A DNA stretch of 63,855 nucleotides, filler included, from Rhabdomonas costata (Eukaryota): the NCBI GenBank assembly GCA_019059605.1. It is 38 parts of 38 records of this genome, joined end to end, with 100 filler letters (N's around TTAATTAATTAA, not from the genome) between each part and the next. Parts side by side here need not be neighbours in the genome. Positions count along the whole stretch, not along the records: positions 60,592 to 62,173 come from JAHMHO010012631.1; 37 more parts are not named here. One strand, written 5' to 3'. Positions within the stretch are counted from its first letter, which is position 1. Each line of letters begins with the position of its first letter. Positions 1 through 63,855 of this stretch are shown here, in pieces. The translations under genes and the position numbers were made by a program. The notes under the pieces were generated by a model. That model did not search any database and was not told the origin of the DNA. It saw nothing but the letters and a program-made list of their open reading frames with translations.

Positions 1-159
1 GGTGTTGGGGAAGTACAAAGTACAATATAATAACAACGAAGAGATAGTGTAGAGATTTTCGAGTTTGATAGCGCAAGAGCATAGGAATTAAGCAAAGAAT
101 AGCAGTGGGGATTCGAGGTGTGCTGCGTAAATAACAAAAAATAGTAACCTTAATGAAAA

Positions 160-1583
160 GAACTAGAAGAACTTGCGCTCTAAAGCGTGACTGAAAAACT
201 CATGGCAAAAAAACAATCGGTAGAATTCGGTAGAATTTATCGGTGGAATTTTTGATAAAAACAAGGCCTGACAGGTGCGCACATGGCTTGTAGGAGTATC
301 CAAAGCGCATCTACATAGTGGATGGCAGGGATAAAACATGGCAATTGCAAAGATAAACTGAGACTTCATGGCAGGATGCTGCATTCACGTAAATGTGTAT
401 TAGTAAGGCAAAATGAAAGCAGTGGAAGTTATATTGCATTGTGCTGGCACTGAACTCGGATTTTTTCAAAACAGGATTCATTTTGGTAGGGAGCAAGAAG
501 TACATAATTTGTTCTTGATTTGGGCTTTGTGGTAATGGGGTCGTGTCTCCAAAGCCGCATCACCTTGGCTAAGCTCTGGATTTCTCCTACGCCACAGCCT
601 TTCCACATTCTCGTATCTCTCCACATTTCTTTTGTGCTTACCTTGGATTGTTACTGGCCACGGGTAGAAAGGCCTCGCCCCGAGCAAGCCCGGGGGGCGT
701 GCAATAGTAGCGCTGCCCCCGCCCTCTTGGATGGTACGCGGCAAACGGCGGGGAAGGGGCGCATGCGCGCAAGCAAATGGAAGGGGGAACGGGCCCATTG
801 ATGTGGTATTTTAGGGCATTTTACAAAGCGAGGGAAAGGAACAGTAAGAACAATGACCTTTTATGTTTGCGGGTGGGTAATAGTGCGTTTTAAACAAAAA
901 GCGCGATGTAAAACCGAAAGAATGGCGCGGGGGCAAATGTACGGTAACTGTTAACACTAACATTGCAATTCCGCCAAAAGGGATGCTATGCGTTCAACCC
1001 GTCGGTGTTCAACGCGGGCCAGGCATAGGTTAACTACGCCCGCAACGTCCGAAAAGTGCGCCGAGGGGCCCTTGAAAGGGCCATCTCGCGGCGTTCAGGT
1101 GGAGTGCGCGGCGGGGAAGCGGCCAACCAATACATCGCAGGAGGACCACCATCCAGCCAAATATGGTATGCTATGGTGCAATGGTTCGGTCCGGTCCGTC
1201 CGGTCGGGGCCGGGGGTGACCATGGTGGATGTCACCCGGCGCATAAGGCGGGCCGAAGAGGGTGGTCCTACCCTCCATTTCCCATAAGGCCCCCGACGAT
1301 TGGTGAGGTTCCGGAGGAACAATAAGAGAAAGAACAGTAGGCCACTGGCTCTTTATTCCACAGAGTAGTGCGTTGATGACACGCCCTCATATCGACCAAT
1401 CCCGTCCGAAAAAATGGACATTTCCCATTCTTCTCAGAGGTGGTGGTAACCAATGTGATAATCCCTCAACGTCATGCCAAAAAAAGCAGAGCCTCAGCTC
1501 TTGGTCTCGACATAATCCCCGCACCATATAACCAGCAGCCTGGCGCGTAACCGTCTGCGAATCGACACGAGCGATAACCACAA
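160..1583 (-). mobile_element. Possible decayed non-LTR retrotransposon 3' part (RNase H-like and Cys/His finger remnants)
   Basis: Minus frames contain RVDSQTVTRQAAG (resembles RNase H DSxxVxxQxxG) and PLCRCALDTPTSHVRTC (CxC..H..C). Many stops and no exon structure. Confidence 0.35.
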
Positions 1584-1683
1584 NNNNNNNNNNNNNNNNN
1601 NNNNNNNNNNNNNNNNNNNNNNNNNNNTTAATTAATTAANNNNNNNNNNNNNNNNNNNNNNNNNNNNNNNNNNNNNNNNNNNN
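1584..1683. other. Artificial contig-joining linker (first of 37, recurring about every 1683 nt)
   Basis: N44-TTAATTAATTAA-N44, identical each time. The 12-mer gives stops in all six frames, and the flanking sequences are unrelated. Confidence 0.99.
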
Positions 1684-1780
1684 TGTGTTGGGTTGTTTTG
1701 GGCTTGCCTTCTTTCTTTTTCCCGTTATTTTCGTAACTTTGCGTGTGTGACTGTGCGCATGTTCTCCCTCGCCTTGTAAG

Positions 1781-2109
1781 ATGGCGACTCGATCGGCTGT
1801 GCCTAGTTTTGGTGAGGCTGCACTGTTGAGGGCGCAAAGCCCACTCCCAGGGAGCTATCATGAGATTGAAATTGTTGGCGACGATCTGGGCTTTGACCAC
1901 GACAGTTTCCGGATAAAAGAAGCGCTTGACCTGAGGGAGAAGTACAAGCAAATCTCGGTTGCTTTTTGCTGTTTTTTGTTAGTTGAATTTGCTCCTGAAG
2001 AAGTGCCCTGGGTCTGCTATTTCCCACCCGTCGAACAGTTAATGCGGGCTTGCGTTTTCTGCACAGGGGGCTGGTGGGGAAGGTGATCGGGACAACGGCA
2101 GAGCAGGAG
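1781..2109 (+). CDS. AMPD: AMP deaminase, N-terminal exon(s)
   Basis: Exon 1781-1957 encodes YHEIEIVGDD...IKEALDLREKYKQIS, resembling the AMPD segment FQRVTISGEE...ALFIREKY. GT donor at 1958. Possible exon 2067-2109. Confidence 0.7.
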
Positions 2110-3367
2110 GTGCCTCGGTACAAAGACCTAAGGGTCCCCAAAAGTCCCGAAAGCTTTTGGGAACACTGGTATCGTGATCCTCTTTGCGTTTTCCGAAATG
2201 TTTTTGGTTTTCGAGAGGCAAGACATTTGAGGCGAAGTTTGGTCTGCTGCGAGGAAAATGCGTAACATGTTCTTCTGTTTTTCTTTGTTCAAAAGAAAGG
2301 TCATAAGTATGGTAAGTTGGGTTGTTCCGTTTAAATTCCTACCTTGCTTTATACCCATGCCGGAAGAAATAAGTTCCGTGGTCAAGTCGACTCGCATCAT
2401 CAATTCAATGGTATACCACCGAAACTTGAATTTCGCGTTGATTCAGACGCATGTTGTTTTTTTGTGTCTTTATAAAGCTTCAGCACGTAAAGGCGGAACG
2501 GCCCAATATTTTTTTAGTCTTGGGAAGCGGGGCTTCTGTAAAAACTTCAATGTCCAAACGATTTGATAGACGTTGATCTGCTTATGAGTAGAAATTTAGC
2601 TGTTTTTTTTGTGGAATAACGGAACACAACGAACACTTTTGATCCGAATTTGTTTCCCTTCTACCCTAAGGAGTTCGCTCCTGATGTCGTCGGGTTGAGA
2701 ACGTTGTCTTTTGATTCAATTCAAAAGTGCAACACAGTGTATTTTTATAGATGCCGAAGTTTGTTGGTTGTGCACAGTAACTACAGCGGTGGAAGAGGAC
2801 CTGTGAGGGCTCTTTTCTTCTCTGGGCTGGAGAGAGTTGGCTTATCAGAAATTCAGTGTTCTGAAAATGAATCCGGCACCGTTATCCAAAACAAATTGAT
2901 CCGTGATTTCTGCGTGTACAGGACGACAGTGTCCGTCTGTTTACAGCAAGCTATTCCGTCTGCCCACGTCAAGTGTCCCAAGTGTCCTGTGGGGCGTCTT
3001 GTCTCCTGTGTTCAACAGTGTGATGCTTATCCCCACCGTTTCAAAAGGTTGCGGACTCCAAGCCGCTCAGCATTTCACGCTCCACGTCTTCTGACAGCTT
3101 TGGTATGGACTTTCGTGTAAGTGTTGAAAAAGTGTTGAATCCGTCTTTTATGGTGGTGCCAGCACTTACATAAAAGGGTCAAAAAGCGCATTATAAAGCA
3201 TATCATTCAAAGGCGTAAGTATCCACATGGCCCCCCCTCAGGAGTTTCCACATGGACCCCCCCACACNNNNNNNNNNNNNNNNNNNNNNNNNNNNNNNNN
3301 NNNNNNNNNNNTTAATTAATTAANNNNNNNNNNNNNNNNNNNNNNNNNNNNNNNNNNNNNNNNNNNN

Positions 3368-4246
3368 TGTGGTTGGGTCCGTGTTGGCCAGGAACGCGGG
3401 GCTACGCTGACCCCCTTATCTGCGGATTGGGTTTTCCGGCACCTTTTGCACCTGTCTGTGGGGCTCATTCCCCGCTCACTGCTGTCGTTTATTCCCGCGG
3501 ACTTGGACTGGCTGACCCCCAATCTTCGTCGGGACTTCCATCTTGGTCTGGTGTCCGGCCTTGCAGAGGTTATGCGGCGGCGGGAGCTGCTAGTGATGGA
3601 AGCCAACCGAACCCTATCACCTGGAGCATCTTCATCCTGCCCTGTGCCCTCGCCTTCCCGGTCCTTTGTAGTCGACGCCTCCCGGCAGCTCACTGTGGAT
3701 GATCTTCGTCAAGCGGAGCGCGCTGCTCCTGATCCTCGGGTGACTCCGACCACGGTTGCACGTCGCACTTACAAGGCCGCTTTTGGGGCAACCCGTGACG
3801 CTGTTCATCTGCACCTGTGGCTGAAGCGGCACCTCCACCTACATGAGGCCCCAGTGGAACGCGGGGAATCCTCCGTCGCCCTCCTGCTGCTGTGGTAGGC
3901 CGATCACGGCAGCTTTTTTCTCTCGCGGGTGGTGGACCTCAAGCAGCGGCTCTCTTCCTTCACGAAGAACCTGCTGGACGCGGTGGCGGCCGACTCAGAG
4001 CTCTTTCAGTGGCCAGTGGGTGATGTCGAGGGTGATAAAGGCGCAGCTCTCCCCTGTGTGCCCTGCAACAAGCTCCGCAGGTGGTCGCTCCGAATCGACA
4101 CCGCGGCAGGGGAGCCCTTCCTGTCCTCCTGGAAGAACCACCTCCTCTCCTCGTGCAGCGTTCTCGCGCAGTCGCAGTGGCTGCGGGCCCAGGACCCTTG
4201 CCCAAGCGACCCCGACGCTCACCTCTTCCCTTCTTCCCTAACTTAG
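3368..4246 (+). pseudogene. Long intronless reading frame broken by one TAG (3896-3898); probably the C-terminus of a retroelement ORF
   Basis: ORFs 3446-3898 and 3929-4246 share a frame that is open from the contig start. Lack of introns is unlike host genes here. GLIP...LAEVMRRRE is reminiscent of LINE ORF2 tails. Confidence 0.45.
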
Positions 4247-4830
4247 ATTTTGCGTGTCTGCGTTTGCAGCCTTCAATGCGCAAGGACAGTTGATAGTTGC
4301 TGTTCGTGCACCACTTTTTCCTTTGATAAGTCAAGCGTCAAGGTCAAGGTCCATCGTATGTTTGTGCGATGAAAAGACGGAAAGGAAACTTACGCACACG
4401 CTCACCAGACAACAGGCTAGGACGCTCCACCTGCCTTTCAGTGATAAAAGCGTGGAAAACGTCAATGCAGCGAAACGATAAGAGGGAAGGGGCATCTCCG
4501 CTCAGTTTGTGTTTCTTTTCAACACCACCCCTTTTCGCATTGAAGTCCGAAATGCTTTTTTTGGTGGCCAGTTGTCAAGCGGAGCGTACAATATTTATCT
4601 GGAAGAATGGGCTTTCCCCCCAAAACTTTCACAGACGTGCTTCATTTTGTTTTTTTGTCGGCTTTATCCATTCTTTCTCTTTTTTCCACTCGTGCGACTT
4701 TTCTTTATGCTTTTTTCTCATCTTGCTGGCCACTTCATCCTCTCCTCTCTGATGCCAACCTTTCGACCCTCGTAAATTCTCTGTGAACTGTTGTGCGGTG
4801 GGTGAGGAGAGAGAGAATGTATCACTGGCA

Positions 4831-4939
4831 GCTCCTTCGAGCCGCGGTGCTGGGGATCAAGGTCCCCTACCACCAGATCCGCATCCTGGGTGAGGATGGC
4901 GGGCGGGACTGGGGTTTGGCCTGCCAGAAGATTCATAAG
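4831..4939 (+). CDS. Isolated exon of unknown protein
   Basis: cag|...AAG|gtaccg boundaries and GC3-rich codons; encodes LLRAAVLGIKVPYHQIRILGEDGGRDWGLACQKIHK. Confidence 0.5.
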
Positions 4940-5051
4940 GTACCGCCTAACNNNNNNNNNNNNNNNNNNNNNNNNNNNNNNNNNNNNNNNNNNNNTTAAT
5001 TAATTAANNNNNNNNNNNNNNNNNNNNNNNNNNNNNNNNNNNNNNNNNNNN

Positions 5052-6485
5052 GTTGTGTGGGCGTCCAGCACCTCAGCCTCCGCCAGCAGGTCGGTGACCA
5101 GCAGAAGGCAGCTTGCCAGGACGTTCTCATCCTAATTGGGGAGCCCCAGGCCGCACTGGCGGAAGTTGTTGTTCCTTTTGCCTCAGCAACAGTGCCGCTG
5201 TGACAGTTGAGGGTCAAGCCGAAGACGGCTTGGGAACTTTTGTGTTTGCGGCAGGTCTCCTTGGTGGTTCTTTCGAACTCCTATTGAGCCACTTCTTGCC
5301 CCAGGGAGATGGTTTACGGCTGCACCCACACCGTATTTACAAAAAAACCATCAATGCCGAACGGGGCCAAGCAAATGGTCGAGGTCTGAAACTCACATGT
5401 ACTGAAGACCACAATTCCTGCACTGTGCTTCTCGAATGCCGTGATCCTGGACAATGAAAAAGAAAGCCACTTTGAAGCAGTTAGACACAACTCTATCATT
5501 TCTTGCGTATGGTACAGTAATATCCGCAGGGAGCTTCCTCGTATCCTAAGAAAGACAAGCACGTAAAAAAAAAAGCAAAGCTGTTTCGAATAGAACACCT
5601 CTCGCTGCCCTTATTTCAAAAGACACCTCTGCCGCTTCAAGAACATCCAACACCCTCGCCGGTCTGTTCTCAAGGAGGTGCGTCCGGAACAGCGGCGACC
5701 GGATCACCATCTCCGCCAAGGTCATCACCGCCAGCTCTGCCGAGAGCGGCGAGTGAGCCTCCAGAGCGACCCGCAGCAGAAGCTCCAGCGCTCCGTACCG
5801 CACCCACACTGGGCTCCAGAGAGCGATGCGGCCACGCTCCAACACGCTGAAGGACCAGAGATGCCGCAGCTGCGACTCCAGCTCGTCGTCAAAAGCGCCC
5901 CAGCGGACCTTCACGAGGGTGTCCAGGAGTAGCTAATCAGCCAGACACATCCCCATAAAAATGCAGAACCCGAAGAGATTGTGCCAATGATAAAAAAAAA
6001 GAGAGAAGGGCGCGAAAAGATGCGGAAGGATGGTGGCTCTTTGCTCTTTTTCGCTTCCTTCCTCTACTTGCCTGCCCCATGGTTTCAGACAGCACAGCCC
6101 GCTGCTGTGTACCGTCAATACTGGTGGGCACCCCGCCTGTGCGGGCATGCCGGTTTTTTGTGGGTTCCCCTATTTCCGACCGATTCCTACAGTCATAAAA
6201 CGTAACCAATTCCAATGACCTTCTCCGTCCCCGCGTTAACAAGTCATTGATGTGGAGCATCTGCAGTCCATCTGAACAAGGCTCACTCATCAACCAGCAG
6301 AAAGAAACAAAAACAGAAGAAAGGGAAAAAAAAAGAGTAGACCGGGATATGAGGAGAGCTACCTGCCGAATCGCATACACCCCGCATGGACTGAGATCGT
6401 CCGTGGACTTGAACGTCCCGACCAGCCCAGCACGGCCAAGCACAGCCAGGGCCTCCAGCCCAAGCTCACGAGCTGCACATGTCGC
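5052..6485 (-). CDS. Three internal exons of a Leu-rich helical (ARM/HEAT-like) protein
   Basis: Exons 6485-6363, 5932-5627 and 5131-5052 all have AG/GT ends and join in phase 0. Confidence 0.65.
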
Positions 6486-7046
6486 CTTCAAAGCGGAGAA
6501 GAGGGCATGAACATATGAACCCCCAAGCATTAAAGGACGTGGCGATAATACATATGTGCAAGATTTAGGAGAGCAGAAAACAAGATGGAGGATTGCGAAA
6601 GACGTGCGCGGTTGCCGGGTTCAAGAGACCACCCANNNNNNNNNNNNNNNNNNNNNNNNNNNNNNNNNNNNNNNNNNNNTTAATTAATTAANNNNNNNNN
6701 NNNNNNNNNNNNNNNNNNNNNNNNNNNNNNNNNNNTGTTTTGTGTGGCCACTCTGAACCACCTGCGGTGTTGTAATCCGGCTCGTGTTTGTGTCGCAATG
6801 GGATAAGGTTGTGTGAGTAGAGGGGTGTGTGCGTGTAAAGCGGTAGCATTAAAATGCATGGCTGTGTGTGCCTTGTGCGGGTTGACGCACGGTGAGCTGG
6901 TAGTGATTATTTGTGAAATGTCATCCATTGGTGCAGTGGCGTTTGACCGAGCTAACGCCGACTCACTCACCCCTTACAGACCTTTTTACATCTCGGAAGC
7001 CCCTTTTAGCTCTTCGCCGCCGTCTTGGCTTTCGCGCGGCCTGTAG

Positions 7047-7184
7047 GCTGCGGAGAGGATCGTCACCATCCCCGTGGAGGTTCCCGTGCCCACGGAGGTG
7101 GAGAAGCTTGTCACCGTTACCGTTCCGCTGGTAAAGGAGGTCACCGTGCCAACCACAGTGACGGTGGAGGTTCCCACGGAAACG
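7047..7184 (+). CDS. Articulin/epiplasmin-like VPV-repeat cytoskeletal protein exon
   Basis: tag|...|gtcggg, 138 nt, phase 0-0; encodes AAERIVTIPVEVPVPTEVEKLVTVTVPLVKEVTVPTTVTVEVPTET. Confidence 0.75.
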
Positions 7185-7426
7185 GTCGGGATTTCCTCAG
7201 TTCTCCCCACGCATATCCGATTCGATCTTGTTTTCTTAATACTATAACGGCTGCGCTCATAGTGTTCAGTGTACGCAAGAAATGCAATGCAATATTTTTT
7301 TTACAACAAAATGACACAAAGTGACACGTCAGGCCACTAAGTTACAGGGGTAGAGGCATGAGAAGAGGGCGTGTGAAGGGGAGGTTCGACAGGGAAAGTT
7401 GAGAAAAAGAACCTGAACTTGTTTTC

Positions 7427-7729
7427 TTACTGGTCAAGAGTTGTAGCATAGTTTATTGCCCATTGCATAGCTGCGTGAATGAGAGAGTTAGCCAAACGAG
7501 AAGCTCTCTTGCAAGTTTGCAATGATACGTGGTCACCAGGACCAGGGCACCCCACAGTGCACCCGTCCTCAACATCGGTGCATTTTCGATCTTCCCCTTG
7601 AATGTGCAGATGAGGATTTGTTTTGTGCAAAGCCTCCAAAAAAACGAACTCAGCGACACGAAATACTTCGGGCACCCACGACCTGAGCATTCCTGGATAA
7701 ATTGGGAAGAACTGGGACGGCGAAAGCAT
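7427..7729 (-). mobile_element. Decayed RNase H-like retroelement fragment
   Basis: AEFVFLEAL...LHIQGED...VSLQTCKRASRLANSL parallels the RNase H AE..AL / I.GD / R..N..AD.LA motifs, with catalytic residues eroded. Confidence 0.4.
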
Positions 7730-8774
7730 ATCCTCTATACCGTGTGCACCGTTAGCAGTGTGATAGCCAGTGATAGCAGTAGTGACAGCCTGTAATTGGA
7801 AGTGTACTGTGGAGGCCTGTGATTGTGTTTTCTTGGGATTGAAGTCTCTTGAAAGCGCAGCTCAAAGGCCAGGGCTCGTAGGACGTGTATGACCATTGCC
7901 CACACCCACAGATCACGGTAAGACGTGCGGGAAGGATACAAGGCGCGGATACGGGCGCATTTTACCACAAAACCACTAAATCATTTGGGGGGTATTTCAA
8001 GGCAGTTGGGTGGCATAAATTTCAGGAATAACTGAGCACTCCGGTGGGGATAGTTTCGTGATGAAGTGCAACGCAGCGCGCGGTGGCCCTTTTTTCCCCA
8101 CAGTCTGGCTATGAGATCCAATTGGTTTCTTTCCTGTCAGGGCATGAAAATCTGCCGCTTTACCCCCACAACACAACTTGTCCAGTATAATTACACTTGT
8201 ACTAACGCCTCAAGGCCAGCCCCCCGTCACCTGCTGGTTTTTCATGCGCATTTCCTGTGACTGTTCGAAAGGTTTGTGTTGTGTGAAAACAAAAGAAATT
8301 GACAAAACTCGATTTAAANNNNNNNNNNNNNNNNNNNNNNNNNNNNNNNNNNNNNNNNNNNNTTAATTAATTAANNNNNNNNNNNNNNNNNNNNNNNNNN
8401 NNNNNNNNNNNNNNNNNNGGGTTTTTGGGCAGCAAATTGTAGACCTCTTTAGGTTATACTGCTTCTTTTCTTCACTTTTGGTAATTTCTTCCCACCTACA
8501 ACCCCAAAAGTGTTCGCGCGTATTTGTGTGTGTGTATGCATGCGTGAGCCGCCACAATGTATGTCCTGGGATCAGCGCACCCTCTCCTTTTTTGCGCGAG
8601 CCCGGGGGTGTTGTTGTTCCAGGTCTGTCACAAATCTGGAACACCACCGCGCGCGTGAGCGGTGTGCGGAACCCAACGCCGCATTCTCGCGGCTCTTCAC
8701 GTGCCTCGAGTTTCCCGACGCACACACATGCAGCGTGCATGTTATCAACCACACCGCATATGCATGCTCGCCCC

Positions 8775-8848
8775 AATTTGTGCCTTCCTCGCCATACCCC
8801 AGACATCAATCTCATATGTGTGTTTGCCACACCCCAGACACCAGTCTT
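8775..8848 (-). repeat. Dispersed repeat family A (two tandem partial copies)
   Basis: Minus-strand atatgagattgatgtctggggtatggcgaggaaggc aligns with 19582-19617 atatgagactgatgtctgagatttggcaaggaaggc. Confidence 0.7.
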
Positions 8849-9267
8849 GTGTGAGGACATTTTTTAGTTGTTGTTCTTTCCCCGCGGAAAGGACCAGGGC
8901 AGAGTGTGTACCCAGCGTTTTTGTTGTCTGCAGAGCCAGATTTACCGCTCACTTGCTGTGAGATGTCCCTGACGATGACCGTTTTTGGCACCGGTTTTTG
9001 GCACCTGTGCTGAATTGATGTGCGTCTGCCGGCTGTTATTGTTTGTGTGTTCGCTGGCAGCCACAATATTCACTTCTTTATGACACGCCATTCTGGGGTG
9101 TAAGAGCTGCAGGGAGGCTACACCCAATAAAGGAAAGGTAACATACTAGCCACCACCAAATTACTTTACCCCTGAGCAATGGGAGAGAAGGTATGGTGGA
9201 ATTTCTGAAGAGCAACAGCCGCTGAGTTAGGAGAGCCGAAAGCAGGGGGTTGAGTTGAGGGGCGTGC

Positions 9268-9449
9268 GTGTGCGAACCGAACTCCGCGGGAAGGCCAAAG
9301 TCGTCGAAGTGCTTCTGAATCTCTCGGGTTGTCAGAGGGCGAAGATCGAGCCCCGCCGCCTCCGCCGCAATGACCTCGTCGGCCTGCTTCACAAGGTTGC
9401 TGTAGCCCATCTCTTCCAGCTTGGAGCGGCTAAGGTGGCGGTTCTCTCG
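9268..9449 (-). CDS. EF3: Elongation factor 3 (eEF3/New1-like ABC-F), exon in the second ABC domain region
   Basis: LEEMGYSNLVKQADEVIAAEAAGLDLRPLTTREIQKHFDDFGLPAEFGSHT matches the eEF3 segment RPLTRKEIEEH...GL..E...SH that precedes LSGGQ. cag acceptor at 9451-9450. Confidence 0.9.
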
Positions 9450-10570
9450 CTGTGCGAGACACAAGCAAGGGGTACCACCGAGCTCTGCCCCGCCATGGGG
9501 ACATACCGTAGGCACCATTGCCAAAGTGGCCAAAGAGGCGTGGGAGTGGGGTGTTCACCCCCTCTTCTTGCGCTAGCAGTGGCTGGAAGTGATTTTTTTT
9601 TTCGCTTTTGTTCCTCCGGGATCACTGCAACACAGCACCCGACTTGGCAAAGTGACAAAGTGCTCGCCACCACATTCGACTGAACATATTTGTATCCCTT
9701 TCTTGCAGGAAACTGTTTTCTTGAACTGTGACACTGATCACGATAGAAGCTGTTTTGTTTTGTTTTGCGCTTGTACGTGAAGAACCCTGGGACTTCACTG
9801 GAGCACGTCAGCACGCCGTTGTAATGCTTTTAAAATGAATCACAGAAACCCCACAAAAACAATAAAGTGCATAACGAAAAGCAAGATTATCGTGGTGTAC
9901 AGAAACGCGAGAACATCGAAGGTCACTTGCCCCCTCTTCTGTCAGCCCGCAGTTGTTCCTGGGGCTGCGCTGTCGATTTCTGATTTTCTGCAGCCTGTTG
10001 GGNNNNNNNNNNNNNNNNNNNNNNNNNNNNNNNNNNNNNNNNNNNNTTAATTAATTAANNNNNNNNNNNNNNNNNNNNNNNNNNNNNNNNNNNNNNNNNN
10101 NNTTTGTGGGGGGGGCAATTGCAATGGCTCACAATATCGTGAGGTATGCGCCGAGCTGGTTGGTTTCTGCAGATCAGTGTGAGACGTGTTCAAGGACCAA
10201 ATACTGGTTGACTGTCACCTAACTAACATAACTTATGGAACAGCGTAGGCAATACCTACCGCTGTAGCGAACTGCAACACAAACTTGAGGGATAAGGGGA
10301 AGGAAGGGGGAGGGGGCAATGCATTCACGCGTAGGTGTAGGTGTGCGTGGGTGTGTGTCTTGGGCGCATAGCGCGCCTGGTACCTTGTGTGTGTGTGTGC
10401 GTGTGCGTGCGTGTAAATATGACAGACTCAGTCCAGGGTTAAACAGCTGCCATAGGAACCAGCCAGACTCTGTGTGCGGGTTGTTGGGTTAAGAAGGTGC
10501 ATCAAAGAGCGAGTGGATGGGTGAGCACCGGAACTTGTCAGGGAGGGTCAGCAAGGGAGGGGGGGCATAC

Positions 10571-11527
10571 CCCCAAGCCCCAACATAGGGACACTGCTGG
10601 AACCACGGCTGCGCTCGAATCCACAGAATCGTGTCCTGGCCGTCCCACGCATCGTTCAGCATGGGATCAAAGGATCCTCCAGATCCCCCTCGCCCCCGAA
10701 CATCTTGCACAATGACGTGGTAGCCATATCCACAAAAGACCTGGGGCAAAACGGTGCCAAAACGGCCAGTGCACCGGGGCAGTAGGACGATAAAGAAAAA
10801 TGGCATCTCAATTTCGCCTCGCGTCCCCACCTTGGCCACCTCAAGCGAACAGGGGATTATTTCAATCGAAATTCAGAACAGGTTCACAACAGTCTGATCT
10901 GAAAACACCCGTGGTCCGCCCCCCCCCCCCCTTCTCCCCAAGGTGGGGAGGGTCCCCAAGGTGGGGAGGGACTTTCAGGAATATACGTCGTGGCTGAGGT
11001 CGAAATACCCTCCGCTGCGAGGGGGTAAAAAAACCGAAGAATCGGAACGAAAGATAAAGGTTCCCTTTTGGTCGGTCTACCCTAGTCTAAACTTTGGCGG
11101 CTTCTTTTGGGGGACTTCTGAGGGTGGTGTGAAACGGCCCCGAGCGAATAGGGTGGCGAGGTGCAATTAGAGATCTGCATCTTAGGTTTCCTTTTCCTTG
11201 TCCTCCAACTAAGGCACTCGGAAAGACGAGGAATCATCATGAGGAATCAGAACGAAGGGGGTAAGCGACAAGCACCTCGCCCAGGTGCTGCAGAAGCTCC
11301 TTATGGTACGGGGTACGGATCAGTATCGTGGGGAACCCCAGCTCCGCAGCATCCCGGCCCAAGCGGGTGTTCCCAGCTGAGGCCTTCAGGGTGGGCTCCA
11401 GCCACACCGCGGCCAGCAGCACACCGTCGCGCACAGGGATGCGGACCCCCTTGTGCTCGTGGACGTTGCAGATTGGGGGGTCCAGACGAGCAACTCTGGA
11501 GACCAGCTCCAACGCAAGCGTAGTCAT
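10571..11527 (-). CDS. CocE/NonD family (peptidase S15) alpha/beta hydrolase, N-terminal exons
   Basis: Exons about 11527-11276 (IPVRDGVLLAA...PTILIRTPY) and 10740-10571 (GYHVIVQDVRGRGGSGG...DGQDTILWIRAQPW...VGAWG), joined by a GT-AG phase 0 intron. Confidence 0.92.
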
Positions 11528-11786
11528 TGGTCCAGATCACAGAAACTTCACAGATATTTACACACAAAGAGGAATCAACTAATTGGACGTCGGTGTGTGT
11601 AAAGTCACTCTGCTGCACAGCCCCACAGCCAGGTCACGTGATTCACTGGTTATCATTTCACCAGAAAGGCGGAATCAACAAACACCNNNNNNNNNNNNNN
11701 NNNNNNNNNNNNNNNNNNNNNNNNNNNNNNTTAATTAATTAANNNNNNNNNNNNNNNNNNNNNNNNNNNNNNNNNNNNNNNNNNNN

Positions 11787-12413
11787 GGGGGGTTGGTGGC
11801 GATGTACCCGAAGTTTGCGTCGGATGGGCTTCTTGCGGAGCAGGCGCACATTGTGATGGAAGTCGAAGAGGTTGGGCCGCATGCTCGCTTTTTTTTTTTG
11901 ACGTTTTTGATTCTGCACTGCGGTCTTGTTTTGTCTTGTTTTGTGAGAGTTGGAATGTTTTCCAGTGGTAACCGATTGCTTAACTTGAAACATTTCCGAA
12001 GTTTAGTTGAAAAGGCAAAGGTGAAGCATACCTACCCGCATAGCGTGCATAGCCCCATCCTACCCTTTGGTTTTTTGTTTAGTCACCCTGACCCTAACCG
12101 TAACCCTCAGAGGGTGCAAGAACTGTCGCCATTACTAAGAGAGGAAGCGTTTATGTGCGTTTTCCTCCTGCATAACGGGCCATATCATTGGGCTATGTTA
12201 CTCCTCTGGATTTCTGGTTTTGGGTTGGGGACCCTTGCCGGTGAAAGCTTCCATCTCTGCAACAATACTCCGGGTACTCCGGTTTTTTTTTGTGCAGGCG
12301 ACGGTGCTGTTCTCGGACATCTGCAGCTTTACGGCACAGACCAACTCCATCAGTGCAAGTGAGCTGCTGCAGTGGCTGGGATACACTTTTGGAGTGATGG
12401 ATCGCATTGCGCG
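11787..12413 (+). CDS. Class III adenylate/guanylate cyclase catalytic-domain exons
   Basis: Exon to 11870 (LVAMYPKFASDGLL...EVEE) plus 12298-12413 (ATVLFSDICSFTAQTNSISASELLQWLGYTFGVMDRIA), containing the first metal-binding Asp motif. Confidence 0.9.
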
Positions 12414-13799
12414 GTGTTTGTGTGTGAGAAGGGGAGAAGCTTTCCAAAGGCAAAGGAGTGCAAGGCAAGGGGCTTTGAAGTGTGTGTTAACCCCACCCCC
12501 TTCCCCTACCCTTACATTTCGGTACAGTTTTTTCTCTTATCGGTGTTTCCTTCCAGCTTCCAGGTGGGCCTATCTGGCGTCTTCAGCCGGAACCTCATCG
12601 TCGTTCGGGGCCTCATGGGGGAGGGGGGTGCATGTACCACGTATCCTGGCACGTAACGTGACCCTATTCGCTAGACCCCTGTACGAGCCATCGTGCGGTG
12701 GTGGAAATGTGCTGCTGTTGTCGCAAAGGTAAGAATAAAGAATCGAATTAATAATCTGATGTCAAGGTGCAACAGAGGGCGACGCCGAAGCAGCACTGGG
12801 GTTTGGTACACACAGCACGCCTACCGAAACGCGGCATGGCCGGTCCTTGCGACCCTTCACCCTCGGCCGATGGTGGTGCCCCTTGGCGGCTCTTTCATAT
12901 CTCTTTTGCGCCGCTGCCCACGCAGCGGGTTTACGACAACACTCACAACGTACTTTACAAGGAAACACCCAAGCCGAAAGAGGCTCGGCGACTGGCTCTT
13001 GGCCGCCCGCAGCCCACAAATCACCGTATCACTGTATCACTGTATCACTGTCCACTGTCACCCCCGTTAAGTCAATCGATGATCAAAAGATCAAGGATCA
13101 TGGCCTCTGGGGCGACTGTAAATACGAGTATTCCGGCCCACTCCGGTGCCAGCATGAAGTACTCCTGGGCTCTACCCTTAGGTATGCTAAGCAGGCCCGG
13201 CCGAAAGCTCAGGCTCAGTAAGCCGGCCTGGAATGGTCCGAAAAGTGACCCCAGCCACTTGAAAATATAAGTCGAAAATGCCCTTAAAAGTGCCAAAATG
13301 GTACCTTGAAGGAGGCATATCTCGGCGTGGAGAAGGAGTCAGATTCCGCGAAGCGACCAACCAACAACCCNNNNNNNNNNNNNNNNNNNNNNNNNNNNNN
13401 NNNNNNNNNNNNNNTTAATTAATTAANNNNNNNNNNNNNNNNNNNNNNNNNNNNNNNNNNNNNNNNNNNNAACCTTGTCTTCCCCCCCCCCTCATAAAAT
13501 GGCCCTTGAGTCTTCTTTGGGTTTGCCGTGACGCTGTCTCATTCAACCTCACCCGAAGCGTAACCCCTCCCCTCCTCCTACCACTCTGCACCACTGGGCC
13601 ATCCAGCGCTTGTGCGCAGATAGCCCAGCACTTGTGCCCAGACAATTACCCCCGAGCACCTTTTCCTGGGACAACGTTGACCCCACACCCCACAAACAAC
13701 CCCTCCAGTCGCACTCCCAGTTGGGATGTGCTAGTGAAGAATGGCTTGAGTGCCGGGTCTGTGCCTGTCTCCCTCACCGATGCTGAGCCTGCGGGGCAG

Positions 13800-14566
13800 G
13801 CCGTACGTGCTGCCGCTGTGGGTGGCCGTGGTGTGCCTGGTGGGCACGTGGCTGGTGGTTCGCACTCACCCCATGGGGTGGGCCTCCAACACAGCCACTG
13901 CAACTCCGACCCCGACCCCACCCCGGCGGTGCGTGTGTTTGTGCGTGTGCGTGCGTGCGTGTCATAGGAGCGTTTTCACTCCCCCAGTATTTTGGATGCA
14001 GGAAGAGGTGGAGGGCGGAGTGATGTTCGTCTGAGTGGCACTGGGAGATTGTAGAAAGCACACTCCAACCGTGGGGAAACAAATGCCATGCCACGGGTGT
14101 GATTTGCTGAACAGAAAACACGGGGAGATGCAAGACAGCTATATGATGAAGAAATTGCCGAGCGCTTGTGCTCCAACTCCTCGCTTCCACTTCTTCCGCT
14201 TCTACCGCCACCGCAACCCGTAACATGGCCCCCTTTCTCGCAACCCGTCCATTGAAATCTGCTCACAATTCGACCCAAACCGAGTGGATTTTTGAAGACA
14301 AAGAGGTAAAATGGTTACTTAAAATGCAGAAGTGGGATGAGAGTGCCTTCCACCCCACCGTGTTTCCCAGCACCTCCCCGACCTCAGTGGGCATCTCGGC
14401 GTCTGACGGAGCCCAACCCGCCTTGGTTCCGGCCTCGCTGCCCCCGGCTGTCGACAGCTCCTTGCTGGAGGCTTTTTTGCGCCCCAAAATCGGCGCTCCA
14501 CGGCTTGTCAGGTGTGTTAGTGCATGTGGGCATCCAACGAACCTGCGATCGAGCGCGCGCGCGCGC

Positions 14567-14602
<36 letters not shown>

Positions 14603-15050
14603 CGAGTGAGAGCTGGGTGTGAAGGGAGAACACTTGTACGGATACTGTTCGGCACCGAAGTCGGCTCGAATCCATATCACGGTCTAACAATCTGGTCTCC
14701 TTTAGGCGGTAGGCTGAAGGCAACTCTGGCCCCACCCTAACCAGGAATAAGGGGGCCAGCAGGTACCTCATGTTGGGTACCCATGCCTGGACATGACGGA
14801 GTCTCGAGCAGTCGCGAGACTTAAGACTTTAGACTGAGAAATGTTTATCTCTCTCCCACAACACAAAGGATGGCGAAGAATCACAAAAAATGACAAATTG
14901 CAGAAAAGGCGGAGCCACAGCACTCGCACTGTCTGTATGGGCAAAGTGCCGTGGAGTCTGAGCTGGCCGAGGAGTACCTCAAGCGCACCGGCAAGCGCTG
15001 CTTGACCCGTCGCGAGCACCTTCGACGCCACCCTCCTGGAGCTGCCCACA
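13800..15050 (+). CDS. Putative type II membrane protein (TM helix plus Pro/Thr-rich stem), three candidate exons
   Basis: Candidate exons 13800-13928 (PYVLPLWVAVVCLVGTWLVV..TATPTPTPP), about 14330-14511 and about 14947-15050. Junction phases are only partly resolved. Confidence 0.45.
14553..14601. repeat. (GC)n(AC)n compound microsatellite
   Basis: gcgcgcgcgcgcgc acacgc (ac)n, seen directly. Confidence 0.95.
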
Positions 15051-16520
15051 CAAAANNNNNNNNNNNNNNNNNNNNNNNNNNNNNNNNNNNNNNNNNNNNT
15101 TAATTAATTAANNNNNNNNNNNNNNNNNNNNNNNNNNNNNNNNNNNNNNNNNNNNGGGGGGGTGGTACTGAACTCCAGATTTCATTTGCAACATGAACAC
15201 GAGTAAGATTCTTTCCCATCATAATATGCACTGTTATCTCCACCCAGTTAATCAAAGGTTTGAACTTATGAAGGAAATGATGGCCCAACACAATGTGAAG
15301 ATGAATTTCAATAACACGCAGAAGAATAGCCTCACATGCAACTCTACTATCTTCACTTGAAAGCAAAAATAGTGCTTCTGTAAGAGTATTCCAATTTTCC
15401 ACATGCACATTAATCTGCTACTTCAAAGGCAATATTTTGTAGCATGTCTCCCGGTGAAAGTTGGAGCAACATTTTGCTTTGCTGGAATTGGTAGTTTCAT
15501 ACTTGTTCATCAGTGAGGAAATAGCAAAGGAGTTGGCGCTTTTTCAAAGGTAGAGGCCACGTACTACTGGTCCGGGGACAGTGGCGTGACTGATTTCAAC
15601 GAGACTGCTGTATGCTTCGATGGTTCCGCCACCATTGCACACAAAATGGGCTGCAATCCTTGCATAGACATAGGAGCGGCCGCTAGCTCTGAAGAGGCAA
15701 GTGTTGACGACTTCGAAGAAACAGGAGCGTCATGTGTGGACGAATGAAATGCTGTAGGTGTGTCATAAGACAACGCGTGATCTGCCAGTTTAGAATAGGC
15801 TTTTACATTGTCTCGTAGTGGTTTCCATACTGCATCAGCAGCTTGGGCTGGTTTCCGGAAGTTTAGTTGCCGTGCACTTAATTGTTTTAATTTTTCTGAA
15901 GAAAACTGACATGGGCTGCTACGGGACAACCTACTGTCTCAAGCCTAGGATACTCTCCGCAAGAACTCGCAATGCTGGCTGAGGCAATTGGCCATCAAAT
16001 AGAGACAAGGTCCTCCACAGACCAGTTCTCTATCCTCAGGAAGTCGCGAAGCTGGCTATGGCAATCGGCTAACAAAGCGAGACAAGATCACTCACAAGCC
16101 AGGTCTCTATGAATAGGTAGGCTTCTGCGCGGACTCACGGCGGACACTCCGCATGTCTCCTGTCCGGGCACGCCGCATCCATTTGGCACTCTGCAAAACT
16201 CCTCCTAAGACATCACTCCGCATGCCATCTGCTGAAGCAGTCCGCATGCTTTATAGAGCAATCTGGTGGCCCTAAGAAGGAGTGGATTATGGTGTCTCTG
16301 GATCACTGTGGAGGGCTCTCTGCAAGCAACCCGCTGTCTCGACAAATGTGCTCTAGTCTGCCAGAGGTTAGCACTCGCAGCTGGGGTCACAGAACTAAAT
16401 GCTACCGTAGGGATTGCTCCGCACGTGCTCAGTGGGAACTATTTTGTCTAATCGACGTTGATGACATCCGAAGTCAGCATCTGACTTTGCGACTCCTCAA
16501 CCTGAATGTGCACTCGCATG

Positions 16521-16739
16521 GTGGGATTAGACGCTCCTCACTCAAAAATCCAGTAATCTGTCTTCGATGGATCGATGGATCGATGGATTCACTTTCCGCT
16601 AATCAAGGAAAATAGTTTACCACAATGAAACGTTGGGTGGCAACTATTTTCCTTGATTAGCGGAAAGTGAATCCATCGATCCATCGATCCATCGAAGACA
16701 GATTACTGGATTTTGGAGTGCGGAGCGTCCAAACCCCAC
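16521..16739. repeat. Contig-terminal inverted repeat, arms about 97 bp
   Basis: 16521-16617 is the reverse complement of 16642-16739. Mismatches occur only toward the contig end. Confidence 0.9.
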
Positions 16740-17255
16740 NNNNNNNNNNNNNNNNNNNNNNNNNNNNNNNNNNNNNNNNNNNNTTAATTAATTAANNNNN
16801 NNNNNNNNNNNNNNNNNNNNNNNNNNNNNNNNNNNNNNNTTTGTTTTGGTCCCACTTCTCCTTCTCCGACTGCCAATAAAGATTGCATGGACATAAACTA
16901 TTAACTTCCGTACGTATTTTGATACGGCGGGCCCACTATTGTCAACAGGTGAACGTAGTTGCTCTTAGTCGACCCATATTGTGCCCGTATATGATTGAAA
17001 TGGGTTTGCCATAATATATGGATGCGGTGAGCAGAGTGGTGCCCGTATCGTATCGCCCGTCTGGTGGCTGGGAAACATGCTTCAGTGCTCTCAGCATGCA
17101 TATGTAATGATTCGCTGACCAGAAAGGGGTTTGGGAAAAATACTGGTGTGCTCCAGTTCCCAGGGATCTCCAGAATTCGGATCCGAATTCTTCAGAAATC
17201 GACTGAAAAATCTAAATTCTTGGAGCACCCTCTCTGGACACTGTGCACGGTGCAG

Positions 17256-17448
17256 CCTGTACGTCATTGAGGACGTGGAGACGTCGTACTACGGCGCCCC
17301 GTGGTGCGGAGGCTATGGCAACCCCAAGACCACCGTGGAGTGGGCCAAGCGGAAGCTCCCCACTGTGCTCGCCGGGACATCGCGCAGCCCTAGCGAGCCG
17401 GTGCTGATTTACTTCGGCGCCAATATGATTGCTTTCCGGAAACGGTGA
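17256..17448 (+). CDS. Terminal exon of a class I SAM methyltransferase (MycE/ElmM sugar O-methyltransferase-like)
   Basis: cag|C then LYVIEDVETSYYGAPWCGG...IAFRKR-stop, matching the G(G)xYVIEDxxTSY...GG motif. Confidence 0.75.
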
Positions 17449-17712
17449 GGGGCCTACACAGCTGGCCAACAGCTCCACCGTACTGGCCTTTTACGGGTCA
17501 CAGCGTTGTAACAATTGTCACTTTCACTGGTCGATCGCGGTCGGGTTTCGAGGCATTTGCAGTATCTTCGCAAGCAGAACTGCGCACGTGCCCACCTACA
17601 AAGCTCAAAGAGAAAATTGAAAGGGGCATTTGCTGAACGCCATGCTATTCCCCGTTTTCCAGCTGATTTGCAGTCAATTTCAACAGAGGGCAACACCATA
17701 TCAAAAAGTTTG

Positions 17713-17730
17713 AACCCTAACCCTAACCCT
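17713..17730. repeat. Interstitial telomere-type repeat (AACCCT)3
   Basis: aaccctaaccctaaccct; a degenerate copy also lies at about 12085-12106. Confidence 0.7.
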
Positions 17731-18530
17731 TCTTTAGGGCCTATTGCCCGCCCTTTCGGAGCGACATCGGGCCGGCATACCAAGCCTTGGCTTTGGGCCG
17801 GGCCCTAACGCCAAACTGGCCAAAATAACAACTTTAACAACTTAAGTCACTAAATCTAAAGTTTTCTTCTCGGATGCGATTCCAAAAAAGCGGATGTGCA
17901 GAAAAAAAAAGAAATTTTTGTATTTTGATACGATAGAAAACTGAAGCAGACAGGATTTCATGAACACTGCCTACGTTTATTATGGCCAAACTTGGTATCA
18001 TCACGGCATTTTTAGATGCTAAATGCCGCCAGTTGCGCCATATGCTTTGTGACTGCTATAATGGAAGAGATGCTGTACTTTTTGGGAGCTTATCGGATCC
18101 TTTGCAAAGGAACATGTGGATGCAACCGCAACTATGAAAAACAATAAATAGAGGAGCTTTGCTTAAAATTGGCGCACAAGCACGCACACCACACACACAC
18201 AGACATCACCACACACACGAAACACTACACTACACCCCTACCTTGTTTCGTTATTTGAACACAGACACAATTTCAAGTACATGCGCGCAAATAATACCAA
18301 ACATAGATCGGTAACAAAGCAAATCCCATCTGCGCGCACAAATGTTGAACACAATTAAAAAAACAGGCACAACGAGAGGGTGCACCAAAGAAATTACAAG
18401 ATTCAAGTGGTACACAACACANNNNNNNNNNNNNNNNNNNNNNNNNNNNNNNNNNNNNNNNNNNNTTAATTAATTAANNNNNNNNNNNNNNNNNNNNNNN
18501 NNNNNNNNNNNNNNNNNNNNNCGTTCTCAG

Positions 18531-18728
18531 GTTGCTGGGCTGATGGTGACCGTCTCTGCGTGTCATTGCCTGCAACTGTCCCCAAAGTTCCTGCATGCCC
18601 TGATTGGCCAGCTCTTCGCGGCCCTGCTGGGCTGGTCAGCCTTCACCACCATCACCCACCCCATCACCAACGCGAGAGCACCACACGACACCTACGAAGA
18701 CAGCGAAACCAGCACCCCACCAGACTGA
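18531..18728 (+). CDS. Terminal exon of a membrane protein
   Basis: cag acceptor, hydrophobic segments (FLHALIGQLFAALLGWSAF), polar tail and TGA. Confidence 0.55.
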   Translation, partial: VAGLMVTVSACHCLQLSPKFLHALIGQLFAALLGWSAFTTITHPITNARAPHDTYEDSETSTPPD

Positions 18729-18817
18729 CTCTTCCTCCCATGACTGCCCAAAGAATTCCTTCTCTTTAGCCCCATTTGCGTTGCCCTCATCCTCAAGCCT
18801 CATGAGGGGGGCTCAGC

Positions 18818-19828
18818 ATGGAGCAACGGAAAATAGAACTCACCAAAGAGCTCAAATCGGCATTTCCGGTGTAAGAGCGCGCATTTTATGTGCTGTTATC
18901 GGTAGAGGTCGTGGAAGGGGGCTGAGTGTGGCAAGGGGACGAGGGAGTCCCCTGGAGTCCCTAGTGCTTGCTTGGCTCGTGTGTGCAGCTTGACGGACGG
19001 GCTGGGACCTCGCTTCAAGGAGGTGCTGGAGTGCCTGGTGTTCGTGTTCCACAGCCAGGTTCCCACAGAGGTCCGGCGGTCGCTTACCTTCCCCTTTCAG
19101 ACTCATACGCACTGAGTACCGTTCTCTTCACAAGATCAGCAAGAGATTCTCTGGTGCAAACGTGAAGTGAGAATGAGAGGGTTCACACAACCACAAGCTC
19201 ACGCTCTGTCCCCTTGTTTGCTTGTTTGGGGAATCGGGGGGTAGTCACGGATAATGCGCCTCCGAATGCACGTGAATGCGTCGACGTGCGAACACACCCT
19301 GTGAGATACGCAAGCTTTATCCGCCCCCGTTCACCGATGGATGCCACAAAGGGAGGGCGAAGCAGAGCTTCAGGAGGAAGGCGCACGAGAAGAACGAGAT
19401 AAGGCCTTTAGCGCCTGCAAGACCCTCCTCTGTCTCTCACAGAGCCCCCAAATGACCCGTCCCCCGTACCGCCCATTTTCATATGAAATGCTCCTTAAAC
19501 AAGCTGGCGGATGCGGCGACCCCCGCCTGCCGAAGCGAAAAACAGATACACGGAGGTCCCAACAGCCTCGACAAGCGAGGAATATGAGACTGATGTCTGA
19601 GATTTGGCAAGGAAGGCCACACACACGCAAACACAAATTCCGTCGAAATTCCGTCACAAATCTGTTTGGTTCCTCCCACCCCACACGCATTTCGCTTCGC
19701 AGAGCGTGGGGAGCCTGCCTGTGGTGGCCGCTATCCCTGCGATCCTCCAAGCAGACTGGGGCCCGTTTTGGGAGCTCGCCTCGGACGTGCTGGACAGCAC
19801 CAGCAGCCAAAGCATGGTGCGGTACCTG
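18818..19828 (+). CDS. 5' three exons of an unknown protein, possibly RUN-domain-like
   Basis: Exons 18818-18870, 18989-19058 and 19703-19828 join in frame via GT-AG: MEQRKIEL...EVLECLVFVFHSQ...GPFWELASDVL. Confidence 0.6.
19582..19618 (+). repeat. Dispersed repeat family A copy (intronic)
   Basis: Similar to the reverse complement of 8782-8817. Confidence 0.65.
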
Positions 19829-20517
19829 GTGAGCGCCATGCTGAGGCATAGGTGTGCTGCCCTGCGCCTGTTGGTGGGCGATGGGTCGGGGGTGAAGGTT
19901 TCTGTCTGTTTCATGACCCCCCCCGCTCATTTCAAAACTATCATTTGTGAGCGTTTCATGAGGATTGACTTTTGTCTCATTTTGGAATTTATAGTTTCTA
20001 AACTAGAGTGGACTACATTCCCTTTTTTTTCTGGATTTGCTCGAATCCCAACTTTGGTTACTAGAATCCAATGCCCCCCCGCTGAGGAGTATCCACAAAC
20101 CCNNNNNNNNNNNNNNNNNNNNNNNNNNNNNNNNNNNNNNNNNNNNTTAATTAATTAANNNNNNNNNNNNNNNNNNNNNNNNNNNNNNNNNNNNNNNNNN
20201 NNTTTTGTGGGTATTGAACTCTGTCTATCTCAGAAAATGATTGAGTAATGTGACTGTGTGTGTGTGTGTGGGGGGGATTCGCTTCGTATATCAGCTCAAA
20301 GGCTGATATGCCACCGGTTGTTTTTCTCCCGTTCCGTGATGAGGACTCTCCGTGCTTTCTGACTGTGGGTTTGTTTATGCGCATCAAGAGGGAAGCTTGG
20401 AATGTTTGTTTGTGTGGTGGTCAAACGGGATGTAGAGCGTTGGGAGCGTTGGACACCAATGAATGAACTCTAAACGCGCCAGCCCTTTGGGGCAGGGGAG
20501 GCGGAGAGGTGAGAGAG

Positions 20518-20635
20518 AAGGGGGTGAGGACCGATGGGCGCCCCATCGAGAGTGGGGGCCCAGGCGGGAAAATGAAACGCGTTTTTTTCCAGAAAAAACT
20601 CACCCTGGCCAAGTGCACGAAGTGCGTGTTTATAT
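20518..20635 (+). repeat. Dispersed repeat family B copy (SINE/MITE-like, with hairpin)
   Basis: Aligns over about 120 nt with 27105-27226: gtgagg.ccgatggg...cccatcga.ag..ggg.gcccagg...ccagaaaaaactca.cct.g..aagtgcac.aagtg. Confidence 0.85.
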
Positions 20636-20762
20636 GGAGGTGCGTCTTTCGTTTTGCTCCTTGAGCTTTGGTCTGGAGCCTTTTTTCCTTTGTGCAGTAA
20701 AGCGCTTCGGCTCTGTATGCCGCAACGAACACAGAAGACCCCCCCCTCCCCTCCGCGCCCAG

Positions 20763-21379
20763 GCGGCCTCGGACAAGGTGCTGTGCTGGACGATGACCGC
20801 ACCGACGTTCCGCCTTATGGCGGCCAAGACCCCGGTTCGGAGAAGGCAGCTGTACATGCAGCTCCTGACGAAAGTCCCGCTGCTGGCCACGATGACCCGC
20901 ACAGAGCTGGCGCAGCTGGCGGATGCGGTGGTGCCCGCCAGTTTCTCGGCAGGGTACGCTCTTACCACCGATTGTGACAATACTCGATGTTTTTTCGTAT
21001 TGGATAGGGATGGGAAAGGATGGGACATGATGTGTTTTGAGGTAATGTGATGTGTCCCCGCCCCCCTGTCACCATCCCTTCATGTTGAACCGGCAAAGCA
21101 CACTACGAAATGCCCTCTCCGGATGGACGGCCGACTAGTGTTTCTTCTGCCTTTGTTGTACGGCGCTTTGTGTGAGGGGTCGAGACGCATTGCTAATCTC
21201 CGATGAGAAGCTTTTCGGAGACCGCTGATGCTGGAACGCTGATAGCTGGCCTCTGTGCTTCTCCTTCCTTGGTCAGGCAGCACCTCATCCACTACAACAC
21301 GGAGGCGACCTCGCTTCATTTTGTCATGGAGGGTGCCGTTGTTGTCGTGGGGCGGGACTGCCGTGGCGGATTTGTTCAG
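20763..21379 (+). CDS. Tandem cyclic-nucleotide-binding domain protein (PKA-R/PKG-like)
   Basis: Exons 20763-20953 (CWTMTAPTFR...RRQLYMQLLTKVPLLATMTRTELAQLADAVVPASFSAG) and 21277-21379 (QHLIHYNTEATSLHFVMEGAV), phase 2 junction. Confidence 0.88.
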
Positions 21380-21464
21380 GTGTGAGTAGGGAGAGTGAGA
21401 TGTAACATCCGAGAACATATCTCATGTCTCGCATCAGTGCCTTTTGGAACAGATGTTGGCGAGC

Positions 21465-21777
21465 TGTGGGTTTTTCAGCCCTCATTTCGTCTTTCCATCT
21501 TCACTCCTTGCTTGCGCATATATATATCCAAGGAAGTAGGGCTGAAAACAGTCGGGCCACGGGGAGTATTGCGAGAGAACTTGGGCTCATAAGGTTAGTA
21601 ATGGTGGTAAAGATAAATCGAGGTTACGGTTACCACTCTCCGGTCCCCAAAAAGTGAGCAGAGCCCTCCCAGCGCGGCACACCCTAAAATTGGGCTGTGT
21701 CCCAGTTCGTTTGTGCAAGCGCCTTGTGTATCTAATCTCCTGGAGGAAAAGACGAAATGAGGGCTGAAAAACCCACA
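21465..21777. mobile_element. About 310-bp unit with about 30-bp inverted termini (MITE candidate or fold-back artefact)
   Basis: tgtgggtttttcagccctcatttcgtcttt at 21465 and its reverse complement at about 21748-21777. Confidence 0.5.
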
Positions 21778-22314
21778 ACCCCCNNNNNNNNNNNNNNNNN
21801 NNNNNNNNNNNNNNNNNNNNNNNNNNNTTAATTAATTAANNNNNNNNNNNNNNNNNNNNNNNNNNNNNNNNNNNNNNNNNNNNGGGTTGGTGTTTCTGAG
21901 AAGCTTTCAATTGAAGTCCTGTGAACGCTGGGAATGCCGCTAGGCACGTGTGCATTTGATAGGTTTCAAACGCTCTCATCGTACCGAGACTAAAGAGCAC
22001 GCGTTCCGAGTTTGCGGAATAACGTGCAAACAATAACATAGTTTCTCTTAAAGTCGGTTGAAATGCTGTATTTGGGAGGCATGGTTGTAAGTTAAACACA
22101 TTTACGCATTCAAAAGACGACCTGAGGACGTGTTTTCTGGGGTGGTAGGCAACTTGAAGGAGGGGAGCTGTTCAATTTCTCAACGCAGGTGGGCACGTAT
22201 GTCACGATATGTGATACAATTCTTCCCCATTTCTCACTTTCAACATCGCGTGCGCCATTTCTCAGCCAAAAGGCAAGGCAAGGGGATCCCACTATTCAGG
22301 AACTGGTGGCAAAC

Positions 22315-22422
22315 CTGGACCAGGGACTTAGCAAACTTGTGGAGGTTGTATCGGTTGGTACCCTTCTTGTACTGCTTCTTGGGCTTGAACGTCTTATCCT
22401 TGTCAAACAGCCTCCGGAGCAT
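22315..22422 (-). CDS. MOB1: MOB1 kinase activator, first coding exon
   Basis: MLRRLFDKDKTFKPKKQYKKGTNRYNLHKFAKSLVQ|gtttgc, with the KTFKPKK..GT..Y.L signature and start context gccgccacaATG. Confidence 0.92.
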
Positions 22423-22589
22423 TGTGGCGGCAGCTGCCACTTTCTCTCCCACACAGAAAGGAAATGCACCGACAACTGGTCTCACTAGACAGGGTGAACA
22501 GAAATGGAAACTGAGTCTGAAAACGAAGGCCAGGTCAGCCTATGCCAGCGTATGGCTGTTGTTTTCTGGTAGGAGCCAGTGACAATAGT

Positions 22590-22985
22590 GTTCTATGTAA
22601 ATATGTAAATAGTGTTTTCCATTTGAATCCCGGAGAATCTGAAGGAGCAGCGATGCGCGTAACCTTGGATTGTAACAAAAGAATTTGCAGGGGCTACAGT
22701 GGAACAAGGTTCCGTGGAACATATGTTGCTCAGGAAGTCTTTGGTCTCTTTAGTCAGGACGCGCCAGGGAGCTTATTCCAAAGCAACACCAGAATGGCAA
22801 CGTTGCAGTGCGTTTTACGCCCTTCCCCCAACCGAGGGCGTCCCATAGGGGATTCGAGTGCATACTGATATTCGGCGAGTAACACGAAGAACAGCTTCGG
22901 ACCATTCTTGCGATGCTCTTGAAAGAAGGTTTTTCAGGGTAACTCGTGTCTAAGTTTCCCGCACCCAGGATACTCAAGTGCGCAC
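22590..22985 (+). mobile_element. Highly decayed Ty3/Gypsy reverse transcriptase relic
   Basis: In order: TRFRGTY..VFGLFSQDAPGSLFQ (cf. MPFGLxNAPxTFQ), then FECILIFGE*HEEQLRTILAMLLKEGF..SKF (cf. YxDDILIF..HxxHLRxVL..L...G...KC). Confidence 0.6.
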
Positions 22986-23913
22986 TGATCCAGCCACCAA
23001 AGCGACTTTCACGCTTCAGTGCCACCCATAAAACACCTAACCCAGGGTCCATCTTCCGTGCAAGGGCGACGGTACCAAAACCACTCAAACACCCAACAAA
23101 AGTTCAAAACAAGCAACCTTTTTACAGCATGAGGGGGAGACACACAACTGGCTGGTGCATCTTCTCTTCAGGTGCCCCCCTTTCTTTTCCTGCACGCAAG
23201 GGATGCAACACAGCTCGGCCTAGGCCAGGCTGGAAAAAGAAGGGAGGGCACCTCCACACACGCTCACACCAAAAAACCAACAAAGGCGTAGAGGCACAGA
23301 GGCGAAAAGCACCTTGGGAACGGTAACCCAATGTGAGCTGGGAAGCATAGAACGGTGCTGGAGGCAGCTTTTCATATTCTTTGACTCTAACCCACAGAAA
23401 CGTGAGAACCTGCTTAACTCCGCAACCGTTCCACTTTATGACAATCAAATCAATGAACCAAACCCANNNNNNNNNNNNNNNNNNNNNNNNNNNNNNNNNN
23501 NNNNNNNNNNTTAATTAATTAANNNNNNNNNNNNNNNNNNNNNNNNNNNNNNNNNNNNNNNNNNNNTTTTTTTGTGGGTTTTTTGCGGGCAGCGAACTTT
23601 CAGTTGCTTTGCCGAGAGGAGATTGCAGTATATTGTTCATGCCATCGGCACGATGTCGTTCGTTTGAAACAATCCCCACGGGACATTGGTCCTGGACAGC
23701 GCAGCCGCGAATTAGCTAATTCACAATGCCCGGGGGTATTGTCTCAAACGAACGTTGCACCAGATGCAGCGTTCGAAACAAAGCTTATGTCCTGGGATGC
23801 CTTTTTTGCTCTCCACTCGACCCAGTGGAAGTAATAGAGTGCGTATCCGTCATCGTATACCTCAAGCTAGAAATTTTACTTTCTCAGATGTCCCCCCCTC
23901 TCAATGCTGCACA

Positions 23914-25149
23914 GAGAAAAAGAAGCGGAAGGAGGAGCTCCGGAAGCAGCAGGAAAAGCCCTCTTCAGAGCCCAAAGCTGCGGAAGGTTCTTCCCATGAC
24001 GAAACCTTTTGGTGTTGGTTTGCCTTCTTTTTTTTTTGAGGAAACATCGCAGGCGTTCTCTGCGAACATTCGCATGTTTCTCTTTGAGTGGCCAACGCGC
24101 TTCCACAAGTGGCAAGGTGAGCTTGCATGGGTTTTGTTTTGAGATGCGCAGGATTTCTTTGGGAGCTTTGCGCAGCGCATGTGCTGTCGCGGATGCCTAC
24201 CTCTAACCTAATTCTGTGCTTGGATTCAAGAAAAGGCCTTCCATTGAACATACACTTCCGCAGGACCGCGTGCTCCCACATCCTCCAGGCCAGCTCCGGG
24301 GCACAGCCATCACTCGGAGCGGCATTCTCGGGAGGGACCCTCTGGGGGATCCAGGCACCCCGAGTCGTCCTCTTCGGGACGTCATGGAAAGACTGTGGAC
24401 GACCGCCATGCCCCCCCACCCTCCACCCACAAGGCTCCTCCTGAGGCCTCCACAAAAACTCGGAAACGCTCCAGAAGCGGCAGCAGCAGCAGCAGCAGGA
24501 ACGTGGGACCGGTTGGCTTTTTGATCAACTCCTGGCGACTAGGCAAGACTCCAAAAACTACGACACGAAAACAAATTGAAATTCACTCTGCACGGTCGCG
24601 TGTGCCACCTCAAAGGAGAGAGTTCGAAAAATGGGTTCAAAAAGCCACCACTTTGGACTTACAAGGGAGTCAGGGACAGTTAAAAGTGTCTCCCATAGCA
24701 AGCCATGTTAGTTGTTTCTTGTACACTCGAAACGTATAACTTCACTTCACCTCACCTTTTCTGGTACATGCCGGCATGCCTCAGCTTTGGTTTGTTGCAC
24801 GGCAAGGGCCAGATATGCGCCTTTGACAATGTGAGGAAAGCGCCATTTTTTCCACGATGGCTCTTTTTTAGGGTTTCCCATCAGTTAGCCGTGATTTAAG
24901 GGGCGCAAACTTGACGTGGTCCATCTGGCATTGCTCGATCAAGGACCCGAGTCACAGTCCTTTCGAGACATCTGCAACAACTTAACTCGGTCTTGCATCC
25001 ACCCTCCGTCAAAAAAAACATGAAAGCATTTGCCGAGGGTGCTTCCAGAAGGCCAGCTTGCCCTCACAACAACAGCAGTAGCAGCGCGAGCAGTAGCAGC
25101 ACAAGCAGCAGCAGCAGCAGCAGCAGCACTGGTTCTACCCACCCCCCAC
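23914..25149 (+). CDS. Exons of a low-complexity Lys/Arg/Ser-rich protein
   Basis: Candidate exons 23914-23987, 24264-24511 and about 25049-end with AG/GT ends. (AGC)n tracts read as poly-Ser. Confidence 0.5.
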
Positions 25150-25249
25150 NNNNNNNNNNNNNNNNNNNNNNNNNNNNNNNNNNNNNNNNNNNNTTAATTA
25201 ATTAANNNNNNNNNNNNNNNNNNNNNNNNNNNNNNNNNNNNNNNNNNNN

Positions 25250-25440
25250 AAGGCCTCCATCATCCCGGCGTCGGAGAGGAACCGTGCCACGTCCACGGGA
25301 AGCATCCGGCGCATCCCAGCCAGGAAGTCCATCTTGCTGATGAACCCGGTGCAGTCCATGTCGCACGCGTTGAAGGCCCCCGTACACACAGCGCTGAGCT
25401 GCTTGGGGTCGTTCAGGATGGCCTCCAGGTCCCTCGCCAT
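25250..25440 (-). CDS. EF-hand Ca-binding domain, truncated by the contig end
   Basis: AFNACDMDCTGFISKMDFLAGM is an EF-hand loop of the form DxDxxGxIxxxD/E-F. Confidence 0.85.
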
Positions 25441-25641
25441 TCGCATCGGGGGAAGGTTGGGGATCTGAGTGCGGAGAGGGAGAAGGCTACAATCTGAGTG
25501 GAACGAGAGAAGGGGGATGACATGCTGGACAGCAGCATCGTGATCATGCTGTACCGCGGAGGACTCACCCTGGTACAAAAACATCGCTTCACTTCTGGAC
25601 TATGTTCTCTTCCTTACTGGAGGGTGGGGCGGGCCGCATAC

Positions 25642-26633
25642 CGTGCGGGCCTTGGATCCAATGGTGAGAGTGACCGTGCGGGTAGAGCTCTGGCCGCCGC
25701 GGTTCAGGACCACGGGTATCTGCCGGCCAACCACGGCGTTCTGCTTCACAGCCTGGCGGAAGGCCGCGGTCGTCGTCGTCGGGATGTTGCCCAGGCTGAT
25801 CAGAACGTCCTTTGCCTACAGCACACGCGAAGAACCCAGACCCTTTATCTACACATGCACGCCCGCCCTCAAAAACCCCCTAGCTCGAGCGCGCTTCGCA
25901 AGGTGCCGCAACGTAACGAACTGCTGCGCATTTTGTGCGGGGGGGGGACCCCAATGGTTGCTGTCAATAGTGAAATCGTTGTGTCTGAAAACGAACATGT
26001 AAGAGCAAAGTAAAATATGAGAAGATGGTGCCCTTCTTGGCTTCGCACAAGTCTTTCCTTTTTTGGCTTGCAACTGCAAAAGACTGACGCCCACCCTCCG
26101 CCGCCGTTCCTGCTTCTTTTCCGAGTTATTACCAGGCGTTCACTGTTCTTCTCGATCACCTCGGCCCAATATATAGCCCATTTCACCTCACAGGAGATGA
26201 GATTAAGCACATATGTACAGGCGAAAAAACCCTTTTCCACCACCCGTTGTGAGTCCGAAAAAGGCCTGAATTTTTCACACAGATAAGAGGCCACGAGCAA
26301 ACTCCCCACTCCCCACTCCCGACCACCCTCCAAGGACCTCACCGTACCGAACCGAAGCCCATCTTACCCTCAAAAAGCCTGGTTTGCACACAATCTGACC
26401 TGCTTTCCAGGTTGGTTAGGCCACACCCCAACAAGGAAGGCGAGATAGTATGACCTTACTCGGCACACAAGCCATCAAGGTTCTTGCCTCTCTGAGGACA
26501 CAAACCTGGATCCCAGCGGTCGCAGCAGGCCCGTTGGGGTCCACTCCGTGAATCACCACCACCCCACCGGAGAACTTCACAGAGAGCCCCAGGAAGGCAA
26601 ACGTTGGCCCAGTCGGCGGAGGAGGTGGCGGAG
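25642..26633 (-). CDS. PDZ domain encoded by two exons
   Basis: Exons 26633-26506 (AFLGLSVKFSGGVVVIHGVDPNGPAATAGIQ) and 25815-25642 (AKDVLISLGNIP...IPVVLNRGG...VTLTIG), phase 0. Confidence 0.88.
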
Positions 26634-27104
26634 CTGCACCACGCACAACAATATCGACACACACAGACGCCGAAATTCCTGAATGGAGCTGCGAGGTCAG
26701 GTGAGCGCTCAACTGACTTGATAGCAGAAGAAGGAATCATGACATCTACACATGAGAGTCTGGCAGAAATACCTCACCCACGACTTGGGGTAGTGTCAAG
26801 GCTGCTCAAAAGTGCCGCTCATCGACCCCCCCNNNNNNNNNNNNNNNNNNNNNNNNNNNNNNNNNNNNNNNNNNNNTTAATTAATTAANNNNNNNNNNNN
26901 NNNNNNNNNNNNNNNNNNNNNNNNNNNNNNNNTGTTGGGGGACAGGAGCAGCCCGGGTCAGCACGAGAGAAGGGGAGAATGGCAGCGAGAAGCGGGAGAC
27001 CAGAGTGGGAGTGTGGAAGCCCCGCGTACACTGTGGATCGGGGGTCACATGAGGTAAACTAACCCAACGTGACAAGACAGCGGGACAAAGTACCATGTGC
27101 TGAC

Positions 27105-27226
27105 AAGGGTGTGAGGCCCGATGGGCCCATGCCCCATCGAAAGGTGGGAGCCCAGGGGGGAAGTGGACCTCGAGTCCTCCCCAGAAAAAACTCATCCTTG
27201 ATAAGTGCACCAAGTGTGTGTGTGAT
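27105..27226 (+). repeat. Dispersed repeat family B copy
   Basis: Homologous to 20518-20635; the hairpin cgatggg...cccatcg is conserved. Confidence 0.85.
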
Positions 27227-27423
27227 CTGAGAGCTCGCGCCGGGCTGGGGAAAAAGAAGCGGCACCAGGTTTTGAAGTGCAAGAGCCACCTAGCTGGGTG
27301 GGCACCGAAGTTGAGAAGACTGGCCACGCAGCTTTTCGGGCGGCCATTGAACCTAGGAAAGGCTGCGGTGTTGTTCTCGATTCGAATTATATCGATGCCT
27401 GTTTGGAATTGGGCTCTTTGCAG

Positions 27424-28256
27424 GCCACCAGCAGTGTGATTACCCCGGACACTTCTCTCCTGAACGAGATGTCCTCGCGCCTGCTGCGCTGCCGCGCCCA
27501 AAAGGACGCCCGGCAGCTCCGCACAGAGCTGAAGTTCGCCGTCCGCCATAACTTCGGTGGGATCTCCAGCGAGGATCTCCACAGCCCAGCCCACTTTGGC
27601 ACCCTTCCTGCAGTGCAGGTCAACTTCCCCCCTTCCCTTCCCTCAGTGATTAGTTAACCCAGCGATGGCTTCCTACCTCCCTTTTTTTTTCATCTCTTCG
27701 TGTTAATGTTGGTAATGTTCACAGGTTGTACGAAAGGAAAAGCAATAATTCGGATCCTCCCTCCCAAATCCTGGCGGTGCTTGGAGCCTTGGAGTGCCCC
27801 ACTGAAGGATACGTGTGCAATGCGTGCCTGAAAATTGGCAACCCGTCAACAAGCCGCTGCGATGCAACTTGCTTCGGATTTGTTTCAGCATTTGTTCATG
27901 GTGCCATTTGTTTGGTAATTTTAAAGATTCGCTTCTGTTGACAGAGAAGTTGACGATGCTGTTGTCTGTTGCGGAAGAGTTGCGCTCGTTTACAGCCCCT
28001 CCATATCGCCCGCGGGTTGAGGGTTGGGGGAGGCGCCCCGAAAATAATACAATTATCCCTTTGCCCTGTTCCTTGGTTCAGGCTCAGAAGTTTGTCGACG
28101 AGGTTATGGCTGGGCTCAACTTCCTGTGCGAGGTGCCGGATGACTGGTGCCACAACAAGCATGAGGAGGCGAAGTTCTTCGAGGACCTGCTGGTGACCTG
28201 GGGCCGCACCGCGCTGTGGCTATCGGGCACCGTGGAGCTTGCCAACCACCACATCG
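27424..28256 (+). CDS. SDP1/TGL3-4-like patatin triacylglycerol lipase (DUF3336 plus start of the patatin domain)
   Basis: Exons 27424-27618 (RHNFGGISSEDLHSPAHFGT) and about 28082/28088-28256 (KFVDEV...FFEDLLVTWGRTALWLSGTVELANHHIG). Confidence 0.85.
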
Positions 28257-29130
28257 GTGTGTGCACCACGCCCGGCGTTTCCCTGTTTGGCACCAACGGG
28301 GGCTATTTTCAAAGCGGACGTTTTAGAAGACCCGAAGTTACTCATTGGGGCCAGTCAGTGGTGTTCAAGCACCTTGCTGCGTTGCATTATCGGTTTCTGT
28401 GGGGCTGCAGAAGCGGACCCATGGAGTCCAGCGTGAAACACGGTCACTCGTCCTACGCTCTCCCCTCCCCCCTCAATTATTGCCTGTTGTCATCGTTATG
28501 GGGCCTACACACCACANNNNNNNNNNNNNNNNNNNNNNNNNNNNNNNNNNNNNNNNNNNNTTAATTAATTAANNNNNNNNNNNNNNNNNNNNNNNNNNNN
28601 NNNNNNNNNNNNNNNNCACCCCCCGAAATGTGCCGCGCTGCAGCCGTGGAACTGACGGCGGTGTCTGAGTGAGACGGGGGCTTACACAATTTCCGGGAAT
28701 ATGGCGCGAAGTCAGCACCTGCACTTCAAGGGCATGTGACGGCCGATCGCCACGTGCATGTCAAAAACGGGCGTAACAAGACCAACAATCAGAACGGAAG
28801 GCAGTTTTAGCCTATTCTCATGCAGGCCTTCGTATGTTTAGCAACAGAGGTCAGGAAAATGCCTGACTGGGGCCAAGCTCAGCCACTTCGAGGTGGATGC
28901 GATCTCTTGGGAAACCTATTACCTCAACCCCTGCATCCATCTGCACCATCCGATCCGAGTAAAGTGGTAAAGTGGAATGGCTCTCCTATGGCTCTCCCCT
29001 CGCTCACTTCTGTTCTGCGCCTCTCACAATTGCCCTTCCCTAAATCTGAAAGAGTATGGAACTGACGGGAAAACATATTGAGTGTGGGGAGAAGCAGAAG
29101 AGAGCAGAAGCTGAGCAGGAGGCCTTCAAC

Positions 29131-29967
29131 CGTGGCTGGACTTCAGGATGAGCACTTTGGAAGGGGAGACCGGGGTGGGTCCTCCTGTTTTCTGGCTGGA
29201 TGACGGACCCCGTGGAAGGTGCCCCGCCGCGTTCTTGCTCACCTGCAGCGCAGTGGAGCAGCAAAGCGGAAGCAGTAGGGAGCTCGCCAACCTCAAAACA
29301 AATTCTATTGTCCCCTAAATCCAAAATTTTTTGTTTGTATTTCTCCATGGAGCGAGCGTAAAGTCCAAAGAAGGACACAAAGGTGATCAGTTTCTGGCCA
29401 CACATCCCGGTGTGCATGTCTGTGAGTAGAAAGGTCAGTGGGAAAAATCTTCCTCTTTGCCTTTCTCTTTCTTTGCGTTCATGCGCAAAGACTTGTCCTA
29501 CACATTCAAACGGGGTTAGGCTGAAATTATTTTGAATGGAAAAATAGCGCCTGTTGGCACAAACGGTGGGGATCTAAAAGAAATTCGGGTTTTTTCGTCT
29601 AAATTTTTCGAGAAAATTCGGAGTTCTCAGCTGGGATCTGGGAAGGGCGCGGCTGCAGATTCTGATTTGTTTGTTTATGTCGGTGTGTGTGGGAGGGGGT
29701 GGGAGGGTTGCAATTGACCAGTGCATCTTCACGTGTGCGCACGAGGGCGTGTCACAGAGACCGCGAGCATTAAGCGCCGGAGAGATACGTACAAAGCTCC
29801 TCAGCTGAGCAGAGGATGCAGCAAAACCTGAAAGCGCCGGATGCGGGGCTTCGGAGGGCTTTCTTCGTCGCTGACGGAGATCTTCGGGAGCACCCCCGCG
29901 GAAGCCGAGACAACAAACGGGGCCTTTCCTGCCGCAGCTTCTGCGCTCGCGGTCTTGTGCGCAGAAT
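29131..29967 (-). CDS. Candidate exons of a low-complexity unknown protein
   Basis: Segments about 29967-29828 and about 29242-29131 are bounded by cag/gt and join in frame. No domain recognised. Confidence 0.35.
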
Positions 29968-30423
29968 CTGTGAATCGTAGAGAGAGACGCCACCAACACC
30001 AACACCAACACTCTCGAAGGGATTGCTCACTAATCATCAATTCATGCAATTTGGAAGTCCTTCTGACGTGGGGCAAGAAGCGGCGCAGAAGGGTTACAAA
30101 GAACCAACAAGGAGCACGACCACCGGAAGAGAGGGAAATCTGACCCCAAGAGCCGTCCACGCAGCGTTTCGGGAGGCCTGCTGTACATACAAAAGACTCN
30201 NNNNNNNNNNNNNNNNNNNNNNNNNNNNNNNNNNNNNNNNNNNTTAATTAATTAANNNNNNNNNNNNNNNNNNNNNNNNNNNNNNNNNNNNNNNNNNNNG
30301 GGGGGTGGGGGCAGGTTTGGAGGATGTGGTACAGGAGCTGAAGACCGAGAGGCGTTGGGATTGGAGCGTTGGGATTGGCTGGCGGTGAGATTCGGGAGGA
30401 CACACAGATGCACAAATAAGCAC

Positions 30424-31733
30424 AGACTTGTCATCACGTCAATGGCTTCGCGAGCAGTTTGGGTACGCTGCAGGGCAATCCAGATGAGCGAGCCGTAGTC
30501 CAGGATAGCCCCAGGCTGGGTGCCCAGTTCTTCCCGCCCTCCAAAGGTGCTCTCCGTGATCGCCACCCCGAACTCGTTAATGTTTCCCACCACATTGTAC
30601 ACCTCCGAGGCCTTGCAAGAGGGGGTGGTTGGTGGGGGCGGGGAAGGGCAGACGAGGAACAACGAATCGGGAGAGTGGTTCAGTGCAGAGGCAACCACAG
30701 CTCAGAGGTACACAAGCACCCCACGCAACCACAAAAAACTGGTGAAAAAAGGAAGCATTATCTCCTCTTTATCATCAGCAATGGAGCAATGGAGCGAGGA
30801 GAAAACTCCGTTCGTGAACCGCGTAGTGAAAACTCAAAATATTGTGGGGCGGCGGTACTGAGCCAGTCTTTGGCGTGAGGACCGCTATTGGACACAGGAC
30901 AGCAACTTACTCGGAAGCGCCTTCTGTCTGCATGTCGCTTACGTCGATTGAGGGACATGGGTCCGAGGGCGTTATTCCTTCATTGCACGGGAGGAGGCCA
31001 GACACCTCGGGGATTTCTCCCAGATATTCACCGGTGTCCCAGGAGTAAATCTTCCGCATTGTGCCAGGCTTCGGAAACCCACGGGGGTAAAACTGCACGT
31101 ACCCATACAGGTCCGCGGAATCCTGAGCGCGTATACATACAGGGACAAGACAAGTTTCGTACTCCTCCAGTACTGGTAAATAAGGCAAACTCCACCATAA
31201 ACTGAGACGGTGCATTTTCTGCGAACGCTCCTTCGATGCGCAACCCCTGCCATTTATGGCATGCGCACACATGTTTTTGACGCAAACTTTTGTGTGCCAA
31301 CCTATGCCGTCAAACCTGGTGGTTCAGCACCTCAACACAAAGACATCCACATAAGGTAACAAGACTTCAAATCAAAATGCCACATACTAATCTCTCAGTT
31401 TTCCAGAGAACATTTGATTAGAGACAGACTGACAAACTAGAGAATGCACTGTAAGGCGGTCAAACAATCTGCCTCGACCGGCACAGCAAAAGTATGGTAC
31501 ACGGAAAGAGACCCTACCCAACCGACTTTCTTCGAATGTAGAACTTGACATTGCAAGAACACAAGCGCAAACGGAGAAAAGGGAACCGCGTTGTAGGAGA
31601 CGATCGTCCCAGAGTCTTTCGAGGCTCCTGGGGTCACAATGAAGTCTGAGCATCCCTGCGCTGCCTCCCAAAGGGAGCACAGCAGCGAGAGTACCAGAAC
31701 CAGCATGGACCGTGAAGGAAGCTTCTCAGCCAT
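30424..31733 (-). CDS. Peptidase C69 (dipeptidase/secernin family, Ntn hydrolase) with signal peptide
   Basis: Exons 31733-31587 (signal peptide plus nucleophile CSDFIVTPGAS..YNA), 31122-31006 (DSADLYG...WDTGEYLGEIPE) and 30611 to about 30424 (YNVVGNINEFGVAITESTFGGREEL..DYGSLIWIALQR..TAREAI). Confidence 0.95.
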
Positions 31734-31982
31734 ATGGTGACGGGGTCCAGGGAACTCCGGGTGAGCAGAGGGAATGAGAAGGAGCTGCGGTCAACTCCGC
31801 AGCCACACAAAACCACAGCAGCAAAATTGGCCAAAAGCCTGACAAACTGTGAAAGAGGGGCTTCAACCCTGCAAAACCAACANNNNNNNNNNNNNNNNNN
31901 NNNNNNNNNNNNNNNNNNNNNNNNNNTTAATTAATTAANNNNNNNNNNNNNNNNNNNNNNNNNNNNNNNNNNNNNNNNNNNN

Positions 31983-33520
31983 TAGGCATCGGTGGGGTGC
32001 TCAACCTTCCCGTCAGCGTGCTTCGCAAAGCGCTTCCGCTCGCTGGGGTGCACCGGGTCCATCGTAGGAAACGGCCACCCTCCAAAGCGAGTCTTGCGGT
32101 ACTGCGTGTAGGCTTTCTCAATCTCAGCGACGGTGTTCATCACGAAGGGCCCGTGCTTCTCCACGGGCTCCCCAATGGGCCTGCCCTGCAGTAGTAGCAG
32201 ATGGGCAGTGTGGGCTTCTGGAGCGGTGACCGGGAGGTCTGCCGTGGGATCCACGACTGCCCCGTGGCGAGCTCGGAGCTCCTCTCTGGCATCCCCAATC
32301 AGAACGACAGCTTCCCCTTCATAGTAGTACAGGCAACGGTTGGCAGCGGATCCCGATGATGCCTTTGGAAGGGTCAGAGTGCAGCCGGCGGCGACTCTGA
32401 TCACCCAGATCGCAACATCGGAGTCAGGATGACTTGCCCAGCTCTCTGGGGGAGGGGGAGGGGCATCAATAAACAACTGCGGAGAGGACGGGTTGGGGAA
32501 GTATCCGGTGGAACCCGCAATGACCCGAATGCTGTGGAAGGCAGCCGAGGAGGGAGTTTCTGGTTCGGGCTCGGGCTGTTGGGCGACAGTGGTCGTCGAT
32601 GCGGAGATGGCCCCGGAGGGGTTGAGGGGGCGTGCAGTGATGTGAAGCGTGGGGATTTGGGGGTTCCACAGCATGGCAAAGTGAGGCTGGGCTGCCTTGC
32701 TGGCCCGAGGAAGATTCAGCCAGATCTGGAACAGCTCCATGGGGTTTCCATTCTCGGAATCCAAGAGCGGAAACATCTCCGAGTGCTGCACACCTGCGAC
32801 AAGTTGGACGACAGAGACGTTCTGTCTGTGTTCCGGAGGAGGATGTGGCAACGGTTAAAAAAACCTTGTTATTCTAGACAAACGCGCTAAAATTTTTCCA
32901 AATCTTTTCTCATAAGGGACCAGGAACGGGTCTCATCATACAATGACAACACGATAAAACGCGCAAACTTCAAAAATTTTCCGAACCAGAGAGTTCATCA
33001 GAGAAAATAAACAAATACGAATGAGATAACAACTGCTTCCGAATTACCCATTAAAAACACATGCAGATCATCAAGCAAGACTGTGGCGAACAAAACAAAA
33101 ACCTCACTGCAGCCACAGAGGTCCGCATGGTTGGATGCACACTGTGGCGAGTTCTGAGGAAAGGGTGAGCGAGTGATGGGCGAGAGGTCTCACACCACGG
33201 CCCGTGGTCAGCCACTGCACATCCCCTTCCCCGTATCGAGCTGTCGCCCCAAGAGAGTCACTGTGGTCAATCACCCCCCGCCGGGTCACCGTCACGGTCT
33301 CAAACCCGCAGTGCGGGTGAGCAGGGAACCCCGGCACCTTGGTTCCGTGGTACATGCTCCACCCTTCCTGGTAAGAGAAGTCCTGCCCGAGGCTCCGGCC
33401 CTGCAGCAGGGAAGGATCTGGGCCCATCTCTGGAGTACCGGCGGGGTATCGGTCAACGTGGTGGACGCAAAACAAGAAGGGGTCCAAGCAAGTCCAAGGC
33501 TGACGGCCCAGGGCGAATTT
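31983..33520 (-). CDS. Pirin (bicupin) family protein, nearly complete, two exons
   Basis: [74 protein letters not shown]. Phase 1 GT-AG intron at 33195-32794. Confidence 0.96.
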
Positions 33521-33557
33521 CCTTGGACTTGCTTGGACCCCTTCTTGTTTTGCGTCC
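33463..33557. repeat. Perfect 37-bp inverted repeat at the contig end (fold-back chimera)
   Basis: 33463-33499 (pirin coding sequence) is reverse-complemented at 33521-33557. Confidence 0.9.
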
Positions 33558-34043
33558 CCCACACANNNNNNNNNNNNNNNNNNNNNNNNNNNNNNNNNNN
33601 NNNNNNNNNTTAATTAATTAANNNNNNNNNNNNNNNNNNNNNNNNNNNNNNNNNNNNNNNNNNNNGGTGGTGTTGGATGCGTCCAAGTGCGTGTGTGCGA
33701 ACTTGAGAGCCCGGATTCCTCGACGTAGCTGCAACCCCAACTCACTTGGTGAAATTCACAAAAATCGAAAAATTTCGAGAGAAAAAATCGACTAATTTCG
33801 CTCACTCTGCGCTCAATCTTGTGATCTCCCAGTGTTCAAAACAGCACATGATGAGGTCAGGGGACACAACGTCGTGTCGGAATGACGCGCAGTATATATT
33901 ACACGAGAGGTAAAAAAAGTCATCAAAGATTCAGAATTCGCCTTCCAAGGGTTGCTCATATGAGTCTAAATCCGTTCGCCAGGACTCCAAGGGGCACTTT
34001 GTTGCGCAGGAACCACAGGTTTGCCGCACGCGGAGAAAACCAC

Positions 34044-34178
34044 CTGGTATTCCCTGCACAAGTTCCACGCAAGCACCCCGACGGTGGCTCCGTGCAGCAC
34101 CATCCCAAACATCGAAGGCCACACAAAATCATCCGTGCCCACCCTCCATCGCCTCCCAAACAGGACCAGCGCAGGCAT
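34044..34178 (-). CDS. DAGL: sn1-diacylglycerol lipase (DAGL-like), first coding exon
   Basis: MPALVLFGRRWRVGTDDFVWP matches the DAGL N-terminus [21 protein letters not shown], followed by a TM segment and a GT donor. Confidence 0.85.
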
Positions 34179-35939
34179 TGGCGAGAGGCCCAGCTGGCCT
34201 CTCTGCAAAAACTCCCTATTCTGAACCCTGGTGAAGGTTTACCCGGGCAGGTTCACACCAAGAGAAATCAGAGATACACCACATCATACCACAATAAAAG
34301 GCCAATAAAACCAGAAGAGACAGCTGCAGGCCACTTTTAAGCCATTCACAAAACTTTTCTTGGTCAACGGCACAATTTTTTCCGAACTGACATCTGTTTT
34401 GGTTATTTTGACCACTTTACGAGCGTCCGTACATCAATTTATGAGCGCGCTGTAACCACAGTTTCCCATTCCTTTTGGCAACAGTTGCCTCCCCGAAACC
34501 GGTCTTCTGCACCGTGTACTGACGCCGTGTATGTTTCGTGCACTCATTGCCATTCCCTTACTTTCTGGCCATTGACTTGTGCGCCCGACACTGAACACCA
34601 GTTCTTTTCAACTTTGATACAAAAGCATGCGCATTTTAACAAGCGAAGCGGACGCGTCGGTACCTGCAGTGTTCCATCTGACAAAGTTTGGAAGCATAGT
34701 ACTGCTTGGCGCAAAAAAAGCGTGAGCAGCCATGATATTACGCCCGTTATATGTCACCGGCATGGGACAGGAAAGCCGGACCCCCTCGGTTCCCCTGCTG
34801 TGGTGGTTGCTTCTGCGTCTTCCCGCGAAACGGAAGTACATATACCACATCGCGATGCATTCCAGGAGAGAGCGATGACTGGGTGTGATTCCTGTCTCCG
34901 AAAGATAACTCTCCCACCATAGAATCGAAGGCCAACTACTCCGTTGCATCTGGAAACTGCACTAAACCACCGGAGACCAAACCCTGTTGGGTTCCCTCTA
35001 ACCAAACGGCTTCACAGAAAAAACGTCATATCTCGGCCTCTTCCGAGCCACGCCCATTTCAAGGCCGTTCTGCCCAATCCCGTGTGGTTGGTAGTAGTAA
35101 GGAGCACGGCAAATTAATGATCCACCTGCACAAAGACATTGGGACGTCGGGAGCAGCGCCACGTTAAAAACCAGATGTTACAGCGGGTTCGAGCACATAG
35201 GTTTGTGACAACCGAAAGGGGGCGGGGGCGGGCACTAAACACTCAACCNNNNNNNNNNNNNNNNNNNNNNNNNNNNNNNNNNNNNNNNNNNNTTAATTAA
35301 TTAANNNNNNNNNNNNNNNNNNNNNNNNNNNNNNNNNNNNNNNNNNNNTTGTGGTGGTGTGCCCTACAGTGAATCCCCCGCGCGAGGTAGGAATCAAGAA
35401 CGCAATGAAAGGAAAAGCAGACACACAGAGGGTCGAACTCTGCCTCAAAGTCGGAAAGCCGCACGGACCAAAACCATTTATACCGGGACGTCATCGGGGC
35501 GATAGGTTTATGAAGGGAAAACCAAAAGAAGTCTTTGCACGTTCGATTTTTCAATTTCGAAGAGAAAACGAATACACATAACACTTTCTCTTTCTGCCGG
35601 ATCAATGCCTGCTGATAAAAAACAAGGTCTCTCCTCTCTGCACCCATTTCCTTGTTATCATGCTATTTACTACCTGATAGAAATTGATGATTTATTGCTG
35701 GCTGTAAATAGGATTGCCTTTCTTCCCTTCGGCTCGCCTCACAGGACGACGGCTTGGTCCTGTTGGTTTCCCTTCAGTTTTTCAAGTCGGCAATGCTTTC
35801 TACCGGTGGGTGACAGAAAACACCCGCTTCAAATATCAAGGTGCATTGCGGCTATGCGTGGTTCGCGGCATGCGAAGACAATCAGAAAAAAAAAGTTGGG
35901 GAAGCACGGCAGAAGAACGCTTTATCCCACCGCACGAAC

Positions 35940-36713
35940 CCTCCGGATGCGCCATGTTCAGAACATCCAGTCCCTCACGGTGCAGCCGCTTCGCGATGTC
36001 CAGCTCGGGGTGAGCCGAGCTCAGGTGCACGGCCAAGGGCAGCACCCCGGCCTTGTTGGGCAGGTCCACAGGAAACCCGCGGCCCAGCAGCCACTCCACA
36101 ACCTCGGGGGAGCGGGATCTGAAACCCACCACAGAGACGCGAGGCGGCTGCGTAAACCGCACATGGCTGTCAATCACAATCATAATCTACGGACGGAACC
36201 ACGGGATGAGAACCCGAAAAGAAAGATAATTGCGCCTGCCACGAGCAGACAGAAGGGAAGGGCGATATTCCAGAATTTTTACAACGGAGAACGGTTAAAA
36301 CTCGAAGAACCTCTGGCCAACATAATGACTCATGTAACGAAACCAGACAAACTTTAGAAGGCTCAATCCAAAAATAGCTCAAAGCAGGGCCACAGGGCAA
36401 AAACCCCAAGGTAGCGCAGGTGAAAGGAGCACTGGAATGGGTGAGGCGATTTCTGGGGAAGTGAGGGTGGAGGAGGGAAGGGGAGCATAGGCCCACCATG
36501 GCTTTGTTGCGAAGGACGACGTGCAAGGGGGTATCTTGGGCCTCTCCGGAGGTGCAACCAGGGCCCGGTGGGGGCGCCAGCAGCTCTATCACGCGGGCAT
36601 CCGCGAGGGGCTGAGTGGAGAGGTACGCGGAAAGGAGTTCGGGCTTCCGGGCGTCCGGCGAGAAGGGCACCAGGCTGGCCACTACGGCGAGGAAACTGTC
36701 CCTCTCGACCTCA
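35940..36713 (-). CDS. Ankyrin-repeat protein, two exons
   Basis: Exon about 36713-36498 (..QDTPLHVVLRNKAM) and exon about 36147-35940 (EVVEWLLGRGFPVDLPNKAGVLPL..ELDIAKRL). Confidence 0.8.
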
Positions 36714-39105
36714 CCTGAGAGGTTCCGGAAGGGAAAAGGTGGATCCATAAAGACAGAAACGGGGGGTTTCGGTTTCCTCCCAGTTATTGGAGTCGGCAAG
36801 CTAAAGGGTGGCCCAAGTATTCTTCCTTTATGTGCCGTTCTTTCTCTCATCGGAAACGATCCTCTTAAGGCACCGGTTATACTCCGGCTGTCCACCCAAC
36901 CCCCTCTACCACCGCTATCCCCCACCACCCNNNNNNNNNNNNNNNNNNNNNNNNNNNNNNNNNNNNNNNNNNNNTTAATTAATTAANNNNNNNNNNNNNN
37001 NNNNNNNNNNNNNNNNNNNNNNNNNNNNNNGGTGTTGTGGCCGTTCGTGGTACGTGGCTTCGACTCCATCCTGTTGGCTGCATCTGTTGGACCATCTGGT
37101 GGACCGTTTGGGCATCCCATTCCTTGATCTGCTGTCCGTAGTAGGGCATTACAGTGCGGCTAGGGGGATCGGTGCAGGCTCTGTGCTCAAACCCTGGTTC
37201 ATGCCTTGGCTTCCCCGTTTACGTGCGTAACCATTCTAGTATAGGGTACCTGTGTAGTGTTGTGCTACAGAGTGTGTCGTGTAGTAGGGTGGGTTGACAT
37301 CATAGCGTAGGGCATGTTGGCATCTACACTCCAGGCTAGACGTGTGGTGTGGTAGTGTGGTGTGTGTCACCATGGCTATTTTTTGGTGGTGTGGCAGCAA
37401 CCGGACCGCTTGGCATCACCGTTACCCCGTTGTGTGTAAGGCCAGGTTGTTGGGTTGGTGTCGAGGTGTCGGTGTCTGCGGCTGGGACGGTGACGGTGAC
37501 TCTGACGCTTGGGGTGGTTGGTGGAGGGTACGTTCAGTCATCCAGTTTTTGGGATGGGGGTGCGGTGGTACGGCAGATAAGGAAAGGGCCGACCTTGGAC
37601 AGCAGTGCGGTGGTTTGCAGACGCTCGTTCAGCAGCAGCATCCGCTCTGCCTGCTCCATGGCCACACCCCAGCAACTCAATGAGCACATCCTCACTCGAT
37701 CTCCAACAACTCCTGGTTGATGATGAAAAGCATTGAAGCCCACGATGACAACTCATTCACAACTCAGCTCCTTCTCGAGCTCGCTCAGTGTTTATGGCCA
37801 CACGGGTCCGCAAGCGAGGAGTGGGCCGCTGTGCATTGTTCTTCATGTTTTCAGCTGTGTGTCTAATGAGCTGGAAGCACTTGGCATTGCAATGAACAAG
37901 AGCAGATCACTGCGCACTGCACCTTTGAGCAAAATTATTTGCTGACGCTCATCCGTGTGCACTCGAAACATCGAAATGTGCAGCCAGTGAAAGGCAGCGT
38001 GCATGCTCTTTATCCCACCCCCACAGCAATGCGAAGGCCGAAAGTTTCCAAAAAAAAAAATTCCAAAAATGACCACACACCCCATTTACACCCATACATA
38101 CCCACAAAAAAGTCTCCAGCGTGAATAGCGATCCGCACGGACGCTGGGTCCACCCAGGTTTGTCGAAAAGACTTCGCGGCCTGTGCGAAAAAGAGAGGAA
38201 CTCACCGCGATAATAATCTCTCTGTGATACTTTAAAATAAACTGCAGAGGAGGGCTAAGCCGAAGTAGGACTGAAGTCTTTTTTGTACGGACAGCAGGCC
38301 TCCGAAACGCTGAGTGTCCGGTCCTTGGGGTCAGTGGTCTCCTGACAATTTACCCTCGGCCGATCCTAATGCCCCCCTTTCTGATACTCAGAAAGTCAAC
38401 AAATTTCTGACGGGTGAGCAAGGGGAGCACAGCTTCGCCTCAAATTCAGCCTCCCGACCCCCCCCCTCCCCGGAATTTTTGTAGTCATGCGCTCCAAAAG
38501 GTACACACAAGGGGTTTTTTCTGGCGGCCGAGCCTAACAACATAGTTTTGAAGCTTCTTGCTTAACGTCGTTAAAACGTTTAACACCCGCCCCCCTCCCC
38601 AAAAAAACNNNNNNNNNNNNNNNNNNNNNNNNNNNNNNNNNNNNNNNNNNNNTTAATTAATTAANNNNNNNNNNNNNNNNNNNNNNNNNNNNNNNNNNNN
38701 NNNNNNNNGGGGGGTGGGGGCGGGGATGCCGAAAGACCATTCATCCCTCCCATGCTGGGTTCTCCGTATCCGCAAAAACGAAAAGCCACTTTCATCGTAG
38801 TTCTATCGTTGTTCAATCATAGTAGAGAAAGACCCTCATGTATGTTTGCTTGCATTTGTGTAACTTTGTACATGTTAAGCCTCTGTTGAGGGTCGATGCA
38901 CCTTACTCCAAATACGCAAAAATGAAGGTTACACAATCAAGTGTCCAGACTCGGCAGCGACGGCTCAATCAGCGTATTCGTGAGACGTGCTCTCACAGAG
39001 TAAAGGCATAGACGCAAAGAAAATCACGATTAATTTGCTCTGCCCTTTTCCATCAAAGATCTAACTCCACTACGCTGCCCTGGCTGGGCGCCACGAAGAG
39101 TAGAC

Positions 39106-39186
39106 CTGTGGAAGAAGCTGGGCTTGAGAAGGTACATGAAACCGTGGGCGATGTTGTCGAGCTCCAGGACTTTGACAACGACGGCT
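39106..39186 (-). CDS. Isolated exon, possibly the catalytic-His region of an alpha/beta hydrolase
   Basis: cag|...|gtctac boundaries and C-ending codons; AVVVKVLELDNIAHGFMYLLKPSFFH contains an HGF motif. Confidence 0.45.
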
Positions 39187-42100
39187 CTGCGGTAAATTAC
39201 CCAACACCAAATTCGAGGAGAGAGGAGAAATGCGACGCGAAGCTGGCAAGCAGGTGAAGGAGTCTCGAATGAAAGATTATTTACCCACCCAAACTGGTCG
39301 CGACGCGCCTTTTCAATGTCAAATAGCGCTTGGTCATATTTCTAAAAAAGAGCTGGTGACAGACGAGACCCTTTCCCATGAATTGAACTGCTTGTTCTCC
39401 GTTCTTTTTGCTGAAACGGAATGCAGCCCTGTTGGGAACATTATCTGGCAGATTTGGGCGGTACAAACTACTGTCAAATGCGAAACCACTTTTGCAAGCG
39501 AACGGTTAACGGCAAATTTACATAGGGACGCAGTGTACGACTCCGACTCCCAGAACGTTTTTTTGGGTGGGGGATTCTGCAATCACAGTCAATTTGGCTT
39601 ACTCAGAGAGGTCCCCTGAGCAAAAGCGATATGACTACCCACATTGAAGTCAAAATAGAGCTCCAAATGTAACTCCAAATATAGTTGTGGGCAAAAATAC
39701 GTGGAGAAATAACATTGCCTGTTTCACCTCGAAACTGACAGGTTGAAAATCGCCCCCCCCCCCCAAAAAAAAACACATTTCGGACAGAGGTTTGCAGGGG
39801 GGGGATTTTTTCGTCTTTCACAGATGTTATCGTAATGAAAAGCATTTGTGGCTGTTGTTGTGAAATTGAATGGGTGCATGGATACAGTTTTTATCCCCGA
39901 AAAGCACCTTCCAAAAATTGTCACGTTTTGCTGCCAGTCGTTGCTTTACGGCAATTGAAGAAAACTGATAATTTTGATGTGCTTCTTTACTCAGAATTTC
40001 GGCTGTTAAGTGTTTGTTTGGGAAACTCTAACTTTTGAGATGAAACGGGCCATACTATTATCCGAACAGGAGAACACCACATTCTTTTTGCTAACCACCG
40101 CTCATTCTGTTCTCGCTTGCCCTTCGAAAAAGGATGGACTGTTCAAAAAGGGATACAAGAATAAATATAGGAAAAGCAGAAAATCAATCCCCAAACGATA
40201 GAATATTCGCCACCGCGTGCGCACGATGTTTCAGAGTTTTGAGATATAAGGGAATTTATCATCAGTGGGAACTAAAAATCCACCACACACCCNNNNNNNN
40301 NNNNNNNNNNNNNNNNNNNNNNNNNNNNNNNNNNNNTTAATTAATTAANNNNNNNNNNNNNNNNNNNNNNNNNNNNNNNNNNNNNNNNNNNNGGTGGGGG
40401 GTCTGTGGGGTGCGGATGACCCAGATGACTCTGACCCTTTCTTTTGCTTGTTGGGGTGCATCAAGGACGGCTGTTTCAAGTGAGGTTCACAGTCCTTCTT
40501 CTATCCTGTGTGTCGAATAAGTTTACCTATGCCTATTATTATTATGCGCCAGTGCACTTGTGCTTAGATTACACTAAGTATTATGTGCACAGTAGCCTGT
40601 TGGTGGTGGTGTTCAAACAGCGGTGTTGTTAAGTGCATCATATCATATTTGTAACAAACGTGTAAGACCGTGATGTTTTGGTCATGGCCGTTGTGTTGCA
40701 GATGTCCTAGCACAACCATGTAACATTGCTAAGTCTACGAACTAACGTGTCATAGTCTCATATTAGACAAGGTCACGTTGGCGCTATTACAACACGTGTA
40801 GAGTTCATCCAGCCACAACCACACTTGTAGTGTCACAGTAATGGCATGCACTTTTGTATGCCTCATGCTATGGTTGACGCTGTGTTAAATGGTCGTAGAA
40901 TCATTAGGCATGCTATGGCGGTTGTGTGAAAATTACGTAACACATAACGTGTGTAGCGTTGTTGTTGCATCCAAATTGGAGGTGGCGTTGACATTTGGTC
41001 TATGTAATATTAGGCCGTATTGTGTACTTAACGACACAGAAAAACTCCCACAACCTCAGAAATCAGCTATATACAACACCACGACGCACAATCAAATACA
41101 ACAAAACGCTTTCACTCAAAGCGTACACACAGTACTATCAATTAAGAGAAAGGCCGGTAGTTATTTCTGCATATTAGGAGCTGTCGTTCCAGACATGTTA
41201 TGTTACCAAGTTGGGTTTTGGTTTATTCTTGCAGCATCCTGACGTGCATTAGGAGCGCGCAGTATAAAGAACTCTGCAAAAATATAGTAAAAAAAGGCAA
41301 TAATAAAGTCACAATACTTTAAATAACAATAGAACAATAGCACCCAGTTCTCCAAAAACAATGACCAGAAAATTATGCACTGACGGTACTGCAATTATCA
41401 CGTAGTGCACAAAAACGTAGGCAAAACAAATGCAAAGGATTTTGCAGATGAAAATAATTAAATAAAAATGTGCATGTTACTGGTAAATTAATTATGAAAT
41501 TGAGTTGAAGAATTTAATAACAAGCAAGCCAAAATGATGCGACGGTGGCTTCTCAAAGGCATGTTTTGTTTGATGCTAACACGTCTTTCTCATGCACATG
41601 AAATGTGTACTCCTCATGACAAGTCACACACATACTTAAAAGCAAATAACATTTACCACTTGACGTGTTATAGTGCATTGTATTATGTAGCAGCAGCATT
41701 TAAACTGCAGCATCACAAAGTAAACCGCAATGTGACTTGAAAGAACTGCATACTTTTGAATTAAGAAGTTATAACGTGACATGTGATTACACTTTTCACA
41801 CAAGAATTACCAAAAAAAATGCGCCGGAGATGGTTTTCGCACAACAGGTGATTAAAATGATAGGATATCATTCATTCATAGTACGCCTTTAGTGAGCACA
41901 AATTTGCAGCAAGATGCTTGCAAACACGGAAAATGAAGAACCTAAACAACATGAACCAGTCTCTGGAAAACAATANNNNNNNNNNNNNNNNNNNNNNNNN
42001 NNNNNNNNNNNNNNNNNNNTTAATTAATTAANNNNNNNNNNNNNNNNNNNNNNNNNNNNNNNNNNNNNNNNNNNNGTGGGTGGTGGTGTGTTTGGGGGGT

Positions 42101-43765
42101 GTTTGGGAGGGTGCATTTCTCAGTCGTACGCTCCCGCGGCGTGTTTTCAGGCAAATTTGTTGGCCTGTTGTTCTGTGGTCATCAGCAGCTAATGTTTCTG
42201 GAGTCAAGTCTATGGTGGGCAAGGATTTTTGTGCCTTTTAACCATGAAAATTCCTGTATTGGATGAAGAAATAGTGTGCTTCTTTTGGCGGTTCCTACAA
42301 CATGCAAAGATTGACCTGATGGGGACGCGGGCGGGAGCCAGCCAGCCAATGGGTCCAAGGGAGTCTTCATCAGACAAGCCCAAAGCACGGCAGTCTCTTC
42401 GCTAAAGGACGGATAGCGTGATTTTCTTGTGGACGTCGATCCACAAACTCTCCTGGGGATTTTGCGAACGGGCGCTGCTTCTGATCCCCGCCTCTTCTGT
42501 GCTCACTTGTGGTGTGATGCTGAGGGGGTGTTCGCACTTCCTTTGTGATCACTATGGAGGCAATTCGTGCCTTGTTCTTTTCGCTCGCGTGGCACTTCAT
42601 CGGCAAGGGCTTCTGAGCCACAGCCTGTGCACCACCCAGTGCACCACTCAGTCAGCGTTCTCCTTTGTGTTGCTACCATGGAAACACTTGCCCACGGTCA
42701 GGGGTGCCGGCAGATGCAATCACCTGCACCTCCCCCGCTCTTCGCCTCTTCTGGTTTTAGTTGCCCTGTTGATCCTTTGACCCCCTATCCTCCTTTTTCT
42801 GTTCTGCCTTTTTTCTGGTGCCCTGTCAATTATTACTTGCCCTCAGCTTTCTTTACTGTTTTAGTAACATTTCTGAGCGCATTGTTCACTAACTTTTGCG
42901 TCTGCTTCACTTCACCGCGTTTGCGCCCTTTCGACTGCACACCTGCGGTTGCGAGCTTGTTTATGTAGATATCGATATCGATAGTGCTGTGGTAGGATCT
43001 CATCATTAGCAATATATCAAAGGGTTTTTTCCGAGACTTTATTATGGTGACACGGGCCTCGGTTTTGGTGCCAGTGATCGGAGTCACACTGAGCTGGCCC
43101 GCTTCATCGATCTTCACTAACTTTTTTCTAGGAGTCTAGGTCAATAAGGAGTTGATCGGAAAACTATGTCCATCACATAGGTTTAGTTTTTGGGGGTGCC
43201 GAGGACCGGCTAAGACCCATCAGACCCATCGCGCACCAGTAGTTCCCGCCCCATTGAAAGGAGAGCTATTGCGCAGTGGTTGCCGGAGGTGCTTCTGTTT
43301 TGTCATGCATTTTGTAAATGAGTTTGCATTGGTTGCATCTTAGTGAGCATTGGGAAGCATTGGGTGCACCCTATTGTGAGGTTGGGAAATCCTCAACTGG
43401 CATGTATGCTGTGGATTTTCGGCACATTGAAGCGAAAATTTCCTTGGCTGTTGCAACATTGATCGAAAATTCCGGGTGACGTGGGTTACACAATGTATAT
43501 GTATCGTCTTTGTGCTGCTAATTGTTGAAAACAGTCATCTAGAAGCGTTGTTAGGTTAGGAAAACACGAGCGCTGTGGAGTAGAACGGCATGTTACGAAT
43601 GCTGTTATTACCGGACACCTGCTCGAAGATTCAATGCCTTCACGCCCCCACCCCCCCCNNNNNNNNNNNNNNNNNNNNNNNNNNNNNNNNNNNNNNNNNN
43701 NNTTAATTAATTAANNNNNNNNNNNNNNNNNNNNNNNNNNNNNNNNNNNNNNNNNNNNGTGTTGG

Positions 43766-43813
43766 TGTATAACTGTTAGCTGTGGTGCTCATTCCACAGC
43801 TAACAGTTATACA
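43766..43813. repeat. 20-bp perfect inverted repeat at the contig start
   Basis: tgtataactgttagctgtgg-8 nt-ccacagctaacagttataca. Confidence 0.85.
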
Positions 43814-44561
43814 TCAATCTCCTCCTCAGGCTATCCATTGCTCGATTGCTACAGCAACTATGTGAATGAATTTGAGAAGCGAGCAGGGCCCTTGAGTGAC
43901 GTCGTTCTTGCAGGAACGGCAATACAGGGACTCTGATCAGTCCCAGGGAATAGGATGCTGTAAGTGCCGCTGCGTTTTACGTCCGTCCTTACATGCCTTT
44001 TCTTGTTGGCTCCCCCATCGCGGTGACGAGCTTTTTGGCCTCGTTACGCCGGTGTGCCAGCTGCGACCTTCTGTGTAAACAAAAGCCGATGCGGCGCACA
44101 AATATATGAAGCAAGTAAAACCGTGGCTTACCCTCACGAAGAGGAGGCGTACCCTAGCAAATTTTTGAGCTCTTATCAACCCACTCATCCGAGTGTGTAC
44201 TTCCAATTTGCAACTCTTTTTGAACTAAAAACCTCGGTTTTACCCCTAAATTTGGGTCTTTTAGCTGGAATGAGCCGATTTGGGCACTTTTACGCTTGCT
44301 GTGCAAAGCATATGTGTCCCCCTTTCCCCATGTCATCAGGGTTGTTTCACAAAAGGCGCGCAGCCTTCCATAAAAGGCAACATTGATCCCGTGGGCTTCG
44401 AGTTGGGAAATTATTGACCCTAAAAAAGAAAAAAACTGCATTTCAAAATCGAGCTCTGTCATTTAATCATAGAACTAACTAACCGTTGAACTTGAAGTTT
44501 CTGATATGCGGCGTGGCCTGCTAAATGATCTAAGATCTTTGTATACTGGTGAGGTTAAAGT

Positions 44562-44621
44562 GCCATTCTTACTTCTGCCATTCTTATTTCTGCCATTCTT
44601 ACTTCTGTCATTCTTACTTCT
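44562..44621. repeat. 15-bp tandem repeat, 4 copies
   Basis: gccattcttacttct x4 with single substitutions. Confidence 0.9.
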
Positions 44622-46000
44622 CCTTCCATTTTCAAAAGTGCTCTTGCCGTCGAGGGCTACCTCTTCAGCGGGCAGTTCACCTGTGACAACTTCCTCCTGA
44701 ATTATCCTTCGATAGACCCCTTGGTCACCATCGGTCGGCTGCTTATGGCGACAGCTCTGTGGGCAAACCACCCCAACATGGCCATCCCGTGCAGAATTTT
44801 GCTGCAGGGAGCAACGATTCCGCTCAAGAGAGCAGTTGTTGGCTTCTTCAAGGTGTGTGCATAACGCCGCGCTGGTGTGCTGCGACGGTGCAGTGGAAGG
44901 TGGAAACTTCCCGCTTCCCAATTTGGTGGATGGTGACCAGTCTGGTTAAAACTTCAATTGAGTTTTTTTCTGTGTGTGGGTCGTGTCCGCAACCGCTGGC
45001 TATGGTTGTGGTCGTGACCGTAACGGACTGGAAGTACTTTTTGTTTTTCTTTGAAGAGGGTTTGGTCCTATTTCATTATTACGTCCTAATTACGATTTCT
45101 TTTCTGGGGGCTTCAGAGAGATTTACTTCAAAAGAAGACTGCTGGCGAAAGGACGAGCCCATTGCTTGGCTCTGATGTCGGGACTGCGTCAGTTTAGGGC
45201 CGTAGGCCAGAGCCACACACAGGAGCAGGTGAGAAATCTGCGGGACTTTGACGTGTTATTTTCTTACGCTTCAGAAGAAAAGTGTTTTCCACTGGTAACT
45301 GGTGTAGCTAGTTACCCCCACCCCCCAAACACACCCACCACNNNNNNNNNNNNNNNNNNNNNNNNNNNNNNNNNNNNNNNNNNNNTTAATTAATTAANNN
45401 NNNNNNNNNNNNNNNNNNNNNNNNNNNNNNNNNNNNNNNNNGCACGAAAGGGTTGGGAGTGGTGCAAAGAGAGGGTGACAGTCGAATAGAGAAGGACGGA
45501 GGTGAGGTGCGCTTTCTCGTGGATTTCTGAGGCCTGTCCTCAAACTGAGGAGGCCGTGGGATTGGAATCGGAATGAGGGATCACCCTTGATCTGGATGGA
45601 AAGGTGGGAGAGGGAAGGACGCGTTAAAATTGAGAAGCATGCATTTCGCCTTCCTTAGGGATTTGCATATACTCTTTAACCAGGGATCCTCACCGTTATG
45701 ACGGCGTGTCTGAAATACGTCTCGGTCTCTGTTGGTAGTTTTGGTTCTGCCATTGAAAAAGCAGCTCGTCATTTTGCTAAATAAGCCGTCGCTCATCGCT
45801 GTCGCAGACAATCGCTCGCACAATTCCGTATGGTCTAACGCTGACCCGGTCGCGTTGACGTATGAAGCCTTCCCATCCTTTCCATCTGCAGAATGGCGGC
45901 CCACCAACATCACCTCAGGGACACGATTTTCTTCTGCAAAGAGGGCACGGGCTTACAGCCAAGACCACCGCCTCCCCCAACTCTTGCTTTATTTGGAAAG

Positions 46001-46051
46001 CAGTGTACAACGTGTACACTGCTAAGTAAGTAAGTAAGTAAGTGTACAACG
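46001..46051. repeat. Hairpin plus (TAAG)5 microsatellite, probable 3' tail of a minus-strand retroelement
   Basis: cagtgtaca-acg-tgtacactg, then (taag)5. agtgtacaacg is duplicated on both sides. Confidence 0.7.
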
Positions 46052-47794
46052 ATGATTAACGGTTTTCTGTGAAACGCAGCGGCAACAGCAAGTAGACAGG
46101 TGTCCAGGCAAACCAAGACAGCATACCAGCGACACCCATGACACCCATGGCAAATCCACAGGACTGTGAGGCCAGAACAGCACTCACGACCCATTCGGAC
46201 GTGAAATGCAGCCTCCCTAGCCGCATCCCCATATCCAACAGCACCCCGCGAGGCAGAGGCGGAGAAAGCGGCACCAGTTAGTGGCGTTTGGTGGGGCATC
46301 CCCTGCTACGGCTCACTTGGAGTGATAAGATAGAACTGGGTGGCGATCCAGCAGCGACCGCGGCGGTTGTCGAGGTACCCCGCGGTATCCCACAGCACAC
46401 GGGCCAGGTTGATAACACACCGCAGCCAGCCCCCGAAGAAGCGGTGCAGCTCGGCGATTTCCTGCCGTGACACGCACTGCACCTCCGTAATGCCGTCCAG
46501 AGCCTTTGAGAGATTGCAGAGATTTGTCCCAAGAAAGAGGCCAACAACGACGCTCAAACTTCTCCTGCCAGTCCTGCCAGTTCTCCTGTCTTTCCCACCT
46601 TTTTCATGAATTCTCTGCTTGGCTTGCGAGTCACAAGATGAAAAAGATACGATGCAAGAGCGACATCAAAAAAAAACTTACACTTGACAAGTCCCAAGCT
46701 ATTTCCGATTCCAAACCACAGTCTAAATTCACTCCAACGTCATCAAGCCGGAACCACAAGCATAATCCCTTTTCCCTCCATGTGGTGAAGCTGTCACCGC
46801 CCTTTGACACCTTTTCGAACGGGAAATGCTCTAAATGCTGATCCTTGACGCTGCCCCTGATTGGGATACCTACCAAAGTTCCGCCGGACATCCATTTGTC
46901 TTTAAATAACTGGTTCCCCAGAAGTCGAAAGAAAGACATGGACCCGGAGCGGTAATACATAGAGTAAGCAAAGACATACTCGAGAACGAAACGTCAGCCC
47001 TCAGACTTGACATCCCACCACAAANNNNNNNNNNNNNNNNNNNNNNNNNNNNNNNNNNNNNNNNNNNNTTAATTAATTAANNNNNNNNNNNNNNNNNNNN
47101 NNNNNNNNNNNNNNNNNNNNNNNNGTCCATCGTGTGTGGGGTGGGTAGTTGAAGGTATGGTAAAAAACGAAAGGAATGTGACGTGAGAAGAGAAACGCCA
47201 CATCAAAAAAAACAATGAATGAATCACAGTGAAAGGCTAACGTTTTGATCAATGTCGCAGGCTCTTGTACCGCCCCTTTGCCCTCGGATCAAACAGTCTT
47301 TCATTCGGGCGGCTTCCCCGTCTCACCGCCGCCACGACGCCTCGGTCAAGGGGATCCTCCACGAGCACGCACATTGGCTAGAATTTCTCTTGTTTCTCTT
47401 GAGCACAGTCCTTGATTATATTTGACGTCTATATAGAATGCGACCAGCCCAATTGCATTTAGTACTTTTTTCATTCTTTCCCACTCTTTGCCCAGGACTA
47501 GTGGTTTCCTAGTGGTTCTGAGGTTCACGGCTCAATCCCCTCCCACAGCACTTTCCAAAGAGAACACTTTGCCAGTTTTCCGAACATAACGGGCTGAAAA
47601 AGGGTCGCGGTGAGGGAGGCTGTATTTCCGGTGGTTTCTCTCATCGGAGCCGGTTCGCAGGGAAATCGCAGCCCATCTGCTGAGATGGCTTTTTAGCAGG
47701 CGTTTCGATAAGCAGAAGCGCAAACTTCGGGTCACTGAGGAATGATCGATCGCCGTTCTACTAAATGTCCGCAGATCGATCAGAGCCCGCGGAG

Positions 47795-47842
47795 GTCAGC
47801 CTCGACGTGGTCCACTATAATAGTGGACCACGTCAGTCTGAC
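47795..47842. repeat. Near-perfect palindrome/hairpin
   Basis: gacgtggtccactat-a-atagtggaccacgtc (47804-47834), extended by gtcag/ctgac. Confidence 0.9.
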
Positions 47843-48875
47843 GCAGGGCAACCGATTGGTACAGGGCTGGCTCGGAATGAATCGCTCCTTTGACTGAAAA
47901 CCCGAACCTACAAAAGCCTACGTTGTTGTGTTGCGAAACCCGAAACGACCGAATGTCCAAAGGAAGAGCAGCAAAGTGGTACGCGGAGATTTCATCGTGG
48001 AAACCGAGCAGAGGGCAAAGAGCAAGCTGTGGGAGTGCCCTGAAGCACTTCGCTCCCTTCCCTTCTGTGGCAGTGCTGCTGGTGCATGCTGGCGAACGCC
48101 AAAGCAGAAGGGTAGAGACGGAAGCGCTTTTGATTGGTTGCTAGGCTTGACGGGTGTCGGCGCATTTGGGGAGGTGTGATGCAACGAGAGAGGACCCATA
48201 AGCGAACGAAGAAAGCAGAAGGTGTGAGAGGCGGGGTTGGTGGGCTTGACAGAAGAGTGTCTTTTGGATGGCCTTTGCATTGCGGCAACAGTGGGAGTCG
48301 AATTAACAATGGCCTTCCGTGCAAAGTTGCGGGGCACAGTGAAAACAGCTGAGGCTCTTTAAAATGGATTGGTGCAAACAGTAGAAACTTGCGAAACATC
48401 AGCGGCTCTGAAAAAGAGAATCTTTGCACAGAATCTTCTGGGGCGCACTTGGCTGTGGATTCAAAACACCTTAGTTCGAGGATCAGCCCCCTGAACACCA
48501 ATGTTACCCATCAGAAATCTCTGCTAAAAGGCGGTACAATGCCGTGGTGTGGCCGTACTTCAAGCCTAGTATCGTCGAGACATAAACTCTAACTTGCGAC
48601 TCGAGCAAAATGAGGGGTCTGTCAACCGATGCATGCGCTTGGTGACGATATAATAAAAGCACATCGGTACCGTAACTAGCCCTTCAAACAGCAAAAACAC
48701 CCCACCACNNNNNNNNNNNNNNNNNNNNNNNNNNNNNNNNNNNNNNNNNNNNTTAATTAATTAANNNNNNNNNNNNNNNNNNNNNNNNNNNNNNNNNNNN
48801 NNNNNNNNTTTTTACTACGACGCCGCCATGCGCCGAAGTGCCGGGGTGTTGTCTGATTTCCACTTCGCCAGGTTT

Positions 48876-48990
48876 CTTTTCTTTTCTTTTCTTTTCTTTT
48901 CTTTTCTTTTCTTTTCTTTTCTTTTCTTTTCTTTTCTTTTCTTTTCTTTTCTTTTCTTTTCTTTTCTTTTCTTTTCTTTTCTTTTCTTTT
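48876..48990. repeat. (CTTTT)23 microsatellite
   Basis: Uninterrupted pentamer array. Confidence 0.98.
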
Positions 48991-50903
48991 TTCAGCCACA
49001 TTGTTGTTCTATTTTGTCGTGCGCTCGTGTGTTTTCATGCTGGAGGGTTGGGCGCGCTATTCGACGTTGCACATTTACTTGATTTTTTCCAGTGCCACGG
49101 ATACAAGGCCCTATTTACAGGCGTGTTCGATCCAGTCTGGTATACTGGTCAGCTAGCCCTTTTGGACCTCTTCCAAGAGAGTCCGACATACACCGGTGTT
49201 ACGGCCTAGATCACGTAGGTCTGCCAATAGATAGAGTAGTCATGTAAGTTTGGCTAGAGAAGTGGAGCAGTTAAGAAGATAAGAGATATCACGCAATGTC
49301 ATGATATAGAGATGGAATACGCGGATACAAAAGCGGAAGGTACAAAGAGGTATAAGACAGCGGATGATATCAATAGGTGGGGGCCTCAAAGCATTGCATG
49401 GAGCAATGTTAGAGATGAGATCTTTGTCCTAGTTTGTTTTCAGAAGGATCCAGAATGAGAACAAAGGCATGCCAGCAAGACAAAGTAGCACATCAATAAC
49501 ATTGCCTCCGATCAAGTAGATCAAGCAAGCAGAATAATGAGATAGAAGAGGGAGATGAATGAAAACCAAACCGACGAAAGAGTAGTGAGCGCCAGAGAGA
49601 ATATGCCCTTCCATCTTTCTTATGTTACGGAAGTGAAGAAGGGTTGGTGTTGTTTGGTATGATTCTGCGGGTTTTGGGGACAATCCGTGGACGTTTGTGG
49701 TTTGTTGGTTGTGCCGCAGCTCTATTCTTTGAAAGCCAAAGAGGAAGGAGGTTAGAGGATATTTGGAGGTAGTATAGAATTGGAATTGCTTTGGCACTCA
49801 AACAACCCCGAGTTTGGAAAAGAGAGGCGGTGATGCAGAAGACCAAACTAGTCCCAGCAAGCGGCGGAGTCATTAGGAGAAGTGTGAAGCGCCAGGTGCG
49901 CGTGAATGCGAGGTTGTTGAGTGGAAGGATGTTTAGTTACATTCCGAGTGTTTCGTGTCGAAGCAAAGGAGTTCACGTCCCCTTCGAGGTGAGGCGATGA
50001 GCGAGTTCGGAGAGTTTGGCGAATTAAGACGGGTTGCGGAGCAAAGGTGGTTAAGTCCACTTCGGAGGAGTTTGAGAAGCGACAGAGAGGGTGTAAAGGA
50101 ATGGCAGGTTGCGACCGAGAGTCGTTGACCAAGAGTCCAAAGGCTTGGGCAGCTGCGAGTAGTGGTTGCCGCCAGGCTCTATCAGGCCCTCGGCGAAAGC
50201 GAGGCCAACCAGGGGGAAAGAAAGTCTCCTCACCTAGGTGAGTGGACAGCGCTCACAAAGCGAAAGCTTTGTCTGGAGGGACCACGGAGGGGAGAGGATT
50301 GAGTGGGCTACGCGGGGAAGTCGCAAGAGCCACGTAATTGGTCCGGGACCCGTCTTAATTAGTCAAACTCCCCCGACCTCGCGCCACCCCCCACNNNNNN
50401 NNNNNNNNNNNNNNNNNNNNNNNNNNNNNNNNNNNNNNTTAATTAATTAANNNNNNNNNNNNNNNNNNNNNNNNNNNNNNNNNNNNNNNNNNNNTTTTGG
50501 GTTCCCTCTTCCTCTGCACGTCGCACATAGGTGTGCCTATGGGGGCTTCCTAGGTGTGCATGCGTGTATGTTCGTTGCTCTTTCATTGCTTTGCGTTGGG
50601 GTGTGGGTTTGAATCGGCCGAATCGCTGAACTCTATCTGAAAAAGCATGGGCTGCTGCGCTGGGCACCACTTCACGCTCGCCTTGTAATGGGCTTGTGCC
50701 GCACCTATAAGGCCACCATCATCTCATGCATCGTGTAAGAACAAGTCCATGCAAGCTTTTTGAGCGTCAGGACACTCACACATTGCGCGTTGCGGGTGAA
50801 TGTCTCAGCTCTCCACTGAGAAGAAATATTTGCGGTTCGCTTTGGCGGAAAAATTTCGCTTCACTGCAGCTTGTGGATGTGTGTGGGTGGTGCATCGTCC
50901 CAG

Positions 50904-51574
50904 TGAAGCTGTCGGGGCTGTTCCCTGAGGTCTTGATGTTGGGGATGGAGATCCGCGAGAGGGTCGTGCAGTTTGCGCAGTCCCGCATTGAGGCTGCTCG
51001 GCAGGGGATGCAGCCCACCCCTGTTCCCCGGAGTGCGGGCGCCCAGCAGGGCTCTAGCAGCAATGACTGGAATTTCGCACGGGAACTGCTCCCCCTCCCC
51101 CCTAGGGTGAGGGTTTGGGGATCTTTCTCCTTAGACAACTTCAGGCACTGTACTGAACCTGAGAAAACTGTGCCCAGCAATGGTAATTTTTTTGGGGGGT
51201 AAAGTAGACTGCTTTTCACGTGAGGGCAGTGCAGACGAACCTTCTGCTTTTGGTGTCCAGTGGTCCTGCCGCTGATGCTATGCAGGTTACACGATTCAAG
51301 AATTCAAGCACAGTGGGGTGGTGGGGTACGTTCGTGTGCGAAAATTAAATGTCACAAAAGTAGTAGTAGTAGTAGCAATGTCGCCGGTGAGCGAGGTGTT
51401 GCGGCGGATTCGAGGGAGCAGCCAGAGGCTGACCTGAAGGGGTCGCAGGGCAGAACGGGAGAGGAGGCCGGACCCCCGGCCGCCGCGGCAGGGGGTCAGC
51501 GGAGCTGCCACAACATTTGGGTGATCAGCACCAACGCCATGAAGTACCTCCCCAATTACATCCGCAAGGCACAG
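50904..51574 (+). CDS. TRM8: tRNA (guanine-N7)-methyltransferase catalytic subunit (Trm8/METTL1)
   Basis: KLSGLFPEVLMLGMEIRERVVQFAQSRI (exon 50904-51106) and HNIWVISTNAMKYLPNYIRKAQ|gt (exon ending 51574). Confidence 0.93.
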
Positions 51575-52331
51575 GTGTGGATGCGTGCGCGCCTGCGCAA
51601 GCTGCGCAAGGCTTGCGTGAGGGTTCTGGGGCAGGGACGCTCAAGGGTGCTTTCCTTTTGCGCATTGTTCCACGGGAGGGATGGTGCAAAGAGTGTTGCT
51701 CTGATCTAGACTCACACAACTCCTGGTGGGTAAATCAAAGATTTGAGGGCAATCGATGGTGGGATGGTGAAACACGCCCCCTTCCCGCGTCTGAGTCCTT
51801 TGCCGGTCCCTTTATTTTTCTAGATGCTGCGAGAGTACTTATGCCAGTGGTTTTAGGTCCTGGTCAAGCCATTCCATGAAGGACACCGTGGTGTCCCCGA
51901 AAATTGGTTGCATCTAGAAATATGAAGATCAAAGGGTCTCCGGTTTTTATTCCCTCAATCTGATTTTCCCCTGAAGGTGGCAAAGAATGCAGACACGCTG
52001 TGGGATGGGGGCAGTCGCCAAGCCAGAACCGCCCACGTGGTGCGTGGATTTCGGATTGCCCCCCCCCACCCACCACANNNNNNNNNNNNNNNNNNNNNNN
52101 NNNNNNNNNNNNNNNNNNNNNTTAATTAATTAANNNNNNNNNNNNNNNNNNNNNNNNNNNNNNNNNNNNNNNNNNNNGTGGGGTTGTGTCGAAAAACGCC
52201 TCATAGTCCTCGGCCGACCCTCATGCCCATTCCATCTGCAGCGGCCTTTGTGGTGTTGGCCGCGCTTCGTATGTTTCGCAACACAAACACACACACACGC
52301 ACACATTCCTTTTGCGCGTGCCAAATTAAAG

Positions 52332-52539
52332 TGCTTTCGCGCAACTTGGTGGCACATGCCGTGCACGCGCGGGCTGTGGTGGGGCTGTGGGACCGCGAGC
52401 TGCGCTCCGCATTGGGGGACCGCAAGATCTGCCTGCTCTACCTTGCCAGCGAAATGATGCTGACGACCACCCGGAAGTTCTCGGTGTTCGTGATGGAGTT
52501 CATGGCGATCCTCCCGGAGGCCTTCTCCCACGTCGCTGA
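52332..52539 (+). CDS. CTD-interacting domain (CID) protein, RPRD1/Rtt103-like exon
   Basis: HARAVVGLWDRELRSALGDRKICLLYLASEMM..FVMEFMAILPEAFSHVA parallels RPRD1 HAGPIVSVWHRELRKAK..RKLTFLYLANDVIQ..FTREF...AFSHVA. Confidence 0.88.
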
Positions 52540-53204
52540 GTGTGTTCCCGTTGAATTCAACGCGCTGCTGCGCTTTCAGTTGTTCGGTACAGTATAGCCG
52601 TCGGAGGTGAGACTTTCGTTTCAAAGTAAGACAGATTCTGGGTCTGTTTCAAGTTGAATGATGGGTCACCGCTTCTGCGAACCTTGACGGGGCATCACTC
52701 ATCCAAAGTGGATATCCCGGTCACTCCCGTGCCACCACTCTTCATCGCATCCGTACTCCTAAGATAGGAAGAAAGTCGAGTTGCATGGCAAGCGCAGCGA
52801 GCCAGAAGAAAAAGAAGTATCTCTTCAGAAGGAAATGGTTTCTCACATTCGAATTTTCAGAGAACGGGGCCAATGGATTGCAGCAGGACCTTGGGGGGGG
52901 GGATTCACAGAAAAAAGCCTGCCAATTTTTTAATATGAAAAATTCCAACAGAAGGGCATGCCCGCACATACGGGGTGCCAAACCGCAACAGGGCAGCAAA
53001 CCTATAAAGAAGTATGCAAAAGAAATAACATGCCAATTCGACGCTAGTGCCTGAAACTATCGGTCGCAATTGTGAGTGTACAGGGGGGTACCTGGAATCC
53101 TTGGTTTGCACTTGAAAACACTGCTCGGCCTAAATAAAACGGTACTGGGATGGCTGAAACCGGGTCCTCTCTTGCACCGCCTGCCCCAAAACACAACGCC
53201 TACA

Positions 53205-53437
53205 ACCCGCTGAAGCAGCAGGGAGGCCAGGCTGTTGCAGAAGGAGCCGATCTGACGCTCCCACGATGGGGGAATCGCCACGGTACGGCTGAACGCCTCG
53301 CTGCCCTCCGCCAACGCTGCGGTGACGGTGCGGTGGTACACCGGCACGCTGAGGTCGCTGAGGCGGTAGACATTCTCGCGGCGCTCCACAACCATCACGT
53401 AGGGGGTCCAGATGGTCTGGATCAGCGTGATCTGGTC
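53205..53437 (-). CDS. Exon of an unknown protein
   Basis: cag|GAC acceptor and strongly G/C-ending codons; DQITLIQTIWTPYVMVVERRENVYRLSDLSVPVYHRT...SLLLQR. Confidence 0.65.
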
Positions 53438-54759
53438 CTGAAGCCAGTCCCTCTCCCCCAGGCACAATCACGCGATTCATAAGTCCAAAAAGAGCACCTC
53501 ATAGCCTTGAAAATGCGGCTAACTCGAAAAGGCCTGAAAAGGCCCTAACGGACTTTTCAAGATGCTGCTACGGGGCGAAAGAGATACTGCTAGAGGCTTC
53601 AAACTTAACTCAGTGCGACTATTCCACCAATTATCGGCCCCAACTGGCCAGCCTAGTTCATGTGTGCTCCTGTGCAAGGTGCTCCGGCTCCGGTCCCAGG
53701 TGGTGGCCGTCGAAAGACACCCAGCAAGCATTGAGCCAATGTAGTGGTACCACCCCAACCNNNNNNNNNNNNNNNNNNNNNNNNNNNNNNNNNNNNNNNN
53801 NNNNTTAATTAATTAANNNNNNNNNNNNNNNNNNNNNNNNNNNNNNNNNNNNNNNNNNNNTTGTTTTTTGAGTTGAAGCATCAGAAGTAATGGATGCAAC
53901 ATACACCGATGACTTCGCATCACAACCGGCGCAGAAGCAACCAGCATATTACTGTGAATCATTTGCGCTCTGCCATGCTGTCGTTTTGATGACATGAGTC
54001 AAAGTTTTCAAAGGCATGGGAAGTGTACTTCGAACATTTACTGGCTCCGGTTGAGACTCCATAGGATTCCTCCTGACGCCTCGTCAGAATTCAGTGACCC
54101 GCTACGCGAGCTGTTTTCCTTTGCAGTGCGCAACTCACGCAAAGCCGTTAGATGTTCTTCGATGGCGCCTAGTAGCAGGAATATGACTCCTTCCGAATTA
54201 ATCGCAGCGCCTTGTCTGCACAATTGCAAGTCAAGTAGTAGTCAAGTACTTGAAGCACTCTCCCCAGCTGTACACAACAACACGCTACGTCCTGGATAGT
54301 GTGGGTATCACACTCACCTCGGAATATCTCTCAAAAACAACCATAAGCCATCCGTCTTAACCTCCAACCGACACGCTACACATCACCTGTGCTCCTCCTC
54401 CTGCTTTCTCGGTGACACTGTATTACTCTGGAGACATTCTTGGCCACATTAGTGACAGGTACAATCCTACGGCTAATCTTGGTGAGACGGATTTGTTGTA
54501 TCGGAGGGATGGTGGCCTCTGTCTGCTCCGCTCGTAAGCGTTGTCTGTCCACTCGGTCTCTAGTTGAGTCCATTATGTCTCTGTCCAGATCGCTTCATCG
54601 TTTGTAAACATTTTGTGTGGAGTCGCGCGCGTCTCTGCGCGAGCTCCGCTTGTCTAGATCTTTTATGCATTGTGGTTTCTCCGTTAGTTGAAAAAGCAGC
54701 AGTCGAGAGATCCAAACAGGATCCAAGTCTGTGGGTGGTGTTCGACTGCATGGAAAACA

Positions 54760-55279
54760 GACCATGACCGCTGGTAGAGGGGAAAACTTCAGGGCGTCCA
54801 CCTCCATTGTAGTTGGTCAAGTAGCTGGGACTGCAGGCATTATAGTTGGTGGTTTCACTGATGTGAACGCATACTGAAAGGGGGCTGCTGTAGGCTGACC
54901 AACGTAGGTGACTCTTGGGGCTGGTCTCCATTGGATCCCTTAAAATTTCACATCCAATCTCGTAAGCGCCTTAATTGGTGACGTGGTTCTTCCTAGCATT
55001 TTTGTGAGCAAGCCAGGACTTCATGCCTTGCATGAAATCCAAAATCACGTTGGGTGTACGGAAGCGTTCCGGTAGGGCATTTGCGTATGTTTTGAACTTA
55101 GCTTTGTAGTCAGAGTAATCTCCGTTGTACATTTTAACATTGTGAGTTAGCTCGTAGATGAGTAGGTAGTGGTATTGCTTTGTTATGTAGTGCGCCTTTA
55201 GCATGTATGTGAACTGGTGCCATGAGGTGACGGTCTGCACGTTAGAAAATATGCCTCGTCCTGCGTCTCCAAAGGCCAT
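54760..55279 (-). mobile_element. gag: Ty3/Gypsy LTR retrotransposon Gag remnant
   Basis: SWHQFTYMLKAHY..LIYEL..NVKM..GDYSDYKAKFKTYANALP..VILDFMQGMK is a Retrotrans_gag capsid pattern. It is followed, after a frameshift, by the PTTMEVDA (PMExD) motif. Confidence 0.85.
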
Positions 55280-55819
55280 TTGTGTGCGCGGGTGGTTTCA
55301 AAAAATTTCTTCACCGTGGAAATCTGTAGTAAAAAAGCTGTATGCATAAACAAAACCATTCAAAATAAAGCCCTTTTCTTTCAATTTCGTTAACAAAACA
55401 ACAAAAAATGGACACTAAAAGTCGGTAAGAAAAACAAAAACACNNNNNNNNNNNNNNNNNNNNNNNNNNNNNNNNNNNNNNNNNNNNTTAATTAATTAAN
55501 NNNNNNNNNNNNNNNNNNNNNNNNNNNNNNNNNNNNNNNNNNNTTGTTTTTGTCTGCTTTTTATTTCAAACCCGTTTTGGGACACTTTGTAGGGTGTGAT
55601 GGTGAGGATGTTGGTTGTTGTACGGAATTTGGAGGTGGTATCAGTAGCTGAGAGCTCTTTTGCACAGCGTTCTTGAATGCTGGGCTGAACCTGAAGCTTC
55701 ATTGCACCCCCCCCCCTAACGAAAGGGTGTGCTTTGGGTCAACGGAAAGGTCCCTGTGCGTGAGGTCCATGCCACCCTCTTCTCTCCTCGCGACTGGGGC
55801 GCCCCCCGCCTCGCCTGAC

Positions 55820-57125
55820 CTGGGGCGGCTTGCGGTGCACACTGTGACCCACGACCTGCTGCGGAACTTCTGCCCCAGCTGGGACCCTGAAGGGAGATAC
55901 CTGTACTTCCTGAGCTCGCGGGAGTTCGAGCCGGTGTATGACACCCTGCTGTTTGGGCTAAGCTTCCCCGCAGGCACCCGACCCTACGTGGTGCTGCTGC
56001 AGCGCTCCACGCCTAACCCCTTCCTGGAGGAATTGCGGCCCCCAGACCGCGACGAGGACGATAGTGAGGAGGAGGAGGAGGAAGAGGACGTCGAGGAAAG
56101 CTCAGGTCTGCTTAAGCGTCTGGCGCCCAACGCTGATGTCGGGGGGGGGGAGACCTGTGCTTTGTCGGCAGGTGTGGAGGGTCTCTGCGTGGTTCTGTGC
56201 GGATCTCTTTGTTGTTCGCAAGGGGTTGCTGCCCGGTTGTCCTTCGCGGACACTTCACTGTGGGTGGTGGAATGGTGTGCACCAGGCGATTGCTTTCCTG
56301 TTGGGGCGTTTGGGAGCTCCGCTCAGCTACACGGCTTTTTTATAGTACCTTTGGCTTGTTTTCGGAGAACCTTAGCTCCAGTGGTGCTGCGGGTTGTTGA
56401 GCTTTGGCTATTGTGTGCATTTGCAGACGTGTGGGTGGTGGAGATTGACTTTGAGGGCATCCAGGACCGGGTGGTAGCCTTTCCGGTTAGTGCGGGTCGC
56501 TACTCCCGAATCTCCGGGTAGGCTTGCCTCGCTGCACGTGACTTTTCTCGCAGTGGCGTTTATGGAATGGTACCCGACGGAAATAGTATAGTTTGCTTTG
56601 GTGCCCCACCTCTGGTTGGACCCCTTCCAGCACCATACCAAGCTGTGCTCAAAGGTGTTTACGATGTTTACGACGGATGTTATGATAGTGAAGCAGCAGA
56701 TAGCGTTAAGGTTTTATAGTCTTGTTTATTGGGTATGGATGTACTTGGCGGGAATAATCTCGGGAAGTATCCGATTGCTTCGTCCACAAGACGGAATTAC
56801 AAAACGAAAGTCTAGATTGGCCTCCGGTCAATTCACTGTTACCCTTCCTTTTCAGGTTCCGGCTTATCCGGTTCGAAACCTATGCACATATAGAAAGATC
56901 GAAGGCCTTCTTTTGGCTTGGCGTCCCCTTAGATTGAGCTGCACGTCTCTACAAAGCCGACCAGTGGGCGTAGCTCGTGCCAACCAAGGATTTCAAGCCG
57001 TTCTCAACTCACTGACAGTCTTCCTGTTTTGCATTTTGTGGGCAAACCTCAGGCTGAAGGATGACCGTGTGGTATACTTGGTGCACCCCCTGGCCCCTGG
57101 GAAGAGCGTGGGGTTTGCCCACACA
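55820..57125 (+). CDS. tri: Tricorn protease (peptidase S41) beta-propeller region, three exons
   Basis: Exon ending 56105 (PSWDPEGRYLYFLSSREFEPVYDTLLFGLSFPAGTRPYVVLLQRSTPNPF), exon 56427-56517 (VEIDFEGIQDRVVAFPVSAGRYSRISG) and exon 57053-end. GT-AG introns with matching phases 1 and 2. Confidence 0.9.
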
Positions 57126-57799
57126 NNNNNNNNNNNNNNNNNNNNNNNNNNNNNNNNNNNNNNNNNNNNTTAATTAATTAANNNNNNNNNNNNNNNNNNN
57201 NNNNNNNNNNNNNNNNNNNNNNNNNTGTGGTGGGTGTGGTTGGGTGTGGGGGTAGTATAAAAGCTGTAGAGGTCCCTTGGGATACGGAACAGGACTCTAC
57301 AAAGTTGCGTGTGCAACTCGGCACTGCAGGTGTGCACTGGAAAGTGACCCGGCAGCTCATATTTACAGCCAGCCTTAAACCCCAACGATGGCTGAAAGAA
57401 AGACGCAAGGTGATCACATGGCGGTACACCACGGCGAGAGACAGTTCGGATTCCTGAACAGAACGAACGAACATAAAGATGGAGGGTGCGCAGGACGAGA
57501 AGGGCGTCAATAATGGAAAGTCGACAAACCCAAAACCTCCGCCAGCCTCGCGTCGAGAAAGGGATGGCAGACAAATAAGCCTCTGTGCAATTCCCCAAAG
57601 ACGAGATGCATGCGCCTGAGCTGCGTGCGAAGTGGGGAAGCAAGAAAATGCACAGAGGTAGTGGAGCTCAGTACAGTTCAATGCAATACAGTTCACACAG
57701 TCAAGCAAACGCACAGGAGCACGCACAAACACAGGCGGGGAGTGAACAGAGCAGTGCTCAAACAAAAAAGAAAGACGGAAAGAACGAAGACATTCACTA

Positions 57800-58754
57800 C
57801 GTATCGAAGAAGGGAGAACCGCAGCACTGGATCAGTCGGGGCCCACCCGCTGACGTGCTCAAGGAGATAAGTCCAACCCCATTTTCACACTACTTTTCGG
57901 CATTCTCCCTGCCCGCAAGTTGTGGTCCCCTAAGTAACGCCAATAAACTCCTTGGCAAAACGATCCACAAACAGCACAAAACGCAGAAACCGCCAGAGAC
58001 AAAACCGAAATCATCTACTACATTTCCCTACTTCTATGATGGGTTCTGACCATGGCAGCCGCCCACGGACGCACTCTCTCACAGAGTGCTCTCAACAGAG
58101 GCGGGCATCCTTTCGTCGGCTGTCCGCCGGGTCGCCCACTGGCGGTGACACCATCTTCTTTAAATGAGGCATGTGTGCTCTGGTGTGGATAGGCTGGGGA
58201 GGGAAACAACGAAGAAACAACGGATGACAGCCGAATTCTGGTAGCTCAATGACTTTTAAAAACAAAAAGAAGTCACGGAAGTCACACACGAGGGGAGCGA
58301 GAGAGAAGGCCCACGACCAAGAACATGAACGGCAGCAGCCTGAACCTGTACACACCACCAAAAGCGTCCAACCTCGACAGGAGGACGCGGGAAAGCAGCC
58401 CCGCAGAGCGCGTGAGAAGAGACGGGAGGGTTTTGGGGACCGTGACGGTTCCAAACAAAACCAGGCAGCACTCACCGCCTGCCGCTGGGAATGAAAAAGC
58501 GAATCACACAAAATGTGTGATAGGCAGATGAAATCGCTGGTTTGGTGCACAAAAGCATGCAAGCTTTTCGCTTTGTGCTTTGCAGTCCGCGGAATGCTAA
58601 GACGAACCACCTGTTGGAAGCCAGGTTCTCAGGAGAGTATAGATCCCGAAGAGTTGTCCAGGCACGGTGACAGGATTCTGCAGAGCTGTCTGTACAACTC
58701 TGAGCTTCAGGTGTACAGTGGGTGGCGACCCAGCAAGAACGGGTCAACCCCCAC
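57800..58754 (-). CDS. Candidate exons of an unknown protein
   Basis: Several AG/GT-bounded open segments (58754-58611, about 58160-58050, about 57857-57800). No domain recognised. Confidence 0.3.
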
Positions 58755-58907
58755 CTGCACCGTGGGAAAACGAGGGGTGGCTTGGGCGCGTGGGAAGGAA
58801 AAGCAGCNNNNNNNNNNNNNNNNNNNNNNNNNNNNNNNNNNNNNNNNNNNNTTAATTAATTAANNNNNNNNNNNNNNNNNNNNNNNNNNNNNNNNNNNNN
58901 NNNNNNN

Positions 58908-60428
58908 CTTCAGGCAGGGCTCGCGAGGCAAATCCAACATGCCAAGGGTGCGAATCCGCTCAAGCAGCTGGCGGTATTCTCCGAGATCCCCGAGTGGCTC
59001 CTTGAAAACTGGTCCAGTTCCCAGTAGTTGCTGTGCGAGGTGGCGTAGAGGCTCGAAGGCGCCTTTGCCCTGGAGAAAACCCACTATTACTCCCAGTGTA
59101 ACAGTGTCAAGGCGCACCTTGAGCTGAGGCAGCAGATCCAAGCCAACGCACATATTGGAGAGGTTCGTGGAAGGCCGGCTCAAAAGATTGTTGATCATAA
59201 GAACGCGTTGTTTGGGTTTGGTAACTTCGTCGAGTCGCTCGGGCTTGTCCAAAAGGTCGTTTTTCAGAAGCTCCTATAAAAAAGATCACACTCTCACGCC
59301 AATGTCTTCCGAGCCTCTCGCGCCTTCTCGAATGGAAGGAATGGAAGGACAGTCCGAGGACTAAGGCGGTTGAAGAGAAGGGTTGAAGAGGGTGACTCTT
59401 TATGTACGACCAATCAAAATAAGAAGAGCAAGAAAATGGGGAGGGGGGTGCTTTTTAGCAAGACAAAGAACTCGAGGAAAGTGAGTGAGGCCGGGGCAAT
59501 GCCGGGAAGTCCTTAATTTTACAGACAACTTCGAAAAAATTGAACTGATCTTTTCAGACGCCGACGTCGAAACTCTTGTGCGCCACCTAACCAGAGAATA
59601 AAAGCTGAAAATAGAAGGGAAAAAGTCCCTGCAGCAGCCCTTCATAATCGGGCTTTTGCTTCGAAAAGGCTAAAAATCATTCGGGAATGATGCTGGAGCG
59701 CAAACCAAACAAAAACATTTTCCCTCGGGCTGGTGCATGGTGTGAATCGATAAATGACGCACTAAGGTGGGTGTCAGTCATACCATTGCCTCGGTGAACT
59801 CGATGATGCGGCAGTTCAGAGCACAGGACAGTCCAATGAAGGTCCAGCGGTAGTCGCGGTATGCCTCTAGTGTCATCTCCCGGTCCCCCGCCGCCGCGAA
59901 CGCGTTGATGAAATTGTTGCAGGTCAGGTCGGGGTGATTGTCGTAACCAACAGAGCGCCGGGCCATCCATAGGGCATTCAATCCCTCTCGCTGCTGCTTA
60001 TGGTTTTGGCACTTGCCATACGCTCGACACAAGACTCTAAGCAGTTCAGCGCTATAAGTAATTCCAGAGATCTCGCGCTGAAGCTCTGCCAGCTTCTCTC
60101 CGTGATTGCCATTCACACAGTACGCTTTCACAAGGTCAGCGTAGTACCAGGTATCTACAGCAAGGCCAGTCTCCTTAACTTTGGAGCGTACCCACTCAAG
60201 GCCTTCCACGCAGTCCACCTCCTCGAGTCCATAGGCCTTAACCAGCGCAGTCAGAGCGTACAGGCCAAGGTCACCTGCTCTTTCAAGCGCATCACGGAGG
60301 TTTTGCACCTGGTCAAGAAAGGCGGCTCTGGAGCAAGGGCGAGGTGTACTTTTCTCCCAACGCTTCGTCAATTTTGAGAGCTTCTCAAGGGTTTCCTGAG
60401 TAGCCATTGTAAACAAATGCCGCTGCAT
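58908..60428 (-). CDS. Pentatricopeptide-repeat (PPR)-like protein, two exons
   Basis: Repeats LTALVKAYG, DTWYYADLVKAYC, LLRVLCRAYGKC and PDLTCNNFINAFAAAGD. Donor gtatga at about 59783; the next exon starts about 59273 after ttttttatag. Confidence 0.8.
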
Positions 60429-60491
60429 ATGCAGCGGCATTTGTTTACAATGGCTACTCAGGAAACCCTTGAGAAGCTCTCAAAATTGACG
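60366..60491. repeat. 126-bp perfect palindrome at the contig end (fold-back chimera)
   Basis: Centre at 60428/60429; the left arm is PPR coding sequence. Confidence 0.93.
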
Positions 60492-61537
60492 NNNNNNNNN
60501 NNNNNNNNNNNNNNNNNNNNNNNNNNNNNNNNNNNTTAATTAATTAANNNNNNNNNNNNNNNNNNNNNNNNNNNNNNNNNNNNNNNNNNNNGTTTTTTGG
60601 TAAGAGCCGGTGATCAGGAATTCATCTAAAGTGACCCTTTTTTGGAGACGCAGCGTCTCGCGTTTCGACGTCTCCGTTTTTTCATCGGTTTTTTGACGGG
60701 GGCTGCATATTTATTTTCTGTATCACTGTCTGGGCAGCCACGACCCTCCACACGGCCCCGCGTGGGTAGTGGCGGGCCGGCCCGGCACGACTCTGGGGTT
60801 CCTGCGGACGGGGCTGCGGACCCCTCCCGCATCAGCCCAGCCTCCTCTTCTGAGGTCTGCGTTGTGGTGGTCTTGTCTTTGGGGGAAAGGATTGCCCCAC
60901 GGGTCGTCCCTGCCATTTTCCCTGTTTCTGTATTTTCCTCCCAATTCCCCTTCTTAATTGTGTTGCATCCATTTATCTGATACGCTTGCATGCTAATTTG
61001 TCCAAGACAAGCCTGTAGCGTTAGTCTAACCCTCTTCACAACTTTCATACAAGGCAGTATGTCTACACGCTCGAATTTTCCCGCTCGGCAGCTAAGGAAG
61101 GCGAGGAACCCTCCGCCTGCAGCGCTGACAATGCGACGACAAAGCAACGTTTCTATGGATTTTGGGGCGAACGAGACCCTCTCACCCACGGGAAAGCCCA
61201 GTTGTGATAGTAAAACGTCAATTCAATTCCAAAAAAATTCTTCCCCAAAGGACGGAAGGCATGGCCGTGCCGAGGGGTCTGCCCCAATGGCCGCCCCTTT
61301 GATCTCCCCGTTGGAGCTCGACGTGCTCTCTGGTGGGGAGGAGGATCCACCTGGCGACAAGCCCCCGGTCTCTCCTCGCTCTCAGGCAAGGGTACGTGGG
61401 CAGACGCGAGAGAATGTGTGGAGGGGGTTCCATGGGAATAAGAGAAGGAGAGTTGTGTGGCTAGATACGTCAACTGAGGCTGATGCTCTCGCCGGGTTTC
61501 TTTTTCTTTTCGTGTGCCTTGTACCTTCGTACTAGTC

Positions 61538-61603
61538 AAGGACGGACAGAAACCAAGCCTGCTTTGTCTTCACGTAGGTTGTGCACCTGATGAGTCCGTC
61601 TTT
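61538..61603 (+). ncRNA. Hammerhead-ribozyme-like motif, type II topology (variant or decayed)
   Basis: aaggacggac-a-GAAA-ccaag(cctg)ctttG-TC-ttcacg(taggt)tgtgcac-CTGATGA-gtccgtcttt: a 10-bp stem II closes both core boxes, with a GUC cleavage triplet at 61566-61568. Confidence 0.6.
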
Positions 61604-62561
61604 TTTTGTTCCCCTTGTTTTGTTGGAAGATTAGAGCAGTATGTGTGGGGTCATCCGGGACTCCTTCGGTTTGTCTTCGTGAGGTATCCCATCTTGTATT
61701 GTGGCGTACGTTTTCACTACATGTTCTTCTTTGATCTACTACTTCATATCATTGCTTCAGTTTTTTTTCCGCACCATGGACCGGAACAGATCCGAACGAA
61801 CGAACGAACGAAGGCTCCACTGTGGAGTACACTGAACCTCCCGAACGGAGGGAAGCTCTTGCGAGTGGAAGAACGACAGCTGATCCGCGGCATTATCGGC
61901 AAGCAACGACGCCACTACGGGCAGTCCTTACGATCACAATTCATCTCCCAGCGCACCACACGCAAGTAAGAACTGACCCCCAGGCAGAAGCCACTGCCTC
62001 AAATTTACCTTCAATCCCTTGTATTAGTAAAGCCCCGAAATCCGGTAAAAGCACTTGAAGGTATTCCCCTCCTCCGCTCGACTTTCGGCTTCCTCTTCTC
62101 GTCAGCTGGCCTCTGTGATGCCTCGAGTGCGGAAGTCCGTCTCTGCAGCCCAGGAGCTGGACCGCCACTGCTCNNNNNNNNNNNNNNNNNNNNNNNNNNN
62201 NNNNNNNNNNNNNNNNNTTAATTAATTAANNNNNNNNNNNNNNNNNNNNNNNNNNNNNNNNNNNNNNNNNNNNGTGGTGGGTGTGTTTGGGTGGGGGTGT
62301 TCTCACACATCGTGGTGAACCCTAAAACGTGAAGCCCTCGAAACCTTCCGCGAGGTACACCCAAAAGCAGCCACGGGCGCAGTGCAAAAAGCCACACTCT
62401 TCCCAGCGCAACATAACCTGTCCTCTAATTATCAAAATAGACATCAATCGGAGGCACTACTTTACAATCGGTAATGAGCGGTATCTTTCCACAAAACGGC
62501 CGAACTCGCGATAAGTTACACCACATGCACGACAAAAAGATCCAGGCAGCTGGACAGGGAC

Positions 62562-63466
62562 CTGCGATGTCTGAAAACATGATGCTGGCGGTCTTCCACT
62601 CCATTTTGCTCCTGCGGCTCATCGCCCCACTCAGCATCATCTTCACCACATCCCGGGGCACGTACTTCGCAAAAGCTCCAAGGCCACTGGAATAACCATT
62701 AGAGAAAAAACGTACACGCACAACCATAAATGAGCATACCCATTCCCATGAGCACGGAGAAACCAGAAAGACCTTGCTTTTGAGCTTCAGAACTCAGTAG
62801 GGAACCACGACAGACAGTTCATCACAACATACCCCGACACAGCAAAGCTGATAAAAACCCCCATCAAACTATCATATGCAATGGACGACGCTCAGCCTTC
62901 TGTAGGGTCAACAAAATATTATCTATGACCTTGACCCGGGGAGGGGATCACTGAATGATACTCGATGCACAATCTCAAGCCACACTAAATCGGCTGTTGG
63001 GGGGAAGGGAGGGAACTGATCGAGACGAGAAGGCCAACTTACCAAATATTTTATCATTTTTGATCATTTAAGTCTTTCGCGGGACCTGCAACGGGTTTGC
63101 GAGTGCGAATATGCGATTGCGTTGACAATTGGACGCAGTCCAACCGAGACCACGGACTTTTTGGTCACAAAACTTGCCGTTGCACGAGGAAGGGATGTGG
63201 GCACACCGTTCCATCGCATCGAAGGACTGCTGGCACCCACGCACCTCAGAGATCACTGAAGGCCGCGTGGCAACTGTTAAGGCCTCTCCCTCGAGCTCCA
63301 GCACCGCCAGCAGGCCCATCCCCTTCGCCAGCCGCTCCAGTGGCAGTGACAGCAGCAGCGCGATCCCCACGGCGCACGCAAAGGCCGCAGCGACCACCCC
63401 GACCAAGAGGCAAACGAGAAGAATATTTGTATGGCGGATCATCCGCGCCGCCTGGTGGTTCTTCGC
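62562..63466 (-). CDS. Receptor-type class III adenylate cyclase (TM-HAMP-cyclase)
   Basis: Exons 63466-63207 (TM helix, PLERLAKGM...SVISEVRGCQQSFDAME) and 62686-62562 (GLGAFAKYVPRDVV..ASIMFSDIAG), phase 2 junction. Confidence 0.93.
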
Positions 63467-63855
63467 CTGCACGGGCCCAACGCGAGACTCCGCGTCGATC
63501 AGAAGAAAGACCTGCCACTTCAGCCCTTGCTGTGATTTGGTGAAAGCAAGGAGACACGGGAGTTGGCTCCCACCAACACAATGCTATAGAGCGAGAGGAA
63601 AAAGATGGAAAATGGCCTCCAAGTCCAGGGCTGATGAAAGTACAATTGGCATCGCTTTCCTGCGAAGCGAACCGCGCAAAACTTCATCAATCACTCTAAT
63701 TCGTAACGAAGCCACGGCGCATATTAAAGTGGCAGGCAAAAATAAGCATGTTATTGCATCGTTGCGCGCGTGCGCACCCACACACACTTTATGATTGTGA
63801 GCGGGTGAAAGTTCACCGCAAAGAAACAAAGAAAACACAATTTGAACACACACAA

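Follow-up and report, generated by a model that had tools for sequence, protein, structure and literature searches.

Can a eukaryote carry an intact tricorn protease in its nuclear genome? Subfamily 41B of the S41 peptidases has been described as the 'prokaryotic tricorn peptidase' (PMC5567314), tricorn as 'lost by the ancestral eukaryote' (PMC1586193), and TPP II as its eukaryotic counterpart (PMC2651629). The question is raised by a genomic contig of Rhabdomonas costata (assembly GCA_019059605.1), in which the initial annotation had recognized tricorn-like propeller motifs split by two GT-AG introns and had proposed a domesticated horizontal transfer.

The stretch of DNA that we analyzed (the window, 63,855 nucleotides including filler) consists of 38 size-sorted, mutually unrelated contigs of 1578-1586 bases (~1.58 kb) from an assembly of 97 Mb in 104,289 contigs. 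Gene neighborhood is unreadable in the window because the N-linkers join unrelated contigs. The tricorn exons sit on the contig at 55544-57125 (G000:C12628; we use G000 as the label of the R. costata tricorn sequence in alignments and trees). In three sequencing runs of one sample, DNA contigs match the window sequence except at two single positions; they are DNA-like, with intron sequence included and no exon joints. At the contig start, ~45 bases (55544-55588) also match other contigs in two of these runs, and the third run diverges before 55587, which suggests a repeat or a mis-join at this end.

Identification of the window exons as tricorn

Thermoplasma tricorn gave the top matches in a search of the PDB (E=1e-4), with a PD40 protein behind at 0.03. 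The best homologue of the first window exon (exon A) has an E-value of 5e-19 and 61% identity, and the S41 and tricorn-PDZ families are present in every one of the 32 homologues that scored, out of 96 candidates. Against a profile built from 28 bacterial tricorns, the window exons correspond to positions 450-583 (E=1.6e-47), part of the second, seven-bladed propeller. A stand-alone TolB/WD40 propeller is ruled out by the S41 and PDZ families in all 32 homologues and in exons found elsewhere in the assembly. The homology check proposed in the initial annotation thus placed tricorn first, with S41-bearing homologues, and no generic TolB/WD40 propeller ahead of it.

Exon-intron structure of the contig

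All three exons lie on the plus strand. The frame from 55652 to 56521 is open and contains the tricorn motifs quoted in the initial annotation. The core of exon A (55817-56105) encodes WDPEGRYLYFLS ... PNPF of the second (7-bladed) propeller, matches residues 492-552 of Thermoplasma tricorn, and includes an acidic run (56051-56098) in a variable loop preceding the IDFEG motif. It is followed by intron 1 (56106-56426; GT-AG, 321 nt, phase 1), exon B (56427-56517; 91 nt, IDFEGIQDR ... GRY), intron 2 (56518-57052; GT-AG, 535 nt, phase 2, with stops in all three frames) and exon C (57053-57113), which continues the propeller. The 3' end of exon C is uncertain, since the contig closes with a fold-back of ~20 nt in which 57037-57055 reappears inverted. 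At 56436, in exon B, one run's contig has a different base that would change Val to Glu, either an allele or an assembly error.

Both introns splice in frame, and the spliced exons A, B and C form a frame without stops, so that the motif split and the consistent intron phases claimed earlier hold. The tricorn profile score of exons A and B rises from 121.6 bits with intron 1 kept to 142.6 bits with it removed, and reaches 150.5 bits with exon C, which adds about 8 bits when spliced on and gives no score alone. Intron 1 is itself in frame and stop-free, a state found in 5.3% of 3000 dinucleotide shuffles, and inserts in this loop reach 142 aa in bacteria. We nevertheless set a coding insertion aside as the less likely reading: GC3 is 0.52 in intron 1 versus 0.83 in exon A, the profile score is lower when the segment is retained, and it would translate into a hydrophobic, Cys-rich stretch where the loops of homologues are charged instead. 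On this evidence 56106-56426 looks like an intron.

Exon A begins upstream of 55820, and there is no AG between 55765 and 55877. The best canonical acceptor is the AG at 55666-55667, which would make 55668-55816, where the frame is open, the 5' part of the exon, encoding the preceding propeller blade and a Pro/Ala-rich loop. The GC3 of this upstream stretch (0.71-0.72) favors coding. Its resemblance to tricorn homologues is weak, since 26 of 400 shuffles scored equally well, and an HMM test of it was negative (842 of 2000 shuffles equally good). On balance, we lean towards assigning 55668-55816 to exon A. There is no need to invoke a frameshift of one base near 55816, an AT-AC intron or another non-conventional one, because two of the run contigs show identical, gap-free sequence there and in-frame canonical acceptors exist upstream.

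The acidic insert pointed out in the initial annotation is present but not distinctive. In bacterial homologues the loop before IDFEG measures 23-142 aa and is acidic in some of them, with D/E runs of 6-8 in 4 of 59, so the acidic run is not a eukaryotic novelty; P0172, one of the database fragments described below, also has an acidic run at the equivalent place. The Caldilineaceae-type tricorns P0007, P0008 and L129 have acidic insertions of 121-142 aa in this loop, and these three, along with L096 and L116, have an extra insert directly before the exon A blade.

Catalytic and PDZ exons elsewhere in the assembly

Whole-protein searches of the assembly recovered seven more exons on four contigs: one exon (contig L004) and two exons (L003) of the first propeller, three exons of C1 and PDZ (L005), and one exon of C2 (L002). 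The resulting ten exons on five contigs do not overlap and follow the order of the profile; they cover 532 of the 1126 residues of the bacterial homologue P0009 and jointly score 441.7 bits (E=1.8e-135) against the tricorn profile. Three protein searches of the assembly gave a single match for each region. The exon boundaries examined are all GT or AG (17 of 17), and the complete introns, which outside the window contig measure 321, 587 and 335 nt, are all in frame (5 of 5). GT-AG introns in the window and on the other contigs rule out bacterial contamination, in agreement with the argument first made from the two introns of the window. C1 and PDZ share contig L005, and from the non-overlapping order of the remaining pieces we infer that the five contigs represent one tricorn gene.

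The L004 and L003 exons encode parts of the six-bladed N-terminal propeller with its WKxYxGG motif (profile 121-310; E=1e-14, 8e-18 and 1e-7). PDZ_Tricorn (PF14685) on L005 scores 35 bits, above the Pfam cut-off of 25; the exons also give weak matches to S41 and to Tricorn_C1 (PF14684, E=0.089 on a partial exon), and NCBIfam matched none of nine exons. L005 keeps ELGTSH, corresponding to T744-S745-H746 of Thermoplasma tricorn (numbering counted on the PDB alignment), and a gap-free alignment pairs the L002 exon with Thermoplasma residues 934-989 (E=1e-7), S965 and D966 being kept. We take S965 and H746 to be catalytic residues of the Thermoplasma enzyme. The PDZ exon and the exons with the catalytic Ser and His, which the initial annotation had proposed to look for in the assembly or in RNA-seq, were thus found in the assembly. 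The published tricorn pattern, G-S-X-G-D-X(15,25)-R-T-W-G-G, includes the nucleophile serine (PMC3511314). L002 contains GSDGD followed by 17 residues and RTWG; an intron interrupts the codon for the final Gly of the pattern, leaving just the first base of that codon in view.

In this fragmentary assembly we did not find the N-terminus (first ~120 residues), the regions around 310-445, 585-685 and 830-915, or the C-terminus; these parts, about half of the protein, may carry a lesion or a targeting signal. Searches with three bacterial protein segments gave two blanks and one doubtful match (L007, 7.9 bits), rejected as an N-terminal exon. Two degenerate patterns gave 20 and 17 matches, compared with 17 and 18 in controls, and none of the 37 loci scored as tricorn. 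Another candidate exon, L006 (E=0.09 in a protein search), had no profile match and was also rejected. Neither segments nor patterns recovered exons with RxNGGG and QPE, presumably the oxyanion loop and active-site glutamate of tricorn, an absence that carries no weight in so fragmentary an assembly.

The ten exons contain no stops or frameshifts. Of the 106 columns covered in G000 whose conservation across 85 prokaryotic relatives reaches 95% or more, G000 keeps 83, similar to the other five eukaryote-type sequences described below (59/70, 41/50, 19/25, 17/24 and 27/32). The 23 changed columns lie partly at exon edges and partly flanking the active site, where A984T, F991I, H993A and E766L (P0009 numbering) depart from the bacterial consensus. 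The L002 exon has Q at the position of D936, which varies in bacterial homologues too; this residue may shift specificity. The tricorn gene of R. costata is probably functional.

The gene resembles that of Thermoplasma (structures: PDB 1k32 and 1n6d-f) in domain order, in the position of exon A, in the GSDGD serine and in the TSH histidine motif. It differs in being nuclear and intron-split, in its low-complexity loops, in a two-residue insertion before WKxY, and in the Q at the D936 position.

Eukaryote-type relatives and the two-residue insertion

We searched the L004 exon against 1.84 billion representatives, which gave 1076 matches, 150 of them listed and most of these multi-repeat proteins. 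Among the matches listed, we inspected 11 with one or two matching stretches, and four share with G000 the two-residue insertion before WKxY: P0172/P0185, P0061, P0186 and P0191, all N-terminal halves and all deposited in ENA, JGI or Logan. With three of these fragments as queries, a metagenome scan yielded at least 64 loci from at least 647 pattern matches; 63 of these loci give long uninterrupted ORFs. The remaining locus, L070 (L070:1-1036), encodes a piece of tricorn, likewise from the N-terminal half, and is interrupted by four GT-AG introns (84-169 nt) whose removal keeps the reading frame.

The spacer before WKxY has nine residues in all six eukaryote-type rows (G000, L070, P0172, P0061, P0186 and P0191), a partly circular count because four of the rows were selected for the insertion and eukaryotic status is given by introns for G000 and L070 alone. 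In 85 prokaryotic rows of the same subfamily the spacer has 7 residues in 79, 8 in three, 9 in one (L098) and 10 in one, and one row lacks the motif. The eukaryote-type rows also share a Leu-Gly-Leu-Gly/Val-Gly stretch and similar sequence past WKxY. P0172/P0185 break off with Gly-Lys-Leu directly behind the acidic loop, the ending expected from reading through a phase-1 GTAAG donor, in which case an intron would lie near the position of intron 1 in the window. Inspection by eye showed no obvious signal peptide in P0172 or P0061 and, in P0186, a hydrophobic upstream stretch with an uncertain start.

Homologue searches for named eukaryotic tricorns returned none in 989 candidates and two in 8000, and we discarded both of the latter, one being a bacterial-type tricorn and the other a kinase fusion. 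On viral contigs, none of 83 pattern matches gave tricorn.

Phylogenetic placement

For the trees, rooted at the midpoint and with no archaeal sequence knowingly included, we used 133 near-full-length prokaryotic sequences (114 after a redundancy filter); prokaryotic sampling was limited to the best 80 of 750 matches. G000 and the other eukaryote-type rows fall inside one prokaryotic subfamily with support of 100/99, which makes a bacterial origin of the gene likely. The closest sequences are uncharacterized bacterial tricorns without signal peptides (P0002-P0024 and L072-L147, from Chloroflexota, Planctomycetota, Actinomycetota, Poribacteria and others). These are up to 61% identical to G000 over exon A and 44% over 267 columns, and some have the acidic loop, but 79 of 85 have the 7-residue spacer instead of 9. 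No sister bacterial lineage or donor was resolved in these trees.

Within the subfamily, the eukaryote-type rows group together weakly. A FastTree of 120 rows places the six eukaryote-type rows together, and a quick search on 46 hand-picked rows (473 columns) groups them with an SH-aLRT of 94. A careful search on the same 46 rows groups five of the six (59/89) and sets P0191 apart (38/60); all six come together in 36% of its bootstrap trees, and a single eukaryote-type clade is not rejected (p-AU 0.379). With L070 and P0191 left out (30 rows, 270 columns), the other four form a group at 93/52 that adjoins the long-branched P0012 (91/87). G000 thus falls with other eukaryote-type rows in four different analyses. 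Branches are long (0.99-1.04 for G000), G000 has an odd composition, and in path length its closest neighbors are the bacterial rows P0005 and P0009.

The horizontal transfer proposed in the initial annotation therefore stands in one part and is weakened in the other. A bacterial source is likely, but the gene is probably not private to R. costata: L070 and four probable eukaryotic fragments share the insertion and tend to group with it, so that we favor a shared, older and wider eukaryotic tricorn branch, to which L070 adds a second intron-split member.

Proposed function and alternative readings

Thermoplasma acidophilum tricorn, a member of S41 subfamily B (PMC5567314), is described as a hexamer of 720 kDa that has both trypsin-like and chymotrypsin-like activity (PMC2651629) and acts on 7-9-residue proteasome products (PMC12502532), its propeller guiding the substrate (PMC3808539). 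TPP II has a catalytic domain of the subtilisin type (PMC1586193) and no homology to the R. costata gene. Eukaryotic members of the S41 family are given as fungal S41 and the D1 protease CtpA, and the S41A C-terminal processing peptidases are tabulated with a Ser-Lys dyad (SK) (PMC5567314). The eukaryotic S41A peptidases share the catalytic family of the R. costata gene but lack tricorn propellers and C1, and have Ser-Lys in contrast to its His motif.

We consider it fairly probable that R. costata has a nuclear, spliced, full-length tricorn serving as a cytosolic, ATP-independent post-proteasome oligopeptidase and derived from a single old bacterial transfer. The full protein would comprise ~1100-1300 aa, with a 6-bladed propeller, a 7-bladed propeller, C1, PDZ and C2, of which the window exons would encode a piece of the second propeller and a surface loop. 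By homology to Thermoplasma tricorn, it would form a hexameric, self-compartmentalizing peptidase that needs no ATP; unfolded oligopeptides would enter via the propeller channel, the Ser-His center would cut them to di- to tetrapeptides, and aminopeptidases would finish the job. Channel entry and di- to tetrapeptide products are known features of tricorn, and the families of its cooperating aminopeptidases F1, F2 and F3 are general in eukaryotes, so their presence would be non-diagnostic. Judging from the subfamily and from related N-termini inspected by eye, the step would be cytosolic and follow the proteasome, a task usually ascribed to TPP II. A search of the assembly for the TPP II family, run without a positive control, gave no candidates. 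The gene would have entered eukaryotes once, long ago, from the signal-peptide-less bacterial subfamily, and would then have been inherited patchily or passed between eukaryotes, gaining introns.

This lineage could instead have obtained the same active enzyme on its own, the remaining eukaryote-type rows being independent transfers from unsampled insertion-bearing bacteria brought together by long-branch attraction. The separation of P0191 and poor support for the rest in the careful tree, the bacterial rows nearest by path, the limited prokaryotic sampling and the 9-residue spacer of bacterial L098 all speak for this account. We think it unlikely, since the insertion, the Leu-Gly-Leu-Gly/Val-Gly stretch and the sequence after WKxY are held in common, monophyly is not rejected, and G000 repeatedly joins the eukaryote-type rows. 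On a bolder reading, which we consider possible but less likely than not, tricorn did not simply disappear when eukaryotes arose: a single old lineage of the eukaryotic enzyme, perhaps dating back to LECA, would persist here and there among protists and algae, euglenids included, and would act after the proteasome as a second shredder beside or instead of TPP II.

Two further readings, both improbable in our view, concern what the protein does. An active tricorn could have a nutritional role, being secreted, vacuolar or organellar and degrading peptides from the medium. Such a role would fit the signal-like hydrophobic ends with which the bacterial tricorns L024, L029 and P0026 start, and the N-terminal exon that could decide the matter was not found in the assembly beyond the doubtful L007; G000, however, groups with a subfamily that starts directly at the GYY..P motif, and the N-termini of P0172 and P0061 also argue against a signal peptide. 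The gene could also be a decaying pseudogene or a catalytically weakened scaffold, as its long branch, the 23 changed conserved columns and the uncertain 5' end of exon A might indicate. Against decay stand the ten uninterrupted exons, the intact state of every splice site examined, the retention of TSH and GSDGD, and the GC3 bias that the exons keep. We therefore retain the reading of an active, cytosolic tricorn, as a probable one.

We found no account of a eukaryotic tricorn in the titles, abstract beginnings and passages covered by our literature search, which took in few subscription journals and bioRxiv supplements; none is described in the supplements of PMC8219788 and PMC7052976 or in the PMC6411480 passages that it covered. 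Sequence databases may carry automatic 'tricorn' labels on eukaryotic proteins. The chemistry of the enzyme is already known, and the new part is the eukaryotic, intron-split copy. A nuclear copy so rich in introns, its catalytic motifs intact, is hard to call contamination and anchors the eukaryotic branch. Two questions can thereby be put to the test: whether tricorn, and not TPP II, completes the breakdown of proteasome products in some eukaryotes, and whether the gene was retained from early eukaryotes or spread by transfer.

Other observations in the window

Many contigs of the window start with G/T-rich and end with C/A-rich low-complexity sequence, which has the look of a library artefact. 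A perfect 63-nt fold-back at 60366-60491 ends its contig and is probably an artefact. On the minus strand, 54983-55222 holds a retrotransposon gag fragment (PF03732, E=8e-5, slightly below the cut-off), and 59778-60479 is an open frame of 233 aa with no Pfam match and a helical look by eye. A short exon-like stretch at 62560-62691 (minus strand) likewise has no Pfam match; it bears a resemblance to the beginning of class III nucleotide cyclase domains.

Follow-up and report, generated by a model that had tools for sequence, protein, structure and literature searches.

A candidate type II hammerhead ribozyme near the 3′ end of Chlamys-like Penelope elements

The window analyzed here, a stretch of 63,855 nt from the eukaryote Rhabdomonas costata, is a chain of ~1.58-kb contigs with N linkers, in which only 60592–62173 is contiguous around a hammerhead-like motif at 61538–61603. 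A preliminary description had taken this motif for a type II ribozyme of an undescribed retroelement family. Type II hammerheads are known from bacteria, archaea, phages and viroid-like RNAs, plus one doubtful human case, according to the available text of PMC6155905, PMC3088659, PMC8782182 and PMC10085705, and the locus raises the question of what carries such a motif in a eukaryote and whether it can cleave. The answer that we favor, and regard as fairly probable, is that a type II hammerhead core lies near the 3′ end of a Chlamys-like Penelope clade and is predicted to be self-cleaving, probably only as a dimer in the lineages with short palindromes.

The window motif, its copies and its host gene

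The hammerhead core (C3 U4 G5 A6 N7 G8 A9 / G12 A13 A14 A15.1 / U16.1 H17) is complete in the window copy, follows the type II order G-S-C (order as defined in the available text of PMC10085705) and is open at stem II. The preliminary description was right on both core boxes, on the open stem II of 10 bp and on the extra A before GAAA, whereas the sequence reading given below puts the predicted cut 12 bases downstream of the earlier proposal (Table 1). The type II descriptor matched the window at this site only (random Markov sequence: 0.08 per 60 kb, 5 in 60 sets; strict form: 0 of 60 sets), and an RNA model of the motif, R1, had one match in the window, which was one of its training sequences. 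On the other hand, the Rfam hammerhead models, which the preliminary description had proposed as a check, gave no match at the locus or in 11 relatives, and RF02276 matched nowhere in the genome.

Table 1. Coordinates of the motif and of its surroundings in the window
Feature	Position	Strand	Evidence or remark
Host GT-AG intron	60855–61250	+	Joint in one low-depth run X1 contig; RNA status of X1 guessed
Host exon	61251–61391	+	Start in X1 contig; in frame with exons 60738–60854 and 62106–62173
Inferred host intron holding the element fragment	61392–62105	+	GT and AG ends, in-frame flanking exons
F1 family 3′-UTR fragment, 5′-truncated	61421–61639 (ends approximate)	+	Copies, shared 3′ ends, similarity to L215 and L174
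Stem II, 5′ arm (open end, type II topology)	61538–61547	+	Pairs with 61594–61603; covariation
Extra A between C11.1 and G12	61548	+	In most relatives faces an extra base after A9
Core box GAAA (G12-A13-A14-A15.1)	61549–61552	+	A13–A15 invariant, G12 in 21/22 rows
Stem III	61552–61579	+	A61552–U61579, C61553–G61578, bulge in 5′ strand, distal helix 61560–61562 with 61574–61576
H17, GUU triplet	61580	+	Predicted cleavage 3′ of U61580
Stem I region, self-complementary hexamer GUGCAC	61581–61586	+	Homoduplex −7.9 kcal/mol
Core box CUGAUGA (C3-U4-G5-A6-U7-G8-A9)	61587–61593	+	N7 takes all four bases, A6 in 20/22 rows
Stem II, 3′ arm	61594–61603	+	Pairs with 61538–61547
TG tract at 3′ junction	61640–61647	+	Likely target site; shorter tract at 61415–61420

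A search of the own genome with 61400–61800 gave 40 scored matches of 107 candidates, centered on the motif. These copies (family F1) have variable 5′ starts and a common 3′ end near 61639; (TG)2+ follows 18 of the 27 copies with a recognizable 3′ end (background 0.098), and TG repeats stand at the 5′ edge of 14/41 (background 0.016). From the variable 5′ ends, the common 3′ end and the flanking TG repeats we infer 5′-truncated retroposition into microsatellites, with the + strand as the sense strand. F1 decays evenly (identity to the majority base 0.874 in the core and 0.880 outside it, 38 rows; the near-duplicates L002 and L034 were left out of the conservation counts), and the whole core is kept in 11 of 40 rows, the window copy among them. 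The window copy is a 5′-truncated, neutrally decaying relic that points to the family. One F1 copy (L024, around 604–852) has an imperfect direct repeat of ~35 nt on its two sides, which may be a tail or a long target-site duplication, and L039:1–453 is a mixed F2-F1-F2 tandem in which a decayed F1 stands between two near-identical copies of a second family, F2.

The flanks had been described as divergent, intronless, stop-riddled ORF remnants, with a profile search for RT and GIY-YIG domains suggested. This reading failed: the flanks of the motif are single-copy in the own genome apart from one 94% allele-like contig (L002), the two flank ORFs had no Pfam match, the element protein profile had none either, and the remnants gave way to host exons and introns. 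On the + strand a GT-AG intron is spliced at 60855–61250 in one possibly-RNA contig of run X1, which spans the intron joint and has the motif outside its coverage, and the exons 60738–60854, 61251–61391 and 62106 onward form an open three-exon translation in frame. Because of this joint and the three exons reading in frame, the element fragment likely sits in sense orientation inside the intron 61392–62105; it measures ~220 nt and comes from the 3′ UTR of a Chlamys-like Penelope element, with the TG tract as its likely insertion site. A second short repeat stands at 61793–61867 and has a (GAAC)n end, ~80% matches in 5 other contigs and a folding z of −2.1 on its minus strand. Elsewhere in the window, fold-back inverted repeats lie exactly at contig ends (60366–60491, 16523–16736 and 33458–33562); they are probably assembly artefacts and account for mir-27-like Rfam noise. 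Unrelated contigs carry a Pirin C-terminal domain, a PD40 repeat, a Ty3-type gag remnant and a weak EF-hand (31980–32776, 55769–56518, 54974–55279 and 25240–25584, respectively).

The parent element

The contig L039 also led to the coding sequence. Its family F2 has stem II arms that differ from those of F1 yet are still complementary, and one F2 copy extends into coding sequence, a piece that opened the way to further families. A 119-aa fragment had 110 genome matches, one of which (L165) has a 397-aa open RT frame, and the L165 RT had 26 longer homologues and, at E ≤ 1e-30, 195 representative clusters that include many fragments. None of 8 tested proteins was recognized by Pfam, with no GIY-YIG or RT match, and a PDB sequence search returned nothing; however, the top 15 Foldseek PDB matches of the predicted RT fold (model pLDDT 92) were all telomerase RTs, and GIY-YIG and PF26215 are present in the nearest Atlas clusters. 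No relatives of the RT were found in the viral contigs or prokaryote genomes searched. The claim of an undescribed retroelement family in a eukaryote is thus borne out by the RT ORF association and the telomerase-like RT fold, and the readings as a C/D-box snoRNA or a tRNA-derived SINE were dropped once the ORF link appeared. Apart from these elements, L106 (G000:C421) has a non-LTR RT frame of 889 aa with a T-rich tail and TG repeats behind it; we take it to resemble CRE/SLACS elements.

Several features assign the carrier, at the level of sequence, to a Chlamys-like Penelope clade. A GIY-YIG-like box (R, H, E and N residues) is located at the N-terminus and has no CxxC in all 17 of the 26 homologues showing the box; the RT proteins carry CxC, DR(N/S)P, DK-like and GYP-type motifs and a long insertion between RT motifs A and B; and the families show microsatellite targeting, 5′ truncation and partial tandem copies (tandem arrangement in L206, L209/L210 and L215). 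An ORF1 with a CX2CX4HX3-4C knuckle follows directly past the 3′ UTR in L209, L210, L213, L214 and L217, implying head-to-tail arrays and a two-ORF element. In the available text of PMC8557442 (2021), Chlamys is likewise given an N-terminal GIY-YIG without CCHH, CxC, a DK-like motif, the A–B insertion, microsatellite targets, 5′ truncation, tandem copies, an upstream ORF1 with a CCHC knuckle and a 3′-end hammerhead. Two differences stand out: RT motif C here is YRDN, not YxDD (25/27 aligned rows, L165:2–1192 and P0001–P0026; 59 of 62 motif matches among 173 proteins), which has 0 matches in the PMC8557442 supplement, and the hammerheads listed there (File S2) are all of type I, most Chlamys having none in the text available.

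A walk upstream from F1 returned only the query itself. Since none of the own-genome F1 loci L001–L041 reaches an ORF, the link from F1 to the ORF is made through L215, which encodes an RT, has an intact C-terminal ORF and the same 3′ end, and is 77% identical to F1 over 105 nt, and through the ORF-linked L174 (79% over 66 nt). L215 and L174 group on the RT tree with support 96/95 (L177, a fragment too short, was not placed in the tree). The proposed role as a 5′ processing ribozyme did not hold for the position, as the motif lies at the 3′ end, 102–334 nt past the stop; it survives in modified form, in that a cut within head-to-tail arrays would leave the following unit with its 5′ end.

Conservation and register across lineages

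Fourteen metagenome loci were retrieved by protein alone, of which 12 had a 3′ UTR and 11 were distinct; L208 (ORF broken off, without UTR), L216 (contig ending in the ORF) and L210 (duplicate of L209) were left out. These 11 rows were aligned by MAFFT with 11 own-genome rows, hand-picked as well preserved from 39 examined, to give 22 rows. An intact GAAA/UH/CUGANGA core stands on the sense strand of each of these 11 metagenome relatives, 102–334 nt past the ORF stop, and the strict descriptor found 10/12 UTR-bearing loci, the two missed having a bulge after three stem II pairs. Over the 22 rows, 90.6% of cells were paired with 45 two-sided changes, while 0/500 shuffles reached either value and slid controls gave 33–51%; row relatedness inflates these values, yet each of the 6 counted stem II pairs has two-sided changes. 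Among the metagenome relatives compensatory changes occur in stems I, II and III, so that all three core-adjacent helices covary, although the window copy forms its full stem I only between two molecules. The dispersed copies, the intact cores of relatives and the covariation which the preliminary description had asked for were all found, and its type II topology is borne out by core order, covariation and descriptor controls.

These results bear on the objection that an ordinary repeat end resembles a hammerhead by chance. The missing Rfam match fits such a resemblance, but the 11/11 intact cores in relatives retrieved by protein alone contradict it, as do the cross-lineage covariation and the controls: 50 loci of other RT classes, which we take to be Ty3, DIRS-like and CRE-like, gave 0 descriptor matches, no F1/F2 match and one weak 21-bit match to R1, and R1 found 0 of 66 viral loci with the bare core pattern. 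We consider chance hardly credible.

The compensatory changes also fix the register, with stem III as ACC/GGU, the predicted cut after U61580 and stem I as GUGCAC. A15.1-U16.1 is paired in 22/22 rows; L207 and L217 have U-A in place of C-G at 15.2-16.2; 1.1-2.1 is paired in 22/22 rows as four types (G-C, U-A, A-U and U-G) and 1.2-2.2 in 19/22; the first stem II pair is G-C in 18/22. H17 is U in 17, A in 3 and C in 2 rows and never G, and the invariant block ahead of CUGANGA is A-G-G-U-H, not GUC. The third pair of stem III is ambiguous, as G61577 (16.3) can take C61554 or C61559. The extra A61548 is no defect in itself, for most relatives carry a mismatch pair there (C-A in 11/22 rows; the partner base after A9 has been lost in F1), and the same extra pair occurs in type I hammerheads of Penelope-like elements (PLEs), e.g. 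PLE-X1_cBra (File S2 of PMC8557442).

The preliminary description had instead drawn stem III as a hairpin with loop CCUG ending in GUC, a cut after C61568 and a stem I hairpin at 61569–61586. A61552-U61567 and C61553-G61566 do pair in 32/36 F1 copies, and the monomer energy of this register (−11.2) is slightly better than that of the re-registered monomer (−8.7). Nevertheless, its 1.1-2.1 position is mismatched in 35/36 F1 copies and pairs in 1/36, such a mismatch being a disqualifier in the available text of PMC3088659; 61554–61565 pairs in 2/37 copies, C-U stands at 15.3 in 33/37, and other lineages lack a conserved GUH at that site, whereas in the new stem I 61581–61586 pairs in 31/37 and 61582–61585 in 32/37 F1 copies. 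On these pairing counts and the cross-lineage block we rejected the earlier register, which we hold to be very improbable. The noted complementarity of CCUG and UAGG is real; it belongs to stem III or to a slipped alternative and not to a loop-loop contact.

Stem I palindromes and cleavage

Between H17 and C3 the window copy has only GUGCAC, and a hexamer cannot close with a 2-nt loop. Other rows carry the palindromes GUCGAC, GUCGCGAC, GGUACC, AGCGCU and AAACGCGUUU, plus two offset palindromes, and the remaining rows have 1–4-bp stem I hairpins, non-palindromic hairpins occurring in more than half of the rows. Six distinct perfect palindromes were counted among 12 distinct even-length stem I regions, against 1.4 expected given the two terminal pairs; the nominal P of 0.0004 is too small because several rows are related, and four independent cases would give 0.035. 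Palindromes occur on both sides of the best-supported split of the RT tree. Since the hexamer stem I cannot close in one molecule, a symmetric dimer with swapped stem II arms is the simplest reading. In the predicted dimer MFE of the window copy all 6 palindrome bases pair between molecules, whereas most or all of the stem I region does so in only 4/22 rows, and the active-register dimer, at −33 to −34, falls short of the −40.6 of two monomer MFEs. The chances of a palindrome-mediated dimer appear evenly balanced.

Alternatively, all members could cleave as monomers, a 1–2-bp stem I being held by tertiary contacts or element proteins and the palindromes being incidental. Many rows with 2–4-bp stem I hairpins and 3–8-nt loops fit this proposal, as do the very weak stems tolerated in natural hammerheads (available text of PMC3088659). 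However, the hexamers leave a 2-nt loop, palindromes exceed expectation, and no cognate pseudoknot partner emerged among five tested pairings (best p = 0.027, uncorrected), including none between loop I and the 3′ tail (cognate versus permuted duplex energy p = 0.45, 20 rows). We therefore judge monomeric cleavage throughout to be unlikely, and an active type II hammerhead working as a stem-I-swapped dimer in a eukaryotic retrotransposon clade to be a tentative proposal, somewhat short of even.

Beyond what was observed (RT ORF association, position, strand, core conservation, covariation and register), the motif is very probably hammerhead-derived and conserved, and from its sequence cleavage by at least some members is likely. 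Evidence against catalysis comes from the sister lineage F2/F3 (L039–L074, L133, L139, L153, L167, L170 and L204), which keeps stem II and the palindrome but has A6 (CUGAUGA) in 4/26 copies, mostly reading CUGUUGA; three of the four are probably one tandem locus, and every other contig aligned to an F3 copy reads U6, at place 166. The A6U change also lengthens a hairpin that hides C3-U4-G5. A natural A6C variant cleaves slowly (available text of PMC3088659), and an A6U variant may be slow or dead. A6U is found in most F2/F3 copies, yet no family exceeds F3 in summed depth, so that the element may be able to do without catalysis. As for the window copy, it is probably inactive or weak, since a slipped pairing of stem III, in which the cut site is hidden, is preferred there: the slipped stem III in F1 and L215 pairs U16.1 and U17, and relative to the free fold the active register costs 7.4 kcal/mol in the window copy and 6.3 kcal/mol in L215. 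In this modelling, measurable cleavage of the window copy is doubtful. As monomers, most rows fold into rods, and in some of these GAAAC is paired with GUUUC. The stem I region together with C3 contains GUUUC in 9/22 rows (L154, L161, L176, L206, L209, L211, L213, L214 and L218), and this complement of the GAAAC core box is a possible conserved off-state; the slipped and rod folds may be off-states, or structure may matter more than catalysis.

Taken further, these data could mean that the motif descends from a hammerhead and is now a non-catalytic structure near the 3′ end, used in RT recognition, priming or as an RNA-RNA dimer signal. The persistence of stem II and palindrome beside A6U and the rod folds pairing the core box would agree with this, as would the spread of most Chlamys and Naiad elements without canonical hammerheads (available text of PMC8557442). 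On the other hand, all 12 catalytic-core positions are intact in 11/11 unselected metagenome rows whose RTs are only 40–50% identical to the query, and the pattern is exactly that of a hammerhead, with a free N7 and an H17 that is not G. A purely structural role for the family thus seems rather improbable.

In the favored reading, self-cleavage is predicted after the U of GGUU, and in short-palindrome lineages it would likely take place only as a dimer. Two copies, either tandem pseudo-LTRs or two transcripts, would pair via their palindromes and exchange the arms of stem II, which would bring GAAA, stem III and the cut site of one copy together with CUGANGA of the other, and cleavage would free unit-length RNA from tandem or read-through transcripts. 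The predicted cut is ~59 nt (F1) and 57 nt (L206) ahead of the element 3′ end; as insertions include these ~57–59 nt, the RT template must be uncut or re-ligated (circular) RNA, whose copying has been proposed for PLEs in general (available text of PMC6765202).

Compared with bacterial and phage type II hammerheads (Perreault et al. 2011, PMC3088659, in the available text; RF02276), the motif shares the order GAAA, cut site, CUGANGA, the open stem II and the core. Here, by contrast, it belongs to a eukaryotic retroelement, stem II has 6–10 bp with an extra 1×1 or 0×1 position at its base, stem I has 1–4 bp or is a palindrome, and neither an RF02276 match nor a loop I–3′ tail pseudoknot was found, the latter occurring in the majority, not all, of the bacterial examples in that text. 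Minimal type I PLE hammerheads (Cervera and de la Peña 2014, PMC4209133, text available) are alike in their place in the pseudo-LTR or 3′ end of a PLE, a long helix II, an extra base after A9, G10.1-C11.1 and a palindromic helix implying dimers; there the palindrome is in helix III of a type I ribozyme, whereas here it is helix I of a type II motif with a long helix III bulged in its 5′ strand. Non-LTR retrozymes and non-autonomous PLE derivatives such as MRC1 (bioRxiv 10.64898/2026.07.22.740005 and PMC8557442, as far as their available text goes) also form short, dispersed or tandem non-coding copies sharing a PLE 3′ end; the retrozymes are tandem units with one type I (or type III) hammerhead each, while the F1 copies are dispersed, carry a type II motif and look like 5′-truncated 3′ ends, not like fixed-length units. 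No type II hammerhead in eukaryotic retroelements was found in a full-text search of mainly open-access literature; the available text of two further sources (bioRxiv 2026.09.16.752053 and bioRxiv 2026.07.22.740005) has none, and the whole word 'type II' has zero matches in PMC7229834 and PMC7761336. Hammerheads in PLEs are already known, but we did not find a type II motif in Penelope elements reported in the literature searched.

Perreault et al. (PMC3088659, available text) raised the question of whether repeats can propagate only with a hammerhead of type I architecture; the type II core of a widespread retroelement clade argues against such a need. According to the available text of Craig et al. 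(PMC8557442), most PLEs with an N-terminal EN have no canonical hammerheads, and eight Naiads with 'half cores' were flagged; the permuted form offers a concrete target to seek in such elements, and, if our reading is true, permuted ribozymes that type I descriptors overlook may be present in some 'hammerhead-less' Chlamys or Naiad elements. The natural contrasts between palindromic and hairpin stem I and between A6 and A6U allow the role of PLE ribozymes to be tested directly. Nature would have a new design in a dimer-gated type II scaffold, and cleavage gated by a palindrome would have arisen in PLEs a second time, in another permutation that mirrors the known stem-III dimer.
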